Assembly: GCA_964573205.1 (NCBI GenBank)
Contig: CAZNIT010000047.1
Span: forward strand, 777-64,776
DNA from: an uncultured Sulfurospirillum sp.
GTDB taxonomy: Bacteria; Campylobacterota; Campylobacteria; Campylobacterales; QNZT01
Length of the DNA stretch: 64,000 bases
Direction of reading: 5' to 3'
In this document: piece by piece, positions 1-64,000 of the stretch
How positions within the stretch are numbered: position 1 is the stretch's first letter
Layout: every line of letters starts with the position of its first letter
Notes under the pieces: generated by a model
The model's input: the letters and a program-made list of their open reading frames with translations, nothing else
Told to the model about the DNA's origin: nothing
Databases searched by the model: none
Position numbers and translations under genes: made by a program

Positions 1-2
1 AT

Positions 3-149
3 GATACTTCATTATGATGAATCTTAAAAGAACTTGCTTTTGCTAGAATGATTGAAAGAGGTTTGGAAAATTCCAAAAATGGTAGAACTATCTCAAATGA
101 AAAGATGAACACAAGAAGCTATCTCGATACAATTATTTTTTTATCTTGA
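3..149 (+). pseudogene. Remnant of a small type II (ParD-like) antitoxin, 5' part outside the window
   Basis: The frame from nt 3 reads D-T-S-L-*-*-ILKELAFARMIERGLENSKNGRTISNEKM. This resembles the antitoxin pattern (D)SSYDEIL.ELAF.RMIERGL.DS..GR.ISN. An extra T and a missing A turn YDE into L-stop-stop. No toxin ORF follows. Confidence 0.5.
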
Positions 150-189
150 TAATGTTAAGATACATAGCAATAAGGAAGGAGTAGATTTT

Positions 190-624
190 ATGATAATATC
201 AGCTTATATGAGAGAAGAACATAGATCCTGCGACGAGCTTTTTGCAGATGCTGAAAAAGCCGTAATAGATGGGGATTTCGATAAAGCTCAAGAACTCTTC
301 GTCGCTTTTAGCGAGGATACGCTCAAACATTTTCAAAAAGAGGAGGAAGTCCTTTTCCCCACTTTTGAAGAAGTTACAGGTTCGACCGAAGGTCCGACAC
401 AAGTGATGAAATATGAACATGAGCAGATGCGAGAACTCATAGGAAGGATGGCAAAAGCCGCCGAGGAAAGGGACAAAGATGCATATCTCTCTATCGCCGA
501 ATCTATGATGATTTTACTTCAACAACATAACATGAAAGAAGAACAAATGTTATATGCAATGTGTGACAGAGTCATTCCCGCGGATAAAAAAGAGCGAACT
601 CTAAAGCAAATGAAACAGAAGTGA
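190..624 (+). CDS. Hemerythrin/HHE cation-binding domain protein
   Basis: Iron-ligand motifs EEH, HFQKEE, EHEQMR and HNMKEE; Shine-Dalgarno (SD) AAGGAAGG upstream. Confidence 0.9.
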   Translation: MIISAYMREEHRSCDELFADAEKAVIDGDFDKAQELFVAFSEDTLKHFQKEEEVLFPTFEEVTGSTEGPTQVMKYEHEQMRELIGRMAKAAEERDKDAYLSIAESMMILLQQHNMKEEQMLYAMCDRVIPADKKERTLKQMKQK

Positions 625-878
625 CACTCACTAAAATCATGCTTGACGCAAGAGAGTTGCAACAACCGCAACCTTTTGAAAGAGCCCTAGTGATACTAAA
701 CGAGATGAATAAAAGCGATTATCTCTATATGCTTCATAGAAGGAATCCTCTACCTTTGTTGGAATTGGCGAAAAATAGAGGGTTTTTAAGCGTTTCAAAA
801 AAAGATAACGATGATGTATGGCACGTAATTATCACTAAAGATAAAAAAGTCGATCTTTGGGAACTTATGGATGTTTAA
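621..878 (+). CDS. DUF2249 / TusA-like small protein
   Basis: LDARELQQPQPFERAL...MLHRRNPLPL pattern; the GTG start overlaps the hemerythrin stop (GTGA). Confidence 0.75.
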   Translation: MTLTKIMLDARELQQPQPFERALVILNEMNKSDYLYMLHRRNPLPLLELAKNRGFLSVSKKDNDDVWHVIITKDKKVDLWELMDV

Positions 879-2142
879 TCAAGGAGGTCTCTCACTAAAT
901 CAAGCTCCCCCGATCTTTGTGGTGCTTCGATTTTTTATCACGGGAGCGCTTTTTGGTCTTTTTGCCGGAATATCACTCTTTTTTTTCAAAGAGAATATTT
1001 TTGATATAAACTCTTTCGAAGCTCTGATAATCACGCATATCTTGGCATTGGGTGTGATGGGATCGTTTATGCTGGGAGCACTTTTTCAAATGTTGCCGGT
1101 CATCGCTGGAGTCGTCATTAAAACTCCCGTTTTAAAATCGATATTCGTACATATTTTTTTTACGGCTGGTATAGTTTCTCTTTTAACCGCATTTTATACG
1201 GGTGAGTCTCTTTTTTACAAATTGACGGCTCTATTTTTAGGCGGCTCTTTATTATATGTATGTTTGATAATGAGTATCGATCTTTTTAAACTAAAAGATC
1301 ACACCGCTTCATCCGAAGGTATGCTTTTTTCACTTATCTCTTTCTTCATAGCCGTTGTATTCGCACTCTATCTTTTAACGATATTAAGCGGTTTAGCCGA
1401 CCCGCAGTATTTTGGTCTATTTAAACGGATACATTACTCTTTTGCTTTATCGGGATGGATCGCCGTTTTGATACTCTCCATCTCTTTTCAGGTTATAGAG
1501 ATGTTTTATGTAACGCCGGCATATCCGAAAATCGTCACAAAATATCTGATCGTATCAATATTCGTAATTTTGATTTTAAAAAGCGTTCTGCCTTTTTTAG
1601 AAATTAGGACTATTTATACGGATATGATTATCGCTATTTTATTTATCTGCTACGCTTCGTTAACCTTGCATAGATTATACCTTAGAAAGCGGCCTACATC
1701 CGACGCCACCGTATGGTTTTGGCGTTTTGGCATGATCGCTCTCATACTCTCTATGCTATTTACGACAAGCGGTCTGTTTTGGGAAAATTACATAATCAAA
1801 AGTATGAGTTATCTTACGTTCGTATTTTTCGCATTAAGCGTGCTACTTGCGATGGTATATAAAATCGTACCGTTTTTAGTATGGTTTCATCTCTCGAATC
1901 AAGGATATATGAAAGCACCGCTAATGCATGATATCATTCATCCAAAGAGAGTAAAAATCCATTTCTATATCCACGCGACTCTATTTATGATTTTAACGAT
2001 TTGCGTTTTTGCGCCGGTTTTTTTCAATCTAGCTTCGCCGTTGATAATTCTATCGTTCGGATGGTTGCTTTATCATCTGCTATATGCCGTCTATCTTTAT
2101 AGAAATACGCAAAAAAACTGTGAAAAAATATCTTGGCAATAA
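871..2142 (+). CDS. Polytopic membrane protein with a heme-copper-oxidase-subunit-I/NnrS-like His pattern, function unknown
   Basis: About 12 hydrophobic segments; two repeats of H..alG......g...Q..(P/E) (THILALGVMGSFMLGALFQMLP and IHYSFALSGWIAVLILSISFQVIEMF); overlaps the upstream gene. Confidence 0.65.
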   Translation: MFNQGGLSLNQAPPIFVVLRFFITGALFGLFAGISLFFFKENIFDINSFEALIITHILALGVMGSFMLGALFQMLPVIAGVVIKTPVLKSIFVHIFFTAGIVSLLTAFYTGESLFYKLTALFLGGSLLYVCLIMSIDLFKLKDHTASSEGMLFSLISFFIAVVFALYLLTILSGLADPQYFGLFKRIHYSFALSGWIAVLILSISFQVIEMFYVTPAYPKIVTKYLIVSIFVILILKSVLPFLEIRTIYTDMIIAILFICYASLTLHRLYLRKRPTSDATVWFWRFGMIALILSMLFTTSGLFWENYIIKSMSYLTFVFFALSVLLAMVYKIVPFLVWFHLSNQGYMKAPLMHDIIHPKRVKIHFYIHATLFMILTICVFAPVFFNLASPLIILSFGWLLYHLLYAVYLYRNTQKNCEKISWQ

Positions 2143-2208
2143 ACTTCAATCATACTCTTTAACCAACTTTTAGATAAAATATCTCAAATTCAGACGCAGG
2201 GGAAACTT

Positions 2209-5024
<2,816 letters not shown>

Positions 5025-5029
5025 AAAGG

Positions 5030-5581
5030 CTATTTGATCTTTTGCGCCTCATAAACGAATATATCCGGATGAAGCCTTAAACAGTTTGCATCCAGCCCGG
5101 CTTTTTGGCATAATGTTGCGAAAAATTGATCAAAATCGCTTAACTGGTCCCAAACTTGAGGCAGATATGTAGCTTGATAGATACCATATTTCAAGATAAC
5201 GCCATGAACACCCGGCTTGATCTTCTTTCTCAAATCGTCTATATTTTCATACGCCAAATGTACAGGTTCGCTTAAAAGTGATATCTCGATACTCAAATCT
5301 CCGCTTTCAAACTCCTCTTTTGTAAGAGGAGGAAATCTAGGATCGTTAAAAGCCGCCGCTTTCGCGTTTTGGATCAAATCTTCCAATAGCGTCCGATGAG
5401 CTATGATAGATCCTATACATCCGCGAAGCGAGTCCCTTTTTTCAAGCGTTACAAAAGCGGCTCCATTTTCGCCTAGCTTTGGATGTTCGCTTAGAAGTTT
5501 CTCTTTATCGATTAAAGGCGCCTCTTCAAACTCCTCTTTTATCGCATTCTTGGCGATGTCTATCATATATTGCAAGCTCAT
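5030..5581 (-). CDS. amrA: AmmeMemoRadiSam system protein A (AMMECR1 family)
   Basis: AAFVTL, LRGCIGS, AAFNDPRFPP, ATYLPQVW and LCQKAG. Confidence 0.92.
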   Translation of the reverse strand: MSLQYMIDIAKNAIKEEFEEAPLIDKEKLLSEHPKLGENGAAFVTLEKRDSLRGCIGSIIAHRTLLEDLIQNAKAAAFNDPRFPPLTKEEFESGDLSIEISLLSEPVHLAYENIDDLRKKIKPGVHGVILKYGIYQATYLPQVWDQLSDFDQFFATLCQKAGLDANCLRLHPDIFVYEAQKIK

Positions 5582-5622
5582 AACAGCCTCCTTAAAATTT
5601 CGCTGATATAATTATATCACTT

Positions 5623-6396
5623 TTAAAGTATCTTTATCTCCTCTTCCAAAATTATGCCGAAACTCTCAAAAACTCTTCTTTTCGCCTCTTTTATAAGATA
5701 AATCGCCTCTTCATATGTAGCACTGCCCAGATTTACCAAAAAATTTGCATGAACTTCACTAAATGCGGCATCGCCTCTTCTGAAACCTTTTAAGCCTACT
5801 CGCTCTATCAATCTTCCGGCAAAATCATCTTTTGGATTTTTAAAAACGGAACCGGCACTGGGCTCTTTTGGTTGTTTGTTGCGCATTTTTGTAAAAAGTT
5901 GCGATTTTTCAACGTCAAATCCCCTTTTTATTTTAAAAACGGCTTCATAAACTATATCGTCTATATCCGTATATCGATAACCGTATTCGATCTTCTCTTT
6001 TTCGATATATCCTTTTGAGGTTTTTATACCGACGAGATTATTAAATATCTCATCCTCTTTCATACCGGCATTCATGCATACAAGCCCGCCCAAAGTACCG
6101 GGGAGTTTTCCGAGATATTCAAAACCGTTTATATCATATTTTTTTACGAATGAAAAAATTCTCCCGCTTTTTGTCGCCGCTCCGATTATCAGATGCTCTT
6201 TTTGCAAATATATATAATCGAACTTTTTGGAAAGGATATATAAAGAAGGAGGATTTTGCGATACCAAAAGGTTGTTGGCTCCTCCGACGATAAACGACCC
6301 TTTGGGAAGTGAAATAATCTCGTCGATAACTTTTACCTCTATTTTAGAGCCTATTTTAATCGAACTGTATTTCGAAAAATCGATCTGCTTTTTCAT
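5623..6396 (-). CDS. murB: UDP-N-acetylmuramate dehydrogenase
   Basis: IVGGANNLL, LPGTLGGLVCMNAG, QPKEPSAGSVFKNP and HANFLVN; start moved to the ATG at 6396, just downstream of fliQ. Confidence 0.95.
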   Translation of the reverse strand: MKKQIDFSKYSSIKIGSKIEVKVIDEIISLPKGSFIVGGANNLLVSQNPPSLYILSKKFDYIYLQKEHLIIGAATKSGRIFSFVKKYDINGFEYLGKLPGTLGGLVCMNAGMKEDEIFNNLVGIKTSKGYIEKEKIEYGYRYTDIDDIVYEAVFKIKRGFDVEKSQLFTKMRNKQPKEPSAGSVFKNPKDDFAGRLIERVGLKGFRRGDAAFSEVHANFLVNLGSATYEEAIYLIKEAKRRVFESFGIILEEEIKIL

Positions 6397-6401
6397 AAAC
6401 T

Positions 6402-6668
6402 TCAAAAAAGAAAGCCGGGAATCATATTTATAACCCTTTGGGTAAATTCTATCATGATATTCATCATCCAAGGCATCGCGAATATGATGATAACCACTAC
6501 AACCAGAATCTTCGGAACGAAAGAGAGCGTCATTTCGTTTATCTGCGTAGTCGCTTGAAAGATCGAGATCAAAAGACCGGCGACCAAACCGCCAAGAAGC
6601 ATCGGCAAAGATAGATAAAGTGCGAGTTTAAAAGTTTCAACTCCAAGACCTATGAGTTTTGCTTCCAT
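6402..6668 (-). CDS. fliQ: Flagellar export protein FliQ
   Basis: GLLISIFQATTQINEMTLSFVPKI signature. Confidence 0.97.
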   Translation of the reverse strand: MEAKLIGLGVETFKLALYLSLPMLLGGLVAGLLISIFQATTQINEMTLSFVPKILVVVVIIIFAMPWMMNIMIEFTQRVINMIPGFLF

Positions 6669-6677
6669 CTTTTTATC

Positions 6678-7541
6678 CTATGCGAATCTATAATCTTTGT
6701 ACTCGACGGGTACAAGATAGTCGCGGACTTTGATTAAAGAGGGATAAAAACCGTGTTCATATCCCAATTCGAAAAGTCTATCGATACCGTCAAGTTGTTC
6801 CTCGCTCATACAAATAGACTCTTCGTTCGCGTAAAGTTCGAGATATTTTCGCAGCTTCTTCTCGTCCACGCGAATCAAATTACGTTCCAAAAGCATTTTT
6901 GAAAGTACCTCCTTATTTTTATGCGCGACTTCCACGGCTTTCGTTAAAATCTCTTCATACTCTATCGCTCTTGTAATAGGAATGGATCTTCTTATCCCCA
7001 TCCCGCCAAGAGGTAGAGGAAGTTCGCCGCCGCTTAACTCCAGCCAGATATCCCAAAGCTCTTTTTCAACTTCCAAAGTTTCGTCATATGTCAATATACT
7101 CTCATGAATCAAAACACCCGCGTCCACTTCACCGCTTAGTACGGCATCTTCGATTTGAAGGAAGTTTTTATAGACTATCTTCGCTTCGGGATAATATATC
7201 TTAAATAAAAGGGCGTTTGTCGTATATTTTCCACTGAGAGCGACTTTAAAATTTCTCTTTAATTTAACACCTCTTTTTTTTATCAGTTTGGGACCGTATC
7301 CGTCTCCAAAACTCACGGCGGTTCTTAAAAGAGCATATTCATCTTTAACGAAAGGATAAAGTCCGAAACTGATAGCGGTTATATCGTAAATATTCTCAAG
7401 AGCTTTTTCATTGAGTGTTTCAATATCCAAAGCGACGTTTTCAAAATTGATATCATCGATCGATACCCAGCCGAATTTTATAGCGTAAAACATAAAAATG
7501 TCATCGGCGTCGGGAGAGTGCGCGACTGTTACTGTTTTCAA
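6678..7541 (-). CDS. mqnD: 1,4-dihydroxy-6-naphthoate synthase (futalosine menaquinone pathway)
   Basis: AHSPDADDIFMFYA, DIETLN, GVLIHE and PLPLGG; mqnD-fliQ-murB order as in Campylobacter. Confidence 0.88.
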   Translation of the reverse strand: MKTVTVAHSPDADDIFMFYAIKFGWVSIDDINFENVALDIETLNEKALENIYDITAISFGLYPFVKDEYALLRTAVSFGDGYGPKLIKKRGVKLKRNFKVALSGKYTTNALLFKIYYPEAKIVYKNFLQIEDAVLSGEVDAGVLIHESILTYDETLEVEKELWDIWLELSGGELPLPLGGMGIRRSIPITRAIEYEEILTKAVEVAHKNKEVLSKMLLERNLIRVDEKKLRKYLELYANEESICMSEEQLDGIDRLFELGYEHGFYPSLIKVRDYLVPVEYKDYRFA

Positions 7542-7636
7542 TAAAAAGCCTTTTTCGTTTTATATAAAAGCCGTACGGCAAAAAAATTTTTGTAATTTAA
7601 AGGTATTTTAGCGAAAGTAGGTTTTGAAAGTCTAAA

Positions 7637-7655
7637 GCGGCGCTTACCGCGCCGC
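7637..7655 (-). terminator. Probable intrinsic terminator of hpf
   Basis: GCGGCGC-5 nt-GCGCCGC stem just after the hpf stop, followed by a short U run on the minus strand. Confidence 0.6.
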
Positions 7656-7661
7656 AATTTC

Positions 7662-8201
7662 TTAGTAGAGTCCGAATTTGTTATCTTTTCTTTTATAAAG
7701 CACGCGCGTTTTATCATCTTTATCTATAAAGATCAAAAACTGTTTATTGCTCTCTTTTAACATCTCAAGAGCCTCTTCTATTTCAAGCGGCTTGTAAAGA
7801 TCCAACTCCATAGGAATAATCTCGTCAACATCCTCCTCGTTCTGCGTCTCGTTTATCTCTTCCATATTGACATTCGCAATCTCTTCGAGTTTGGTCACTC
7901 TATAATCGGTCACTTTATCATGATGGCGTCTTAAAACTTTTTGAGCTCTATCGACCGCCAAATCGATTGCGGCATAAACATCTTTATCTTTTTGTTTTAT
8001 AACTATGGTATTTTTTTGCGGAAGGTTGATAGTAAATTCAACCGCATAACCTTTTTTGCCGTTTTTCTCGTCAGCCGAGACGACGACTCTAGTGGATATA
8101 ATATCCAAATTATATTTTTTCAGCGATTCCACCGCACTTTGGATATGCGACTTGATTGCATCGGTTAGTTCAAACTGTCTTCCGACTAAACTCATGTTCA
8201 T
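7662..8201 (-). CDS. hpf: Ribosome hibernation promoting factor (long HPF/RaiA)
   Basis: GRQFELTDAIK, DVYAAIDLAVDRAQKVLRRHHDK and C-terminal KPLEIEEAL...VLYKRKDNKFGL; SD AAGGAG. Confidence 0.93.
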   Translation of the reverse strand: MNMSLVGRQFELTDAIKSHIQSAVESLKKYNLDIISTRVVVSADEKNGKKGYAVEFTINLPQKNTIVIKQKDKDVYAAIDLAVDRAQKVLRRHHDKVTDYRVTKLEEIANVNMEEINETQNEEDVDEIIPMELDLYKPLEIEEALEMLKESNKQFLIFIDKDDKTRVLYKRKDNKFGLY

Positions 8202-8297
8202 GATTGTCTCCTTAAATGGAATAAATACATAAGCAATTTTACAGGAAATTCAATTTGATATCGATTAAAAAGATAGGTTAAATATCGAATATTTTTT

Positions 8298-8331
8298 TAG
8301 GTGAATATTTAAGAAATTAAATATTCACCTA
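8298..8331. other. Perfect 15-bp inverted repeat with a GAAA loop
   Basis: TAGGTGAATATTTAA-GAAA-TTAAATATTCACCTA; no U-tract 3' of the stem on either strand. Confidence 0.9.
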
Positions 8332-8371
8332 TCAAGGAGGAAAAAATAGTTTACACTGTTCTGTAAAAACA

Positions 8372-8404
8372 AAACAAAAGCCCGCTAAAAACGGGCTTTT
8401 GTTT
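8372..8404. terminator. Bidirectional intrinsic terminator
   Basis: AAACAAAAGCCCG-7 nt-CGGGCTTTTGTTT with U-rich tails on both strands, 8 nt from the stop of the 69-aa ORF. Confidence 0.8.
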
Positions 8405-8411
8405 CATTTAA

Positions 8412-8621
8412 TCAGTTGTTATACGCAATAGCGGCTTTATGCAACCCTCTTCCTTTCAGAAGAAGCAAAGCCTCGATATCTTCGTCGGAAATACCGAATT
8501 TTTTGCACAAAACTCCGAGTCTAAGAAGTGAAAATTCCTCTTGATGTTTTTTCTTCAAATAGCTTATTGCCGCCGGAGTTTTTCCTACCGCCAACGCTAT
8601 CTCTTTTCCTGTGATTTGCAT
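8412..8621 (-). CDS. Small putative HTH DNA-binding protein (69 aa)
   Basis: SD AGGAGG 7 nt before ATG; ITGKEIALAVGKTPAAISYLK has a helix-turn-helix-like pattern. Confidence 0.7.
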   Translation of the reverse strand: MQITGKEIALAVGKTPAAISYLKKKHQEEFSLLRLGVLCKKFGISDEDIEALLLLKGRGLHKAAIAYNN

Positions 8622-8624
8622 GAC

Positions 8625-8750
8625 TTACCTCCTATTTTGAGATTTTATATATATTTTTGCGGGTACGAACTTTCTGTTTAAAATCAACAGATCGTCAAAC
8701 TTTTGTGAAAAAATATCGATAGTCTTTAAGATAAATATTTGTAGTTTCAA
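8625..8750 (-). CDS. Unannotated 41-aa ORF MKLQIFILKTIDIFSQKFDDLLILNRKFVPAKIYIKSQNRR
   Basis: SD AGAGGAG 6 nt before TTG; its last codons and stop (AGG AGG TAA) contain the SD of the next ORF. Confidence 0.55.
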   Translation of the reverse strand: MKLQIFILKTIDIFSQKFDDLLILNRKFVPAKIYIKSQNRR

Positions 8751-8786
8751 AATCAACTCCTCTTTTGTTATGAAACAAGTATAATA

Positions 8787-8808
8787 CAAAGTTGTGTCAA
8801 AGTTGTGT
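8787..8808. promoter_or_regulatory. 11-bp tandem direct repeat CAAAGTTGTGT x2, candidate response-regulator box
   Basis: Exact repeat with one-helical-turn spacing, between the histidine kinase 3' end and the small ORFs. Confidence 0.5.
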
Positions 8809-8861
8809 GAAAAATGAATATTTTTATTTTTTTTTATAAAAAATTAGATAGATAGTAAAGT

Positions 8862-10655
8862 CTAAAGCACGATAGTAAATCTCGTACCGTCTTGAAGTCT
8901 TGTTACGCTGATTTCACCTTTCATATGTTTTTCCACTATGATTTTCGTCATATAAAGTCCAAGCCCCATAGAGTCCTCTTTTGTCGTAAAATACGGTTCG
9001 AAAATTCTACTTGCGACCTCCTTATCGATCGGTTCACCGCTGTTTTCGACGCTTATTATGACATTGTCCCCTTCACGATAAAGCTTTATAATAATAACAC
9101 CTTGCGTACCTATGGCGTCGATAGCGTTTTTAATGAGATTTAGCATAACCTGTAAAAATTCGTTTCTATAAATCTCCATCTCGATATCTTGCAAATGCTT
9201 GATAACCTTTATATCATGTTTTTGAATACTGTTATTCAGAAAATAGATGGAGCGCAAAATCAAAGTTTTGAGATTGATCATTTTCGTTGACGTCGTCGGC
9301 TTATAAAAAGTTCTGAAATCATCTATCGTCTCACTCATAAATTCGATACTCTCCTCTATCTCTTCATAGCTTTTGTCAATATCTTTTTTAGCTATCTCTT
9401 TATTGCTTTGAAGCTCGAACCTACCAAGCGCTACGATAGATGCGATTTTGTTTATTGGTTGTCTCCATTGATGGGCTATCATACTAAAGAGTTCACCTAT
9501 TAGAGCCTGCTTTGATTGAAACATCATCTTTTCGTTACTTTGATTGATCTGTTCCTCATAACTTTTTATCTGCTTGTAGATGATAGCGGAGAGATATAAA
9601 GATAAAAGCATCGTAACAAACCACGCAAAAGCGAGTATCATGAAACTTCTCTCGATATCGTAGCCGCTTTGTCCCGGTTTTACCACTTTTCGAAGCTTCA
9701 AATCTTCTCCAAGATGAGAGATATCTTTAACCCCGACTAGATACCAGTTATATTTTTTTATAAAACGCGTATAATAGATTTTATCTCCATCTTTATAAAA
9801 ACCGTCCTTTTGAAGCAACCTCTTCTTTATCTCCTTGTCAATAACGCTCTTTTGTTCATCTTTTCGTTTCGATGCGAATAATAGTTTCATCTTTTTATTC
9901 ATAATGAAAAAGTCGTTATCTTTACCTTTTATATTTTTACGAATATAGCGATTGACTTCGCTTTGAGAGAGCATCTGCATCTCGTCGATAAACAAAGCCG
10001 CCCCGATATACCACTCAAAACACTCTATCTTTTTAACATACGAAAGATTGTATATCATAATCTCCCTATTCGAATCCGGCCTGTACCAGTCATATCCGAC
10101 AAATCCCTCTTTCTCTTCATCTATCACTTTATTAAATTCCAGCACGAAAGCTTTGTCGAAATCATCCTTTATCTTCAATATGTTTTTGCCTTCGAGCTTT
10201 TTATCGAAGTGCTCATATACGTAACCTTTTTTACTTATAACGAATATATGGCCGAAATTTTCCGTAGCTTTTAAATTTTTCAACGAGGTGAGGATTATCT
10301 TTTTTAAAAACTGCCTCTTTAGCGCATATCTGTATCTTTTACAAAGATTGTTCGTACTCGCGACATGAGTATTTACAAAATCTACCAATCGTTCTTTTAG
10401 AAGATCGCTACTTCTATCGTCAATATAATCGATAAAGGAGGAGAGCTGCAGAGTTTTGTTTTTTAAATTTTCTCTTTCCGATTTCAAAAGACTCTCTTTG
10501 TAATTCTTAACTTCGAATTCCAACGTATTTTGTTGCATATCCTCTTGTAAATAATTTATAAAAAGATATGACATTACGCCATAGACGATCAGTACCGTCA
10601 ATGGCAAAATCACGACTAAAATCGCAAGGCGTCTTTTTGAAATATTATAATTCAT
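8862..10655 (-). CDS. Sensor histidine kinase with a periplasmic Cache domain
   Basis: Two TM helices, Cache-like GFVGYDWYRP...WYIGA, H-box IAHQWRQP, NLIKNAIDA, FEPYFTTK and GLGLY. Confidence 0.92.
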   Translation of the reverse strand: MNYNISKRRLAILVVILPLTVLIVYGVMSYLFINYLQEDMQQNTLEFEVKNYKESLLKSERENLKNKTLQLSSFIDYIDDRSSDLLKERLVDFVNTHVASTNNLCKRYRYALKRQFLKKIILTSLKNLKATENFGHIFVISKKGYVYEHFDKKLEGKNILKIKDDFDKAFVLEFNKVIDEEKEGFVGYDWYRPDSNREIMIYNLSYVKKIECFEWYIGAALFIDEMQMLSQSEVNRYIRKNIKGKDNDFFIMNKKMKLLFASKRKDEQKSVIDKEIKKRLLQKDGFYKDGDKIYYTRFIKKYNWYLVGVKDISHLGEDLKLRKVVKPGQSGYDIERSFMILAFAWFVTMLLSLYLSAIIYKQIKSYEEQINQSNEKMMFQSKQALIGELFSMIAHQWRQPINKIASIVALGRFELQSNKEIAKKDIDKSYEEIEESIEFMSETIDDFRTFYKPTTSTKMINLKTLILRSIYFLNNSIQKHDIKVIKHLQDIEMEIYRNEFLQVMLNLIKNAIDAIGTQGVIIIKLYREGDNVIISVENSGEPIDKEVASRIFEPYFTTKEDSMGLGLYMTKIIVEKHMKGEISVTRLQDGTRFTIVL

Positions 10656-11326
10656 GTCCGATTATCTATAAAATATCCCATATTTTGTCTATTTTTCAAA
10701 AAGCCGGCAGGCAGCTTTTTTCGAAGCGCCTTTATAAAAGATCTGATAGCGTCGGGAGTTGGAGGAGTATCCTTCCAAAGAGAATCCAACTCATCATAAG
10801 TGATACTACCTTTCGTTTCCAAAAGCTCCAGGCATTCCGTCTCTTTTTGAGTCAATACGAATGTCTCTTCATCGGTAGTGACCGTTCCGCTCAATCTATC
10901 GACGACAACATTCGCAGCAAGTGAAAAAGAGTCACTGCCGGCAAGACTTTGATCGAGTTTTTCAAGTAATTTATACAATTTTTTCGTAGTGAAAGGTTTG
11001 ACTATATATTTATCCAATTTCAATTCAACCGACTCTAAAAGATAATCTACCTTGGTATATGCCGAGATCACTACTATAGGCAACTCTTCATCTATCTTTC
11101 TTATCTTTTTTATAAGCTCGATACCGTTTAACTTCGGAAGCTCGATATCGACGATCATGATATCTATGCTCTCTTGATGCTCGATAAACTGCCTATATCC
11201 CATCTCACCGTCGGAAGCGGTACGAATCGTTGCGAAATAGTTGCCAAGAAGTTTGGATATATTTGACAATACAACCGGATCGTCCTCAATATAGAGCACG
11301 GATTTATCTTTTAGATTATTATACAT
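10652..11326 (-). CDS. OmpR-family response regulator
   Basis: VLYIEDD, IVDIELP, VISAY, YIVKP and winged-helix LTQKE...IKALRKKL...GY; overlaps the kinase gene. Confidence 0.93.
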   Translation of the reverse strand: MYNNLKDKSVLYIEDDPVVLSNISKLLGNYFATIRTASDGEMGYRQFIEHQESIDIMIVDIELPKLNGIELIKKIRKIDEELPIVVISAYTKVDYLLESVELKLDKYIVKPFTTKKLYKLLEKLDQSLAGSDSFSLAANVVVDRLSGTVTTDEETFVLTQKETECLELLETKGSITYDELDSLWKDTPPTPDAIRSFIKALRKKLPAGFLKNRQNMGYFIDNRT

Positions 11327-11441
11327 TACTACCTATTTTTATAATATATTTAATCTATCTTATCAAATAAAAATTAAATTAAATTGTAAGTTTATCGATT
11401 TTTACAGCTTTTTTCTCAATTGGGCGTAAATTTCTCTTTAA

Positions 11442-12647
11442 CTATTCGTTTCTAAGAGTAGTCAATACATCAATCTGAGTAGCTTTTTTTGCCGGATAAT
11501 AAGAGGAAACAAGAACTATCGCAATAGCACCGACGATAATGGAGAAGAAATCGGTGGCGGATAGATCAAGAGGGAGTTTACTCGTTCCGTAAACATCGGC
11601 AGGAAGAGTTACTATATCAAAATGTCCAAGCAGATAAATTCCAAAAAGTCCCAAAAAAACGCCAAAAACTATTCCGGCTCCTCCGATAACGCAACCAAGC
11701 CAGAAAAAAGCTTTTTTTATCTCATCTTTTCCGGCTCCAAGAGAAAGCAAAAGAGCTATCTCTCTTCTTCTGTTCATAACAGTCATTAAAAGCGAACTGA
11801 CGATATTTAAAGAAGCGACTAAAATTATTAACATCAAAACGATAAAAAGGGCTTTCTTTTCCATCGCCATCGCCGAAAAGAGATTGCCGTTTTGCTGCCA
11901 CCACCCGACCGCTACAAGATATGGCGGTAAAAACTCTCTTATCTCTTTGATTTTTTGCATAGGGTTTTCGCAACTTACATGAATACCGTCATATCTGTCG
12001 CCCTCAACCTTCAATACCTTCGAAAGAGCCCGAATAGTCGTATAGATGTAAGCATTGTCGTACGCCTGCATACCCGATTGAAAACTCCCCTTATACCGAA
12101 AACGTTTCATCGTAGGCATAAGCGAAAATCCTCCCGGCTGTGATTGCGTAAAGATAAGCGTGACTTTTTCGTTCATATCCAGCATGAAGCTCTCGCTTAT
12201 GCCCTGCCCCGTTATGATCTCAAATCCGGATATATCTCTGTTTTCAACGGCTTTCGCGACTATAGAATTGATTTTGGCTTCGGCATTAAAATCGACACCG
12301 AAAACTACCGCACCCTCCATCTTTTCGCCCATTTTAACGATCGCTTGCGTATTTAGATACGGACTTAAAATAAGATCCGGAAACTTTCTCTTCAAAGCTA
12401 TAAGAGCGTATCGATCGATGTTTCTATTTTCTCGAGGCAATACGGTTATGGGATAACTCATAGTCGATATCTTCTCTTTGAACTCTTTAGAAGTACCGTT
12501 CATGATGGCCATAGCGATAATAAGTACCATAAGCCCGACAGAAACTCCCAAAAATGCGAGAATCGCACTTATAGTGATAAAGGGCTGACTCTTGTCAAAA
12601 CGCAAATACTTTTTTACTAGATAAAATACCAGTTTAGAAGAGCTCAA
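11442..12647 (-). CDS. lolE: Lipoprotein-releasing ABC permease LolC/E
   Basis: ISAILAFLGVSVG, AMAIMNG, LNIVSSLLMTVMNRRREIALLLSLGA and YYPAKKA. Confidence 0.9.
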   Translation of the reverse strand: MSSSKLVFYLVKKYLRFDKSQPFITISAILAFLGVSVGLMVLIIAMAIMNGTSKEFKEKISTMSYPITVLPRENRNIDRYALIALKRKFPDLILSPYLNTQAIVKMGEKMEGAVVFGVDFNAEAKINSIVAKAVENRDISGFEIITGQGISESFMLDMNEKVTLIFTQSQPGGFSLMPTMKRFRYKGSFQSGMQAYDNAYIYTTIRALSKVLKVEGDRYDGIHVSCENPMQKIKEIREFLPPYLVAVGWWQQNGNLFSAMAMEKKALFIVLMLIILVASLNIVSSLLMTVMNRRREIALLLSLGAGKDEIKKAFFWLGCVIGGAGIVFGVFLGLFGIYLLGHFDIVTLPADVYGTSKLPLDLSATDFFSIIVGAIAIVLVSSYYPAKKATQIDVLTTLRNE

Positions 12648-12659
12648 TCCGTTTTTTTC

Positions 12660-15299
12660 CTATTTATTTGCAAGAAGTCCTTTTTTAGGACCGCTCTTTC
12701 CGCAACAATGTTTATATTTTTTGCCGCTACCGCAAGGACAGGGATCGTTTCTTGCGATCTTTTTACTCCTTACCACACTCTCATGCTCGCTGTTTTGAGG
12801 CTCTAAAACGCTCTCTTTGTTCATCACCGCATCTTCCGCGGCGTTTTCCATCTCCTGAAGCATCTTCTGCATCGCTTCTTCACGCTCTTTCTCTTCACTT
12901 TCGTCTCTAAGCTGAATATTTTGAAGCATCTTGATGCTGTCGAACTTGATACGGTTGATAAGTTCTACAAAAAGACCGTAACTCTCTTTTTTATACTCGG
13001 TTAACGGATCTTTTTGGTTGTAACCTCTAAGCCCTATACCCGTTTTTAGCGTATCCATCTGATAAAGATGTTCTCTCCACGCGTTATCCACGGTTTGAAG
13101 ATAGATCAACTTTTCTATATCTCTTCTTTGTTTCTGATCAACGACCGACATTTTTTGTTCGTACATATCCGTTAGAATCTTTTCTATTTTATTTGCTATA
13201 TCTTCACTCTCAAGAGACTCGAAATCCTTTCGTTCGAACTCTATCAAAACCTCCTCTTTCAAAATAGCGATCAACTTATCTATATCGTACTCATCCTCGG
13301 ATATACCTTCGTAAATACCGGCTCTGGAGAGAAGATCGTCGATATACTCTTTTCTATTTTGAGCTATTTTGTCACTTAGATCAAACTCCGGATCGAGAAG
13401 TTCGTTTCTGTAAGCGTAGATCACTTTTCGCTGCTCGTTCGCCACATCGTCGTACTCTAAAATATGTTTTCTGGATTCATAATGAAGATTCTCGACCTTC
13501 TTTTGAGCGTTTTCAACGGCTCTTGTAACCATACCCGACTCGATATGCTCACCCTCTTCTATTCCGAGTCTCTCCATGATCGATTTTATCTTGTCGCTTC
13601 CGAATATCCGAAGAAGATTATCTTCGAGACTCAGATAAAACTGACTGGCTCCGGGATCTCCCTGACGACCGGATCTTCCTCTTAATTGGTTATCTATTCT
13701 TCTTGATTCGTGTCGTTCGGTTCCGAGTATGAAAAGACCTCCAAGTTCCCTGACTTCATCGTCGATCTTGATATCGACTCCCCGTCCGGCCATATTCGTA
13801 GCTACGGTAATCGCCCCTTTCTTACCGGCATCGGCGATAATCAAAGCTTCGCTTTCATGATTTTTAGCATTTAGCACCGAATGCGGGATTTTTTCCTTCT
13901 TCATCATCTCATGAAGAAGTTCGCTCTTTTCGATGGATGCGGTACCGATTAGAACAGGCTGTCCTTTTTGGTGCAGTTCCTTTATCTTGTTGATAACGGC
14001 TTCGAATTTCTCTCTCTCGCTTTTATATATAAGGTCGTTCAAATCTTTTCTCATCACCGGAACGTTCGTAGGTATTGAGATGACATCCAGTCCGTAAATT
14101 TGCGCAAACTCGGTAGCTTCTGTTTGAGCCGTTCCGGTCATTCCCGCCAATTTTTCATACATTCTAAAATAATTTTGAAAAGTGATGTCGGCTAAGGTCT
14201 GCGACTCCTCTTGAATTACGACGCCCTCTTTCGCCTCAAGCGCTTGATGAAGGCCTTCGCTGTATCTTCTGCCTTCACTCAATCGTCCCGTAAATTCATC
14301 GACGATTATCACCTCACCGTCTCTAACGACATAATCGACATCTTTTTCAAAAATATTTTGAGCTTTCAAAGCTTGATCGAGATGATGACTTAACGAAGCG
14401 TTTTCAAGACTGTATAGATTGTCAACGTTAAAAAGCTCTTCGGCTTTTTTGATACCCGACTCCGTTAAAGTTACCGTTCTATTTTTCTCATCCACGACAA
14501 AATCGCCGCTTTCTTGTTTAATTTCACCTTTTTCATCTTTTTGCGTCGCTCTTTTTAGTTGCTTCGCCACTTGATTGGCTTTGTGGTAGTTATCTAGCGT
14601 TCTGTTCGTGGGTCCCGAAATGATCAAAGGAGTTCTAGCCTCGTCGATCAAGATGGAATCGACCTCATCCACTATGACGAAGTTATGTTCCCTTTGCACC
14701 TTTTCGCTTAAGTCGTACTTCATGTTGTCTCTTAGATAATCAAAACCGAACTCGTTATTCGTTCCATAGGTAATGTCGGCATCATATTGCGCTTTTCTCA
14801 AAGCGTCATCTTGAATATCGTTCGTAATAACGCCGGTCGTATATCCTAAAAATTTATAAATACGTCCCATATCTTCGGCATCCCTTTTCGCCAGATAGTC
14901 GTTTACGGTCACAAGATGAACGCCTTTTTGAGTCATAGCGTTCAAAACGATCGCAAGCGAAGCGACAAGCGTTTTACCTTCACCGGTTTTCATTTCGGCG
15001 ATTTTTCCGTCATGCAAAACCATACCGCCGACCATCTGTACATCATAGTGTCTTAAGCCGGTGGTTCTTTTACTAACTTCTCTGGTTATGGCGAAAGAGT
15101 CGAATAAAACATCGTCCAAACTCTTTTGATTCTCTTGAACGCTCCGCTTCAATTTGGCGAAAGCATCTTTGAGCTCTTGGTCGCTCATCTTCTCGTATTT
15201 TGATTCAAGAGCGTTTATATTTTGGACTTTTTTTAGATATTGTTTGACTATTTTATCGTTTTTAGTACCGAACACCTTTTTTACGACCGAGGATATCAT
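12660..15299 (-). CDS. secA: Preprotein translocase ATPase SecA
   Basis: [48 protein letters not shown] and SEC-C motif [18 protein letters not shown]. Confidence 0.99.
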
Positions 15300-15423
15300 C
15301 GTAGTAGATCCTTTATGTAAGTTATTTTGATTTTAACAAAAGTTTAATATTAATTTGCTAAAGTTGAGTTGTTATACTATATCGACTAATATGATATACA
15401 ATTTAATATTTATAAGGAAAACA

Positions 15424-15954
15424 TTGAAAAAGAGAGTATTTTTATTTCTTACATTCATGGGAAGCAGCCTTTTTTGCTCCGATCTCTCCAGACTCGAGAG
15501 TTTCGAATCGGATTTCAAGCAGATAATCACAAACGATCAAAATTCAAAAATCATATACAAAGGCAAACTCTATGCGAAAAAAGAGAAAAACCTCGCACTC
15601 TGGATATACACTTCACCGATAGACAAGAAGATCTATTACAGCGAAGGTAAAGTGGTTATAATAGAACCGGAATTAGAGCAAGCCATCTTCGCAAAACTCG
15701 ATAAAGTACCAAATATTCTGAGTCTTTTGAAAAAAGCCGAAAGAATCTCGAAAAATACCTACATTACCGCATTCAACAACACAAATTATAAAATCACTCT
15801 AAACGGCGATAAAATAGAGAAAATAACATACAAAGACGAACTTCAAAACAAAGTTACGATTCTCTTTTCTCATCAAAAAAGTAACGAACCGATCAAAAAC
15901 GACAAATTCGTCTATAAAATCCCCGGAGATTATGATATATTAAACCAAAAATAG
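15424..15954 (+). CDS. lolA: Outer-membrane lipoprotein chaperone LolA
   Basis: Signal peptide from TTG 15424 (SD AAGGA), SDFKQ, WIYTSP, IIEPELEQA; divergent from secA. Confidence 0.85.
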   Translation: MKKRVFLFLTFMGSSLFCSDLSRLESFESDFKQIITNDQNSKIIYKGKLYAKKEKNLALWIYTSPIDKKIYYSEGKVVIIEPELEQAIFAKLDKVPNILSLLKKAERISKNTYITAFNNTNYKITLNGDKIEKITYKDELQNKVTILFSHQKSNEPIKNDKFVYKIPGDYDILNQK

Positions 15955-15976
15955 ACGCTAACAAGCGTCTATTTTT
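15947..15976. terminator. Bidirectional terminator between lolA and ycbK
   Basis: AAAAATAGACGCT-AACA-AGCGTCTATTTTT between convergent genes. Confidence 0.8.
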
Positions 15977-15977
15977 A

Positions 15978-16562
15978 TTATCCTCTTCTCCAAGTTCTCA
16001 CTTCACCGACATCGATATGGATAAATCCTTTTTTGGGATAGTATCCGACTCCGCCTTTTTTGAGACTTACGGCGATATCTCTTAACTTTCTCAAAGGTAC
16101 GTCGGCAACATATATGTCAACCGCCTTACCTTCCATATGAAGCGAGTTTTTAGCTACATTTCTTCCGCCAAGCTGTCTTCTTAGCCAAGCATTGGTTTGC
16201 GGACTTCTATAGCCCGAGACGATGTTGAACTTTTTATCGATCCCTACATGAAGATTTATCTCATACATTAGGTTGATAAGCTCTATATCGATTCTAGTCA
16301 TCTCTCTGGCTCTAGTATCCATAAAAGCTTTGTTGATAGTAAAAAGACCGCTGATTTTGTAACTGTCTTTTTCGTAAAATTCCGCATAATAATCTTTTGA
16401 CTGGTGAATGGCGCGAAGTTTGAGTATCTTCTCTTCCTCGCTGTCAGCAAAAAGTTGTTGTTGTGAAACGATGGCAGTAGTAGCTAGAACCGCCGATTTT
16501 TTTAAAAAATTTCTTCTTGAAACTTCCATACCTTTAGCATTGCTAATTATATCAGTATCCAA
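15978..16562 (-). CDS. YcbK/MepK-like Tat-exported M15A peptidase (DUF882)
   Basis: Tat motif SRRNFLK; SGYRS..N, SLHMEGKAVD and GVGYYP..GFIHID. Confidence 0.88.
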   Translation of the reverse strand: MDTDIISNAKGMEVSRRNFLKKSAVLATTAIVSQQQLFADSEEEKILKLRAIHQSKDYYAEFYEKDSYKISGLFTINKAFMDTRAREMTRIDIELINLMYEINLHVGIDKKFNIVSGYRSPQTNAWLRRQLGGRNVAKNSLHMEGKAVDIYVADVPLRKLRDIAVSLKKGGVGYYPKKGFIHIDVGEVRTWRRG

Positions 16563-16692
16563 AAATACTCCTATTTTTGCCCGAAATCTCGGGCTGATTT
16601 ATAAAACGAAATGCAATTTTAACAGAAAAAAGTAAACAGATCAAGGAAAAAGTTAACTAAATTAATAAATTCAGCTCAAAATCAACTAAATT

Positions 16693-18390
16693 TCAACGCA
16701 TAGAGCTTGCCGCCACTTTGTCGTAACCGTAAACATCACTTCTGAAATTTACTCCGTTTTCATCTACCCAAGCGGTATAATAACGAATATAAACGGGAAC
16801 TCTCTCTTTCATCTGCAAAGAGCTGTTCTCACCTTTATCCAACATAGATTTGACGCTCTTATAAGGTTTTTGAAGAAAATTTTCAGATATGAATTCAAGC
16901 ATTTTTTGCGGACGATGTAGCCTTATACATCCATGACTATAAGCTCTTACCGTTTTTTTAAATAATTTTTTTTCATTCGTATCATGCATATATACGGCAT
17001 ATTTGTTCGGAAACATAAACTTCACGCGTCCAAGAGGATTGCCGGCACCGGGATCTCTTACTATGTTAAAAGGCAGATCACTATCTTCATCGTACTGATA
17101 CCAATCTATATCGAACGGGTCGATCTCCTTTCTATCTTTCGACCAACCGTCATACGCCTTGAAATTTCTCTCGCTTAGATAGTCGGGATCTTCTTGTAGT
17201 CTGGAAAGCATCTCCTTTTTGACGATCGACTGAGGAACGCTCCAAGTCGGATTTAGAACGACATATGACATATAAGCCTTGAAAATGGGCGTCGGATTCT
17301 TTTTGCTACCTACAACGACTCTCATTTGAAATAATTTCTGTTCACCGTCCATAAAGTACATCATAAACGAGGGAATATTTACGAACACATAAGGATAATC
17401 CATCCTATCTTTTTCCCATCTGGCTCTTTCAAGATTCAATTTAATGTTCGCCGCTCTTCTTGAAGCCGGTACGTTCAAAGCAATACGCGTATTTCTATCG
17501 AATCTACCGGTAGCTCTAAATCCCATTCGCTTTTGAAATTTTTTCAAAGCCTCTTTCAATTGAGCGTCAAATACCAGATATTCGTCGTCATAATAATCAA
17601 GATCGTCACTTTGAAAAAGTCTTTTTGCCAAAAGTCTTACCGCATTTCCCCTACTTCCTAGTTTCATACTAACAGCGGGTACCTTAACGAATCCGCCGTC
17701 GCTTACTATATTTTTATATTTATGATACGCTTCAAGCAGAGATTCGTAAATATGGTTACTTACCACTAGATCGTATAAACTTTGCTCAATTTGCATATTG
17801 CGTTTAACTTTCTTGAGCAAAGAGGCGGCGTCGAAAGATCCCAACGAGATATCCCAACTATATTTTACCTCTCTTTTCTCGCCGATCTCTTTTAATTTTT
17901 TTTTGAATTTTTTATAATCTATCAAACCTTCATGAAGATCTCTCGAGAGAGTAAAAAAAGCGTCGCTTAAAAGTATATCCAAAGCTATGGCGGCTAGATT
18001 TCGTTCTTTGTCGCTTTGATATGAATTGCTTTGAAACTCTTCATATAGAGACTTTATCTCTTCGTAATGATATCTTGACCTGTCAAGTCCTTCATCCTCC
18101 GATTTTTTGATAGCTTGAAGCATTTCGACTATGGAAAGCTCCGGTTCGTTAAAGCCGTTGAACCAAAACGTTCTATACTCTCTTTTCTCATAAAACTTCA
18201 AGATCTCTTTTTCACTTTTAAGATCCTGGGTACTGTAACTGCCGTATGTCTGCTGCAATAAAAGCCCGAGCATATAACTCTGTTTGGCCGCTACGGAGTT
18301 ACCGATATTACCAAGAGAGTTTACCCAGTCGGCTCTAATTGGAGATATCGATAAAAACAATAAACTCAAAAAGGTAATAATTTTGATCAT
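16693..18390 (-). CDS. L,D-transpeptidase, YcbB/LdtD type, with a peptidoglycan-binding domain
   Basis: LKKFQKRMG..ATG, VNIPSF, MRVVVG, NPLGRVKFMFPN and YMHDT...SHGCIR. Confidence 0.92.
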   Translation of the reverse strand: MIKIITFLSLLFLSISPIRADWVNSLGNIGNSVAAKQSYMLGLLLQQTYGSYSTQDLKSEKEILKFYEKREYRTFWFNGFNEPELSIVEMLQAIKKSEDEGLDRSRYHYEEIKSLYEEFQSNSYQSDKERNLAAIALDILLSDAFFTLSRDLHEGLIDYKKFKKKLKEIGEKREVKYSWDISLGSFDAASLLKKVKRNMQIEQSLYDLVVSNHIYESLLEAYHKYKNIVSDGGFVKVPAVSMKLGSRGNAVRLLAKRLFQSDDLDYYDDEYLVFDAQLKEALKKFQKRMGFRATGRFDRNTRIALNVPASRRAANIKLNLERARWEKDRMDYPYVFVNIPSFMMYFMDGEQKLFQMRVVVGSKKNPTPIFKAYMSYVVLNPTWSVPQSIVKKEMLSRLQEDPDYLSERNFKAYDGWSKDRKEIDPFDIDWYQYDEDSDLPFNIVRDPGAGNPLGRVKFMFPNKYAVYMHDTNEKKLFKKTVRAYSHGCIRLHRPQKMLEFISENFLQKPYKSVKSMLDKGENSSLQMKERVPVYIRYYTAWVDENGVNFRSDVYGYDKVAASSMR

Positions 18391-18439
18391 GAAGATTCTG
18401 TCTAATCCTAAATTTTATATACTAAATGTAATATTCTAG

Positions 18440-19348
18440 TTAATTTGTATTAAAGTTTTGCTTATTACAGTTAACAATCGCCGCACCCTCTCTCAAGCCG
18501 TCGTCTATTACCGTCAATTTTTCGTACCCGAAAAGATAAACTATCTCGTACAACAGTTTCACACCTGCTACTATCAACTCTTCTCTTCCGACTCCAACCC
18601 ATCTGATTCTCTCTTCTTTATCCATAGAAATCAACTTTCGCAAAGCATCTTTCATATCTTTACGACTTAACACGAATCCGTTTACTTTTCGATAATCGTA
18701 ATGCTCATAATCGATCCCGCTCAAAAAAGACGCTATCGTCGTCGGCGTTCCGGACGAGCCTATAAAAATATCCGGTTTTTTCTTTACGCTCTTTGCAAAC
18801 GATGCCAATTTCGCACACTCTCTTTTTATCCCTTTCTCAAGTTCTCGTAAACCGTACTTTTCGACGACTGTAACTATTCCGATATCGAAACTTTCGCAAA
18901 TGACTTCGTCTTCGTATTTAACGACAACTTCACATGAGCCTCCGCCAAGATCCAAAAGAATATAGCTCTTAGTATCCTGTTTCAGTTTTTTAAGTCTGTT
19001 TTCCACCGCTACTCTTGTATATTCGGCCTCCTTTTTCGAATCGATAATCTCAAAAAAAATCCCGGTTTTTGCGTAAATGGTCTCTATCACGAATGCGGCG
19101 TTTTTCGCCATTCTCAAAGCTGCGGTGGCGACGGCTTTGTAATTTGCGTTCTCGCAATCATCGAAATTTTTTTTCGCTTCCAAAATAGCTTCGATAACTC
19201 GATCTAGCGTCTTTTGCGATATCTCCCCTGCTGCTTCTATCCCTTGCGCCGTTTTGACGATCTTTTCGAACTCTTTTACTCTCTCTTTCGTTTTGCAATC
19301 AATCTTCACCACTCTTAAAGTGTTTGAACCCAAATCACACCCTAGCAT
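18440..19348 (-). CDS. Ppx/GppA phosphatase family protein
   Basis: CDLGSNTLR, VATAALR, LDLGGGSCE and DDGLREG. Confidence 0.9.
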   Translation of the reverse strand: MLGCDLGSNTLRVVKIDCKTKERVKEFEKIVKTAQGIEAAGEISQKTLDRVIEAILEAKKNFDDCENANYKAVATAALRMAKNAAFVIETIYAKTGIFFEIIDSKKEAEYTRVAVENRLKKLKQDTKSYILLDLGGGSCEVVVKYEDEVICESFDIGIVTVVEKYGLRELEKGIKRECAKLASFAKSVKKKPDIFIGSSGTPTTIASFLSGIDYEHYDYRKVNGFVLSRKDMKDALRKLISMDKEERIRWVGVGREELIVAGVKLLYEIVYLFGYEKLTVIDDGLREGAAIVNCNKQNFNTN

Positions 19349-19398
19349 TATCAACCTTTTGTTATAATCGGGCAATAATACAATACAAAAGGTTAGAA

Positions 19399-20181
19399 AT
19401 GTTACTCGGAGTCAATATAGACCATATCGCCGTTTTAAGAGAAGCCAGAAAAATCAACGATCCCGATCCTCTTGAGGCACTCTTCATAGCCGCTAGAGCC
19501 GGTGCCGACCAAATCACCATACACCTAAGAGAGGATCGTCGCCATATTCATGACGAAGACGTCAAAAGAATCATTCAAAACTCTCCGCTTCCCGTCAATC
19601 TGGAATGCTCCGTAGATCCCGACATCGTGGAAACGGTAGCTAAGCTCAGACCGCACCGAGCCACCTTCGTACCGGAAAAGAGAGAAGAGATCACTACCGA
19701 GGGAGGATTGCAGATGAATGAACCGAACTTCTCCAACCTCGACAAAGCGGTTCACTATCTAAAAGCCAAAGAGATAGAGACCTCTTTGTTTATAGATCCG
19801 ACAGACGAAGCGGTAAGAGGAGCTAAAACCATAGGCGTAGAATGGGTTGAGTTTCATACCGGCACTTACGCGAATATTTACGCGATGCTCTTTACGAACC
19901 TCTCAAAAACCAATCACAACATAAAAGAGTTGGATTTAGAGAGAAGCAAACTGAAAAAACTTCTAAAACAATCGCTTCAAAAGTTACGAAACGCTTGTGA
20001 ATATGCAGATGAATTCGGATTAAACATCGCGGCGGGACACGGGCTGAACTTTCAAAATGTCGTCGCTATTACGAAAATAGAAGGGATTAAAGAGTTGAAT
20101 ATCGGCCAAAGCATCATTGCCAGAAGCATCTATACCGGTCTTGAAAACTCCATAAAAGAGATGGTGGCTCTTATAAAATGA
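19399..20181 (+). CDS. pdxJ: Pyridoxine 5'-phosphate synthase
   Basis: LGVNIDHIAVLREAR, ITIHLREDRRHI, VPEKREEITTEGG and AAGHGL. Confidence 0.97.
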   Translation: MLLGVNIDHIAVLREARKINDPDPLEALFIAARAGADQITIHLREDRRHIHDEDVKRIIQNSPLPVNLECSVDPDIVETVAKLRPHRATFVPEKREEITTEGGLQMNEPNFSNLDKAVHYLKAKEIETSLFIDPTDEAVRGAKTIGVEWVEFHTGTYANIYAMLFTNLSKTNHNIKELDLERSKLKKLLKQSLQKLRNACEYADEFGLNIAAGHGLNFQNVVAITKIEGIKELNIGQSIIARSIYTGLENSIKEMVALIK

Positions 20182-21110
20182 AAATCGCCGTAAGCATCGG
20201 AGATCTAAACGGAGCGGGCATTGAAATTGCTCTTAGATCGCATAAGATCGTAAGCGAATTTTGCAACCCGATATATATGGTAAGCAATCGCATGTTGAAA
20301 GAGGCTTGCGAATTGTTAAGATTTCAAATACCGACCGATTTTGAAAATGTAGAAATAGGCGATGATTTCAAAATCACGCCCTCTCGCGTTACGGCCGAAA
20401 GCGGAAAATATTCATACGAATCATTTATAAAAGCTCTAACTTTTGCGAAAGAAAAAAAAGCGGACGGAATCTGCACGCTTCCCGTCAACAAAGAGGCTTG
20501 GGCGAAAGCGGGTATAAAATATAAAGGGCATACGGACGCACTAAAAGATATATTTAAAAAAGAGGCGATCATGATGATCGGTTGCGATAAACTTTTTACG
20601 GCTTTATATACTCACCACATACCGTTAAAAGAGGTTCCCTCAAAGATAGAAGCGAAAAAATTGAGCGAATTTATGTTAAATCTCTATAAAGAGATAAAAG
20701 AGGAGAAAATAGGGGTTTTGGGACTGAATCCCCATGCCGGTGACGGAGGAATTTTGGGCGTCGAAGAGAATACGATAAAAAAAGCGATCGAATATGTAAA
20801 TTCCAAACTGCTTGAAGAGGTGTTCGTAGGTCCACTTGTTCCTGATACGGCTTTTACTCCTCATATGAGGGAGAATATAAAGTATTTTGTATGTATGTAT
20901 CATGATCAAGCACTTATTGCGGTAAAAAGCCTCTATTTCGAAGAGAGTATTAACGTAAGCCTAAATCTTCCGATAATCAGAACAAGCGTCGATCATGGCA
21001 CGGCATACGATAAAGCATATAAAAATAAACCTCTATCGAACGTTAGCTACATAAATGCCCTAAAAGAAGCCGTACGACTTGTCAATAAAAGAAAAGAATT
21101 TAAAATATAA
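20178..21110 (+). CDS. pdxA: 4-hydroxythreonine-4-phosphate dehydrogenase
   Basis: SIGDLNGAGIE, GHTD, GLNPHAG, MYHDQ and RTSVDHGTAYD. Confidence 0.96.
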   Translation: MKIAVSIGDLNGAGIEIALRSHKIVSEFCNPIYMVSNRMLKEACELLRFQIPTDFENVEIGDDFKITPSRVTAESGKYSYESFIKALTFAKEKKADGICTLPVNKEAWAKAGIKYKGHTDALKDIFKKEAIMMIGCDKLFTALYTHHIPLKEVPSKIEAKKLSEFMLNLYKEIKEEKIGVLGLNPHAGDGGILGVEENTIKKAIEYVNSKLLEEVFVGPLVPDTAFTPHMRENIKYFVCMYHDQALIAVKSLYFEESINVSLNLPIIRTSVDHGTAYDKAYKNKPLSNVSYINALKEAVRLVNKRKEFKI

Positions 21111-21181
21111 ACTTTTTTTTTAATCAACGGTAAATAATTTTTATAATAACATTTAAGAATTTCATTATTGAAGGATAAATT

Positions 21182-21856
21182 ATGGGACTGCCCGCTTTTG
21201 ACCTGCCGATACCTCCTCTTGGAGTGGAGATTCCGCTTTTGATGCATCCCCCGCTAACGCATTTTGCCGTTGTTCTGCCTATTTTTATACTACTGCTTGA
21301 ACTTATAAATATAATTGTCAAAAGAAGAGGACTCACGGCTACGGCTTTTATCTTCTTCACACTTTTGATAGTTGTATATGTAGCGGCTTTTATTACCGGA
21401 AAAACTGACGCAAAAGAGGCTTTTGACATGCTGACGCAAAACGGACAAGATACTCTAAAAGAGCATAAACTAATAGGAATATATTTGATGCTCTCGACCG
21501 TGGTACTCGTGTTTGCCAAACTTTTTTCAATGGCGATCAAAAAATGGTGGATGAAACTTATATATCTTCTGATACTGACGGGTTTTGTCGCGGCCGTCCT
21601 CTATCAGGGAAAAGAGGGAGGAGAGTTGGTTTATAAACATGGAGCGAACGTCCAAAGAGTACAAGTTCTGGATGACAAAGTATTCGATCTTGAAGATCAG
21701 ATAGACGACTTGAAAAACCAAGAGAGTACGAAAGAGTCAAATAGTACCCTTACTTCAAAAGAGGATCAAAACGAAACATCTCCCGATCTAAACGATACGA
21801 GTTCAGCCGATAAAATGCTAAACAAGCTGATAAATTCGGCAAAAAATAAAGAGTAA
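21182..21856 (+). CDS. DUF2231-type membrane protein with a C-terminal coiled/low-complexity tail
   Basis: MHPPLTHFAVVLP, HKLIG and YQGKEGGELVYKHG. Confidence 0.7.
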   Translation: MGLPAFDLPIPPLGVEIPLLMHPPLTHFAVVLPIFILLLELINIIVKRRGLTATAFIFFTLLIVVYVAAFITGKTDAKEAFDMLTQNGQDTLKEHKLIGIYLMLSTVVLVFAKLFSMAIKKWWMKLIYLLILTGFVAAVLYQGKEGGELVYKHGANVQRVQVLDDKVFDLEDQIDDLKNQESTKESNSTLTSKEDQNETSPDLNDTSSADKMLNKLINSAKNKE

Positions 21857-22065
21857 CCCCTATTTTTCCCTCAAGAGATACGATGTAAATCATACCGATA
21901 CTTCGTATCTCCCCTTCTTTGTGTAAACTTATCATAATTGAAATTGATAAAAAATATTGCAAAAAAACATACAGTTGCCGATATAGATACTAAGAAATGA
22001 TTTATCTGTATATATTTTGATTTCAATATATATTAAATACAAATCAAACTCAACAAGGGAACGAA

Positions 22066-23925
22066 ATGAGGAAAATTACAAAAATCTTCCTTTTGGCATC
22101 TATGCCCATCATGTGTTATGCTCAGCAGGACATGAATAAACTATTAAGCCTATATAAATCACAAGCGGAACTCTCCAGCATCACCAAAAGTGAATCAGCC
22201 GGTTTTGTCGATATATATACCAGAGAAGATATAGAGAAGATGCAAGCGCATACACTATCGGACATATTGAAACTGTTTACTATTCCAAACGTCTCACGAA
22301 CGGCTACGAATATAACCTTTTATACAAAACCTTCAAACAAAAGCATGCCTCAATACAGCATACGCCTATATATAAACGATCATGATTTTTCTACAAGTTC
22401 TTACGGAAGTGATGCCGTTTTATGGAGCGGTATGACTCTTGACAATATAGACCACATAGTTGTATATAAAAGTACTTCTTCCGTCGAGTTCGGGAACGAA
22501 CCCTCCACGGTCGTTATAAAACTATATACCAAAAAAGCGGAAAAAGAGGAAGGCGGGAAGATAAAACTCTCGGCGGATCAAAAAGGAAGCTATCGTGCAA
22601 GCAGCTACTTCGCACACACTACGATGAATAATTTTTCGTACTTTTTTTATGTTAATAAAAACGATATAAACGCAAAAAAATATTATAACGAAGGATACGA
22701 ACTAAATAGCGATACGGATAGTAAAAATCTTTATGCCAACTTCTTTTATAACAACTGGAGATTTGAAGTCGGACACTACAGCCAAAATTCGGGAAGTTTT
22801 CTCGGACTTGGCGAAAAGGCCAAACCTTATGGAAACGGACTCTATGCAAAACATAACTTTTGGCATATAACGAAAAAACTTGATAACGACATAAAACTTC
22901 AACTCTCGTACGATTGTACGACATACAACCTTCAAAATAGAGACGACAGCGGAATTTACGCCGGCTCGGCAGGTTCGGTGTCAAACTACGATCTCGCATA
23001 TGACGATACGGTAGCCTCGGCGATAGCGGAGAAGATTTTTAAGACGAAAAAAAATAAACTTTTATTGGGTGCTTTCGTCAAAATCAAAGATTCAAAAACT
23101 AACGGAGCATTTGACTCGACTAAGACAAGTTATAAAAACAGGCTCAATCTCTATTCGTTATATGCAGAAAACAGTTACAGCTTCAACTATACGACTATGT
23201 TCGTAGCGTCTCTTAAAGGCGACTTTTATCGATACGACAAAGTAGTAAAATCTCAAGACGAATATATAGCTAGAGTTGGAATTATCAAGAATATCGATAA
23301 ATTTCAACTTAAAGCGTTTTATACCAAAACATATTATACCGTCCCTATGACTTATCTATATAGTACGAACGATACGCCCTATATAACAAATCCCGATCTA
23401 AACTATACGAAGCCGACACTCGTCACTCTGGGGGTTCGATATAAAAACGACAAGCATGAAATCGACGCTAGAGCGGCATTTATAAGTGTTACCGACAAAC
23501 TTATATATAAAAGCGAAGGTTTTAAAAGTATGTCGAAAAGTTATGATCAATACGAAGTGAAATATACATACAAAATAGATCATGCAAACAAAATTAGTTT
23601 TGATCTATATACGGGTAAAAATTCACTAGGTCTTGAATTCAGCCCGAAAAACGGCGGTGATATAGTCGCCTTTAACAGATTCGGAAAATTCGACCTTTTC
23701 AATCAATTAAGCTATAAAAGAGCGTACAGCGCTTTTGGAGTGGATGTCAAAAGTTCATACGACTACAACTTCGCACTCAAATATCATGTAAATCCCGATT
23801 TTGCCGTCGGCATCAAGGGAGAAAATATCTTTAACAGAGGTTTTGAGCAAGCCTATAAAAGTTTAGGCGATTCTATACCGGTTTATGATAGAAAATTTTG
23901 GGTGAATATGGAGTATCTGTTTTGA
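22066..23925 (+). CDS. TonB-dependent receptor-like outer-membrane protein (plug plus barrel)
   Basis: Signal peptide; plug IYTREDIEKM..HTLSDILK...LYINDH...IDHIVVYK; beta-rich body; C-terminal Phe (MEYLF). Confidence 0.8.
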   Translation: MRKITKIFLLASMPIMCYAQQDMNKLLSLYKSQAELSSITKSESAGFVDIYTREDIEKMQAHTLSDILKLFTIPNVSRTATNITFYTKPSNKSMPQYSIRLYINDHDFSTSSYGSDAVLWSGMTLDNIDHIVVYKSTSSVEFGNEPSTVVIKLYTKKAEKEEGGKIKLSADQKGSYRASSYFAHTTMNNFSYFFYVNKNDINAKKYYNEGYELNSDTDSKNLYANFFYNNWRFEVGHYSQNSGSFLGLGEKAKPYGNGLYAKHNFWHITKKLDNDIKLQLSYDCTTYNLQNRDDSGIYAGSAGSVSNYDLAYDDTVASAIAEKIFKTKKNKLLLGAFVKIKDSKTNGAFDSTKTSYKNRLNLYSLYAENSYSFNYTTMFVASLKGDFYRYDKVVKSQDEYIARVGIIKNIDKFQLKAFYTKTYYTVPMTYLYSTNDTPYITNPDLNYTKPTLVTLGVRYKNDKHEIDARAAFISVTDKLIYKSEGFKSMSKSYDQYEVKYTYKIDHANKISFDLYTGKNSLGLEFSPKNGGDIVAFNRFGKFDLFNQLSYKRAYSAFGVDVKSSYDYNFALKYHVNPDFAVGIKGENIFNRGFEQAYKSLGDSIPVYDRKFWVNMEYLF

Positions 23926-24347
23926 AAAAGATTATATTTTTATTACTGGCATTGACGATAATGTCATGGTCATCGGCATTACAGACTCAAAGAGAAATTT
24001 ACAAGACTATTTTAGGTGCGATATTTCCAAATAAGCACACCATCTATATTTGGCTTGACGATCCGAATAAAAGAGATATATTTTCAGATATAAAAAATAT
24101 AAAGATAGTCACAAATAGAGAAAATGCGGATATTTTGATCGTATATCACACTTTCGATATAAATGCGACGGATAAAAAGATTTTTGCCGACGGATATCTG
24201 GTGTTTAAACACTATAAAGAGAAGATCATAGGAGGCTTTTATTGGCAAAAAGGAAGACCTAATCTTGTCTTTATACGAAAAAATCTTGAAGATTTCAACA
24301 TATCGCTACCTAAAAATCTCAAAGAGTTTATAGAGGATAACTTTTGA
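23922..24347 (+). CDS. Periplasmic YfiR/DUF4154-like protein
   Basis: TTG start overlaps the receptor stop (TTGA, SD GGAG); signal peptide; ADILIV and IGGFYWQKGRPNLVFIRKNL...ISLP recall the YfiR C-terminus. Confidence 0.5.
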   Translation: MKKIIFLLLALTIMSWSSALQTQREIYKTILGAIFPNKHTIYIWLDDPNKRDIFSDIKNIKIVTNRENADILIVYHTFDINATDKKIFADGYLVFKHYKEKIIGGFYWQKGRPNLVFIRKNLEDFNISLPKNLKEFIEDNF

Positions 24348-26242
24348 ATTCAATCAACAGGTTGTATATCGTTTTAATCTTGACCATTTTTATCTCGATA
24401 CTCTATCTTTATCATTCTGTATCAGATATTCATGATAAAATGGTCAACAATATCGAAAAAATCTTTATCCTCAAAGCCGGACAATTCGCGAAAAACATAG
24501 ATGAAGAGATAAAAAACCATATAGATAAAGATCTATATAAAACCTTAAAAGAAAATCCGGGATTAAGAGAGGTGCTTGAGCATACTTTTTCGGTAGTGAT
24601 CACCCCTTCGTTTAAATATATATATGTTTTATATAAAGACTCCAACGGAAAATATCGTTATCTTCTTGACGGCAGTAAAGAGGATAAAGGAGAATTCAAC
24701 CAAAAACTAAACGTCAATGAAGAGAAGTGGGATCAAGCGTACAATACGCTAAAACCTCAAATAATACTTCAAAAAAATATTGACGGTCTATGGATTACAT
24801 ACCTAAAACCGATAATTTACGATAACCGTGTCGAAGGTGTAATCGCCATAGATTTTTCGACGAATCTCTCCATTTACATCAGTAAACTCATAGCTCCTAT
24901 TCAAAATGTATTTTTATATATTTTCGCGGCTATCGTAGTACTTCTTTCCGTACTTCTATATCAGGTGATCCTAAACATAAAAACGAAAAAAGAGAGTATT
25001 ACCGACTCTTTAACCCAAGTTTACAACCGTACATTTTTAAGAGATTTTCTAAAAAAAATACATCCCGAAAAATATCAGATAGCGATGCTGGATATCGATT
25101 TTTTCAAAAAGATCAACGACAACTACGGTCATAAAGCGGGAGACTATATACTAAGCGAAGTGGCTATCATTCTTAAAAAGATCGTACGCGAAAAAGATAT
25201 AATCATAAGATTCGGAGGCGAGGAGTTTTTGATATTTTTTTATAAACTTCCAAACGATGAGGATATAGCGGCTTCCATTTCACACAGAATAAGAGAAGAA
25301 CTCGAAAACAGCAAATTCGTATATGACGATACATCCATCAAAGTTACGACTTCAATCGGCGTAATGCTTCATCCCCAAAGATGCAAAAGCGTCTCCGACG
25401 CTATAAAAAAGGCCGACCAGCTGCTATACATAGCGAAAAAAGAGGGAAGAAACAAAGTCGTACTCGAATATGACGCCATTAAAGCCATCTCAACCGAAAC
25501 AAACTCCATATATGAAGTGAAAGAGGCGCTTGACGACAACAGAATCATCTGTCACTATCAACCTATAATAAATCTGGACAGTTGTGAAGTCGTAAAATAC
25601 GAAGCGCTCGTTCGCATGGTTTCAAAAGATGGAACGATAATCTATCCGAATAATTTTCTCGATGCCATCAGCGGTACGAATGTCTATAACGACCTGACGA
25701 AAAGAGTGATCGATATCGCATTCGAGACGATTAAAAAAGAGAAAGTTTCACTTAGCATAAACCTAAATTTATCTGATATCCTAAACAACATGATCTATAA
25801 AATCGTTATAGATGAGATAGTTCAAAACAAAGAGGTCGCAAAATGGCTGACGATCGAACTGTTGGAATATGAACAACTAAATACCGATATTTTGAAACAA
25901 AGACTATATGAAATTAAATCATACGGCATTAAAATAGCTTTGGATGATTTTGGAAGCGGTTATTCCAACTTCGCTATCTTTCAAAGTTATCCTATCGACA
26001 TACTTAAAATAGACGGTTCGCTCATAAAAGAGATAGATAGTTCGAAAGTATCATACACTATCATAGAGTCGATTGCGCTTTTTAGCAGAAAACTGGAGAT
26101 AGAAACCGTGGCGGAGTTTATCCATAACGATAAAGTTCTAAAAATCATTAAAGATCTTGGCATCAGCTACGGACAGGGGTTTTATATAGGAGAGCCGGTT
26201 GAAAAAATCGTAGAGCGAAAAAATGAGACGATAGACGCCTAA
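24344..26242 (+). CDS. Membrane-bound GGDEF-EAL c-di-GMP enzyme with a periplasmic sensor domain
   Basis: Two TM helices; DIDFFKKINDNYGH, RxxD (REKD) plus GGEEF, EALVR, DDFGSGYS and GQGFY. Confidence 0.93.
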   Translation: MNSINRLYIVLILTIFISILYLYHSVSDIHDKMVNNIEKIFILKAGQFAKNIDEEIKNHIDKDLYKTLKENPGLREVLEHTFSVVITPSFKYIYVLYKDSNGKYRYLLDGSKEDKGEFNQKLNVNEEKWDQAYNTLKPQIILQKNIDGLWITYLKPIIYDNRVEGVIAIDFSTNLSIYISKLIAPIQNVFLYIFAAIVVLLSVLLYQVILNIKTKKESITDSLTQVYNRTFLRDFLKKIHPEKYQIAMLDIDFFKKINDNYGHKAGDYILSEVAIILKKIVREKDIIIRFGGEEFLIFFYKLPNDEDIAASISHRIREELENSKFVYDDTSIKVTTSIGVMLHPQRCKSVSDAIKKADQLLYIAKKEGRNKVVLEYDAIKAISTETNSIYEVKEALDDNRIICHYQPIINLDSCEVVKYEALVRMVSKDGTIIYPNNFLDAISGTNVYNDLTKRVIDIAFETIKKEKVSLSINLNLSDILNNMIYKIVIDEIVQNKEVAKWLTIELLEYEQLNTDILKQRLYEIKSYGIKIALDDFGSGYSNFAIFQSYPIDILKIDGSLIKEIDSSKVSYTIIESIALFSRKLEIETVAEFIHNDKVLKIIKDLGISYGQGFYIGEPVEKIVERKNETIDA

Positions 26243-26291
26243 AAGATCTAAAATCTACTTTCTACAAGCAAACTTTGCTAAAATATCTATT

Positions 26292-27038
26292 ATGAACAAT
26301 TCAGAAAGTTTACTCAATCCACCATCGACGGATTTTTGCATGCTCGATTACGAATGTGCCTATCTGCCTGAAAAAAAGGTTCGTATGCACTACAAATATG
26401 TCACGAAATCCTCCAAGACATTCAACACGGCCGTAGTGCAAAGAGGTTGGCGAAGATTCGGAAGATACTATTTTCATCCTATATGTAAAGATTGTAACGA
26501 ATGCAAAAGCTTGCGAATCGATGTAAATAGTTTTAAACTTTCAAGATCGCAAAAGAGATCGCAAAAGAGAAACAAGGATACCCGCATAGTCATACAAAAG
26601 CCTTCCATGACAAAAATGCATATAGATCTATACAACAAATATCATGATTTTAAGTCACAAAAAGACGGTTGGAAACAAAAAGGTATCAGTTATCATGATT
26701 ATAGAGAAAATTTCGTACATGGAGCGTATGATTTCGGAAAAGAGGTGCTTTACATAAGAGATGAAAAACTCATAGGAGTTGACTTGATCGACATAGTCGA
26801 TGACGGAATTAGCGCGATATATTTTTACTATGATCCTGATTATTCCAAGCTCTCTCTTGGAACTTTTTCGCTTCTTTATCAGATAGAACTTGCCAAAATA
26901 TTAAATCTTAAATGGATATATCTTGGCTATTGGGTTGATGGCTGCAAAGCGTTCGCTTATAAAAAAGCGTTCACTCCGCAGCAAATACTAGAAGGTTTCC
27001 CCTCACAATACGAACCGTATGAGTGGCAAGATATCTAA
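26292..27038 (+). CDS. Ate/Bpt-family aminoacyl-tRNA-protein transferase
   Basis: CAYLP, GWRRFG, CNECKSLRI, YFYYDPDYSKLSLGTFSLL and YLGYWV. Confidence 0.9.
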   Translation: MNNSESLLNPPSTDFCMLDYECAYLPEKKVRMHYKYVTKSSKTFNTAVVQRGWRRFGRYYFHPICKDCNECKSLRIDVNSFKLSRSQKRSQKRNKDTRIVIQKPSMTKMHIDLYNKYHDFKSQKDGWKQKGISYHDYRENFVHGAYDFGKEVLYIRDEKLIGVDLIDIVDDGISAIYFYYDPDYSKLSLGTFSLLYQIELAKILNLKWIYLGYWVDGCKAFAYKKAFTPQQILEGFPSQYEPYEWQDI

Positions 27039-27484
27039 CGATAGATAGATATATCTATATCGGTTTTTAAAACTTTCGCCGGAATTCCGCCTACTATGGT
27101 ATTGTCGGGAACATCTTTTAAAACTACCGCATTTGCACCTATGACGCAATTTTTACCAATTTTAACGGGTCCTAATATCTTTGCGCCCGGAGCTATGACG
27201 GTATTGTCTCCGATAACAGGTACTTCGTAAATTTTTGATGTTCCGCCGATGGTAACGCCGGCTCCGACCATGACATTTTCTCCCAAAACGGCTCGATCAT
27301 GAATGACGACGCCTATTCCTCCGTATCCAAGAACCGTACCCTTTCCGAGTTTCGCACCGAGCGTTATTTGACAACCGAACAACAATCTGACAAACACTAT
27401 GTTTATCAACTTCGGTAAAATGGGAATTTTTAGATCGTGCAGAAAAAGTGCGAAATAGTAAATATAAACTACAACTTTACTCAC
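27035..27484 (-). CDS. Hexapeptide-repeat O-acetyltransferase (CysE/WcaB-like, short form)
   Basis: GIGVVIH, GVTIGG, PVIGDN, GAKILGPVKIG and IGANAVVLKDVP; no CysE N-terminal helical domain. Confidence 0.85.
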   Translation of the reverse strand: MSKVVVYIYYFALFLHDLKIPILPKLINIVFVRLLFGCQITLGAKLGKGTVLGYGGIGVVIHDRAVLGENVMVGAGVTIGGTSKIYEVPVIGDNTVIAPGAKILGPVKIGKNCVIGANAVVLKDVPDNTIVGGIPAKVLKTDIDISIYR

Positions 27485-27546
27485 TGTTTTATCCTTTATA
27501 TGATGTTAATAACAAGTAGATCGACACATACTTGCTTGTCTTGACC

Positions 27547-28347
27547 CTACCATCCGAGCACAAGAAAGAAAGAGGAGAGAAAATAATCCATTACAAACAC
27601 GGTTATAGAACCCAGAACAACCGCATTTGTCGTAGCCTGCCCTACTCCCCTTGCCCCTCCGCCGGCGGTATAGCCTATATATGTACCGATAGAACCCACT
27701 AAAAAACCGAAAATAAAACCTTTTATCACACCGGTAAAAATATCACTTAGATCTAAATACATATTTATAGTATTGATAAACTCGGTTTTGTTCACACCCA
27801 ATGCATGAACTGAAATCATATAGGCGCTCAAAGCTCCTAAAAAATCAAAAATTATTATAAGAATAGGTAAGGATACGGTTGTGGCTATGACGCGTGGAAT
27901 AATCAAATACTTTTTTGAATCAACAGCCAAAGTATCAAGAGCATCTATCTGCTCGGTCACACGCATAGTACCAAGTTCGGCCGCCATAGCGCTTATGGCG
28001 CGAGAAGTGAGCATCAAACCCGCAAATACCGGTCCAAGCTCTCTAAAAATCGATATGAAGATAGGATATCCCATCAAGTTTTCCGCACCAAACTCATGAA
28101 AGCCCTGATAAAGTTGAACGGCTTCAACCATGCCGGTAAATGTTCCGGTAAGAAAGATAACGCCTATCGATCCGATACCGACTATCTGTATCTGCTTAAA
28201 AGTCTCTTTTAAACGATACGGTTTTTTTATATATAACGGTAAGAGATTAAGCTGAAAAAGCACAAAGGTGCCAAGTCCATTAAATGAATTTATAAACCAG
28301 AGAAAAATTTTGCCGATATATGCAAAAAAATTTTCAATATATGACAT
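27547..28347 (-). CDS. mlaE: MlaE-family ABC permease
   Basis: RELGPVFAGL, AAELGTMRVTEQIDAL and GGARGVGQATT. Confidence 0.92.
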   Translation of the reverse strand: MSYIENFFAYIGKIFLWFINSFNGLGTFVLFQLNLLPLYIKKPYRLKETFKQIQIVGIGSIGVIFLTGTFTGMVEAVQLYQGFHEFGAENLMGYPIFISIFRELGPVFAGLMLTSRAISAMAAELGTMRVTEQIDALDTLAVDSKKYLIIPRVIATTVSLPILIIIFDFLGALSAYMISVHALGVNKTEFINTINMYLDLSDIFTGVIKGFIFGFLVGSIGTYIGYTAGGGARGVGQATTNAVVLGSITVFVMDYFLSSFFLVLGW

Positions 28348-28495
28348 TTATTGATATACCTTTGTGCTTTTTACCCAAAATGGAAATATTATATAACTTT
28401 GTGAAAAAAAACTAAACTTTTTTTGGATATGTACGATATTGCTTATAACAAAAAACTCTTATCTGTCAAAGATAATAACAAAAGAAAGGATAATC

Positions 28496-29062
28496 ATGGC
28501 TGAAGCAACCGAAAATGCAGAAGTGGCGGTAGAACAAAAAAAGAGCGGCGGATCAAATCTGTTATTGATAATAATAGCGGTTATGCTCTCTCTCATATTA
28601 ATAGGAGGCGGGATCGGGGCTTATTTGCTCCTTAGTGAAGATGAGGCGGTACTAAATGATGCAAGTAACGCGCAACAGACACAGATGACCGCACAAGCGG
28701 CAACTACGGTACAACCGACGGTGTCCGACAGATCGCAAAGAAAAACGGACTATACGAATATCGGACCTATGTATCCGCTGGATCCGTTTATAGTAAATCT
28801 ATTTAGTGAAGACGGAAGCAGGTATCTTAAAACCTCGATAAATCTCGAACTGGGAATGCAAGAGCTTGCAACCGAGCTGGACGCGAAAAAACCTCTGATA
28901 AGAGATATCATCATCAAAGCTCTCTCAGCAAAATCATATGAGGAAATCAGTACCATTGCCGGAAAAGAGAACCTCAAAGACGAGATAGTGGCTAATGTCA
29001 ACGGAGTGCTTAAAGATGGTAAGATCAACAATGTATTTTTCACGGATTTTGTAATTCAGTAA
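28496..29062 (+). CDS. fliL: Flagellar basal-body protein FliL
   Basis: N-terminal TM; LDPFIVNL, RYLK, IRDIIIKALS, GKENLKDEI and VFFTDFVIQ. Confidence 0.93.
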   Translation: MAEATENAEVAVEQKKSGGSNLLLIIIAVMLSLILIGGGIGAYLLLSEDEAVLNDASNAQQTQMTAQAATTVQPTVSDRSQRKTDYTNIGPMYPLDPFIVNLFSEDGSRYLKTSINLELGMQELATELDAKKPLIRDIIIKALSAKSYEEISTIAGKENLKDEIVANVNGVLKDGKINNVFFTDFVIQ

Positions 29063-29442
29063 TGATAGGCATAGATATCGTTGAAATAAAAAGGATGGAA
29101 AGACTTTTGCAAAAAGATTCAAAAAGCGCGCTTAGGCGCTTTTTGAGTGATGAAGAGATCGCTCTATCGAAATCTTCCGCCCAAACCGTAGCCGGTTTTT
29201 ACGCCGCGAAAGAAGCCGTCGCCAAAGCTTTAGGATGCGGAATCGGTAAAAAATGCGCCTTTTTGAGCATAAAGATACATAAAGATGAAAACAATGCCCC
29301 CTATTTTACTCTCGATAAAACTCTCATAGAAGAGTTTTGTATCAAAGAGAGCTCACTCTCGATAACTCATGACGGTGGTTTCGCGATAGCGGTGGTATAT
29401 CTTCTTAGTGACAAAACCGTTTTCAAAAAATTACACCACTAA
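29062..29442 (+). CDS. acpS: Holo-ACP synthase
   Basis: IGIDIVEI, AGFYAAKEAVAKALG and SLSITHDGGFAIA. Confidence 0.95.
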   Translation: MIGIDIVEIKRMERLLQKDSKSALRRFLSDEEIALSKSSAQTVAGFYAAKEAVAKALGCGIGKKCAFLSIKIHKDENNAPYFTLDKTLIEEFCIKESSLSITHDGGFAIAVVYLLSDKTVFKKLHH

Positions 29443-29598
29443 AATGTAACGAAAATACACACCTTATTTTTTTAATATTTATTTATTTTCTCAAATAATC
29501 ATGAATATCTTTCATTAAAAACTTTAACTTTTTTTTAAATAAATACTCTACAGTTCAAAAATATTATCTTTTGAATTTTTATGACGATATATAAATAT

Positions 29599-29653
29599 CG
29601 GGGCAAGGTGAAGCTTTACAACGAAGATGAACTCTTAACCCCGTTCAAGGAGT
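29599..29653 (+). promoter_or_regulatory. Candidate structured 5' leader (three-way junction next to the SD)
   Basis: CGGGG/CCCCG outer stem enclosing two similar hairpins, AAGG-UGAAG-CUUU and AAGA-UGAAC-UCUU; SD AAGGAG follows directly. Confidence 0.35.
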
Positions 29654-29658
29654 AAAAT

Positions 29659-29805
29659 ATGTTTATAACCGTAGGTCTGTTTTTATCGGTAGTCGTGTTA
29701 CTGCTGATAGGATATATAGGAGAATTGCTAAGTTCGGCGGTCTCCAAGGAAGAGGTATATGAAGAGGAATTTCAGTGTGAAAATGTCGCGCCAAGCAGCG
29801 CATAA
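29659..29805 (+). CDS. Unannotated 48-aa single-TM protein MFITVGLFLSVVVLLLIGYIGELLSSAVSKEEVYEEEFQCENVAPSSA
   Basis: SD AAGGAG 6 nt before ATG; TM helix plus acidic tail. Confidence 0.7.
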   Translation: MFITVGLFLSVVVLLLIGYIGELLSSAVSKEEVYEEEFQCENVAPSSA

Positions 29806-29936
29806 AAAGAAGTATATATTATAATACGGAAATTTAGCAAATCCTTTTGTTAGTAAATATTTTTAATTATATATTAAGTTATATTCAATATACTTAATTT
29901 GTTAAAAGTTTGCATTATTGCAAGAAAGGATTTATT

Positions 29937-30119
29937 ATGAAAATTTTAACATATATTTCAACCATTTTACTTTTTGTGGCGACAAGTCTCATTTTGGTAA
30001 TAGGGATTGTAGCCGATTATATAAAAACTTACTTTCCAGCCGTGGTGAAGTTTGTTGCCAAAAGTAGAAACATCAAGTACAAAGCGAACAATCGAGTCGG
30101 ACATATATCTTTCACATAA
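29937..30119 (+). CDS. 60-aa single-TM protein with a basic tail
   Basis: SD AAGGA before ATG 29937; TM segment ILTYISTILLFVATSLILVIGIVA. Confidence 0.65.
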   Translation: MKILTYISTILLFVATSLILVIGIVADYIKTYFPAVVKFVAKSRNIKYKANNRVGHISFT

Positions 30120-30138
30120 CGAATTCAGGTAAAAAACT

Positions 30139-30178
30139 AAACTGCCGGATTAAGTTAACCTCTCTTGTCCGGCGGTTT
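30139..30178 (+). other. GC-rich hairpin with an 18-nt C/U-rich loop (terminator or sRNA element)
   Basis: AAACTGCCGGA-18 nt-TCCGGCGGTTT. Confidence 0.5.
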
Positions 30179-30222
30179 GCTCCATCTTTAAAATATCATC
30201 AAACTTTTATTTCTCTCAAAAA

Positions 30223-30885
30223 ATGACTATCTTAAAATTTTTAAAGACAACTTTAATCACTTCTCTTACTCTAACCATCTTTTACTTTATAATTTCACAT
30301 ATTTTACTTTTTTTCACTCCAAATACTAATTCATCGACACAAAACAGTAGATATGAAGTCTCTATTTTTCATGATAGAGCTCATACCGAGATAATTATAA
30401 AGACAAAAGATCTTATTCCGACATTAAAAACAAAGTTAAAGCCTTTTATTAAAAATCTTTCAGGCGGTTATCTTGCATTTAGCTATGGTGACCAATATTT
30501 TATGCTTCATACAAAAAGGTGGAAAGACCTAGGGTTTAAAACTGCATTAAAAGCTCTTTTAATAAATACCCCGGCCGTCATTAAAGTCGGTCATTACAAT
30601 GCAATCAAAAAAGATAGCTCGATCATAAAAATTCATATTTCAAAAAGTGTTCTTGAAAAACTACAAACCTATATATTAAACTCCTTTAAACGCAAAGATG
30701 ATGCGCTTATTGCATTAAACATTTCAGATAAAGAGAGATATCTCTATTATTTTCAAGCGAAAAAATCGTACAACCTTTTTTACACCTGCAATACATATAC
30801 GGGAAATATTTTAAGAAAAAGCGGCCTACCGGTCTCTTTGTGGACACCTCTGGCATATCAAGTAGTTTATCATTTTCCAAAGTAG
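30223..30885 (+). CDS. DUF2459-like protein
   Basis: HTEII, YLAFSYGD and YNLFYTCNTYTGNILRKSGL...WTP. Confidence 0.7.
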   Translation: MTILKFLKTTLITSLTLTIFYFIISHILLFFTPNTNSSTQNSRYEVSIFHDRAHTEIIIKTKDLIPTLKTKLKPFIKNLSGGYLAFSYGDQYFMLHTKRWKDLGFKTALKALLINTPAVIKVGHYNAIKKDSSIIKIHISKSVLEKLQTYILNSFKRKDDALIALNISDKERYLYYFQAKKSYNLFYTCNTYTGNILRKSGLPVSLWTPLAYQVVYHFPK

Positions 30886-30937
30886 TTAAGCAATTATTTA
30901 GTACCATAATTTAAAAACTAAAACGAGTGGAAAAAGA

Positions 30938-32860
30938 ATGTCAAACGACTGTAAAAAAGCTTATATAACGACCCCCATATACTATGTAAACGATGTTCCT
31001 CATATAGGTCATGCATATACTACGATTATCGCGGATACTCTGGCAAGATACTCAAGACTCATAGGTCTTAAAACTCTCTTTGTAACGGGAACCGACGAAC
31101 ATGGACAAAAGATTCAAGAAGCTGCCAAACAAAGAGGAAAAGATCCTCAGAAGTATGCTGATGAAATTAGCGGAAAATTTCGTTCTTTGTGGGATGAATT
31201 CGATATAAGTTACGATATTTTCATAAGAACTACAGATGAAAAGCATAAAAAAGGTGTTCAAAAAGCGTTTGAAACAATGCACGAAAAAGGCGATATATAT
31301 AAAGATGATTACGAAGGTTTTTACTGCGTAAGCTGCGAAACGTTTTTTACAAAAACTCAATTAATCGACAACGAATTTTGTCCCGATTGCGGCAAACCGA
31401 CCTCCATCGTAAAAGAGGAGAGCTACTTTTTCAAATTATCAAAATATGAAAAAAGGCTTCTTGAGTGGTACGAAGATAAAGACAAATGCGTACTACCCAA
31501 AGCGAAAAAAAATGAAGTCATAAATTTCGTAAAACAGGGACTCAACGATCTCTCCATCACAAGAACGAGTTTCGATTGGGGGGTGAAGCTTCCAAAATCT
31601 CTAAACGATCCAAAACATGTCATGTATGTCTGGCTGGATGCTCTTTTAAACTATATAACAGCTCTTGGATACGGAACAGATGAGAAAAATATGGTGTTTT
31701 GGCCGGCGACAGTTCATCTTGTCGGAAAAGATATATTAAGATTTCATGCTATCTACTGGCCGGCATTTTTGATGAGCCTTGATCTTCCGCTTCCAAAGCA
31801 CATCGGAGCTCATGGGTGGTGGACGAGAAACGGCGAAAAAATGAGTAAATCTAAAAAAAATGTTGTTGATCCAAGAGAGGTGGCAGATGCTTATGGACTA
31901 GACAACTTCAGATACTTTATGTTAAGAGAAGTACCTTTTGGACAAGACGGCGACTTCAGCCAAAAAGCTCTGATAGACCGTATAAACTCGGATTTAGGCA
32001 ACGATCTTGGAAACCTTTTAAACAGAATCATCGGCATGAGTGGAAAATATAACGAGTTTGTGATAGATTCGAAAGATGTTTTGACGTATCATAAGAAAGA
32101 GATAGAAACTGCCGACAAAATCATAGATACACTCAGCCGATACATTTACGATCTCCAATTAAACAGATATCTCGAAGAACTTTGGAAAATTTTAACTCTG
32201 GCGAATCAATCGATAGCGATTTACGAGCCTTGGTCGAAAATGAAAGAGGATAAAAAAGATGAAGCACTGGCGTTAGTGGCGCTTGTAGCCAACCTTTTGG
32301 CGAAAGTTACGCTTCTTTTAAGTCCGGTTATGCCGAAAATTTGTGAGACGATCGCTAACTCGTTGGGAATCTTTATAAATAAAGAGAATTACGAGAAACT
32401 GATAACGCAAAAAAAGCTTTTAAATAGATTTATGATACAAAAAACTCCCCCTTTATTTCCGAAAATAGAAAAGGAACTTCTGAAAACTCCCGATCCCGAA
32501 CAAAAAGAGCAAGACATTAGTGAAAAAAATGACGGGATAATCACAATCGACCGATTTTTCGAAACGAAACTCAAAATCGGTACTATTTTGGAAGCCCGAG
32601 AGATTCCAAAAAGTGATAGACTGTTAAAACTGAAAGTCGATTTGGGAGAAAAAGATCCCCGTCAGATCATAGCTGGTATAAAAGAGTACTACTCACCGAA
32701 TGATCTCGTAAATACTCAAGTATGCGTAGTCTCAAATTTAAAGCCCGCAAAAATTATGGGTTATCTCTCCGAAGGTATGCTTCTAGCCGCAAAAGATAAA
32801 AAATCACTCTCTCTACTTCGCCCCGAATCTCACAAAGAAAGCGGTACGCCTGTTGGATGA
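30938..32860 (+). CDS. metG: Methionyl-tRNA synthetase with a C-terminal tRNA-binding domain
   Basis: YITTPIYYVN, HIGH, GTDEHG, KMSKS and a C-terminal OB fold. Confidence 0.98.
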   Translation: MSNDCKKAYITTPIYYVNDVPHIGHAYTTIIADTLARYSRLIGLKTLFVTGTDEHGQKIQEAAKQRGKDPQKYADEISGKFRSLWDEFDISYDIFIRTTDEKHKKGVQKAFETMHEKGDIYKDDYEGFYCVSCETFFTKTQLIDNEFCPDCGKPTSIVKEESYFFKLSKYEKRLLEWYEDKDKCVLPKAKKNEVINFVKQGLNDLSITRTSFDWGVKLPKSLNDPKHVMYVWLDALLNYITALGYGTDEKNMVFWPATVHLVGKDILRFHAIYWPAFLMSLDLPLPKHIGAHGWWTRNGEKMSKSKKNVVDPREVADAYGLDNFRYFMLREVPFGQDGDFSQKALIDRINSDLGNDLGNLLNRIIGMSGKYNEFVIDSKDVLTYHKKEIETADKIIDTLSRYIYDLQLNRYLEELWKILTLANQSIAIYEPWSKMKEDKKDEALALVALVANLLAKVTLLLSPVMPKICETIANSLGIFINKENYEKLITQKKLLNRFMIQKTPPLFPKIEKELLKTPDPEQKEQDISEKNDGIITIDRFFETKLKIGTILEAREIPKSDRLLKLKVDLGEKDPRQIIAGIKEYYSPNDLVNTQVCVVSNLKPAKIMGYLSEGMLLAAKDKKSLSLLRPESHKESGTPVG

Positions 32861-33864
32861 CATTTGAAAATCTGGCGAAATTAACTAACTCGACACTCTT
32901 GAACGAACCTTGCATCTCGTCGTTCGAGAGAATAGTTTTCGATCCGATACGTGTAAAAAGGGGCGACCTTTTTATTGGAAACGACATCCAAGATATTAAA
33001 ATAGCTTTAAAACGTGACGCCTACGCTATTATGAGCGATAAACATACGAATATTCTCGACGATGAAATAGCTTGGCTCAAATGCGAAAGCATAAACGAAG
33101 CTCTCAAAGGTCTGCTTAGATACTCCCTTATGCAAACTAAGCTTCATTTTGTCTGTTTCGATCCCGTCGAAGCTGCGCTTATGAAAAAAATCACCTCGAA
33201 AGAGAGTATCATATTTTTAAACACCGATCCTAAAAAAAATTTTCAAAAAATTATCGACGCACCTGAAAACTCTCTCATAATATCCGGCGACAAGGAGTAT
33301 CTTCAAGATATCTATCCGGCTTATGAATTAGCGAATATTCCGATATTGCATTCCATATTGAAAATAAAAAGCACACTCTTTTTAAGTAGTTTCGTATATA
33401 AAAACGTACTTTATGAAAATATCAAATTACCTGAAATATTTCTGAAGAAATTTGAAAATATCGTCAACTTTTTAGATTCGAAATCGATCGATTACAGAAT
33501 CGACAGATGCGATTTTACACCTTATTTCTATCCTCTGTTTATAAACGGCGATCTTGTGAGAAAAAGCTTCGGCTCCACGCAAAAAGCGTTGATAATCATA
33601 AGCGATGATAAAAACTTGAACGATTTTATAAATTATCTTCAACATAAAGCTTCTTGGGCTAAACATATACTCTTTTTGCCACGAAAAATCAAAACGAACA
33701 ACTCCAATAAAATAAAAACTATTTCATACATAAACTTAACTGAGATTACAAAATTAAAAGAACTTGAATTTAATTTCGCTATAATCAAAGCGAATCCGCA
33801 AGATATGGCGGAAGTATTAAAAAAGATCGAGACAAAAAAAGAGCCGTCTCTCTTTGAGGAGTAA
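32857..33864 (+). CDS. Conserved hypothetical protein with a Mur-ligase-like N-terminus
   Basis: VFDPIRVKRGDLFIG resembles the Mur ligase N-domain IDSRKVKPGDLF; no GTNGKT P-loop; overlaps the metG stop. Confidence 0.5.
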   Translation: MTFENLAKLTNSTLLNEPCISSFERIVFDPIRVKRGDLFIGNDIQDIKIALKRDAYAIMSDKHTNILDDEIAWLKCESINEALKGLLRYSLMQTKLHFVCFDPVEAALMKKITSKESIIFLNTDPKKNFQKIIDAPENSLIISGDKEYLQDIYPAYELANIPILHSILKIKSTLFLSSFVYKNVLYENIKLPEIFLKKFENIVNFLDSKSIDYRIDRCDFTPYFYPLFINGDLVRKSFGSTQKALIIISDDKNLNDFINYLQHKASWAKHILFLPRKIKTNNSNKIKTISYINLTEITKLKELEFNFAIIKANPQDMAEVLKKIETKKEPSLFEE

Positions 33865-33873
33865 TATAACCAA

Positions 33874-35037
33874 ATGGACTCGAACCCCCAGTCGATGCAG
33901 GCTCATCCGGAGCCGAACACTTTTGTACAAAATTATTGGGATATCGTCGGAGGTATGATCCTCTCAATTATAGCTTACTACTTTCATTCACAGGCGAACG
34001 ATTCACTAAGCACTCTTTTTGCGGCGCTCGCGATTATCTTTTTATCCATAACAGTTTCCGAAATAGCCGATATCCTAGCTGAAAGATTGGACGAACCGTA
34101 TGGGAGCTTCGTACTTACTTTCACCGCTGTGGCGGTTGAAATACTACTTCTTTTTAACATCATGCTTCAGGTTTCCAATTCTCCCGAAGCTATGCAGACC
34201 GTTCAAGGAGGTATCATTTCGGCTGTCATAGTGGATATGAATGTTCTTTTGGGACTTGCCGTATTTATCGGAGGTCTTGCTTTTACCGAGCAGCAGCATA
34301 ACGAAGATACATCAAGTTCATATACGACTATCCTTTATGTCGCGGCACTCGCACTTTTAGTCCCGAGCATACTCGGTCACAGCGGTCATGATAAAGAGAC
34401 GGTCGAGAAAGCGAGCTATATGATAGGAATCTTGCTCTTTTTGTTTTATATTACGATACTCATTTTTCAGACAAAAACGCACACTCACTTTTTCAAAGCC
34501 ACCGCAAAAAGCAGAATTTTCAGATATAAACGAAAACTTGCCGAAGGAGAAGAGATAATAGACGAAAATTACATTTTCGAAAAACTCTCCACTTTCGCCA
34601 ACTTTATGGTAATCTTCGCTCTAATTTTTTTAATAGGAGTCTTAGCTGAAATCTTTGCGATCGACGGCATGAGCGTCTTTAAAGAAGCCGGTATCTCTAC
34701 GGGACTTGCGGGTCTTACCATCGCCATCATCTCGGTGGCTCCCGAAATTTTTACCGCGGTAAAAGCGGCGAAAAACGATCAAATCCAAAGAGTCGTAAAT
34801 ATAGCCATGGGCGCTTCCACCGTTTCGATACTTTTAACGGTTCCGGCTCTTTTGATACTAGGCTTTATAGCCGATGTCACACTTCCTCTTAGCTTCAACC
34901 CTCTTGAGATAGGTGCTTTGATATTTACTATCATACTGGCTTGGAAAACTACGGATGACGGTGAGACGAACTATTTTGAAGGCATTTCCCATTTAATGCT
35001 CTTTTTATGTTATACGGTAATAGCAGCGTTATATTAA
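33874..35037 (+). CDS. Ca2+/H+ antiporter (CaCA, ChaA/Cax-like)
   Basis: About 11 TM helices; alpha-repeat glutamates in TAVAVE and ISVAPE; DGETNYFEG. Confidence 0.85.
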   Translation: MDSNPQSMQAHPEPNTFVQNYWDIVGGMILSIIAYYFHSQANDSLSTLFAALAIIFLSITVSEIADILAERLDEPYGSFVLTFTAVAVEILLLFNIMLQVSNSPEAMQTVQGGIISAVIVDMNVLLGLAVFIGGLAFTEQQHNEDTSSSYTTILYVAALALLVPSILGHSGHDKETVEKASYMIGILLFLFYITILIFQTKTHTHFFKATAKSRIFRYKRKLAEGEEIIDENYIFEKLSTFANFMVIFALIFLIGVLAEIFAIDGMSVFKEAGISTGLAGLTIAIISVAPEIFTAVKAAKNDQIQRVVNIAMGASTVSILLTVPALLILGFIADVTLPLSFNPLEIGALIFTIILAWKTTDDGETNYFEGISHLMLFLCYTVIAALY

Positions 35038-35046
35038 GGAGTGAAA

Positions 35047-36159
35047 ATGAAAAGAAGAGATTTTATCAAAACCACCATCGCAACGGCCGCAGCGGCAAGC
35101 ACACTAACAGGATGCAGAGATCTTCCCAAAGATCCGAACTACAACAAAGAGAAAAAAACCTTCAACTACAACAGAGGCAAGAAGGTAAAGATAAAACTGG
35201 CGACAAGCTGGCCCGCGAACTTTCCCATCATGGGCGAAGGAGTGGAGAGATTTGCTACAAGACTCACTCAATTAAGCGGCGGAAGCATCGAAGTCAAAGT
35301 CTTTGCCAAAAATGTTCTGGTTCCGGCTCTTGGCGTATTTGACGCGACAAGTGCGGGGGCGATAGACGCTTACCACTCGGCCGCTTACTATTACAAAGGC
35401 AAAAATGAAGCTTTCAATCTTTTCACGGGATTTCCGTTTGGGCTAACCGACACGGAGATGAACGCTTGGTTTGACTGGGGAGACGGCATGAGACTTTGGA
35501 GAGATCTCTATGCAAAATACAATCTCGTCCCTTTCAAAGGCGGGAACACCGGTGTTCAGATGGGCGGATGGTTTAAAAAAGAGATCAAATCTCTCGACGA
35601 TTTAAAAGGTCTAAAGATGAGAATACCCGGTCTAGGCGGTGAAGTTTTCGCAAAACTGGGCGTAAAACCGACTCTTCTACCCGCAGGTGAGATATATGTC
35701 GCGCTTGAGAGAAATATGCTAGATGCCACAGAGTGGCTTGGACCCTCACTCGATACTAAGATGGGATTTCACAAAGTCGCAAAATATTACTATACCGGAT
35801 GGCATGAGCCCGCAAGTTCTCTTAGTTTGGTATTTAATAAGAAAAAATTCGACAAACTCTCGGATGAGCAAAAGCTTATGATAGAGATGGCTTCGCAAGA
35901 GTTGAACGCTACGATGAACAGTCAATTTCAGTACGAAAACGCAAAAGAGTTAAAAATCGTAAAAGAAGCCGGAGTAAAAATCGATTCCCTACCGAAAGAT
36001 GTGTTAAAAGCCGCAAAAAAGGCTATGTTGGAAGTAGCGGAACAAAAAAGCGAAGATAGTGACGATTTTAAAAAAGTTTGGGAAAATATCTATGCCTTTT
36101 TAGAGCTAAACCGCGACTGGACGGATATAGGACTTAAAAAATATCTTGAAATAAGATAA
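35047..36159 (+). CDS. TRAP substrate-binding protein, TakP-like, Tat-exported lipoprotein
   Basis: KRRDFIK plus LTGC; NTGVQMGGWF, GLKMRIPGLGG, DATEW and YYYTGWHEP. Confidence 0.9.
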   Translation: MKRRDFIKTTIATAAAASTLTGCRDLPKDPNYNKEKKTFNYNRGKKVKIKLATSWPANFPIMGEGVERFATRLTQLSGGSIEVKVFAKNVLVPALGVFDATSAGAIDAYHSAAYYYKGKNEAFNLFTGFPFGLTDTEMNAWFDWGDGMRLWRDLYAKYNLVPFKGGNTGVQMGGWFKKEIKSLDDLKGLKMRIPGLGGEVFAKLGVKPTLLPAGEIYVALERNMLDATEWLGPSLDTKMGFHKVAKYYYTGWHEPASSLSLVFNKKKFDKLSDEQKLMIEMASQELNATMNSQFQYENAKELKIVKEAGVKIDSLPKDVLKAAKKAMLEVAEQKSEDSDDFKKVWENIYAFLELNRDWTDIGLKKYLEIR

Positions 36160-36340
36160 ACCTTAAAATAGATATATGCAAAGTTATTATGAACTAGACT
36201 AAACAATACTCTTGTTCCAAATGATTGTCGTCTCATTAATATTTTAAGTTCAACATCCGGATATGTTAAAAAATATCTATATCTCTAGTTAATACTCGGT
36301 TCACACTTTTTTGGTATTATTGCATATACAAGGAGCATTT

Positions 36341-36727
36341 ATGAAGATTTTTTTATCTCTTTTTTTATTTATAGGATCACTTTTGGCGCAACAAAGCTTT
36401 TACTACTCTTTCGGTAAAAAAGTCATGCTTACAAAATTACCTACTTCAAGAGCGCTGAGAGATCAAAACGTCACATTTTACGAAAATCAAAATGGACAAA
36501 AAATCGGCGTAAAACAAGAAGTTATCATCGGTTGTGACGATTTAATCGCATGTAAAAAAGTATTAAGAGATTATAATATCACTTACATTGAAGAGCTCTC
36601 CAAAACGATTTATCTATTAAAACTTCCAAAAAATAGTGATCCATTCGAGATATCCAACTCGCTCTATAATGAAGATCCCGTACAATTCGCGCATCCTAAT
36701 TTCATAAAAAAGAGGAAAATGCGTTGA
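36341..36727 (+). CDS. Secreted stand-alone subtilase prodomain-like (I9-type) protein
   Basis: Signal peptide; EVII...YNITYIEELSKTIYLLKLP...ISNSLYNEDPVQFAHPNF, the usual end of a subtilase propeptide (V.yAePN); stop overlaps the protease start. Confidence 0.6.
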   Translation: MKIFLSLFLFIGSLLAQQSFYYSFGKKVMLTKLPTSRALRDQNVTFYENQNGQKIGVKQEVIIGCDDLIACKKVLRDYNITYIEELSKTIYLLKLPKNSDPFEISNSLYNEDPVQFAHPNFIKKRKMR

Positions 36728-37872
36728 TAAAAAAAAGAAAATTATATATCTGTTTATCGATAGTTTTCATTTTGTTATCAGGATGCGGAGGTACCGACCG
36801 CGTACCCGAAGAAAACGATACGAACGAACCAAGACTTCAGGAAGATCCGACCAAAGAACCCTATTTTTCATATCAGTGGTATCTATCTTTCACGAACAAT
36901 GAATTTACGCAAAGTGCGAACATAAACAAAAATTCAAGTATAAATATAAAAGGTGCGTGGGATATCACAAAAGCCGAAGGCATCGTAGTAGCGGTAATCG
37001 ACAGCAATTTCGAACCGACGCATAAAGATTTGGCGGCAAATGTCTTTAGTGTTTACAATGCCGATGCCCAAGACAGCTATGTTTTAAATGATAGCGACGA
37101 ATCCTCTCATGGTACGGCTTGTGCCGGATTCATAGCGGCACCGTCGAACAATCTGGGTATAACCGGCGTTGCACCCGAAGCGAAAATCGTCTTAATCGCA
37201 CAAGAATATGTTGACGACGCGGCCACTATCAGAGCATTCGAATATGCCAAAAAAGAAGGAGCCAAAATAATCAGCAACAGTTGGGGAACTGAAAACGTAT
37301 CCGAAGCCGTAGCTAGAGAATTTCAAAATCTAAAAGATCAAAATATCACTATCTTTTTCGCTAGCGGAAACGACGCAGCTGATCTGGATACTCCTTTTTT
37401 AACGGACGAATCCGAACTTCCAAGCGTCATAGGTGTTGCAGCCACAAACGAGCTGAACCGACTCGCCAGCTATTCAAACTACGGGAAAAATATAGATATC
37501 TTGGCACCCGGCGGCGAGTTTTTAGGATTGTTAGGGCTTGACGATAGCGGACCCAAAGGAGTATATTTCGATACATACACGTTCCCAAACGGATACAGTC
37601 TCCATATTGACGACGATCATGCTTTTGTAAACGGTACTAGTTTTGCGTGTCCTCTGGCCGCCGGAGTCGCTGCGTTGATGCTAGGTGCCAATCCGAATCT
37701 AACTCCCGATCAAATCAGAGAGATCCTCATAACAACCGCCGAAAAGATAGAAGAAGATGAAGTTTATTATGATCAAAACGGTTTTAATATAAAAAGAGCT
37801 TATGGAAAAATCAACGCTCAAAGAGCCGTTTTAGCGGCGAGAGATCTTTTGAATCAAACAAACCTAAAATAA
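36724..37872 (+). CDS. S8 subtilase lipoprotein lacking a cis prodomain
   Basis: Lipobox LLSGC; EPYFSYQWYL about 25 aa after the Cys; triad VAVIDS, HGTACAG and NGTSFACP; oxyanion-hole ASGND. Confidence 0.92.
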   Translation: MIKKRKLYICLSIVFILLSGCGGTDRVPEENDTNEPRLQEDPTKEPYFSYQWYLSFTNNEFTQSANINKNSSINIKGAWDITKAEGIVVAVIDSNFEPTHKDLAANVFSVYNADAQDSYVLNDSDESSHGTACAGFIAAPSNNLGITGVAPEAKIVLIAQEYVDDAATIRAFEYAKKEGAKIISNSWGTENVSEAVAREFQNLKDQNITIFFASGNDAADLDTPFLTDESELPSVIGVAATNELNRLASYSNYGKNIDILAPGGEFLGLLGLDDSGPKGVYFDTYTFPNGYSLHIDDDHAFVNGTSFACPLAAGVAALMLGANPNLTPDQIREILITTAEKIEEDEVYYDQNGFNIKRAYGKINAQRAVLAARDLLNQTNLK

Positions 37873-37955
37873 CCCCGAACAATTGAAAACGGTTTAAAGA
37901 AAGGAGAATTTAAGTCGATATAAAGGAAGTTAAAGTATAAAATCAGGAAATTCAG

Positions 37956-40430
37956 TTGAGCAAAATAGCAAATTCGTTTAAAAACAATGTCTTATTACCG
38001 GTATCTATTATCTCTTTGATAATCCTTGCCGGTCTATTCTATTATTTACCGAAAATCACGCTCGAAAATACTCTTCAAACAACAACGAAAAATAGTGACG
38101 ATTTAGTAACACATATGCGAATATTTCGCTCTTATTACACGACGAAAGTGCTATCGAAAGTAAAAGCTCACACGAATTTGAAAATAAACTACGATCACGA
38201 AGCAAAGAACGATACCATTCCGCTTCCCGCAACATCCATACATGATCTGGGCAAACTTTTTACAAACGGTACGGATACGGAAGTGAGAATGTACAGCAAC
38301 TATCCGTTTCCAAACAGAAAAGATAGAGTTCTGGATCAATTTGAAAAAGATTCTCTCTCTTTCTTCGAAAAAGATTCGAGCAAGCCCTTTATCAAAATGG
38401 AAAATATCGACGGTAAAGAGGTGGTTAGATATGCCGTACCCGATTTTCTCACTAGTCAAGGCTGCGTAAATTGTCACAACACCAGACCCGACACTCCAAA
38501 AACCGACTGGAAACTCGGTGACGTAAGAGGCGCCATAGAGATCATTACGCCTATTGATAAAGCTTTAGCGGCAAATCATCAGATGCAAAAACAGATACTG
38601 ATATTCATATCCATAAATATTCTATTTTTGATAGGATACTACATCTACGTATCTATAAACCAAAAGAAAGAGTTGCAAAAAATAAATGAAAAATTCGAAA
38701 AAAACATAAAAGAGCAGACTCAAAAACTTAGCCTAACTTCGTCCGTTTTCGAAAATGCGACTGAAGGTATAACCATTTGCGACACGAACAGCGTTATAGT
38801 CAACGTAAACAAGACATTTACAAATATCACGGGATATACGAAAGATGAAGCGATAGGGAAACACATATCTTTACTCAAATCAGGCAAACAAGATAAAGAA
38901 TTTTATAAAAATATGTGGGATAGTATAACGAAAAACGGCTACTGGGAAGGAGAGATTACCAATAAAAGAAAAAACGGCGAACTCTTTGATGAAATGTTGC
39001 ATATATCCACCATAAAAGACGCAGATGGTAAAATAAGCCACTATATCGCCATCTTCTCGGATATAAGCGACAAAAGAAAAACTCAAGAGAGCATCTACAA
39101 TTTGGCTCATTTTGATTCACTCACTAAAATAGCCAATAGAAATTTTTTCCAAAAAAAGCTCCTAAACTCGATACAAGAGCTAAGACCCGGTAAAAGTCTG
39201 GCCTTGATGTATATCGATCTGGATCGATTTAAAATCGTCAACGACTCTCTAGGACACAGTACGGGGGATAAACTGCTATCCGGCGTTACCAAAAGAATCC
39301 AAAATTTACTTGACGAAGAGGATTTTTTCGCCAGACTAGGCGGAGATGAGTTCGCCATTATCTCACAAGGAGACTATACCACCGAGATATGCGAGCAAAA
39401 AACCGTCGAAAAAGCTATAAAAATAATTGAAGCGGTAAATAAAGTTTTCGTCATAAACAACAATCAACTAAGCATAGGATCCAGTATAGGTATAGCGCTT
39501 TATCCAAGAGACGCCAAAAACGCGGAAGAACTTATGCAGTATGCCGATACCGCGATGTATCATGCCAAGGAGACCGGAAGAAATCGTTACACGATATATG
39601 TCGGAAATATCGTAAAAGAGACCAAATACAGATACAGGGTCGAACAGGAGTTGAGAATAGCGATAAACAACGGCGATATCACATTGGCATATCAACCTAT
39701 CATCTGCGCCGACAGCGGTAGAATAAAAGGTTTCGAAGTATTATCGAGATGGTATCACAAAGAGCTGGGATCCATCTCTCCGGATCTATTCATATCTATA
39801 GCCGAAGATAGAGGGCTTATAGCCGACTATACGTACTCGATGTTAAAAACCGCTTGCAGACAAATAAAAGAGTGGAATATGACGTATAACGAAAAATTCT
39901 ATTTATCGGCAAATATTTCACCCGTCCATTTTTTACAAAGCGATCTTGTCGAAAAAACTCACGCCATTTTAGAAGAAGCCTCTTTACTTCCTTCAAATCT
40001 AATTCTGGAGATAACCGAAAATGTTATTATAGAAAACAAAGAGCTGGTTTTAAGCACATTGAACGAATTTAATGAATTAGGTATCAAAATAAGTATCGAC
40101 GATTTCGGAACCGGATACTCCTCCATAGGTTACTTAAAAGACTATCCGATTGACTACCTCAAAATTGATCGTACATTCGTTTTAAATACTCCCAAAGATA
40201 AAAATAACAAAAATATCTGCTCGACCATAACATCTCTTGCCAACAACTTCGATATAGACATAATCGCCGAAGGTGTCGAAACGGCGGAAAATGCACAGTT
40301 TCTCAAGAGCCTCGGAGTTAAATATCTGCAAGGATACCACTTTTCAAAACCGAAAGCCGCCGATGAGTGGAATAAATTTTTCGACTCTTACTCAGAAAAA
40401 AGCGAATCAAAACATAAACTGGAAGTATAA
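37956..40430 (+). CDS. Heme-c (Tll0287/DUF3365-like) - PAS - GGDEF - EAL sensor enzyme
   Basis: Two TM helices around RMYSNYP...RYAVP...GCVNCH...WKLGDVRGA; PAS VNKTFTNITGY...WEGEITNKRKNG; GGDEF; EVL; DDFGTGYS. Confidence 0.9.
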   Translation: MSKIANSFKNNVLLPVSIISLIILAGLFYYLPKITLENTLQTTTKNSDDLVTHMRIFRSYYTTKVLSKVKAHTNLKINYDHEAKNDTIPLPATSIHDLGKLFTNGTDTEVRMYSNYPFPNRKDRVLDQFEKDSLSFFEKDSSKPFIKMENIDGKEVVRYAVPDFLTSQGCVNCHNTRPDTPKTDWKLGDVRGAIEIITPIDKALAANHQMQKQILIFISINILFLIGYYIYVSINQKKELQKINEKFEKNIKEQTQKLSLTSSVFENATEGITICDTNSVIVNVNKTFTNITGYTKDEAIGKHISLLKSGKQDKEFYKNMWDSITKNGYWEGEITNKRKNGELFDEMLHISTIKDADGKISHYIAIFSDISDKRKTQESIYNLAHFDSLTKIANRNFFQKKLLNSIQELRPGKSLALMYIDLDRFKIVNDSLGHSTGDKLLSGVTKRIQNLLDEEDFFARLGGDEFAIISQGDYTTEICEQKTVEKAIKIIEAVNKVFVINNNQLSIGSSIGIALYPRDAKNAEELMQYADTAMYHAKETGRNRYTIYVGNIVKETKYRYRVEQELRIAINNGDITLAYQPIICADSGRIKGFEVLSRWYHKELGSISPDLFISIAEDRGLIADYTYSMLKTACRQIKEWNMTYNEKFYLSANISPVHFLQSDLVEKTHAILEEASLLPSNLILEITENVIIENKELVLSTLNEFNELGIKISIDDFGTGYSSIGYLKDYPIDYLKIDRTFVLNTPKDKNNKNICSTITSLANNFDIDIIAEGVETAENAQFLKSLGVKYLQGYHFSKPKAADEWNKFFDSYSEKSESKHKLEV

Positions 40431-40607
40431 AAAGGATTTTTTACTTCGTCACTACTACCATTAAATTTAAAAATCAAAAAAATTATTTAAATTATTTTAT
40501 AAAAAAGTACGAATTATTCTAAATATTTAATATAATAAACCTCGATAGAGCCACTATTGTCTATTATTAATCTTATAATGTTAAAATTTCAAACTTTGGA
40601 GGTGAAA

Positions 40608-42425
40608 ATGAAAAATCAAAAACACACTATTGCATTGGCTTTTATTCTAACAATTGGCACGGCTTTTACGGGATGTGGAGGCGGCGGAGGCGGCTCCGAT
40701 ATCGAGATCTTCTCTTTCTCGTCACCGTCTGAGGTAAGTGTCGATATAGGGGATATTACGGCTATAGATGTAGATGCCAACGATCCGGACAACAACAATG
40801 TAACATATTCGCTTTCCGGTAGTGATGCCGATAAATTCACGATTAATTCCGATAACGGAGAAGTATCTTTCAAAACCGAAGCGACACCCGGTACTTATCG
40901 TATAACGGTAACGGCTAGTGCCGGTAAAAAAAGCATATCGCAAAATATTACGATAACCGTAGCCATTCCGGCAAATCATGCACCGGTCATCACAAACGGC
41001 GATAGCGTAAAAGTAAACGAAAATCAATACAACGCGATCGATATCGAAGCAAAAGATGCGGACGGCGATCCTTTGACATACTCCATAACGGGAGGAATCG
41101 ACGGCGATGACTTTTTGATAGATCCGACTAGCGGAATAGTCGTATTTAAAATACCGCCGGTATTTGAAAGTAAAGACAAATACACCTTTACCGTCGGTGC
41201 AAGTGACGGTATAGACACTACAACCAAAGAGATAACCGTAAACATACAAAATGTAACGGATACTCTAGCACCGGTGATTACGACTATGCCTAGCGTAACC
41301 GTCGATGAAAACCAACACTACGCCATAGATATAGACGCCGTCGATGTAAACGGCAATACCATAACCTATTCGATAGAAGCCGGAGATGACGCCGATAGTT
41401 TCGATATCGACCCGGCCACCGGAATCGTAACTTTCAAGAACGCGCCGGATTACGAAACGAAAAAAAGTTACGTTTTCACCGCTGCGGCCGCTAATTCAGA
41501 GGGTTCTACGACTAAAAGGATCACCATATCCATAAACGATCTTGACGGAAAGAGTCTCGTCTTTAAAACCGGACAGACTCAAAAATATAAAACGGGCGAT
41601 GACGGTGATTATGAAGCCGGAAGAGCTAGAAGTCTTACCGTACATAAAAACAAAACGCTTACCGAAAACATTACTAAAGTCACCTGGAAAAACAACGATT
41701 TTCTACACTCCGCCAATCATCTCGATGCCGTAAAATACTGCAACGCCATAACTCATGGAGGATATAAAGACTGGAGACTTCCGACCATAGACGAATTAAC
41801 GAATCTTGCTAACAGAGGAGCGGCAAATTATTTTGGCTCTTTTAATATCATAAAACCCGATAATTATTATTGGTCAAATACGCCATATGTGAGAGAGACA
41901 AATAAATACTATACATTCGGATTCGATCTTGGCGAAGATGCCGTCGAATCAAACGATAAGATAAAATACGTAGCTTGTGTCAGAAAAGAGTTTACAACCG
42001 ACGCAAACCCGCTTGAAAAGAGATTTACAAAATATGAAGATATCGTTACGGATACAAAAACGAAGCTACAGTGGTACGATCCGGCACTAGATCCTATAGC
42101 GACGGTTGGAACTTGGGATGAAGCATTGGACGGATGTAACAATCTTACGGCCGGTGGAAAAGATGACTGGAGACTTCCTAACATAAACGAGCTTATCTCT
42201 ATCGTCGATCGATCGAAAAAAAGCGGAAGTGCCTTTTATGATATTTTTAAAGCGGTAGAACCGAATGCAAATGCTAAATATACATCCACTTATTATTCTT
42301 CTACTACAAACCATGATAAGATTACTAGAGCTTGGGGATTTGATTTTACCAGAGCCAGAGATATAGCAAGTATCTCGAAAACTTTAGTAAAAAACTACAG
42401 ATGCGTAAGAACTCTTGGAGAGTAA
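40608..42425 (+). CDS. Surface lipoprotein A: three cadherin-like repeats plus two DUF1566 (Lcl C-type-lectin-fold) domains
   Basis: Lipobox FTGC plus poly-Gly; APVIT..V.V.ENQ..AIDI.A.D.DGD repeats; KTGQT..Y..GDDGDY; DWRLPT and DWRLPN; ends YRCVR. Confidence 0.85.
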   Translation: MKNQKHTIALAFILTIGTAFTGCGGGGGGSDIEIFSFSSPSEVSVDIGDITAIDVDANDPDNNNVTYSLSGSDADKFTINSDNGEVSFKTEATPGTYRITVTASAGKKSISQNITITVAIPANHAPVITNGDSVKVNENQYNAIDIEAKDADGDPLTYSITGGIDGDDFLIDPTSGIVVFKIPPVFESKDKYTFTVGASDGIDTTTKEITVNIQNVTDTLAPVITTMPSVTVDENQHYAIDIDAVDVNGNTITYSIEAGDDADSFDIDPATGIVTFKNAPDYETKKSYVFTAAAANSEGSTTKRITISINDLDGKSLVFKTGQTQKYKTGDDGDYEAGRARSLTVHKNKTLTENITKVTWKNNDFLHSANHLDAVKYCNAITHGGYKDWRLPTIDELTNLANRGAANYFGSFNIIKPDNYYWSNTPYVRETNKYYTFGFDLGEDAVESNDKIKYVACVRKEFTTDANPLEKRFTKYEDIVTDTKTKLQWYDPALDPIATVGTWDEALDGCNNLTAGGKDDWRLPNINELISIVDRSKKSGSAFYDIFKAVEPNANAKYTSTYYSSTTNHDKITRAWGFDFTRARDIASISKTLVKNYRCVRTLGE

Positions 42426-42439
42426 TTTTTTCTAAATTA

Positions 42440-42466
42440 TCATCCGGTATAAACTATACCGGATGA
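42440..42466. other. 12-bp perfect hairpin just after lipoprotein A
   Basis: TCATCCGGTATA-AAC-TATACCGGATGA; followed by A residues rather than T on the + strand. Confidence 0.75.
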
Positions 42467-42665
42467 ATAAAAAATCGACAAAACATGAAAAAAATAGCTT
42501 TTTTTAAAAATCTTCATTTTAAAAACTTTATATAAAAATATTTTTTATTAAATTATTTAACCAATCAAGATAATATTTTCTGAATATTTCATTAATTTAT
42601 CATGCAATATTTATGCAATAAATTACTGTTAAGATTTTAATATAAAAATTTTAACGGAGGTAATT

Positions 42666-44528
42666 ATGAGACATATTAAAAGTAGTGCCACACTAGCTTT
42701 TATCTTAGCGGCGGGAATGGCTTTTTCAGGATGCGGCGGAGGTTCTTCAACTGCCGTAGGAGCGACGGGTACTTTTGCTTTTACATCTCCTTCAACCGCA
42801 AACGTAACCATAGGTGAATCAAGAGCGATCGATGTCGATGCCGTAGATCCGGCCGGAAACAGTGTCGTTTACGCACTCTCCGGTACGGATGCGGATAAAT
42901 TTTCGATAGACTCAAACGGAGTAGTAAGCTTTAAAACAGGAGCCGTTGCGGGAGTTTACAATATTACGGTTATCGCGCAAGCCGGAGGCAAAAGCATATC
43001 CCAAGATATTACCATTACGGTCACCGTACCGGTAAATCATGCGCCCGTAATTACCAGTGCCGCAAGTGTAAGCGTTGCTGAAAATCAACTAAACGCCATA
43101 GATATCGATGCTACCGATGCCGACGGCGACACCATAACCTATTCGATTAACGGTGGAGATTCCGCAAGTTTTACGATAAATCCAAACAGCGGAGTCGTTC
43201 TTTTTAAGAGCGCACCCGATTATGAGACGAAAAAAATTTACAATTTTATCGCTAGTGCCAACGACGGTGTAGCTTCAACCACCCAAAATGTAACTATAAA
43301 CGTTACGGATGTGGCTGAAGGTTCCGCACCCGTTATCACCACTCCATCGACGGCCAGTGTGGACGAGAATCAAAAAAGTGCGATAGATATCGACGCTACC
43401 GATATTGACGGCGATACTATAGTTTACTCGATTCAAGGGGGTGCGGACGGAGGAAGCTTCGATATAAATTCGTCAACGGGCGTGGTAACTTTTAAAGTGG
43501 CTCCGGATTACGAAACTAAAAACAGTTACTCCTTTACGGTAGGAGCTAGTGACGCAACTTCAACCACAACAAAAGATATAACGATATCCATCAACGATCT
43601 TCAAGGTGGAAGTTTGGTTTTTAAAACAGGACAAACTCTCAAATATCTTCCCGGCGACGACGGTGACTACCAATACGGACTCGATAGAAATTTCACGAGC
43701 GAGGGTATATATATGAATTTTCCGATTTTTATAGACACACGCGTACTTATCGAAAACGTAACGAAAGTTTCATGGAGAAACGACAACTACATAACTACGA
43801 AAAATTATCAAGATGCCGCAAACTATTGTAACGGGTTAAACTACAATGGTAAAACCGACTGGCGACTTCCGACCGTCGATGAGCTGATATCCATAGCAGA
43901 CAGAGGAGATGATAACTATTTCGGCGCTTTTAACAATATAAAAACGGATAAATTCTACTGGTCGAGCACACCTTATAAAAAAGCGGCGAATAAACACTTT
44001 ACTTTCAGTTTCAAGCTCGGTAACGACTCGGTAGGATCGGACTCAACCGCTAAATATGTTACTTGCGTAAGAAAGGATTTTACTTTAAGTCCCGTCTTTC
44101 CATTTCAACCCAGATTTACAAGACCAGGCATATTTGGGGCGGGAAATGTCGTAACCGACTCGAAAACGAAACTACAGTGGCTAGATCCGACTAACACTTT
44201 TGGTTTCCCGGTTCTTCTCTTTCCATCTTCCGGTACTTGGCAACAAGCTATCGAAGGATGCAATAATTTATCGGCCGACGGCAAAAGTGACTGGAGACTT
44301 CCGAATATAAACGAACTTTTAACTATCGTCGATCGTTCAAAAAACGGTACAAACGCTTTTTACGATATTTTCGATACGGTAGCTGCGGATACCTACTTCT
44401 CCTCAACAACACGTCAAGACGATCCTACAAAAGCTTGGGGAGTGGATTTCGCAACCGGTCAAGATGTAGCCTCGGTACCTAAAGCAAGCGTCAAAAAATA
44501 TAGATGCGTGCGATCTCTCGGGGACTAA
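42666..44528 (+). CDS. Surface lipoprotein B, paralog of A (three cadherin-like plus two DUF1566)
   Basis: Lipobox FSGC; same domain order and motifs as 40608-42425. Confidence 0.85.
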   Translation: MRHIKSSATLAFILAAGMAFSGCGGGSSTAVGATGTFAFTSPSTANVTIGESRAIDVDAVDPAGNSVVYALSGTDADKFSIDSNGVVSFKTGAVAGVYNITVIAQAGGKSISQDITITVTVPVNHAPVITSAASVSVAENQLNAIDIDATDADGDTITYSINGGDSASFTINPNSGVVLFKSAPDYETKKIYNFIASANDGVASTTQNVTINVTDVAEGSAPVITTPSTASVDENQKSAIDIDATDIDGDTIVYSIQGGADGGSFDINSSTGVVTFKVAPDYETKNSYSFTVGASDATSTTTKDITISINDLQGGSLVFKTGQTLKYLPGDDGDYQYGLDRNFTSEGIYMNFPIFIDTRVLIENVTKVSWRNDNYITTKNYQDAANYCNGLNYNGKTDWRLPTVDELISIADRGDDNYFGAFNNIKTDKFYWSSTPYKKAANKHFTFSFKLGNDSVGSDSTAKYVTCVRKDFTLSPVFPFQPRFTRPGIFGAGNVVTDSKTKLQWLDPTNTFGFPVLLFPSSGTWQQAIEGCNNLSADGKSDWRLPNINELLTIVDRSKNGTNAFYDIFDTVAADTYFSSTTRQDDPTKAWGVDFATGQDVASVPKASVKKYRCVRSLGD

Positions 44529-44538
44529 ATTACCACAT

Positions 44539-44567
44539 ATCGTGCGGTATGAAACATATCGCACGAT
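44539..44567. other. 13-bp hairpin after lipoprotein B (possible bidirectional terminator)
   Basis: ATCGTGCGGTATG-AAA-CATATCGCACGAT (one G-U pair), between convergent genes. Confidence 0.7.
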
Positions 44568-44573
44568 TGAACT

Positions 44574-45374
44574 TTATCTATGCATACTCTCCGGCTCCAC
44601 ACCCTTTTCAAGTATCACTATTTCGACGCGTCTGTTTCTTTGTCTTCCCGCCGCATCGGCATTTGAGACTACCGGATAGATTTCTCCGTAACCAAGAGCC
44701 GTGATTCTATCCTCATCTATACCTTTTTCCACCAACGCCTCTTTTACCGACTGTGCTCTTCTTAACGAAAGATCGATGTTATACGTAGCACTTCCGACAT
44801 CATCCGTATGGCCTTCTACAAGAACCTTCCTATCGGGATTGTCTTTCAAAAACTCCACCAATTTATCTATAGCTCTTTTTGATCCCGGTAAAAGTGCCGC
44901 TTTACCGCTTTCAAAAAGTACGTCTCCCAGAGTAAGAACCAAACCTCTATTTGTCTGTTTGGCGTTCAACTCCTCGAGCTCTTTGAGTTTCGCTTTTGTC
45001 TGCCGCATCTGTTTTTGAAGAAGTAAAAGCTGCGTCTCTTTTTGATCTAAAAGCGCTTTTTGTTTTTCAACTTTCAACTTCCGTATCTGATTTTTTAGAT
45101 GTTCTCTTCTCGCGCTCTCTTTGACCACTTCGATTTCATGATTTAACAAATACGCTAAATGACGTGCCTCTTTTTCATCTTTTGCATTGCGACTTAGTTG
45201 GTAGATCTTTTCCGCCTCAAAAAGAGCCAAAGGAGCCGTATCCGAAATGGAGGGATCGTTTTTTATTCTCATGTATGTCTGTTGGGCGTTTTTTAGACTC
45301 GGTGTAACAGCCGGTTTAGAGCTACAACCGCCGATAAAAAGAAGCGCTATGGCGATATAAATTATTTTATTCAT
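44574..45374 (-). CDS. OmpA-family lipoprotein with a DUF4398-like N-terminus
   Basis: Lipobox IGGC; RGLVLTLGDVLF, VEGHTD, LSLRRAQSV and RQRNRRVEI. Confidence 0.9.
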   Translation of the reverse strand: MNKIIYIAIALLFIGGCSSKPAVTPSLKNAQQTYMRIKNDPSISDTAPLALFEAEKIYQLSRNAKDEKEARHLAYLLNHEIEVVKESARREHLKNQIRKLKVEKQKALLDQKETQLLLLQKQMRQTKAKLKELEELNAKQTNRGLVLTLGDVLFESGKAALLPGSKRAIDKLVEFLKDNPDRKVLVEGHTDDVGSATYNIDLSLRRAQSVKEALVEKGIDEDRITALGYGEIYPVVSNADAAGRQRNRRVEIVILEKGVEPESMHR

Positions 45375-45377
45375 GCT

Positions 45378-45746
45378 CTATTCTCCTTTTGCTTCATCGA
45401 TAGTCACAAAATCTTTTTTTACTCTTTTTAATTCGATATCAAGTTTATCAAGCTCTTTTTTAAGCTCAAAATTCGTCGCTTTTATTTTTGCTACTCTGGC
45501 ATCGGCAGTAGCTTTTTGCGCTAGAATTTTCGCCTCTTCATACGATTTCTCTTTCATTTTGCGCTGAGCCGCCAACAGTTCGTTTTTCGCTTTTTGAAAA
45601 TAACTTTGAGCCTCTTTGTTATCTTTTGCATTTTGGGCGTCAAGTAGTGCCATTTTCGCTCGTTGGATATCCTCCAAAGGCGGTGTCGAACTTGCACAAC
45701 CGCTTAAAAAGAGTATGAAAACAAGTGTAAATAGAGTTTTATACAA
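45378..45746 (-). CDS. DUF4398 lipoprotein
   Basis: Lipobox LSGC; helical AK.EL..A......YEEAK.LAQKA.ADA.VA pattern; directly upstream of the OmpA gene. Confidence 0.8.
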   Translation of the reverse strand: MYKTLFTLVFILFLSGCASSTPPLEDIQRAKMALLDAQNAKDNKEAQSYFQKAKNELLAAQRKMKEKSYEEAKILAQKATADARVAKIKATNFELKKELDKLDIELKRVKKDFVTIDEAKGE

Positions 45747-45840
45747 ATTGTATCTCCTTGTATTGCATTACAATAAGCTTCATGATATAATAATTTTATT
45801 AAATAATTTATGTAAATCAAACTACAAATAAAGGATATGT

Positions 45841-46407
45841 GTGCAAAAAAAAATATGCTCGGGACTTTTTGTAGCTACTTTGGCGGCTTCAACCCTTCTA
45901 GCGGTCACCTCAAAAGAGTTTTACGATAACGGAAAAGTCAAATATGAGATAACGTACAAAGACGGTATGAAAAACGGTATAACAAAAGAGTACTACCCAA
46001 GCGGAAAGTTAAAAGCGAAATGGAGCTATAAAAACGATCTTCTAAACGGTATCAGCATTATCTATGACGAAAACGGTATGAAAATTCAAGAAGTCGCTTT
46101 CGTCAATTCCAAACAAGAGGGCATTTCTAAAAAATATGACAAAAACGGCAAACTTCTCATAGAGTCGCAATACAAAGACAATACACTAAACGGTATAACC
46201 AAAGAGTATGAAAACGGCAAATTGACGGCAAAATGGAATTATAAAAACGGTTTACGAGACGGAATCGGTATTATCTATTATCCAAACGGAAAGAAAAAAC
46301 TGGAGATAACTTACAAAAACGGTAAATTTGACGGAGTTACGAAAGAGTACGATGCAGATGGAAAATTAAAGGCTCAATGGAACTATAAAAACGGAGAATT
46401 AAATTAG
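45841..46407 (+). CDS. Secreted MORN-2 (YwqK-like) repeat protein
   Basis: Signal peptide plus about seven 24-aa repeats (nG..keYy.nGkl..e..YknG). Confidence 0.85.
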   Translation: MQKKICSGLFVATLAASTLLAVTSKEFYDNGKVKYEITYKDGMKNGITKEYYPSGKLKAKWSYKNDLLNGISIIYDENGMKIQEVAFVNSKQEGISKKYDKNGKLLIESQYKDNTLNGITKEYENGKLTAKWNYKNGLRDGIGIIYYPNGKKKLEITYKNGKFDGVTKEYDADGKLKAQWNYKNGELN

Positions 46408-46496
46408 AGTATTAGTATAGTTTAATAAATTTTTATGCTTATGTATGTATAATTGTCCTTCAATTTTAAATTGAAAATACCAATCAGGAGGTCGTT

Positions 46497-46769
46497 ATGG
46501 CTTTGGATTCGGCTAAAAAGTCTGAAATCGTTAAACAATTTGGCAGAGGTGAGAACGATACCGGTTCTCCGGAAGTGCAGATAGCTCTTCTTTCAAACAG
46601 AATCGCATATTTAACTGAGCATCTAAAAGAGAATAAAAAAGACCACAGCTCAAGGCTTGGGCTTTTAAAGCTCGTAGGTCAAAGAAAAAGACTTATGAGA
46701 TATCTCAAAAAGAAAGATTATGAAAAATATGTAGAGGTAATCAAAGCTCTGGGCATCAGAGGAAAATAA
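46497..46769 (+). CDS. rpsO: 30S ribosomal protein S15
   Basis: [12 protein letters not shown]...[18 protein letters not shown]. Confidence 0.99.
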
Positions 46770-46775
46770 AAAACT

Positions 46776-46805
46776 CAAAAGAGCGTATCATAATACGCTC
46801 TTTTG
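46776..46805. terminator. Bidirectional terminator between rpsO and ppk2
   Basis: CAAAAGAGCGTAT-CATA-ATACGCTCTTTTG. Confidence 0.85.
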
Positions 46806-46816
46806 CCTCCCCCCGT

Positions 46817-47728
46817 TTAAATATCCCTTTTAAAACTCTTTCGATGATACCTTTGGACGACATCGGGATCCGGATGAAGATTTACTTTCGTATTCTCTTT
46901 ACCTTCATATGGAATAAGTGAAAGAACGTACCTTATGGATTCGAGTCTTGCCAATTTTTTATCGTTTGAATCGACGATTATCCAAGGACTGTACGAGTTA
47001 TGAGTTCGTGAAAACATCTCGTCTTTGTAGTGAGTTATCTTATCCCACATCTTTTGCGCCTGTTTATCAACCGGACTTAATTTCCACTGTTTGAGGGGAT
47101 TGTGTTCTCTCTCGTCGAATCTCCTTTGCTGGGTATCTTTTGAGATCGAAAACCAAAATTTTATGAGAATGATTCCGTCGTCTATAAGCGCATGTTCAAT
47201 TTCGGGAACCTCTTTCATAAATCTTTCATACTGATCTTCGCTACAAAAACCGAAAACGGGCTCGACGATAGCGCGATTGTACCAACTTCTGTCAAAAAAC
47301 GCTATCTCGCCGGGATTCGGAAGATTTTGAAAATATCTTTGAAAATAAAACTGCCCTTTTTCTATGTCGCTGGGAGCCGGAAGCGCGACAACACGATACT
47401 TTCTTGGATTAAGATACATTATAAAACGCTTTATAGCTCCGCCTTTTCCGGCGGCATCCCTACCTTCATATATGATCATGAGCCGTTTTTTATTTTCATA
47501 AATCCAATTTTGCATCTTTATAAGCTCGATCTGAAGTTTTTTAAGCTCATCCTCATAAGCCATATCCCTTAAGACTTTCGCTATCTTTTTATGCTGTAAT
47601 AGTCCCTTTACACCCTCTTTCGTACGGAGTTTTCGAATTTTCGACTGAAGACTCTCAAGTCTCTCTTTCATCTGTGGATCTTGGATACGCTCTTTTAAAA
47701 AAAAGAGATCTTCAAAGAGTGTTTTCAT
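46817..47728 (-). CDS. ppk2: Polyphosphate kinase 2
   Basis: EGRDAAGKGG, FDRSWYNRA, KFWFSI and KQWKLSPVD. Confidence 0.96.
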   Translation of the reverse strand: MKTLFEDLFFLKERIQDPQMKERLESLQSKIRKLRTKEGVKGLLQHKKIAKVLRDMAYEDELKKLQIELIKMQNWIYENKKRLMIIYEGRDAAGKGGAIKRFIMYLNPRKYRVVALPAPSDIEKGQFYFQRYFQNLPNPGEIAFFDRSWYNRAIVEPVFGFCSEDQYERFMKEVPEIEHALIDDGIILIKFWFSISKDTQQRRFDEREHNPLKQWKLSPVDKQAQKMWDKITHYKDEMFSRTHNSYSPWIIVDSNDKKLARLESIRYVLSLIPYEGKENTKVNLHPDPDVVQRYHRKSFKRDI

Positions 47729-47842
47729 ATTTAACCTTAAAATATATAATTATCTATATATTATATCATGTTTATAAGCAATAGACTCTTTGGCAAAATA
47801 TAATCGACTTTGAGTAAAATAACGCTTTTTCAAAGGAGATAA

Positions 47843-48724
47843 ATGATTTACGGATTTGACAAAGGTGTCTTTTTTATGTTCGTTTCGGCTCTTATATCGG
47901 CACTCAACGGCGCTGTCGCTAAGATGCTCGGAGATGATCTAAGCGCTCTTGAGATCGTTTTTTTTCGCAATCTTTTCGGAATCATTTTTATACTCATAAC
48001 TTTAAAACATACTCCTCCCAAGCTTAAGGGAGGACGTGCTTCTCTTCTTATCTGGCGCGGAATTTTCGGTTTTTGTGCACTACTTTTATTTTTTTATACG
48101 ATTACGACCATCCCTTTGGGAGTGGCTATAACGCTAAATAAAACATCTCCCCTTTTTGTTGCCGTTTTAGCATTTTTGATTCTTAACGAAAAATTAAACT
48201 TTAAAGCCGTTTTCGCTCTGTTCATAGGATTTTTCGGAGTGGTTTTAATCACGAAACCCACGGGCGCGCATGCAGGACTACCTCATTTGCTGGGGCTTTT
48301 GGGAGGTTTTCTCGCCGCCGCCGCTTATACGACCATAAGAAAAATAAAGCATATCTACGATTCAAGAATAATAGTTTTATCGTTTATGACTACAGGCGTC
48401 GTCATACCACTCGTACTATTTGGTATATCGGAATTTTATTCACCTAAAAATCTTGAATTCTTGCTTAGTGAATTTATTATGCCCCATTCGCCTAAAATGT
48501 GGATTCTACTCTTTACCATAGGTATAACCGCAACTCTATCTCAATGGCTTTTGACAAAAGCTTACAGCAGTTCAAACGCAGGCATAGTCGCCATAGCGGG
48601 CTACACCGTCATACCCTTTAGCATCTTTTTCGGAACTCTTTTGGGAGATCGATTTCCCGATATCTATATACTTACGGGAATCGGCTTTATCGTCGTTTCC
48701 GGACTACTCGTCAAAAAAGGTTGA
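47843..48724 (+). CDS. DMT/EamA family transporter
   Basis: Ten TM helices in two repeats; EIVFFRN and TSPLFV. Confidence 0.9.
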   Translation: MIYGFDKGVFFMFVSALISALNGAVAKMLGDDLSALEIVFFRNLFGIIFILITLKHTPPKLKGGRASLLIWRGIFGFCALLLFFYTITTIPLGVAITLNKTSPLFVAVLAFLILNEKLNFKAVFALFIGFFGVVLITKPTGAHAGLPHLLGLLGGFLAAAAYTTIRKIKHIYDSRIIVLSFMTTGVVIPLVLFGISEFYSPKNLEFLLSEFIMPHSPKMWILLFTIGITATLSQWLLTKAYSSSNAGIVAIAGYTVIPFSIFFGTLLGDRFPDIYILTGIGFIVVSGLLVKKG

Positions 48725-49330
48725 TCAAATCAAAAAACCAAGAACATAACCCGATGCGAAACCTATTAAATGTCCGTACCAAGCTACGGGCATTCCCATC
48801 AAAAGAGGTACGAAACTGATGATTAAAATGGCCGCGATCAAGCCGCCCCTAAGATGAGGATCTCTTTTTGCAAACCAACCAAAAAGAACACTGATTGCTC
48901 CGGACGCTCCGACGACATTATGTTCCAATCCGAAACTTTGCATAAAGTAAAAACTTAAAATACCGGTAGTCAAACCGCCCCCCAGATATATAATCAGATA
49001 CTTAATATGGGCGTTCAACTCTTTTTCCAAAAGATATCCGAACTGAAACAATACGACCATATTCATACCAAGATGCGTTAAATTGGCATGCATAAACATC
49101 GATGTCAAAGGCTGCCAATAAGCCCCTTGTAGAAAATAGCCGTTTAGTCCGTACTTCATATGGCTAGTAGGATCATCCGTTAAGAAATAGACAACAACGT
49201 TCAAAGCTATTAAAATAGGTGTTATGACGATCATGACGACCCTTTTTTTCTTGCTGCTAGCGATGCTATCATCGATCTCTCTTTTTTCGGATTTGTCGAA
49301 AATCTCTCTTCGTAAAATAGTATATCGCAA
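48725..49330 (-). CDS. Rhomboid intramembrane serine protease
   Basis: WQPLTSMFMH, HLGMNM, catalytic GASGA and GHLIG. Confidence 0.92.
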   Translation of the reverse strand: MRYTILRREIFDKSEKREIDDSIASSKKKRVVMIVITPILIALNVVVYFLTDDPTSHMKYGLNGYFLQGAYWQPLTSMFMHANLTHLGMNMVVLFQFGYLLEKELNAHIKYLIIYLGGGLTTGILSFYFMQSFGLEHNVVGASGAISVLFGWFAKRDPHLRGGLIAAILIISFVPLLMGMPVAWYGHLIGFASGYVLGFLI

Positions 49331-49797
49331 CTTTTTTCAAAAAAATTTTTAAGTTCATGAGATTTTAAAAGAAATTTTTTGTTGATCGGTGAGGATTCGC
49401 TCGAACTATCCGACGTATATGTCTGCATCAATAAAACTCCGCCGTTTTTCAGGGCATCTACAATCTGTGGAAAAAGCGAACGCTGAAGAAAATATGTGCA
49501 TACGATCAAATCGTAACTATCGCATTCCAGTTCGTAAGTATCGAAATCTACCTCTTTTAAAAAGATGTTTTTTTCGTTCTCGAGAGTTTTAAGAGCCACA
49601 TAACTAATATCCAGCGCATCCACTAAAAAACCTTCACCGGCTAAATACCTACTATGTCTTCCCATACCGCATGCGATATCAAGAGCTCTCTTGCCGCCGG
49701 CTTTTTTAGCGTACTCTATTACCAAAGATATGGGTTTTAAAGATATGTCGAAATCTCTATACTTCTTATCCCATTTTAATTTATCATACTTCGACAT
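49231..49797 (-). CDS. Class I SAM-dependent methyltransferase (TehB-like)
   Basis: KWDKKY, ALDIACGMGR, DALDIS and LKNGG. Confidence 0.85.
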   Translation of the reverse strand: MSKYDKLKWDKKYRDFDISLKPISLVIEYAKKAGGKRALDIACGMGRHSRYLAGEGFLVDALDISYVALKTLENEKNIFLKEVDFDTYELECDSYDLIVCTYFLQRSLFPQIVDALKNGGVLLMQTYTSDSSSESSPINKKFLLKSHELKNFFEKSCDILFYEERFSTNPKKERSMIASLAARKKGSS

Positions 49798-49902
49798 ATT
49801 CACTCTTTTTAAATATATTGTAACATTTTCATTTTATAATTAAATAACCGACAACTAAAAAATCTTCGATTTGGATATAATAATCTTTTTTAAGGAGAGC
49901 TT

Positions 49903-51162
49903 ATGACCATATTGATAATTTTATCCGTCATATGTTTAAATGCGAACGCATTTTGGTTCAACTCTTCGACAAAACCCAAAATAATAGAGATCAAAGCCGA
50001 ACCGTTAGATATGGAATTTGAAAAATCAATGGCGTTTGATTATTTGAATACACTTCGCCAAAAAGCGGGTTTGTCAAAATATATTTACAACGAGCATCTC
50101 GAGAAAGCGGCGAACTCTCATGCCCTCTATCTAGTCCGAAACAAAGCTCTGGGGCATTACGAAAACGACTCGAGTAAAAATTTCACCGGTAAAACTCCGA
50201 AAGATAGAGTCCTGTTCGCAGGTTACAACTCCACTTTCGTAATCGAAAACGTCTCTAACGATTCATTAAATTATAAAGATTCCATAGACGGACTCTTTTC
50301 GGCCATCTATCACCGTTTCGGATTTTTGGACTTTCAAAGCGACGAAATCGGTATCGGGGTAGCGCAAAATCCAAAAGATCCCGACATAAAAGCGTATGTT
50401 TATAATATGGGAATATACGAACTAAACGATCTTTGTTCACAAAAAAGTTATGACGGAGTAAAAAGTTATCTTTATAAAATATGTAAAAATCCCGATCATA
50501 AAATAAAAGAGAGTTCGTTTCATAAAGCTATGAACGCAAAAAAAGCCTCCTCGCAAAAGATCGTCGTCTATCCTTACGACAGGCAGGAAAATGTTCCGCC
50601 GGCCTTTTACAAAGAGAGTCCGGATCCTCTGCCGGAATATGATGTCAGCGGTTTTCCCGTCAGTTTTCAATTTAACGACTATTTTTTCCAAAATGCAAAA
50701 CTGACATCCCTCTCTCTCTTCGACCAAAACGCTAAAGAGGTGGATGCGAAAATACTGTATCACAAAAACGATCCGAATAACTTGATCAAAAAACACCAAT
50801 ACGCACTTCTTCCGCTCAAACGACTCTCCTACGACATGGAGTACAAAGTATCGGCAACCTATACGTCCGATGGTAAAAACTATACGAAAGAGTGGAATTT
50901 TAAAACGAAAAAACTCCCTAAACCGTTTTTCATTATCAAAAAAGATAGATCGAAAATCACGATATCGCCCGATATTGAATATACCTTATATTTCGAACCG
51001 CTAAACGCACATGATGTTTTAAACGGTATGCGATTTCCGGCGGATTTGAAAATAAAATTCTTAGATCAAAACACGATACGAATAAAACTCGTTTCGAACA
51101 AAAAGGAGAGTTTTAAACTAATAAGCGGTAACAAAACGGTGGAAGTTTCAGTTAGACAATAA
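49903..51162 (+). CDS. Secreted CAP/SCP-domain protein with a C-terminal beta-rich extension
   Basis: YLNTLRQKAGL, LEKAANSHA, ENVS, AIYHR and IGIG; later ESPDPLP..SGFPVS. Confidence 0.85.
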   Translation: MTILIILSVICLNANAFWFNSSTKPKIIEIKAEPLDMEFEKSMAFDYLNTLRQKAGLSKYIYNEHLEKAANSHALYLVRNKALGHYENDSSKNFTGKTPKDRVLFAGYNSTFVIENVSNDSLNYKDSIDGLFSAIYHRFGFLDFQSDEIGIGVAQNPKDPDIKAYVYNMGIYELNDLCSQKSYDGVKSYLYKICKNPDHKIKESSFHKAMNAKKASSQKIVVYPYDRQENVPPAFYKESPDPLPEYDVSGFPVSFQFNDYFFQNAKLTSLSLFDQNAKEVDAKILYHKNDPNNLIKKHQYALLPLKRLSYDMEYKVSATYTSDGKNYTKEWNFKTKKLPKPFFIIKKDRSKITISPDIEYTLYFEPLNAHDVLNGMRFPADLKIKFLDQNTIRIKLVSNKKESFKLISGNKTVEVSVRQ

Positions 51163-51180
51163 CTCATAAAAAGTTATCGT

Positions 51181-53523
51181 CTAACTCTTTTTCATAACGA
51201 TCTTGTGCTGTTTTATATATTTTTGGTTCTCTTTTCTCGAAAGAATTTTGATATATTTCTTATCTACGGCGTTTAGTACGAATCCAAGATTTTTAATCTT
51301 ATTGTTCGAAGCCACTTCCTGCATATATGTAACGAAACTTTTTTCGGAATAACCGGCCTTTAAAACGTCTATGACAAGATCCGCTTTTTTCATCAAAAAA
51401 ACCGACTCGGCGGCTACGCTTACAGGCGGTAAATCGAAAATTATATAGTCGTATCTATCCTTTAATATCTCCACCGCCTCGTCGATATAATTGGAGTTTA
51501 TTATCTTCATGGGATTGTCTCTCATAGAACCGGCCGGAATAATGTAGAGGTTTTTATACTGATCGCATCTGTATGTAACATCAAAAACTCTCTTATCGCC
51601 GAAAAGAACGTCCGAGATACCTTTTGAGTTGTCGATACCGAATTTTTTATGAATCTCCGGTAATCTCAAATCCAAAGATACGATAATGCTCTTTTTGTCT
51701 CCCATACCCAAACATAGAGCCAAGTTCGCGGATATGGTGGTTTTACCCTCGCCTTTTATCATCGATGTAACAGCGATGATCTGCGATTTCTTTCCGGTTT
51801 TAAACGCATCGACTTTATCTCTTAACGCCCAAACCATCTGCGAAGCGAGGGATTTGGGCTCTTTTATGACGAAAAGATCGTTATATAGCTTTTTATCGGT
51901 AATATAAGGTATGGTACCTAGATACGGAAGATCGCTCAACTCTTCCACATCACCCGGAACGGTGATCTTTTTGGCGAAGTATTCGGATAAAAGTGCGTAC
52001 ATCACTCCCGCAAGCAATCCTAAAATAGTTCCTAATGCAAGCAGTATTCCCTTTTTCGGTTTTATCGGATAATGGGGCAAAATAGCTTCATCGAGAACTT
52101 TATAGTCGTACTCTCCTTGAATTTTCTTCGATATCGTTATCTGCATCTTCTTATCAAATAGCAACAGATAACTCTTTTCCAATAGATCATGCTCTCTTTT
52201 GAGCTTCGCGTATCCTATCTCTTTTTGAGGAATATTCATCAATCTTTTCTTATAACCGGAAAGATAATTTAAGATCTTTCTTCTTTTATCTTTGACGCTT
52301 TTATGTATCTGCTCGAGATTTATCTTTAAAACGCTCTCTTTTTGAGCGATACTCTTTTGTAGCGCTTGCACTTTTGGATGTTTGGTCTTATATTTTTGCC
52401 GTAGCTTTTTATACTCTTGGACATCTTTTGCTATAGAATCGACCAATTTCGAGAGATTTGCGTTCTTTAGCAAAGATACCTGTGTCAATATCTCTCTATA
52501 ATCTCCTGTTCTTTTATAAGTATTCAAAATTTTATTTATATTCTGATACTCAATATCAAGAGTCTCCAGTTCATTGTCGTATCTATATATCGTATCTATC
52601 ATTCTATCGGTCTGAGCGTCGATACCGGCCACTCTGTTTCGTTTTACGTAATTTTGTAGTTTCTTCTCCGACTCATCAAGTTTTCTCTTCGCGGCGACAA
52701 GCTCTCTTCCCAAAAGTTCGAGATCCTCTCTTGTTTGAGAGACTCTATTTTTCGAAATAATCTCTTTATACTCTTTTAAAAGCTCGTTTACGAAATATTG
52801 AGCGCTAAGAGGCGAATTGTCGTCATACATAACTCGAATCATGCTCGAATCGTTACTTGTCGTATTTATATTTAAATTTCTTAAAACTTTATCGATATAC
52901 GCACGCTTGGATAGTACTTTGAAATAGATCTCGTTTTTGATCGACGATGGATTTTTCACAATCGTAAAGTTCATATACTTCGTAATTACAGGTTGAGAAA
53001 ATTTGTATATTAGAGGTTGGCTCTTTTTCTTTTTCAAAAGATCGGTGATAAACGAGTTTTCGGAAATCAGTCTAAGCGCATATCTCTCATCATCGATAGC
53101 TTCGATATGAAAAAATTTATCGTAAAAACTCTTATCTTTTATCTTCAAGTCTTTGATTATAAACGGTACATCCTCAAGAGTTTTGGAAAATGCACCGAAT
53201 TTTTGCTTTTGAAAATATTCGATATTCGCATCAAGTGCGTCGATCGCTTTTGAAACCAGATAACGCGATCTCAAAAGATCCATCTGAGTGACTATATATC
53301 TTTTAAAACTCCGTTTTTCATTTACGTTCGCGTTAGGACTCAAGAGGTTTGATTTTGAGATAATTTCAAGAGTAGCATCCGTTCGATAAACTTTCTGCGC
53401 AAAAAGTAGATAAAGATAAGTCAGTGTTATAAAAAAAAGCGTAATAAAGAAAATAGCGCCTTTATGCTTTGAAATCTTGTCGAGAAAAGTTCTTCTGTAT
53501 AGTTTATGTTCGTTAATATTCAT
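51181..53523 (-). CDS. Wzc-like polysaccharide co-polymerase / BY-kinase
   Basis: N-terminal TM, periplasmic coiled coil, PIKPKK before the second TM, Walker A GEGKTT, Walker B IIFDLPP. Confidence 0.88.
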   Translation of the reverse strand: MNINEHKLYRRTFLDKISKHKGAIFFITLFFITLTYLYLLFAQKVYRTDATLEIISKSNLLSPNANVNEKRSFKRYIVTQMDLLRSRYLVSKAIDALDANIEYFQKQKFGAFSKTLEDVPFIIKDLKIKDKSFYDKFFHIEAIDDERYALRLISENSFITDLLKKKKSQPLIYKFSQPVITKYMNFTIVKNPSSIKNEIYFKVLSKRAYIDKVLRNLNINTTSNDSSMIRVMYDDNSPLSAQYFVNELLKEYKEIISKNRVSQTREDLELLGRELVAAKRKLDESEKKLQNYVKRNRVAGIDAQTDRMIDTIYRYDNELETLDIEYQNINKILNTYKRTGDYREILTQVSLLKNANLSKLVDSIAKDVQEYKKLRQKYKTKHPKVQALQKSIAQKESVLKINLEQIHKSVKDKRRKILNYLSGYKKRLMNIPQKEIGYAKLKREHDLLEKSYLLLFDKKMQITISKKIQGEYDYKVLDEAILPHYPIKPKKGILLALGTILGLLAGVMYALLSEYFAKKITVPGDVEELSDLPYLGTIPYITDKKLYNDLFVIKEPKSLASQMVWALRDKVDAFKTGKKSQIIAVTSMIKGEGKTTISANLALCLGMGDKKSIIVSLDLRLPEIHKKFGIDNSKGISDVLFGDKRVFDVTYRCDQYKNLYIIPAGSMRDNPMKIINSNYIDEAVEILKDRYDYIIFDLPPVSVAAESVFLMKKADLVIDVLKAGYSEKSFVTYMQEVASNNKIKNLGFVLNAVDKKYIKILSRKENQKYIKQHKIVMKKS

Positions 53524-53533
53524 ATCCTCTTTC

Positions 53534-54274
53534 CTATTTCCATACCTGATATACGGTCAAAGAGTTAAAGATGGTATTTATCCAACTCAAAGACGGATCG
53601 GCTCCGTTTAAAGGAAGGTTGAAATCTTTTACACCATTATGCGGAACATAAATTATATCGTCAGGTAAAAGGTTTATATCGTTGTCTTTGACACTGTTTA
53701 GATTCGTAAGATCGATATCCAAAACCGTATAGCGGGCTCTTGTGCCTCTTACTATCTTTACTTTGTCGCGTTGTGCCGCATCGGTCAAACCGCCACGCTG
53801 AATTATCGCTTTTAAAGGCGTCAAAGATCGAAATTTCATCATCTCAACGACACCGGGGTTTTTCACTTCTCCCAAAACGTAAATCTTCTGATTTAAAATC
53901 TCGACTCGAAGTGCCGGTTTTTCGAGATAATCCGAATATTTTTTATATAAAATATCCACAACCTCCTCTTTTGTTCTTCCTGCGACTAAAACTTTTCCGA
54001 TTATCGGCATCATAACGGTACCGTCCGACGCGACTTCTATACCTATATCGTTTTCCGATTGATTTTTATTTTTGGTACTAAGTTCGGGATATTCGAAAAA
54101 TATTATGGATAGACGATCATGCGGTTTAATGATATATCTTTTTTGAGTGGTGAAAAATTCATCTGCGTTTCGAACGGTTTCGTCCTTTTGGAAAAGTTGA
54201 TGTTTTTTACCGCTGCAACCGCCCAAAAGTGCGCTCAATATCGTTAGAAGTATTAAAAATCGTAATTTCTGCAC
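53534..54274 (-). CDS. Wza-like polysaccharide export lipoprotein
   Basis: Lipobox LGGC (GTG start 54274); YIIKPHDRLSI, DGTVMMPIIG, IYVLGEVKNPG and LLPDDIIYVP. Confidence 0.88.
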   Translation of the reverse strand: MQKLRFLILLTILSALLGGCSGKKHQLFQKDETVRNADEFFTTQKRYIIKPHDRLSIIFFEYPELSTKNKNQSENDIGIEVASDGTVMMPIIGKVLVAGRTKEEVVDILYKKYSDYLEKPALRVEILNQKIYVLGEVKNPGVVEMMKFRSLTPLKAIIQRGGLTDAAQRDKVKIVRGTRARYTVLDIDLTNLNSVKDNDINLLPDDIIYVPHNGVKDFNLPLNGADPSLSWINTIFNSLTVYQVWK

Positions 54275-54363
54275 GCTTTCGCCCCTGATTTTGTATCGCA
54301 TCGACCGTTAAAAAGATAGTCGATCTTAAATATATCGGCAGAAATTAAAATTTTTTTACGATT

Positions 54364-54504
54364 TTACCTGTTACCTCTGCTTTGCGAGATAGAGGCCGTA
54401 TCTTTTTCTATTTTCTCCATGATCATTAACGGAGCCAAGATCATATAAAGTATGTTCGCTACGATAAACGCTATCAAAAGATAAAGCGGTAATCTCTTTT
54501 TCAT
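54364..54504 (-). CDS. Unannotated 46-aa single-TM protein MKKRLPLYLLIAFIVANILYMILAPLMIMEKIEKDTASISQSRGNR
   Basis: ATGA overlap with the cca stop; SD AGAGGA upstream; clear TM helix. Confidence 0.65.
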   Translation of the reverse strand: MKKRLPLYLLIAFIVANILYMILAPLMIMEKIEKDTASISQSRGNR

Positions 54505-55766
54505 AAATATTCCTCTTTTTTTATTAAATTCAAAGCTTCCTCTTTAGTGCGAATTTCATCTCGAAGCTGAAGATCATATATTTTCGCCAAAATCTCTTTA
54601 AACTTCGGCGAAGCCTTAAATCCGGAATCGATCAAATCCCTTCCTAAGATCAACGGAGTCGGCGGTTTTTTTGAAACACCCAACTTTTCGGCATTTTTTA
54701 ACAACTTATTACAATAAAATTCTCTTCTTTCTTCATCATCAAAATAAAACAGTTTACATATATCGCAAAAATCTTCGATATTCACTTTAAGACTGAGCTT
54801 TCTTATCTCATATTTCAAATCTTCTCTTTTGAAAAGATCGACCTCTTCTTTGATTGTCGATAAATATATCGTTACTTTATTCAATAATGAACTCTGAGCG
54901 GTTAAATTTTCGATAAACTCTTTAGACTCTTTTAAACTCATATCCATACAGACGGCACAAAACATCAAAACAAGATCTTTTTTTTCGTCGCCGCTTCTTA
55001 AAGTCGCGGCGAAATCGACTCTATGCAATAATCTTCGCCACTTATTAGAATCAAATTTTTCGAGTATAAAAAAATATCCGAGCGCCTCGAGCTCTTTTAA
55101 CAGTTTAAATCCGACGGACACTTTTTTTGATTTTAAAAGCAATTTTTTTATCTCTTCAAAAACCCTCTCTTTGGGTAACTCCAACAACTCTCCCCTTTTT
55201 GCCATCTCTTTGCAGAGCCTTTTTGTCCCGGGATCCATCATAAAATCAAATCTGGCGCAAAACTGGACACCTCTGTACACACGAAGAGGATCTTCTATAA
55301 AAGTTTTATCGTCGATATGGCGTAGAACTCTCTCTTGTAGATCTCTTTTTCCAAAAAACGGATCTTCAAAACGACCGCTTTTTATCTCGTAGCCCATCGC
55401 GTTTATCGTAAAATCACGCCTTTTCGCCGCCTCTTTGAACTTCATAAAAGGATCGATCGCCACTTCAAATCCGCAATGGCCGGCGGCTACTTTTTTCTCT
55501 CTTCTTGGAAACGAAAAATCAAATTCGCCACCTTCGTAAAAAAACTTCAAAACCCCGAAACTCTTACCTACAAGTCTAACTTCGCCGTATTTTAAGAGTA
55601 TATCCTCAAGCAGTTGAAGATTTTTGAGGCCGAAAACTTCGATATCGTAATCTTTTACGGGCAAATCAAGAAGAAAATCTCGAACACTACCGCCGACCAA
55701 AAAGGCGTTAGCGCCGTATTTAAACAGTTCATCTGAAATGGAAATTAAAATTTCGGGCACTATCAT
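54501..55766 (-). CDS. cca: CCA tRNA nucleotidyltransferase family protein
   Basis: LVGGSVRD, DYDIE, RRDFTINAM, EDPLRVYRG and ERVFEE. Confidence 0.88.
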   Translation of the reverse strand: MIVPEILISISDELFKYGANAFLVGGSVRDFLLDLPVKDYDIEVFGLKNLQLLEDILLKYGEVRLVGKSFGVLKFFYEGGEFDFSFPRREKKVAAGHCGFEVAIDPFMKFKEAAKRRDFTINAMGYEIKSGRFEDPFFGKRDLQERVLRHIDDKTFIEDPLRVYRGVQFCARFDFMMDPGTKRLCKEMAKRGELLELPKERVFEEIKKLLLKSKKVSVGFKLLKELEALGYFFILEKFDSNKWRRLLHRVDFAATLRSGDEKKDLVLMFCAVCMDMSLKESKEFIENLTAQSSLLNKVTIYLSTIKEEVDLFKREDLKYEIRKLSLKVNIEDFCDICKLFYFDDEERREFYCNKLLKNAEKLGVSKKPPTPLILGRDLIDSGFKASPKFKEILAKIYDLQLRDEIRTKEEALNLIKKEEYL

Positions 55767-55873
55767 TTGGTAATTGTATCCAAATTTTCACAATACCGCC
55801 TTTTTAAAACTCCCTCTTTCCAGTCGAAAAAATGGTATAATACATATATAGGAGTTTAGATAAAGGATCTGAT

Positions 55874-57082
55874 ATGAAAGATCTAAAACGTAAGATTTTC
55901 AAGCAAATCGAAACTATCAACGAAAAAGTTGTGACGATCAGACACGACCTGCATGCCCATCCCGAACTTTCAGGAAAAGAAGAACATACAAAATATCTCG
56001 TCAAAGGCATACTCGAAGCAGGCGGCTACGAAATTAGAGAGTTTAACGACCATTACGGTTTGATCGCCGATTTTAAAAAACGCAAAAAAGGGAAAAAGAC
56101 GATCGCCCTTCGCGCGGATATGGACGCTCTTCCCATCAAAGAACGGACAAAACTTCCCTATGCGTCAAGAGTCCCCGGAGTGATGCATGCCTGCGGACAT
56201 GACAGCCACACGGCCATAGCTTTGGGAGCGGCGATAGCGCTCGCACCGTTTCAAAATGAAATCGACGGAAATATACGCTTTATATTTCAACCCTCGGAAG
56301 AGAGTAAAGAGGGAGGTAGTGTTCAAATGATAGAAGCCGGCGCGCTAAAGGGAGTGGATGCCATTTTCGCACTTCATGCCTACCCATACCTCTTGACCGG
56401 AAAAATAGGCTACAAATACGGCGTCATGATGGCTTCAGCCGATATCTTCAAAATTGAAATATTCGGCAAAGCCGCCCACGGAGCAAGACCACATGAGGGA
56501 GTTGACGCCATCTTGGTAACCTCAATGATAGTAAATTCTCTCAACCATATCGTATCAAGACGTATCGATCCGCTTCATCCGGCGGTCATCTCTTTGGGTA
56601 CGATCGAGGGCGGTAGAGCCGCGAATATCATCTGCGATCATGTCATTTTAAGCGGAACGGTAAGAACTTTGAATGAAAAAATACGAAAAGATATTCCGAA
56701 AATGATGGAAGAATCGATCAAAGGAATCGCCAAATCAATGGACGCGTTATATAATTTCGACTATGAGTTCGGCCAACCGGAACTCGTAAATGACGACAAG
56801 ATGGTCGATATCATCGTAAATGCGGCAAAAGAGACGATAGGCGAAAAAAACTGTATCGATCTTCATGATCCGGTTATGGGAGGCGAGGACTTTTCGGAAT
56901 ATCTTCGTCTGATTCCCGGAGCTTTTTTCAGACTCGGAACATGCAACGATAAGAAAAAAACTTGCGCCGCGCAACATAACAGTAGATTTAACGTCGATGA
57001 CGACGCTTTGGAAATAGGAATGAAAATCCTCTGTGCCGCTTCGTTGCAAGCGCTTGAAAAACTTGAAAAAGAGAAGATATGA
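55874..57082 (+). CDS. M20D amidohydrolase (N-acyl-amino-acid hydrolase-like)
   Basis: HAHPELSGKE, RADMDALP, HACGHD, FQPSEE, MGGEDF and QHNSRF. Confidence 0.92.
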   Translation: MKDLKRKIFKQIETINEKVVTIRHDLHAHPELSGKEEHTKYLVKGILEAGGYEIREFNDHYGLIADFKKRKKGKKTIALRADMDALPIKERTKLPYASRVPGVMHACGHDSHTAIALGAAIALAPFQNEIDGNIRFIFQPSEESKEGGSVQMIEAGALKGVDAIFALHAYPYLLTGKIGYKYGVMMASADIFKIEIFGKAAHGARPHEGVDAILVTSMIVNSLNHIVSRRIDPLHPAVISLGTIEGGRAANIICDHVILSGTVRTLNEKIRKDIPKMMEESIKGIAKSMDALYNFDYEFGQPELVNDDKMVDIIVNAAKETIGEKNCIDLHDPVMGGEDFSEYLRLIPGAFFRLGTCNDKKKTCAAQHNSRFNVDDDALEIGMKILCAASLQALEKLEKEKI

Positions 57083-58542
57083 CAAACAGCGTTCTCATAA
57101 AGGTGCCTTCGAAAAAAGATTATTTCGAGATCATTAGCTTTAGTATAAAAACGATGGCAAAAAACATACGGATGAAAAAATCGGATACGAAACGACTCGT
57201 CGAAGCGGCAAACGAGCTTTTTAAAAACGCTATCACCCATGCTTACGGCGATGCAAGCGGAGTCGTCCAAACACAAATACACTCTTTTGCCTCCGGTTTG
57301 AGGATAGATATGCAAGATTGGGGAATGCCGATGACGGCGGATAAATATTCAAGCGTACCGATAAATTTGGAGGAGGAGAGAGGATTTAACAAAATCTACA
57401 AACTGGTCGATCTTTTCGAATATAAAAATCTCGGTAAAAACGGCAAAAAATTCTCTATCATAAAATATCTCTCGTTCGAAAGTAAAACGAAATTTCAAAC
57501 TCCCTTAAAAACAACCGATAAAGATCATGTAGCTTACGATACCCCTATCACTGTACGAAACTTCAAAGCAGGCGATGAAGAGGCCATTTCTAAACTCATA
57601 TATCAAAATTACGGATACAGTTATATAAAAGAGTTGTTTTATCATCCGAAAAAAATACTGGAATATCAAAATAAAAAACTTTTTTGCGTAGTCGCGATCG
57701 ATGAGAACTCGAATGAAATCACCGGACATTTCACACTCGTTAAAATGCCCAAAAGTAATATAGCCGAAATAGGCGTAGTCGTCGTAGATCCCAGATACAA
57801 AGGAATGGGTATCATGAATAAAATGTTCGACGCACTTATTAAAAGAGCCGAAGAGCTTAAATTCGATGCGATTTTCGGAGAAGCGGTTATGTTTCACACT
57901 TTCAGCCAAAAGAGCAATCTCTCGCATGGTTTTAAAGAGTCGGCACTGCTTTTGGGGCGTGCTCCGGAAGATGTTACGATCGAAAACAACAAACTAGCCC
58001 AAAAAAACTTAAGAGGATCCGTTCTTGTAGCATACAAAATTTTCCGCTACCCTCCTCAACAGCTCACACTCCCCGAAATATACAAAGAGATGATCGTAAA
58101 AACATATAAAAAAGCACAACTTCCTATAGATCGGTTGAAACAGTGTAACTCTTCCAAACAAAAGCATATTCATCTATATTACGATTACGATCCGTTGACG
58201 AATGTCGCTACGATCGTTATAGACGACTACGGCAAACATTTTAAACATAAGTTTTTACTACTTCTTTCACAGCTGCGAGCTAAGCATTGCGATATGATCT
58301 ATGCCCAAATCAACTTAAATAACAATCCTCACATCGACAAAATTGTCACTTTGCTCAATAAAAGAGGGTTTTTCTATGCGGGCGTTCTCTACCTTAAACA
58401 TAAAAACCAAGATTATCTTTGCCTGCAAAGCAAACATTCCGTACATATAGGCAAAAAAAATCTGATCTGCTACTCGAACTTTTGCAAAGAACTTTTGGAA
58501 TATATAAAAACCGATGAACGGCGCATTAAATACAAAGTTTGA
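57079..58542 (+). CDS. RsbW-like HATPase - GNAT acetyltransferase fusion
   Basis: N-box ELFKNAITHAY, G1 QDWG, G2-like ERGF; GNAT motif A EIGVVVVDPRYKGMG; ATGA overlap with the amidohydrolase. Confidence 0.78.
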   Translation: MTNSVLIKVPSKKDYFEIISFSIKTMAKNIRMKKSDTKRLVEAANELFKNAITHAYGDASGVVQTQIHSFASGLRIDMQDWGMPMTADKYSSVPINLEEERGFNKIYKLVDLFEYKNLGKNGKKFSIIKYLSFESKTKFQTPLKTTDKDHVAYDTPITVRNFKAGDEEAISKLIYQNYGYSYIKELFYHPKKILEYQNKKLFCVVAIDENSNEITGHFTLVKMPKSNIAEIGVVVVDPRYKGMGIMNKMFDALIKRAEELKFDAIFGEAVMFHTFSQKSNLSHGFKESALLLGRAPEDVTIENNKLAQKNLRGSVLVAYKIFRYPPQQLTLPEIYKEMIVKTYKKAQLPIDRLKQCNSSKQKHIHLYYDYDPLTNVATIVIDDYGKHFKHKFLLLLSQLRAKHCDMIYAQINLNNNPHIDKIVTLLNKRGFFYAGVLYLKHKNQDYLCLQSKHSVHIGKKNLICYSNFCKELLEYIKTDERRIKYKV

Positions 58543-58667
58543 AAGAGATGGCGACTATTGTTACTTATTTTACCATTTGATTTGATTATTGTTTTCAGGA
58601 CATTGGCTTACAAAGTCTTTTTTACTATAATGATAGCTAAATTTTAAAATAGAGGCGGCATTTTATT

Positions 58668-60314
58668 ATGGAGATTTCAACTCTCAAAAAGATGGAAAAA
58701 AAAGCGCGCAAAGCCAGCAGCGGTGATTTTATAAAAATCGGTATCGCCATAGTGTTCATGGCAATGGTACTTTTATATAGTTTTTCAACTTCTGGAAATA
58801 TACCTAATAACACTTTTTTAGCCATAGCGGCACTCTTTGGAGCCTATATGGCTATGAATATAGGCGCAAACGATGTAGCCAACAACGTAGGTCCCGCCGT
58901 CGGCTCGAAAGCGTTGACTATGGGGGGAGCTATCGCCATTGCGGCCGTTTTTGAAGCTAGCGGCGCATTGATTGCGGGAGGAGACGTCGTAAAGACCATC
59001 AAAAAGGGCATCATCGACATTTCGGCTTTCGGCAATCATACCGATATGTTTATCTGGGCGATGATGGCGGCACTCTTGGCGGCGGCGCTATGGCTGAATT
59101 TCGCTACATATTTCAAAGCTCCCGTATCCACCACACACTCTATCGTCGGCGGTGTTATGGGAGCCGGAATCGCCGCGGCCGGGTTTTCAATAGTAGCTTG
59201 GGGAACCATGAGCAAAATCGCCGCCTCTTGGATCATATCTCCTTTGCTTGGAGGAGTTATTGCCGCGGGATTTTTATTTGCTATCAAAAAAACCATCGTT
59301 TTTAAAGACGATCGAATAAAAGCCGCTAAAAAATGGGTACCGGTTTATGTAGCCGTTATGGCATGGGCTTTTGTAACTTATCTGGTTTTAAAGGGTCTTA
59401 AAAAAGTGTGGCCTTCCATCGTTTCGTTTGTCAACGAAAATATATTCGCCATTTTACCGATTACGAAAAAACCCACATTTTTCGTAGCGTTTACAATAGG
59501 ACTCGCAATTGCCGTCGTTACGTATTTCGCTGTTAAAAAATCGATCTCGAAAAAAGGGAAAATCACGGTAAACGATAGAAACAGTATAAATACTCTTTTT
59601 ACGATTCCGCTAATTTTCGCGGCGGCTCTTCTTAGCTTCGCCCACGGTGCGAACGATGTCGCAAACGCCATCGGACCTCTTGCGGCCATAAGCGATGCGG
59701 TAACAAGCGGCGGTATCTCGGCAAAAGCCGGTATTCCCATCTGGGTTATGGCTGTAGGAGCTTTGGGCATCTCCGTAGGACTTGCGCTTTACGGGCCGAA
59801 ACTCATAAAAACGGTCGGTTCGGAGATCACCGAGCTAGATCAAATAAGAGCTTTTTCCATCGCTATTGCGGCCGCTATCACCGTCATTATCGCCAGTCAG
59901 CTCGGACTTCCCGTAAGCTCCACGCACATTGCGGTTGGAGGAGTGTTTGGCGTCGGTTTTTTAAGAGAGTGGCTCGATACTACCGACGAAGCAAGCGTCA
60001 TAGCTCAAAGAGAAGAGAAAGTGAAAGAGGATGAAAGAACACTAAACGCATATACCAGCGAGCTTGAAAACCTGGAACAAAAAAGCAAAAAAGAGAAAGC
60101 CGACTACAAAAGAATAGTGGCACTATATAAACTGATCGATGACATGGAAGATAAAATCAAAAATGACAAAAAAGCATTAAAAAGCGCTCTTAAAACAAAA
60201 TATGTAAAAAGAGACGCCGTGAAAAAAATTATCGCCGCTTGGATCATAACCGTACCGGCGGCGGCACTTCTTTCGGCAATGATCTTTTTTATGATAAAAG
60301 GAATGTTGGGATAG
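58668..60314 (+). CDS. PiT-family inorganic phosphate transporter
   Basis: GANDVANN, PVSTTH, AHGANDVANA and PVSSTH; charged coiled-coil insert near the C-terminus. Confidence 0.93.
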   Translation: MEISTLKKMEKKARKASSGDFIKIGIAIVFMAMVLLYSFSTSGNIPNNTFLAIAALFGAYMAMNIGANDVANNVGPAVGSKALTMGGAIAIAAVFEASGALIAGGDVVKTIKKGIIDISAFGNHTDMFIWAMMAALLAAALWLNFATYFKAPVSTTHSIVGGVMGAGIAAAGFSIVAWGTMSKIAASWIISPLLGGVIAAGFLFAIKKTIVFKDDRIKAAKKWVPVYVAVMAWAFVTYLVLKGLKKVWPSIVSFVNENIFAILPITKKPTFFVAFTIGLAIAVVTYFAVKKSISKKGKITVNDRNSINTLFTIPLIFAAALLSFAHGANDVANAIGPLAAISDAVTSGGISAKAGIPIWVMAVGALGISVGLALYGPKLIKTVGSEITELDQIRAFSIAIAAAITVIIASQLGLPVSSTHIAVGGVFGVGFLREWLDTTDEASVIAQREEKVKEDERTLNAYTSELENLEQKSKKEKADYKRIVALYKLIDDMEDKIKNDKKALKSALKTKYVKRDAVKKIIAAWIITVPAAALLSAMIFFMIKGMLG

Positions 60315-60351
60315 TTCCACCGGAAGTGAGACTTAGCTCTTGCTTCCAACT

Positions 60352-61614
60352 CTACTCTAAAAGATATAACTTTTTTCTCTCCGAGGAGCTGGCTATATTT
60401 GCTTGTATGCGGTACTTCGTGACCGTTCTTCTTCCTAGTTTTATACCGAATTTTTCTTGTACTTTTTGAAGTATTTTATTGTCACTTAGAGGTTTTTTTC
60501 GATCTTCGTTTTTTATGACCTCTTTTATGTACTCTTTTATTTCACGATTCGATGTTTCTTTGTCTTCACCGAGCCCTACGGCAAAAAAACTCTTTATAGG
60601 AAAAATTCCTCTCTCGCATGAGAGATATTTGTTTGCGATTGCACGGGAAATAGTTGAGTGGTGACGCTCAAGATCGTTTGCAAGATCATCGAGTTTCATC
60701 GGTTTTATAGCCCCGCCCATAAAAAAATCATACTGATAATCAACAATCATAAGCGCGATTTTCGTAAGTGTCGCTTTTCTCATCTCCAAAGCGTCAACTA
60801 AAGATTTAGCCTCTTTTATTTTGTCTTTAACAAAGTCGAACTTAGCGTCTATTCCGCCGAGCTCGATCTCGATATTCGGATAGTAAGAGTCATTTAGCAT
60901 AACCGTGAGTTTTGAGTTTTTATTTTCGATGAAGATATCGGGAATAATCTGTACAACTTCGTTTTGATACTCGATAGCCGGGGGGTTATGAAATCTTTTT
61001 ATTACTCTTATCGCGTCACTGAAACGTGGTTCGTTTTGATATTTTTCTATATTTTCAAAATCTTCTATTATCTTTTTTGCACATTTTGCGACATCATCCT
61101 CAAGCTCTTGGTGATTGAGCTGAAACATAAACGATTCGAGTAGATCCACCGCACCGACACCTTTTGGTTCAAGATATTTGAATTTTTGCCGTACCTGCTC
61201 GACATCTTCGACACTTTCACCTATATCTTTGGCAAACTGCTCGATATCCACATCGAAATAACCGTTGGGATTCAGGTTGTCGATGATGGCATAAGCAATT
61301 TTCTGAGATTTTTTTGCCAAAAATAGAGTCGGTTCTATCTGCTCGAATAATACATCATAAAGAGATTTTTGCGACGTCTGCATCGCTTCTATTTCATTGC
61401 TAAGCGCATTTTTACGATACTCCGTTCGCTGCTTTTTCGGAGTGTTTGTAGATGTTATCTCATTGCCGGAGCTTATCTCTATGAAGGGATTGTCTTTGGA
61501 CATCTCATCTAGCGTCTCTTTCAAAGATGAGATATCGGCTCTTAGTATAGGCAGCCAACTGCGCAAAGTATGTGAAAGTTTTTGCTTCGTATTTACGCTT
61601 TGACGAAGTTTCAT
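60352..61614 (-). CDS. rpoN: RNA polymerase sigma-54 factor
   Basis: PKGVGA, IKPMKL, HSTISRA and RpoN box GRRTVTKYR. Confidence 0.96.
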   Translation of the reverse strand: MKLRQSVNTKQKLSHTLRSWLPILRADISSLKETLDEMSKDNPFIEISSGNEITSTNTPKKQRTEYRKNALSNEIEAMQTSQKSLYDVLFEQIEPTLFLAKKSQKIAYAIIDNLNPNGYFDVDIEQFAKDIGESVEDVEQVRQKFKYLEPKGVGAVDLLESFMFQLNHQELEDDVAKCAKKIIEDFENIEKYQNEPRFSDAIRVIKRFHNPPAIEYQNEVVQIIPDIFIENKNSKLTVMLNDSYYPNIEIELGGIDAKFDFVKDKIKEAKSLVDALEMRKATLTKIALMIVDYQYDFFMGGAIKPMKLDDLANDLERHHSTISRAIANKYLSCERGIFPIKSFFAVGLGEDKETSNREIKEYIKEVIKNEDRKKPLSDNKILQKVQEKFGIKLGRRTVTKYRIQANIASSSERKKLYLLE

Positions 61615-62336
61615 ATACGAAAATCCTCACCCAAGTAGTGCTTTCTTACCAATTCGTTCGCGGCAATTTCGGAAGAATTTCCATAAGCTAAAAGTTCACC
61701 GCTTTTTATGACATATGCACGATCACAGATGGAAAGCGTCTCTCTGACATTGTGATCCGTTATAAGAACTCCGATTCCAAGCTCTTTAAGATCTGCGACA
61801 ATACTTTGTATATCGTTCACGGCTAAAGGATCCACCCCCGCAAACGGTTCGTCTAAAAGTAGGAAATTGGGTTCGATCGCCAAAGACCTTGCAATCTCAC
61901 ACCGTCTTCTCTCTCCCCCGCTTAATGAAATTCCAAGACGATTTCTTATATGGTCTATATTGAAAATCTCAAGCAGTTTATCGACCCTACGACCTCTTTC
62001 ATATTTATCGTCGGTAGCCACTTCCGCAGCGAGCATAAGATTCTCTTCGACGCTCAGTTCTTTGAAAATGCTAGATTCTTGAGGAAGATACCCTACACCC
62101 ATCTTCGCCCGTACATGAAGGGGAGATTTCGTAACGTCTTCGTCATTTATATATACGGCTCCGGCCGTAGGAGAAATCAAACCGCAAATCATATAAAATG
62201 TAGTCGTCTTTCCCGCACCGTTTGGTCCAAGAAGCCCCACCACTTCACCACTTTTGACTTCAAGAGAAAAATCTTTGATAATAGGATGTTTCTTGATCGT
62301 TTTACTTAAATGCTCCGCCCTTAATGTATGACTCAT
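61611..62336 (-). CDS. lptB: LPS export ABC ATPase
   Basis: GPNGAGKTT, YLPQESSIF, LSGGERRR and ITDHNVRETL. Confidence 0.96.
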   Translation of the reverse strand: MSHTLRAEHLSKTIKKHPIIKDFSLEVKSGEVVGLLGPNGAGKTTTFYMICGLISPTAGAVYINDEDVTKSPLHVRAKMGVGYLPQESSIFKELSVEENLMLAAEVATDDKYERGRRVDKLLEIFNIDHIRNRLGISLSGGERRRCEIARSLAIEPNFLLLDEPFAGVDPLAVNDIQSIVADLKELGIGVLITDHNVRETLSICDRAYVIKSGELLAYGNSSEIAANELVRKHYLGEDFRI

Positions 62337-62734
62337 TTTTTTATCCTATACTCTCTTTTTTCTCCAAATGGAGTGATCTCTACGGTTATAAAATCAAAAC
62401 CGTACTCCTCTAAAATATCGGACATCGTATCATCCGCCCACTCTATAAAATGATATCCTTCTTCTTCAAGATTTTCCAAAAGACCGTTTTGTATAAATTT
62501 TGAGATACCTTCATTGTAAATATCGTAATGAAACAGTTCGTTATCGTAAACATTCATGATCGAAAATGTTGGAGACGTTACATCTTCGTATAAATTCAGT
62601 TCTTTTGCAAACGCTTTTACAAGCGTGGTTTTACCGCTTGCAAGATCACCTTTCAAAAGAATTATCCCGCCTCTTGGCAGAAGTTCCTTAAGTTTCAAAA
62701 CTACGTCATTTATTTCATGTAATGATTTTATCAT
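62333..62734 (-). CDS. tsaE: tRNA threonylcarbamoyladenosine biosynthesis ATPase
   Basis: LKGDLASGKTT, VTSPTFS, HYDIY and FIEWA. Confidence 0.94.
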   Translation of the reverse strand: MIKSLHEINDVVLKLKELLPRGGIILLKGDLASGKTTLVKAFAKELNLYEDVTSPTFSIMNVYDNELFHYDIYNEGISKFIQNGLLENLEEEGYHFIEWADDTMSDILEEYGFDFITVEITPFGEKREYRIKK

Positions 62735-62737
62735 AAT

Positions 62738-63715
62738 TTACAGCAAATTGGAAGTTTTTACAATATTTTTTAGATGTTTTTTTGCGAGCCCCGAATCTAT
62801 CGACTCTGCCGCCATCTCAATTCCTTCTTGCATATCCCTGGCTTTACCATCAACAACAAATGCCATTGCTGCATTTAAGAGAACGATATCACGTTTTGCT
62901 CCCTTTTCTCCTTCAAAAATCTTAAGTGTAATCTCCGCATTTTCAACTGCATTACCGCCTTTGATAGCTTCGAGGGGAGCAAGCTTGAAACCATATTCCT
63001 CAGGATCTATAATAAAATCATTTGCTTTGCCATCCTCCAGCTTTGTGGCATAGGTGATATCACAGATACTGATCTCATCCATCCCGTCCCTGCTACTGAC
63101 TGCTACGGCACTTTTGGTATCCAAAAGACTAAGCGCTGTTACAATTCTCTCCAAAAAAGCATCGCTGAATACCCCGATAAGATACTTTTTACTGCCTGCC
63201 GGATTGGTAAGTGGTCCTAAAATATTGAAAATCGTTCGGTGGGAGAGCGATTTTCGAATCGGCATGATGTGCTTCATCGCCGGATGGTGGTTAATCGCAA
63301 ACATAAAAGTAAAACCGACCTCTTCAAGCATTTTTACTTGTTGTTTTGGAGTAAGATTCAGATTGATACCTAAAGCTTCGAGCATATCGGCAGAACCGGA
63401 ATTGCTGGTAATAGCGCGGTTACCGTGCTTTGCCACAACACTCCCCATAGAAGAGAGTATAAGCGCTACTGTAGAGGAGATGTTAAAACTCCCGCTCTTA
63501 TCCCCTCCGGTTCCAACAACATCGATGAGCTTTTCACGCAGATTCTCATCCAAATCGAGTTTGATCGAATGACTTCGCATCACATCCACCGCCGCAGCAA
63601 TCTCCTGGGCACTCTCCCCTCTTTCATAAAGCGCTACCAAATAGGCTTTTGCCTCCTCTGGAGCCATCTCACCCCTAAACATCTTTTCAAACTTTGCTTT
63701 CGCCTCTTCAAACAT
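62738..63715 (-). CDS. trpD: Anthranilate phosphoribosyltransferase
   Basis: DVVGTGGD, FNISST, KHGNR, SGSAD and RTIFNILGPLTNP. Confidence 0.97.
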   Translation of the reverse strand: MFEEAKAKFEKMFRGEMAPEEAKAYLVALYERGESAQEIAAAVDVMRSHSIKLDLDENLREKLIDVVGTGGDKSGSFNISSTVALILSSMGSVVAKHGNRAITSNSGSADMLEALGINLNLTPKQQVKMLEEVGFTFMFAINHHPAMKHIMPIRKSLSHRTIFNILGPLTNPAGSKKYLIGVFSDAFLERIVTALSLLDTKSAVAVSSRDGMDEISICDITYATKLEDGKANDFIIDPEEYGFKLAPLEAIKGGNAVENAEITLKIFEGEKGAKRDIVLLNAAMAFVVDGKARDMQEGIEMAAESIDSGLAKKHLKNIVKTSNLL

Positions 63716-63960
63716 TACAGCTCCTTGACATATTCATCTTTTTTACTTTTGGGAATCGACTTGGTTACAGGAATCTGCAACACTTCATATCGCACAGTTT
63801 TATCCAGATAGGCAATCTCGATGATATCTCCTACCTTGACATCTTTGGCAGGTTTGACCACTTTGCCGTTTATCGAAACAACACCCGATTTACACATATC
63901 TTCCGAAATGGCACGACGTTTGGTAATATTGACACTATTCATAAACTTATCTATACGCAT
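63715..63960 (-). CDS. S4-domain RNA-binding protein (HslR/YabO-like)
   Basis: MRIDKFM...KRR...G.V.ING...KPAKDVKVGD. Confidence 0.9.
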   Translation of the reverse strand: MRIDKFMNSVNITKRRAISEDMCKSGVVSINGKVVKPAKDVKVGDIIEIAYLDKTVRYEVLQIPVTKSIPKSKKDEYVKEL

Positions 63961-64000
63961 ATCTACCTTTTATATGGAAATTTGGCATTCATTTTAGTAA

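Follow-up and report, generated by a model that had tools for sequence, protein, structure and literature searches.

The evidence set out here supports the view that three consecutive genes – A, B and C – form one conserved, translationally coupled unit spanning the outer membrane, the periplasm and the inner membrane. The middle gene defines an unannotated protein family, the profile of which matches at least 286 sequence clusters at 50% identity. The genes lie in a 64,000-nucleotide window (the whole stretch of DNA that was analysed), and the source bacterium is a member of the hydrothermal-vent Campylobacterota. Features of the locus, in window coordinates, are as follows.

22066–23925, + strand: gene A, 619 aa, ATG start; divergent TonB-dependent-receptor-like outer-membrane plug/barrel protein
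22123–22203, + strand: conserved periplasmic N-terminal peptide of A, residues 20–46; family consensus QEDLDSLLNAYKKESDLSKITKKESAG (115 homologues)
23922–23925, + strand: TTGA overlap of A and B (TTG start of B, TGA stop of A), read directly
23922–24347, + strand: gene B, 141 aa, TTG start at 23922; secreted protein of an unannotated family
24231–24266, + strand: motif GGFYWQKGRPNL of B, residues 104–115; invariant in the closer alignment (A1), modelled as a beta-hairpin
24344–24347, + strand: TTGA overlap of B and C (TTG start of C, TGA stop of B), read directly
24344–26242, + strand: gene C, 632 aa, TTG start; inner-membrane protein with the order TM, periplasmic sensor, TM, GGDEF, EAL
24416–24904, + strand: periplasmic sensor of C, about residues 25–187; single Cache/PDC-like domain
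24998–25456, + strand: GGDEF domain of C (Pfam), residues 219–371; REKD I-site and GGEEF at residues 282–295
25517–26197, + strand: EAL domain of C (Pfam), residues 392–618; EALVR, DDFGSGYS, KID, E and Q kept

The limits of the three open reading frames are exact, and the consecutive TTGA overlaps described in the sequence-only reading are confirmed by direct inspection of both junctions. A GGAG (23910–23913) is located 8 nt upstream of the B start, and an AGAGGA (24332–24337) 6 nt upstream of the C start. The start assigned to B (protein beginning MKK) is supported by two homologues, from loci L005 and L022, that carry ATG at the same position. A scan of the locus for promoters and terminators returned nothing above chance in this AT-rich DNA, and a search for RNA-seq runs found DNA metagenomes only. 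In agreement with the earlier observation that no sigma factor or TonB gene is adjacent, genes for TonB, ExbBD and sigma factors are absent within ~8 kb of the trio; nor was any anti-sigma or sigma gene found among its neighbours, which are pdxJ, pdxA, DUF2231, Ate/Bpt, a hexapeptide transferase, MlaE and FliL. Vitamin B6 binds YfiR (PMC4887326); pdxJ and pdxA were nevertheless rejected as parts of the system, since other genes flank the trio in every other genome.

Conservation of the trio, which the sequence-only reading had named as a check, is evident across related genomes. The order A-B-C is the same in all 22 distinct related genome loci, wherever the contig allows it to be seen, and recurs in three cultured, sequenced strains (Nitratiruptor sp. 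SB155-2, Sulfurimonas paralvinellae and Hydrogenimonas sp.); around distant members of the B family it is likewise kept. In most of the 22 loci the A/B junction is a 4-nt overlap – in the remaining loci the two genes overlap by 1 nt or are separated by a short spacer that carries a Shine-Dalgarno sequence – and the B/C junction is, again in most, ATGA, GTGA or TTGA. That both overlaps are kept in most related loci argues that the gene arrangement is not a product of chance. The flanking genes are different in each locus compared. A GGDEF gene lies directly downstream of every B-family member whose contig includes neighbours.

Gene A encodes a predicted outer-membrane plug/barrel protein, as had been read from the sequence. 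A signal peptide (residues 1–19) is followed by a Pfam Plug domain (PF07715, residues 41–144, 33.4 bits against a cut-off of 23.9); the protein ends in ...NMEYLF and is BtuB-like in size. The barrel model PF00593 (Pfam) gives no match in A at E≤0.1, though several homologues carry it, and some homologues show weak NCBIfam matches to BtuB-type models. The match of A to NF053590 – a receptor model discussed below – is weak (23 bits, where the cut-off is 645; residues 43–384 aligned), and weak matches that extend beyond the plug into the barrel are found in most A-family members tested. Scores of the A-family HMM are 7–41 bits for the receptors of DUF4154 cassettes, 28 for E. coli BtuB, 8 for FepA and –3 for FhuA; a specific closeness of A to cassette rather than ordinary receptors is by these values suggestive, not decisive. 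A Pfam search of A found no STN signalling domain, and there is no sigma/anti-sigma neighbour: a FecA-type TonB-dependent transducer was rejected on both counts.

Across the 115 homologues, the N-terminal peptide is among the most conserved stretches of A. It has the pattern LxxLLxxY...DLSxxTK and occupies the place of the TonB box; a HMMER alignment places it opposite the SLEELLNIKVTTAS... peptide of the DUF4154-cassette receptors, the spacing to the plug (24 residues) being the same. A canonical TonB box – a hydrophobic beta-strand, for example xTxVVTA – is absent before the plug of A, where a charged AYKKESD stands instead (family consensus at this position, YKKESDL).

The 141-residue product of gene B has a Sec-type signal peptide and no lipobox, and the mature part contains no cysteine. 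Neither Pfam nor NCBIfam has a match to it. In the wider family alignment (A2) G104, W108, K110, G111 and R112 are near-invariant; in the AF2 model (pLDDT 88.9) residues 104–109 and 112–118 form strands. The model matches a single-lobe binding-protein or YfiR-like alpha/beta fold, the match being moderate (TM about 0.5). Top Foldseek matches are the single-domain substrate-binding protein (SBP) of Rhodothermus marinus (RmSBP; the best, at E 1.8e-4 and TM 0.51), 3lkv, 3lft and YfiR. More than 10 YfiR chains are matched with Foldseek probabilities of 0.82–0.99 and TM 0.45–0.53, values for a model submitted with its signal peptide, which lowers TM. The match is shared with ligand-binding proteins, which outscore YfiR.

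The sequence-only reading had called B YfiR-like: this stands for the predicted fold, but membership of YfiR/DUF4154 is not supported. None of 65 B-family members matches PF13689 or the NCBIfam YfiR models (NF053586, NF053591) at E≤1, while a positive control, the protein of metagenomic locus L039, reaches 163.6 bits with PF13689 and 152 with NF053591. The profile comparison proposed in that reading was negative: hhalign gives B a probability of 0.45% against 77 DUF4154 proteins of cassettes, collected by the pattern KAAFLYNFAKF, and of 3.5% against canonical YfiR, for which an enterobacterial set was extended to Acinetobacter, Pantoea and Burkholderia. A forced alignment is collinear, though not significant, and searches of the PDB with phmmer and two B profiles found no sequence link to YfiR. 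P. aeruginosa YfiR has the disulfides Cys71-Cys110 and Cys145-Cys152 (PMC4887326). With all sequence tests (Pfam, NCBIfam and both profile-profile comparisons) failing and the YfiR cysteines missing, B finds no support as a member. The proposition that RmSBP is itself a DUF4154 protein was also rejected: a cassette DUF4154 protein matches YfiR in the PDB, not RmSBP. A tblastn search of plasmids with YfiR found canonical YfiRNB operons only.

Pfam domains and motif reading bear out gene C as an inner-membrane enzyme with intact GGEEF, RxxD and EAL motifs. REKD-x5-GGEEF and QG are present, and RxxD-x5-GGEEF is kept in 23 of 23 compared sequences. C has the full set of cyclase and phosphodiesterase motifs, which the family conserves, and from the intact motifs C is predicted to both make and break c-di-GMP. 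Three related loci (L020, L021 and L028) stop after GGDEF, which, alongside the invariant RxxD-GGEEF, suggests that cyclase activity is the core output. NF007423 matches C with 110.8 bits (cut-off 325), the match being confined to GGDEF.

The likening of C to YfiN fails at the sensor. Pfam finds neither CHASE8 nor HAMP in C, and hhalign of the C sensor against cassette CHASE8 sensors gives 2.7%. An AF2 model of residues 1–215 (pLDDT 87.3) best matches the extracellular domain of WalK (Foldseek TM 0.66–0.69 by target), with RsbU, KinD and Tlp3 also matched, and the Nitratiruptor orthologue of C has a weak match to the WalK N-terminus. The model shows one Cache domain resembling that of WalK, in place of the CHASE8-HAMP arrangement of YfiN; CHASE8 and this domain fall in one Cache-like clan (PMC8846402). 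Y97, D99, R105, Y106, D109, S111, W129, Y133, T152 and D170 are invariant in it (alignment A4).

Building on the gene structure, coupling, conservation, folds and motifs described above, we infer protein–protein contacts, a direction of switching and a ligand, and propose that the trio is an envelope-spanning switch from a surface signal to c-di-GMP, with B shuttling between the A peptide and the Cache domain of C – the likeliest of the readings considered, and one that we judge evenly poised. A single operon would deliver the three products in fixed proportions. The outer-membrane component would be A, a plug/barrel like that of TonB-dependent receptors, and it is reasonable to infer, with the sequence-only reading, a ligand-gated barrel in place of YfiB. 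C would reside in the inner membrane, its periplasmic Cache domain connected by a short linker to the GGDEF cyclase and, in most species, to an EAL phosphodiesterase as well. Soluble periplasmic B would bind the Cache domain and fix the output of C in one state; an extracellular ligand on A would expose the conserved N-terminal peptide to the periplasm, and B would be captured there, as YfiR is captured by the stretched N-terminus of YfiB. C, freed from B, would then shift the level of c-di-GMP through its cyclase/phosphodiesterase output. In YfiBNR the outer-membrane partner is bound through its N-terminal segment by a conserved C-terminal surface of YfiR, and this surface overlaps the site at which YfiR binds the cyclase (PMC4887326).

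A bolder and somewhat doubtful extension is that, with the TonB box lost, the A peptide would only report ligand occupancy to B and thereby gate the Cache-GGDEF-EAL enzyme, a TonB-independent and purely allosteric route by which an extracellular ligand would act on c-di-GMP. If true, the route would be distinct from both FecA-type sigma signalling and the envelope-stress sensing of YfiBNR, and could govern the surface attachment of hydrothermal-vent chemolithoautotrophs.

Signalling might instead follow import. It is possible, if on the improbable side, that A imports a small molecule into the periplasm, where B binds it, and that C changes its activity once its Cache domain is bound by B with the ligand, or by the ligand alone, as in the parallel cases of LuxP-LuxQ and TorT-TorS. 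The best structural matches of B are binding proteins (RmSBP, and the L-Trp- and Phe-bound 3lft and 3lkv), its near-invariant W-x-K-G-R motif resembles an anion or aromatic ligand site, the invariant polar and aromatic residues of the C Cache domain are typical of a small-molecule pocket, and genes for single-domain SBPs have been reported to adjoin chemoreceptor genes (PMC10805632). Active import, however, needs the canonical TonB box that A lacks; none of the loci examined has an ABC transporter or another gene for uptake alongside the trio; and the single lobe of B cannot close on a ligand in the manner of two-lobe binding proteins.

B could also be an obligatory structural partner, a dedicated periplasmic chaperone or an assembly/stability factor for A or C, with C sensing its cue directly via Cache; the strict co-inheritance and coupled translation of the genes are compatible with this. 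We consider this reading unlikely: the B fold is not known among outer-membrane-protein chaperones, and the conserved surface motif in B, together with the conserved peptide in A, suggests specific, regulated contacts. That the genes are mere neighbours, with an ordinary nutrient receptor, a small protein unrelated to it and a c-di-GMP enzyme that acts on its own, is highly improbable, with order and overlaps kept across the examined loci amid unrelated flanks, and with each B-family gene that has neighbours on its contig directly preceding a GGDEF gene.

To our knowledge, there are only two cases in which signalling by outer-membrane receptors across the periplasm is well understood: sigma/anti-sigma transducers and the YfiBNR stress system. 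The cassette of receptor, small adaptor and membrane sensor is widespread and database-curated, and the Campylobacterota trio is the most compact form among those compared (three overlapping genes, a fixed output and no HAMP). Being both compact and present in cultured strains, and having at its centre an unannotated family, the trio is a practical entry point for asking whether, and in what way, c-di-GMP can be controlled by a plug/barrel protein; it may also help to learn which cue drives attachment in vent chemolithoautotrophs.

The trio shares its three-tier logic, encoded in one operon, with YfiBNR (TpbB/DgcN; P. aeruginosa, E. coli) and HmsCDE (Yersinia). Both YfiBNR and the trio combine a protein of the outer membrane with a small soluble one in the periplasm and a diguanylate cyclase in the inner membrane; both cyclases have the RxxD I-site, and the predicted fold of B matches YfiR structures. 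The gene order, however, is yfiR-yfiN-yfiB rather than A-B-C, and the outer-membrane part is an OmpA-like lipoprotein in YfiBNR whereas here it is a plug/barrel. B is ~30 residues shorter than YfiR, without cysteines and not DUF4154 by sequence; C, unlike YfiN, has a Cache sensor and an EAL domain and no HAMP. With RmSBP (PDB 5z6v, 6k1y, 8wgl) B shares the form of a small secreted single alpha/beta lobe, and RmSBP-type genes also occur near those of membrane sensors (PMC10805632); sequence similarity between the two is undetectable, and no outer-membrane partner of RmSBP has been described. WalK (YycG), like C as proposed here, is regulated by partner proteins; it is, however, a Gram-positive kinase rather than a c-di-GMP enzyme, and its partners YycH and YycI are membrane-anchored and unrelated to B.

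Closest in architecture is a trio curated by NCBI: the TOL_0244 family TonB-dependent receptor (NF053590), the TOL_0243 family YfiR-like periplasmic protein (NF053591) and the YfiR-like-associated sensor histidine kinase domain (NF053592), the arrangement of which we verified on locus L039. Given this curation the architecture is not new, and our literature search found no experimental study of it. Gene order and the three cell compartments are the same in both trios; neither receptor has an STN domain, and in each a conserved LxxL(L/M)N peptide at the N-terminus precedes the plug by 24 residues. At the TonB-box position A carries charged residues and the NCBI-trio receptor IxVTxxS; the output of A-B-C is always GGDEF(-EAL), as against a kinase; and B and the C sensor, matching none of NF053591, NF053592, PF13689 and CHASE8, have only the architecture in common with their counterparts. 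A-B-C is a strongly diverged Campylobacterota counterpart of the NCBI trio, built around an unannotated family.

The three genes lie on the forward strand and are delimited as follows (open reading frame listing; domains from Pfam):

22066-23925, +, gene A, outer-membrane plug/barrel protein, 619 aa (Plug domain, residues 41-144)
23922-24347, +, gene B, small secreted periplasmic protein, 141 aa (open reading frame from 23898; start taken as TTG at 23922)
24344-26242, +, gene C, GGDEF-EAL membrane enzyme, 632 aa (GGDEF, residues 219-371; EAL, residues 392-618)

Read directly, the sequence has TTGA at 23922-23925 and 24344-24347, in each of which the TTG start of one gene overlaps the TGA stop of the gene before it, with a Shine-Dalgarno-like GGAG 8 nt upstream of the start of B and AGAGGA 6 nt upstream of that of C. 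Because homologues have ATG at the same position, TTG 23922 (product MKKII...) is taken as the real start of B. Sec-type signal peptides are found on A and B. The neighbouring genes are of the housekeeping kind (pdxJ, pdxA, DUF2231, Ate/Bpt, a hexapeptide transferase, MlaE and FliL), and none of them encodes TonB, ExbBD or a sigma factor. The description in the sequence-only reading – two coupling overlaps, intact GGEEF, RxxD and EAL motifs in C, and no adjacent sigma factor or TonB gene – proved correct on every point that could be checked.

Just upstream of the trio lie pdxJ and pdxA (19324-21110), for vitamin B6 synthesis, and P. aeruginosa YfiR is weakly bound by vitamin B6 (PMC4887326); a link was considered and rejected as coincidence, the flanks being different in all other genomes. 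Two antisense open reading frames, one of 138 aa (21124-21540, -) inside the DUF2231 gene and one of 115 aa (22652-22999, -) inside gene A, have a low-complexity or unusual composition; neither is likely to be a gene.

Close homologues of B number 35, all from Campylobacterota (Hydrogenimonas, Sulfurimonas, Sulfurospirillum and vent MAGs). A scan with one genome per species gave 22 distinct loci, and in all 22 tblastn finds A before B and C after it wherever the contig is long enough to show them: the trio is conserved as a unit, a point on which the earlier reading had wanted evidence. In most loci A and B overlap by 4 nt (TTGA); in two the overlap is 1 nt, and in one the genes are separated by a short spacer that has its own Shine-Dalgarno. 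Where B meets C the sequence is mostly ATGA, GTGA or TTGA. Complete genomes of cultured strains carry the trio in Hydrogenimonas sp. (AP019005.1), Nitratiruptor sp. SB155-2 (AP009178.1) and Sulfurimonas paralvinellae (CP041406.1). The genes flanking it vary from genome to genome, without exception. A profile search of 1.84 billion representatives returned 286 clusters of B relatives, nearly all of 130-160 aa; of the distant members looked up, three have a GGDEF-EAL gene directly downstream, and one of these has an open reading frame of ~640 aa upstream. In a fourth, metagenomic relative (L164:3053-5004) the barrel gene appears split into open reading frames of 479 and 171 aa, perhaps through a frameshift or faulty assembly, and the contig stops within the gene that follows B. 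Since the order is kept, the flanks vary and distant B genes still precede GGDEF-EAL genes, A-B-C forms a self-contained cassette of three genes whose kind of output is fixed.

One 2.5-kb contig with the trio (DQTE01000003.1) is binned in a 'Crocinitomix sp.' (Bacteroidota) MAG, all other carriers being Campylobacterota, and is probably mis-binned. In Sulfurimonas paralvinellae (CP041406.1; L031:10302-10799) a YajQ-family gene (PF04461) immediately follows the trio. Members of this family are reported to bind c-di-GMP in other bacteria, and here the protein might be a local effector.

A comparable arrangement exists around genes of the YfiR family (DUF4154, PF13689). A DNA pattern for the DUF4154 motif KAAFLYNFAKF fetched 120 metagenomic stretches, of which 80 loci (L038-L117) were examined; in 21 of these the DUF4154 gene is closely preceded by a receptor-sized open reading frame (at least 560 codons). 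In most loci with such a frame a large sensor gene starting M..R(D/N)(L/I)SI follows, and the receptors have a common N-terminal peptide, (S/D)L(E/D)(E/D)L(M/L)N(I/V)xV. At one of these loci (L039) the first product is a TonB-dependent receptor with Plug and barrel (NF053590, 133 bits), the second matches NF053591 ('TOL_0243 family YfiR-like periplasmic protein') and PF13689, both above cut-off, and the third is a kinase with CHASE8 and HAMP that matches NF053592 ('sensor histidine kinase, YfiR-like protein-associated') above cut-off. The architecture is thus already known to annotators; a literature search found no paper on it.

B itself has no match in Pfam or NCBIfam, and none of 65 diverse members of its family matches a model of either at E<=1. 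B has no lipobox, and its mature part is free of cysteine; its invariant motif is GGFYWQKGRPNL, and G104, W108, K110, G111 and R112 are near-invariant in the wider family. AlphaFold2 gives a confident model (pLDDT 88.9) of a small alpha/beta sandwich, for which Foldseek against the PDB ranks first a single-domain substrate-binding protein of Rhodothermus marinus (E 1.8e-4, TM 0.51), next the L-Trp- and Phe-binding proteins 3lft and 3lkv, and third more than 10 YfiR chains (E 0.008-0.07, probability 0.82-0.99, TM 0.45-0.53). Since the crystallographers of YfiR reported the same structural neighbours for YfiR itself (PMC4887326), the modelled fold of B is that of YfiR and single-lobe binding proteins. 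Profiles of B searched against the PDB did not match YfiR, and hhalign gave a probability of 3.5% against canonical YfiR (E. coli, other enterobacteria, Acinetobacter, Pantoea and Burkholderia) and 0.45% against 77 DUF4154 proteins of metagenomic cassettes. Forced alignments are collinear (helix-FP/helix-WP; ADILIVY/ChILFIs; GGFYW hairpin/GGiI.F; I.LP..L/LkiSS.LL) but without significance; YfiR is also ~30 residues longer and has disulfide cysteines that are missing from B. The claim that the middle protein is YfiR-like therefore stands for fold and position and falls for family: membership in DUF4154 finds no support in the profile, hhalign and domain searches, and B is filed as a new, unannotated family with a predicted YfiR-like fold.

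Similar in size to BtuB, A is a plug/barrel protein whose sequence closes with ...EYLF; it has no STN domain. Its sole NCBIfam match is NF053590 (TOL_0244 family TonB-dependent receptor; E 2.7e-5, residues 43-384), which 8 of 8 homologues also match weakly; in 7 of them the match to TIGR01779, the BtuB model, is stronger. Against an HMM of the A family, the cassette receptors reach 7-41 bits, compared with 28 for E. coli BtuB, 8 for FepA and -3 for FhuA. Right after the signal peptide stands a strongly conserved peptide (consensus QEDLDSLLNAYKKESDLSKITKKESAG), which HMMER aligns with the SLEELLNIKVTTAS... peptide of the cassette receptors; in both, the first plug strand lies 24 residues from LxxL(L/M)N. 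At the TonB-box position, however, the cassette receptors have a TonB-box-like IxVTTAS and A a charged AYKKESD.

The enzyme C has REKD-x5-GGEEF, EALVR, DDFGSGYS, KID and QG, and the NCBIfam domain result agrees with Pfam. RxxD-GGEEF is invariant in the 23 sequences compared, and at three loci (L020, L021 and L028) C ends after GGDEF (378-382 codons) with no EAL gene nearby. Because these loci do without EAL, the phosphodiesterase half appears dispensable, and because GGDEF is kept there and its motifs are invariant, the core output of the cassette is predicted to be the cyclase. The model of residues 1-215 (pLDDT 87.3) has two TM helices, between which lie a long helix and then a PAS-like sheet of five strands. 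Foldseek ranks WalK's extracellular Cache domain first (E about 1e-5, TM 0.66-0.69 by target) and RsbU, KinD, Tlp3 and other Cache sensors next, and the Nitratiruptor orthologue weakly matches the WalK N-terminus (NF033092). The sensor matches neither CHASE8, HAMP nor NF053592; since CHASE8 is a member of the Cache-like clan (PMC8846402), the modelled sensor is of the same broad fold class as that of YfiN, yet of a different family. The N-terminal part of NF033092 is matched by a DUF4154-cassette kinase with a CHASE8 sensor as well, which hints that the two sensor types are distantly related. Ten polar or aromatic residues are invariant in the sensor alignment and would fit a ligand pocket or a partner interface alike.

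The best-supported reading, to which we give about an even chance, is a three-tier switch, whose contacts, sign of regulation and ligand we infer. B would bind the Cache domain of C; occupied A would capture B through its periplasmic N-terminal peptide, and this capture would change the cyclase/phosphodiesterase output of C. The main rival is import followed by sensing, with B as a ligand-binding protein: B does match binding proteins better, and the Cache residues of C are pocket-like, but the canonical TonB box is missing in A and uptake genes are absent, and we consider this reading possible but doubtful. Because both the coupling and the surface motifs are conserved, it is unlikely that B is a chaperone or that the three genes are mere neighbours.

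The proposed switch would follow the mechanism demonstrated for YfiBNR, where the outer-membrane lipoprotein YfiB places its stretched N-terminus in a C-terminal YfiR pocket overlapping the YfiN site (PMC4887326). Compared with the catalogued cassette, each part of the trio has a fold-level or architectural counterpart, yet none reaches family membership; both very deep divergence and convergence are possible origins of the likeness. The concept is not categorically new, since it is already catalogued for DUF4154 cassettes. What is new is a compact variant restricted to Campylobacterota, with an unannotated adaptor family (B), a Cache sensor joined directly to GGDEF-EAL (C) and a receptor (A) that does without a canonical TonB box.

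What the first reader, a model, noticed from the sequence alone, without database searches (positions are those of the whole stretch)
36341..37872. Split subtilase: the prodomain appears to be a separate secreted gene overlapping a prodomain-less lipoprotein protease
Seen: the S8 protease has an intact D/H/S triad and a kexin-like HGTACAG. It starts its mature-domain motif (EPYFSYQWYL) only about 25 residues after the lipobox Cys, leaving no room for a propeptide. The upstream 128-aa ORF has its own signal peptide, ends in VQFAHPNF (the usual last motif of subtilase propeptides) and overlaps the protease start by 4 nt (TTGA). Known: subtilases usually need a cis I9 propeptide as folding chaperone and inhibitor; Aeromonas sobria ASP with its separately encoded ORF2 chaperone is a rare trans precedent. 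Inference: this is a trans-acting chaperone/inhibitor paired with a membrane-anchored protease, which allows reusable inhibition and activation without autocleavage.
Basis: partly seen in the sequence, partly recalled or inferred. Interest (0 to 1): 0.7.

Follow-up and report, generated by a model that had tools for sequence, protein, structure and literature searches.

The report
Subtilase with separately encoded prodomain
A membrane-anchored subtilisin-type protease of a hydrothermal-vent Campylobacterota bacterium has lost its built-in folding and inhibitor domain, which is made instead from a small overlapping upstream gene; this is a conserved, unannotated two-gene version of a normally one-piece enzyme.

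Summary
Window 36341-36727 encodes a 128-aa Sec-secreted protein. Window 36724-37872 encodes a 382-aa S8 lipoprotein with an intact D93/H129/S306 triad and no room for a propeptide. The two genes overlap by 4 nt (TTGA).

It is not a frameshift artefact. An independent assembly is identical with no indels, and most related loci in Campylobacterota keep the same coupled pair.

The small protein is a true prodomain homologue:
- It has a sub-threshold Pfam prodomain hit.
- Its AF2 model best matches the Aeromonas ASP chaperone ORF2 and then the PC1/3 prodomain.
- Four naturally fused relatives carry the same domain directly in front of the catalytic domain.

In 158 of 159 stand-alone representatives the protein ends in Arg or Lys, and in 151 of the 154 with a recognisable xPN[F] motif it ends exactly 7 residues after that motif. 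In three of the fused relatives the mature domain begins at that same point. The gene was therefore split at the autoprocessing site. A linked AF2 model (pLDDT 90, pTM 0.89) superposes across both domains on pro-subtilisin E and fervidolysin.

Most likely it is a trans-acting foldase and temporary inhibitor. This arrangement lets the mature protease keep its N-terminal lipid anchor. The function itself is untested. I rate it a new variant of the known "external chaperone" kind (ASP/ORF2).

The parts
36330..36335 (+). Shine-Dalgarno sequence (AAGGAG) of the small gene, 5 nt before the ATG
   Evidence: Read directly from the sequence.
36341..36727 (+). Gene for the 128-aa secreted, stand-alone prodomain (trans-acting foldase/inhibitor candidate)
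   Evidence: ORF. 14 homologues of 113-133 aa. 503 clusters at 50% identity. PF22148, 19.6 bits. AF2 model with pLDDT 81 and Foldseek top hit ORF2 3wqb_B.
36341..36397 (+). Sec signal peptide of the small protein (residues 1-19, predicted cleavage LLA|QQ)
   Evidence: Sequence. A helix at residues 3-14 with low pLDDT in the model. Homologues all carry an equivalent hydrophobic N-terminus. The cleavage site is inferred.
36692..36703 (+). HPNF motif (H118-F121), the end of the last beta-strand of the prodomain core. It corresponds to the helix-capping E-x-D/N motif of classical propeptides.
   Evidence: H118, P119, N120 and F121 are invariant among the 14 close homologues. The last strand is E114-123. 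The helix-capping role of the equivalent residues is described in PMC6993865.
36704..36724 (+). Seven-residue basic C-terminal tail IKKRKMR, ending in invariant Arg128. This Arg is the predicted P1 residue occupying the protease active site like a cleavage product.
   Evidence: 156 of 159 stand-alone representatives end in R and 2 in K. 151 of the 154 with the motif have exactly 7 residues after xPN[F]. Three fused relatives have the same 7 residues and then the mature N-terminus.
36710..36716 (+). Shine-Dalgarno sequence (AAGAGGA) of the protease gene, embedded in the Lys-Arg codons of the tail, 7 nt before the TTG
   Evidence: Sequence.
36724..36727 (+). 4-nt overlap TTGA (start of the protease, stop of the small gene), giving translational coupling
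   Evidence: Equivalent TTGA, ATGA and TAATG junctions, or gaps of only a few nt, occur in nearly all related loci.
36724..37872 (+). Gene for the 382-aa prodomain-less S8 subtilase lipoprotein
   Evidence: Peptidase_S8, 170 bits. PDB hits to subtilisins at E about 1e-24. 319 homologues at E<=1e-20; most of the 120 listed are 355-400 aa, and none of the 120 carries the small domain fused.
36724..36786 (+). Lipoprotein signal peptide MIKKRKLYICLSIVFILLSG-C (lipobox LSGC, Cys21)
   Evidence: Sequence. A lipobox Cys is found at the same place in almost all related proteases.
36787..36855 (+). Low-complexity tether (residues 22-44) between the lipid-anchored Cys and the catalytic domain
   Evidence: pLDDT is below 50 in the linked model. 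Its length and sequence are highly variable among relatives, from about 15 to over 100 residues and rich in G/S/T/P/N/D/E.
36856..37869 (+). Catalytic domain, starting at EPYFSYQWYL. Catalytic codons: D93 (37000-37002), H129 (37108-37110), N216 (37369-37371), S306 (37639-37641).
   Evidence: Motif positions. Codons checked. pLDDT is mostly above 93. Invariant columns are listed.

Best explanation
This is a subtilase (peptidase S8) whose N-terminal prodomain has been separated from the catalytic domain by a gene fission exactly at the autoprocessing site.

Proposed mechanism:
1. The upstream gene makes the prodomain as a free periplasmic protein. It is exported by Sec and its signal peptide is removed by signal peptidase I.
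2. The downstream gene is translationally coupled through a 4-nt overlap. It makes the catalytic domain with its own lipoprotein signal peptide and a flexible tether.
3. In the periplasm the free prodomain binds the unfolded or newly folded catalytic domain in the canonical prodomain position.
4. Its C-terminal tail (K-K-R-x-x-R-COOH) lies in the S6-S1 subsites, with the terminal Arg in S1. This reproduces the 'autoprocessed prodomain:enzyme' complex of ordinary subtilases without any cleavage step.
5. It therefore serves as a folding template and a temporary tight inhibitor. Activity appears when the prodomain dissociates or is degraded.

Probable benefit: an N-terminal prodomain in cis would sit between the lipid-modified Cys and the enzyme, so autoprocessing would cut the enzyme off its anchor. 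Supplying the prodomain in trans lets the mature enzyme keep an N-terminal lipid anchor. In some relatives it lets the enzyme keep other N-terminal domains.

What is shown:
- the gene structure and its conservation;
- prodomain homology and fold;
- the split point;
- the predicted docking.

What is inferred:
- foldase and inhibitor activity;
- Arg in S1 and a preference for basic residues;
- the anchoring rationale.

The substrates and the physiological role are unknown.
For: 1. Real, conserved two-gene structure.
- The independent assembly is identical.
- Pairs with overlapping or abutting genes occur in Sulfurospirillum, Sulfurimonas, Sulfurovum, Halarcobacter, Aliarcobacter and other Campylobacterota.

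2. Prodomain identity.
- PF22148 Fervidolysin_NPro-like scores E=1.2e-3 for the window protein, and 5 of 14 homologues hit the same family.
- The AF2 model (pLDDT 81) has the prodomain-type strand-helix order from residue 54 to 123, preceded by an N-terminal beta extension.
- Foldseek's best PDB matches are ORF2 of the ASP-ORF2 complex (3wqb_B, TM 0.70 on the target, 111 columns) and then the PC1/3 prodomain bound to furin (9fid, TM 0.72-0.76).

3. Rosetta-stone fusions.
- P0219 (473 aa), P0236 (460 aa) and P0276 (579 aa) match the small-protein profile at E 1e-18 to 1e-21 over their first ~130 residues. They continue without a break into the S8 domain.
- The Bacteroidales locus L047 is also fused, and its prodomain passes the Pfam PF22148 threshold at 25.8 bits.

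4. The split point equals the processing site.
- Fused junctions read ...HPDF-x6-R|S/T/V-(I)-(T/N)-D.
- Stand-alone proteins stop after the same Arg: 156/159 end in R and 151/154 have exactly 7 residues after the motif.

5. Docking. A linked model of the window pair has pLDDT 90.1 and pTM 0.89, and the small domain rises to pLDDT 93-98. Its best structural matches span both domains: the fervidolysin proenzyme 1r6v (474 columns) and unautoprocessed pro-subtilisin E 3whi (452-454 columns, TM 0.75-0.78 on the target).

6. Co-inheritance. Neighbour-joining trees of the prodomain part and the catalytic part share the same subclades. The fused forms group outside the split forms.

7. The pairing survives rearrangement. 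In L039, L045 and L046 the small gene lies just downstream of the protease instead.

8. Precedent. ASP needs the separately encoded ORF2. ORF2's C-terminal Lys contacts the catalytic centre, and ORF2 inhibits ASP with an IC50 of 84 nM (PMC5638518).
Against: - There is no experimental evidence for binding, inhibition or a folding requirement.
- The window protein's Pfam prodomain hit is below the gathering threshold (19.6 vs 21 bits). A profile search of PDB sequences found nothing significant.
- Foldseek E-values for the small model alone are modest (8.8e-3 to 2e-2).
- The complex model used an artificial covalent link and an alignment containing only three natural fusions. I could not read coordinates, so placement of the tail in the active site is not verified. 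pLDDT falls below 50 from residue 128.
- The S1-pocket assignment is ambiguous. The invariant D-E-S-E cluster aligns to subtilisin BPN' positions 167-170, next to but not at position 166 (own reading).
- At least one relative (L031) has the small gene with no protease within 2.5 kb.
- Some prodomains are inhibitors only and are not needed for folding (PMC10580911).
Confidence: 0.75

Rival explanations
1. Inhibitor only. The small protein is a co-expressed, prodomain-shaped guard inhibitor, like the stand-alone I9-type inhibitors of fungi, plants and apicomplexans or the potempins of Tannerella. The lipoprotein protease folds on its own.
For: Stand-alone propeptide-like proteins that act purely as inhibitors are known (PMC6993865). 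Propeptides of some archaeal subtilases are tight inhibitors that are not essential for folding (PMC10580911). One orphan small gene exists (L031). Nothing computed here distinguishes a foldase from an inhibitor.
Against: In the known stand-alone inhibitor cases described in PMC6993865, the target subtilase SUB1 has its own propeptide. Here none of the 120 listed protease homologues has one. The fused relatives show that the domain descends from a cis prodomain in this very lineage. Tight 1:1 translational coupling is conserved. In the one studied propeptide-deficient subtilase, ASP, the partner is required for maturation (PMC5638518).
Confidence: 0.18
2. Artefact or pseudogene. A normal fused pro-subtilase gene is broken by a sequencing, assembly or mutational frameshift near 36724.
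For: A single-base change in the overlap would join the frames. Rare fused relatives exist.
Against: An independent assembly at depth 22 shows no indel, and a second study's contig spans the junction unchanged. The split recurs in dozens of species at 30-70% identity. The downstream gene has its own Shine-Dalgarno sequence, start codon and complete lipoprotein signal peptide, which the genuine fusions lack.
Confidence: 0.01
3. Programmed -1 ribosomal frameshift. The A_AAA_AAG heptamer in the small gene's tail (36706-36712) shifts some ribosomes into the protease frame, producing a fused pro-enzyme.
For: The window has the classic dnaX-type slippery heptamer A AAA AAG in the right frame, 13 nt before the stop. 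The protease frame is -1 relative to the small gene.
Against: Only the window and five related loci (L012, L013, L014, L015, L016) carry the heptamer; in most loci the codons are ATC AAA AAA AGG, ATA AAA GAG AGG, GTC AAA GAA AGA and so on. Several relatives have non-overlapping or differently phased junctions. A shifted product would carry an internal lipoprotein signal peptide. The Lys-Lys codons are explained by the conserved basic tail and by the embedded Shine-Dalgarno sequence.
Confidence: 0.02
4. Unrelated neighbour. The small protein is a secreted protein with another function that merely sits next to the protease.
For: Sequence-only searches give no significant named family.
Against: Natural fusions, the strict C-terminal ruler, congruent trees, adjacency kept in both gene orders, and the confident canonical docking.
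Confidence: 0.02

Closest known systems
[quoted passage not shown] Homologous operons are reported in Vibrio, Shewanella, Chromobacterium and Pseudoalteromonas (PMC5638518).
   Same: A subtilase without a cis propeptide sits next to a small secreted protein. The small protein's fold is the best PDB match of the window's small protein (3wqb_B), including an N-terminal extension in front of the prodomain-like core. The partner ends in a basic residue that, in ORF2, contacts the catalytic centre. In ORF2 the partner acts as chaperone and temporary inhibitor.
   Different: There is no detectable sequence homology. The Pfam ORF_2_N family hits only 1 of 14 homologues at E=0.18, and the profile search of PDB sequences does not find 3wqb_B. 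ASP is a large kexin-family enzyme that is secreted out of the cell (PMC13492141). Here the protease is a 382-aa S8 domain with no P-domain, anchored as a lipoprotein. Gene order is chaperone then protease with a 4-nt overlap, whereas orf2 lies downstream of asp. The phylum is different (Campylobacterota). This family also has clear fused relatives that date the split to the autoprocessing site.
Classical cis prodomains of subtilases (MEROPS I9, Pfam Inhibitor_I9, Fervidolysin_NPro-like), for example pro-subtilisin E and fervidolysin
   Same: The core fold is the same, and so is the last-strand motif followed by a short tail whose last residue is P1. The predicted docking is the same: the linked model superposes over both domains on 3whi and 1r6v. 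Fused relatives of this family are ordinary members of this kind.
   Different: The domain is encoded as a separate polypeptide with its own signal peptide. No autoprocessing step is needed or possible. The window protein scores just below the Pfam threshold.
Stand-alone propeptide-like subtilase inhibitors of eukaryotes, such as Plasmodium SUB1-ProM, Toxoplasma MIC5 and the Arabidopsis propeptide-like inhibitor (PMC6993865)
   Same: They are free proteins with the subtilisin propeptide fold that bind and inhibit a subtilase.
   Different: [quoted passage not shown] They are not reported as operon partners. Here the target has no prodomain, and the partner is translationally coupled to it.
Potempin-KLIKK protease operons of Tannerella forsythia, for example potempin C with mirolase (PDB 8ehe)
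   Same: A bacterial subtilase (mirolase is a close structural match of the catalytic domain) is paired with a dedicated inhibitor. From my own knowledge, the inhibitor gene lies in the same operon.
   Different: From my own knowledge, potempins do not have the prodomain fold and mirolase has its own prodomain. Neither point was tested here.

Membership tests
Peptidase family S8 (subtilases) | Subtilase fold with the catalytic triad in the order Asp-His-Ser, plus the oxyanion Asn | tested here: met
   PF00082 scores 170.4 bits against a cut-off of 21.8. D93, H129, N216 and S306 sit in the canonical motifs. Subtilisin BPN' matches at E=4.6e-24. Foldseek gives TM 0.8-0.85 to subtilisins.
Kexin/furin subfamily (S8B) | P-domain C-terminal to the catalytic domain | tested here: not met
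   The protein ends about 75 residues after the catalytic Ser. Pfam finds only Peptidase_S8. Furin aligns only over the catalytic domain.
Kexin/furin subfamily (S8B) | Acidic S1/S2/S4 pockets conferring cleavage after basic residues | tested here: inconclusive
   SWG-x-E, an acidic residue at His-3 and an invariant D-E-S-E loop next to BPN' position 166 are present. The partner's tail ends in R, with K/R common at P2, P4 and P6. Pocket geometry could not be inspected.
Subtilase prodomain (Pfam PF22148 Fervidolysin_NPro-like, MEROPS I9 kind) | Sequence match to a curated prodomain model above threshold | tested here: inconclusive
   The window protein scores 19.6 bits against a cut-off of 21, E=1.2e-3. 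5 of 14 homologues hit the same family. The fused Bacteroidales relative L047 scores 25.8 bits, above the cut-off. No Inhibitor_I9 hit was found.
Subtilase prodomain (Pfam PF22148 Fervidolysin_NPro-like, MEROPS I9 kind) | [quoted passage not shown] | tested here: met
   The AF2 elements are E54-65, H68-75, E82-85, E90-94, H101-109 and E114-123. Foldseek probability is 1.00 to the PC1/3 prodomain and to ORF2.
Subtilase prodomain (Pfam PF22148 Fervidolysin_NPro-like, MEROPS I9 kind) | Located immediately N-terminal to the catalytic domain, with its C-terminus at the autoprocessing site | tested here: met
   This is met in the fused homologues P0219, P0236 and P0276, and L047 also has the prodomain N-terminal to its S8 domain. 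In the window the protein ends at the homologous residue but is a separate polypeptide.
Subtilase prodomain (Pfam PF22148 Fervidolysin_NPro-like, MEROPS I9 kind) | Binds over the active-site face and inhibits or chaperones the cognate enzyme | tested here: inconclusive
   The linked AF2 model (pTM 0.89) superposes over both domains on pro-subtilisin E and fervidolysin. Biochemical activity cannot be tested with these tools.
ASP-ORF2 type external-chaperone system | Protease lacks a cis propeptide | tested here: met
   Only a 23-residue low-complexity tether lies between the lipobox Cys and the conserved mature N-terminal motif. The same holds in relatives.
ASP-ORF2 type external-chaperone system | Adjacent co-transcribed gene for a small secreted partner with a prodomain-like fold and a basic C-terminus | tested here: met
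ASP-ORF2 type external-chaperone system | Sequence homology of the partner to ORF2 (Pfam ORF_2_N) and of the protease to ASP | tested here: not met
   PF18492 hits only 1 of 14 homologues at E=0.18. 3wqb_B is not found by the profile search. ASP is not among the best 60 PDB sequence matches of the protease.
ASP-ORF2 type external-chaperone system | Partner gene downstream of the protease gene | tested here: not met
   The partner is upstream in the window and in most relatives. It is downstream only in L039, L045 and L046.
ASP-ORF2 type external-chaperone system | Partner is required for production of active protease | not testable with these tools
   This needs expression with and without the partner.
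Bacterial lipoprotein | Signal peptide ending in a lipobox [LVI][ASTVI][GAS]-C | tested here: met
   The window has MIKKRKLYICLSIVFILLSG-C. An equivalent lipobox Cys is found in almost all related proteases. Lipidation itself was not tested.

The most novel reading that the evidence does not exclude
A large, unannotated family of obligate trans-acting subtilase prodomains exists in Campylobacterota. It has about 500 clusters at 50% identity, and no curated Pfam or NCBIfam model reaches its threshold on the window protein. It arose by gene fission exactly at the autoprocessing site, as a solution to a topological problem: how to keep a mature subtilase on an N-terminal lipid anchor, or attached to N-terminal domains. 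Its free C-terminal Arg mimics the cleavage product. It would be a natural, evolutionarily traceable experiment in converting an intramolecular chaperone into an intermolecular one, independent of ASP/ORF2.
Probability: 0.55. Interest if true: 0.65.

Novelty: new variant of a known kind. Interest (0 to 1): 0.55.

Why it matters
Subtilase prodomains are the textbook 'intramolecular chaperone'. The only studied natural case where this job is done by a separate gene product is ASP/ORF2 in a few Gammaproteobacteria, and the evolutionary origin of that partner is unclear.

This family offers several things:
- It provides a second, apparently independent system, widespread in Campylobacterota from vents and sediments.
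- Living fused relatives show exactly where the gene was cut.
- The length and terminal-Arg rule is sharp and can be tested by simple mutagenesis.
- There is a plausible selective reason, namely keeping an N-terminal lipid anchor.

It also has a practical use. It suggests a natural design for expressing subtilases with free or modified N-termini by supplying the prodomain in trans. It also gives annotators a name for about 500 clusters of 'hypothetical proteins'.

It is not a new principle, and the biological substrates are unknown, so the interest is moderate rather than high.

Tried and rejected
1. Sequence-only identification of the small protein gave little. NCBIfam returned nothing. The profile search of PDB sequences gave only chance-level hits.

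2. I checked whether any of the 120 listed protease homologues carries the small domain fused. None does. The longer homologues carry other N-terminal domains.

4. A mixed alignment using a signal-peptide-less concatenation was misaligned by MAFFT and discarded. Keeping both signal peptides fixed the alignment, and that job ran.

5. The programmed -1 frameshift at the A_AAA_AAG heptamer was rejected, because the heptamer is absent from most related loci.

6. The assembly-frameshift explanation was rejected (and conservation across species).

7. Promoter and terminator scans were uninformative in this AT-rich DNA: 16 promoter-like sites against 5.4 expected, and no terminator.

8. Kobayashi et al. 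2015 (PMC4409271) is not held in the library, so details of the ORF2 structure come second-hand from PMC5638518.

9. I could not obtain model coordinates, so contacts between the tail and the active site were not measured.

10. Literature searches for a described split subtilase in Campylobacterota, or for 'separately encoded propeptide', found nothing relevant. This is absence in the held library only.
Full report
**1. What is in the sequence**

On the + strand, an ATG at 36341 (AAGGAG five bases upstream) opens a 128-codon frame that ends at TGA 36725-36727. A TTG at 36724 opens a 382-codon frame that ends at 37872. It is preceded by AAGAGGA at 36710-36716. The two frames overlap by the four bases TTGA.

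The small protein starts with a typical secretory signal peptide (MKIFLSLFLFIGSLLA|QQ). It ends ...VQFAHPNFIKKRKMR.

The large protein starts with a lipoprotein signal peptide (MIKKRKLYICLSIVFILLSG-C). A 23-residue low-complexity stretch follows. From residue 45 (EPYFSYQWYL) it is a subtilase domain:
- Pfam Peptidase_S8 scores 170 bits.
- The triad is D93/H129/S306, with the oxyanion Asn at N216.
- The best PDB sequence matches are subtilisins, thermitase-like enzymes and mirolase, at E about 1e-24.

One refinement is that the small protein has a seven-residue basic tail after the HPNF motif.

**2. Not an artefact**

- A Logan contig assembled independently from a hydrothermal-vent metagenome run (word depth 22) is identical over 36300-37300, with no gap. 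A short contig from a different study covers 36712-36862 unchanged.
- The 14 close homologues of the small protein are all 113-133 aa. On their contigs each one examined is followed, with a 4-nt overlap, by an S8 gene of 377-387 codons.
- Protease homologues at only 46-50% identity also have a 126-131-codon gene directly upstream. Its product aligns with the small protein.
- A scan of one genome per species found 40 loci. All but one are in Campylobacterota: Sulfurospirillum, Sulfurimonas, Sulfurovum, Halarcobacter, Aliarcobacter, Arcobacteraceae and Helicobacteraceae.
- Among those 40 loci, where both genes can be seen, 31 have small gene then protease with TTGA, ATGA or TAATG junctions or gaps of a few bases. 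Three have the reverse order (L039, L045, L046) and one is fused (L047). One further locus, L031, has the small gene with no protease within 2.5 kb.
- An exhaustive profile search finds 503 clusters (at 50% identity) at E<=1e-3. Of the best 150, 147 are stand-alone proteins, nearly all 109-163 aa (one fragment of 81 aa), and three are long.

**3. The small protein is a prodomain**

By sequence alone the evidence is weak. Pfam Fervidolysin_NPro-like scores 19.6 bits against a threshold of 21. Five of 14 homologues hit the same family. NCBIfam and a profile search of PDB sequences give nothing.

Structure prediction is clearer. [quoted passage not shown] Its best PDB matches are:
- the chaperone ORF2 in the Aeromonas sobria ASP-ORF2 complex (3wqb_B, 111 aligned columns, TM 0.70 on the target);
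- the PC1/3 prodomain bound to furin (9fid, TM 0.72-0.76).

The decisive evidence is comparative. The three long hits (P0219, P0236, P0276) are natural fusions. Each has a signal peptide, then a domain that matches the whole small-protein profile (E 1e-18 to 1e-21), then immediately the S8 domain. A fourth fusion is in a Bacteroidales MAG (L047). There the N-terminal domain passes the Pfam prodomain threshold at 25.8 bits.

**4. Where the gene was cut**

In three fused proteins (P0219, P0236, P0276) the junction reads ...FAHPDF-ILKKERR|SITD......FAHPDF-HLHKKRR|TITD... and ...FAHPDF-LKERKKR|VNDP.... That is seven residues after the HPDF motif, ending in Arg, followed by the conserved start of the catalytic domain.

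Among 159 stand-alone representatives, 156 end in Arg and 2 in Lys. Of the 154 with a recognisable motif, 151 have exactly seven residues after it. So the stop codon of the split genes sits precisely at the position where a fused pro-enzyme would cleave itself, after a basic P1. The free protein is the exact equivalent of an already released prodomain.

On the other side, the catalytic domain has acquired its own lipoprotein signal peptide. It has also acquired a tether of very variable length and composition.

Neighbour-joining trees of the prodomain part and the catalytic part recover the same subclades and place the three fused forms outside the split forms. This fits co-inheritance of the pair and a fused ancestor. 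The trees are quick distance trees with midpoint rooting, so this is only indicative.

**5. Predicted complex**

I therefore joined the two window proteins, with the lipoprotein signal peptide and tether acting as the linker. The alignment contained stand-alone prodomains, proteases and the three natural fusions.

- The model has mean pLDDT 90.1 and pTM 0.89. The small domain rises to pLDDT 93-98 and only the linker is disordered.
- Its best PDB matches by E-value include the two entries that contain a prodomain and a catalytic domain in one chain: the fervidolysin proenzyme (1r6v, 474 aligned columns) and unautoprocessed pro-subtilisin E (3whi, 452-454 columns, TM 0.75-0.78 on the target).
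- Alignments of that length must include both domains, so the predicted docking is the canonical one.

I could not read the coordinates. The position of the tail in the active-site cleft is therefore inferred, not measured.

**6. Mechanism proposed**

Both proteins are exported by Sec. Translational coupling should give roughly equal amounts. The free prodomain binds the catalytic domain on the active-site face. Its HPN motif corresponds to the helix-capping E-x-D of classical propeptides (PMC6993865). Its K-K-R-x-x-R tail runs through the substrate cleft with the terminal Arg in S1.

The pair thus goes directly to the state that ordinary subtilases reach after autoprocessing. The enzyme becomes active when the prodomain is lost or degraded.

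The only studied parallel is ASP. It needs ORF2 for maturation and is inhibited by it (IC50 84 nM), and ORF2's C-terminal Lys contacts the catalytic centre (PMC5638518).

A likely reason for the split is topological. With a cis N-terminal prodomain, autoprocessing would leave the lipid anchor on the prodomain and release the enzyme. With a trans prodomain the mature enzyme stays tethered. This idea fits the relatives that keep other N-terminal modules, such as the 519-aa protease of L046, whose small gene lies downstream. It remains an inference.

A preference for basic residues is suggested by three features:
- the tail;
- an SWG-x-E motif and an acidic residue three positions before the catalytic His, both reminiscent of furin (my own knowledge of furin);
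- an invariant D-E-S-E loop beside the position that forms the bottom of S1 in subtilisin BPN'.

The register of that loop is uncertain.

**7. Rivals**

- Inhibitor only. This cannot be excluded computationally. Some prodomains are dispensable for folding (PMC10580911), and stand-alone propeptide-like inhibitors exist in eukaryotes (PMC6993865). It is less likely because the protease has no prodomain of its own in any relative, and because the domain descends from a cis prodomain.
- Frameshift artefact. Refuted (section 2).
- Programmed -1 frameshift. The window has A_AAA_AAG in the tail, but that heptamer is absent from most related loci, and a shifted product would contain an internal signal peptide.

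**8. Comparison with what is known, and novelty**

In function it is closest to the ASP/ORF2 'external chaperone' system. It fails the membership features that could be tested:
- no sequence homology of either partner;
- no P-domain;
- opposite gene order;
- a lipoprotein rather than a secreted enzyme.

By descent it belongs with ordinary pro-subtilases of the fervidolysin-prodomain kind.

The sources in the protein collection give the small protein no name, or call it 'hypothetical protein'. Partner proteases are called only 'S8 family serine peptidase'. Searches of the held literature found no description of this arrangement.

I rate it a new variant of a known kind. The principle, a trans prodomain for a propeptide-less subtilase, is known. 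This family, its phylum, its lipid anchoring and its traceable fission point are not.

**9. Verdict**

- Biochemical function is untested.
- Interest is moderate (0.55).

Noticed in passing
window 36706-36712 and 36728-36735: A dnaX-type slippery heptamer A_AAA_AAG lies in frame in the small gene's tail, and a run of eight A follows the protease start codon. Only the window and five related loci (L012, L013, L014, L015, L016) carry the heptamer. The A-run encodes the Lys-rich n-region of the signal peptide. I did not examine whether it could vary in length.
   Followed up: partly
L039 1446-2869, L045 1193-2839, L046 916-2878: In three Campylobacterota MAGs the gene order is reversed, with the protease first and the small gene 1-14 nt downstream, as in asp-orf2. 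The L046 protease (519 aa) has an ordinary signal peptide and a long extra N-terminal region instead of a lipobox.
   Followed up: partly
L031 2489-2878: An orphan copy of the small gene has no S8 gene within 2.5 kb on either side. Its neighbours are an ORF of 335 aa upstream and transporter-like ORFs on the opposite strand. The partner protease may lie elsewhere in that genome.
   Followed up: partly
L047 585-2585 (Bacteroidales MAG): This is the only non-Campylobacterota hit. It is a 666-aa fused pro-subtilase whose N-terminus (YYYAFGEKIFL...) matches the start of the small protein. Its prodomain passes the Pfam PF22148 threshold. I did not check whether the contig is correctly binned.
   Followed up: partly
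window 36530-36553 (Cys65 and Cys71 of the small protein): A Cys-x5-Cys pair is invariant among the 14 close homologues and 3 more distant ones, which suggests a periplasmic disulfide. It is not universal. Of 159 representatives, 71 have a C-x(4-7)-C pair and 41 have no Cys, and none of the three fused forms has such a pair.
   Followed up: partly
window 36443-36460 (residues about 35-40, LPTSRALRD): A low-confidence loop of the small protein contains a nearly invariant Arg (R37). It might be a secondary cleavage site for removal of the prodomain, by analogy with furin's internal prodomain site (my own knowledge). This was not tested.
   Followed up: no
window 33874-36159 and 37956-42425: The neighbours are a Na/Ca-exchanger-family membrane protein, a DctP-type solute-binding protein with an RRDFIK twin-arginine-like N-terminus, a Tll0287-PAS-GGDEF-EAL protein and a cadherin/Lcl_C-domain protein. 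The downstream two are syntenic in the closest relative (L005), but the upstream genes differ. Other relatives sit beside Rrf2/FlhA genes or biosynthetic genes. Only the pair itself is conserved.
   Followed up: yes
window 36710-36716: The Lys-Arg codons of the functional basic tail (AAG AGG A) double as the Shine-Dalgarno sequence of the protease gene. Purine-rich AAR/AGR codons provide similar sequences in most relatives.
   Followed up: partly
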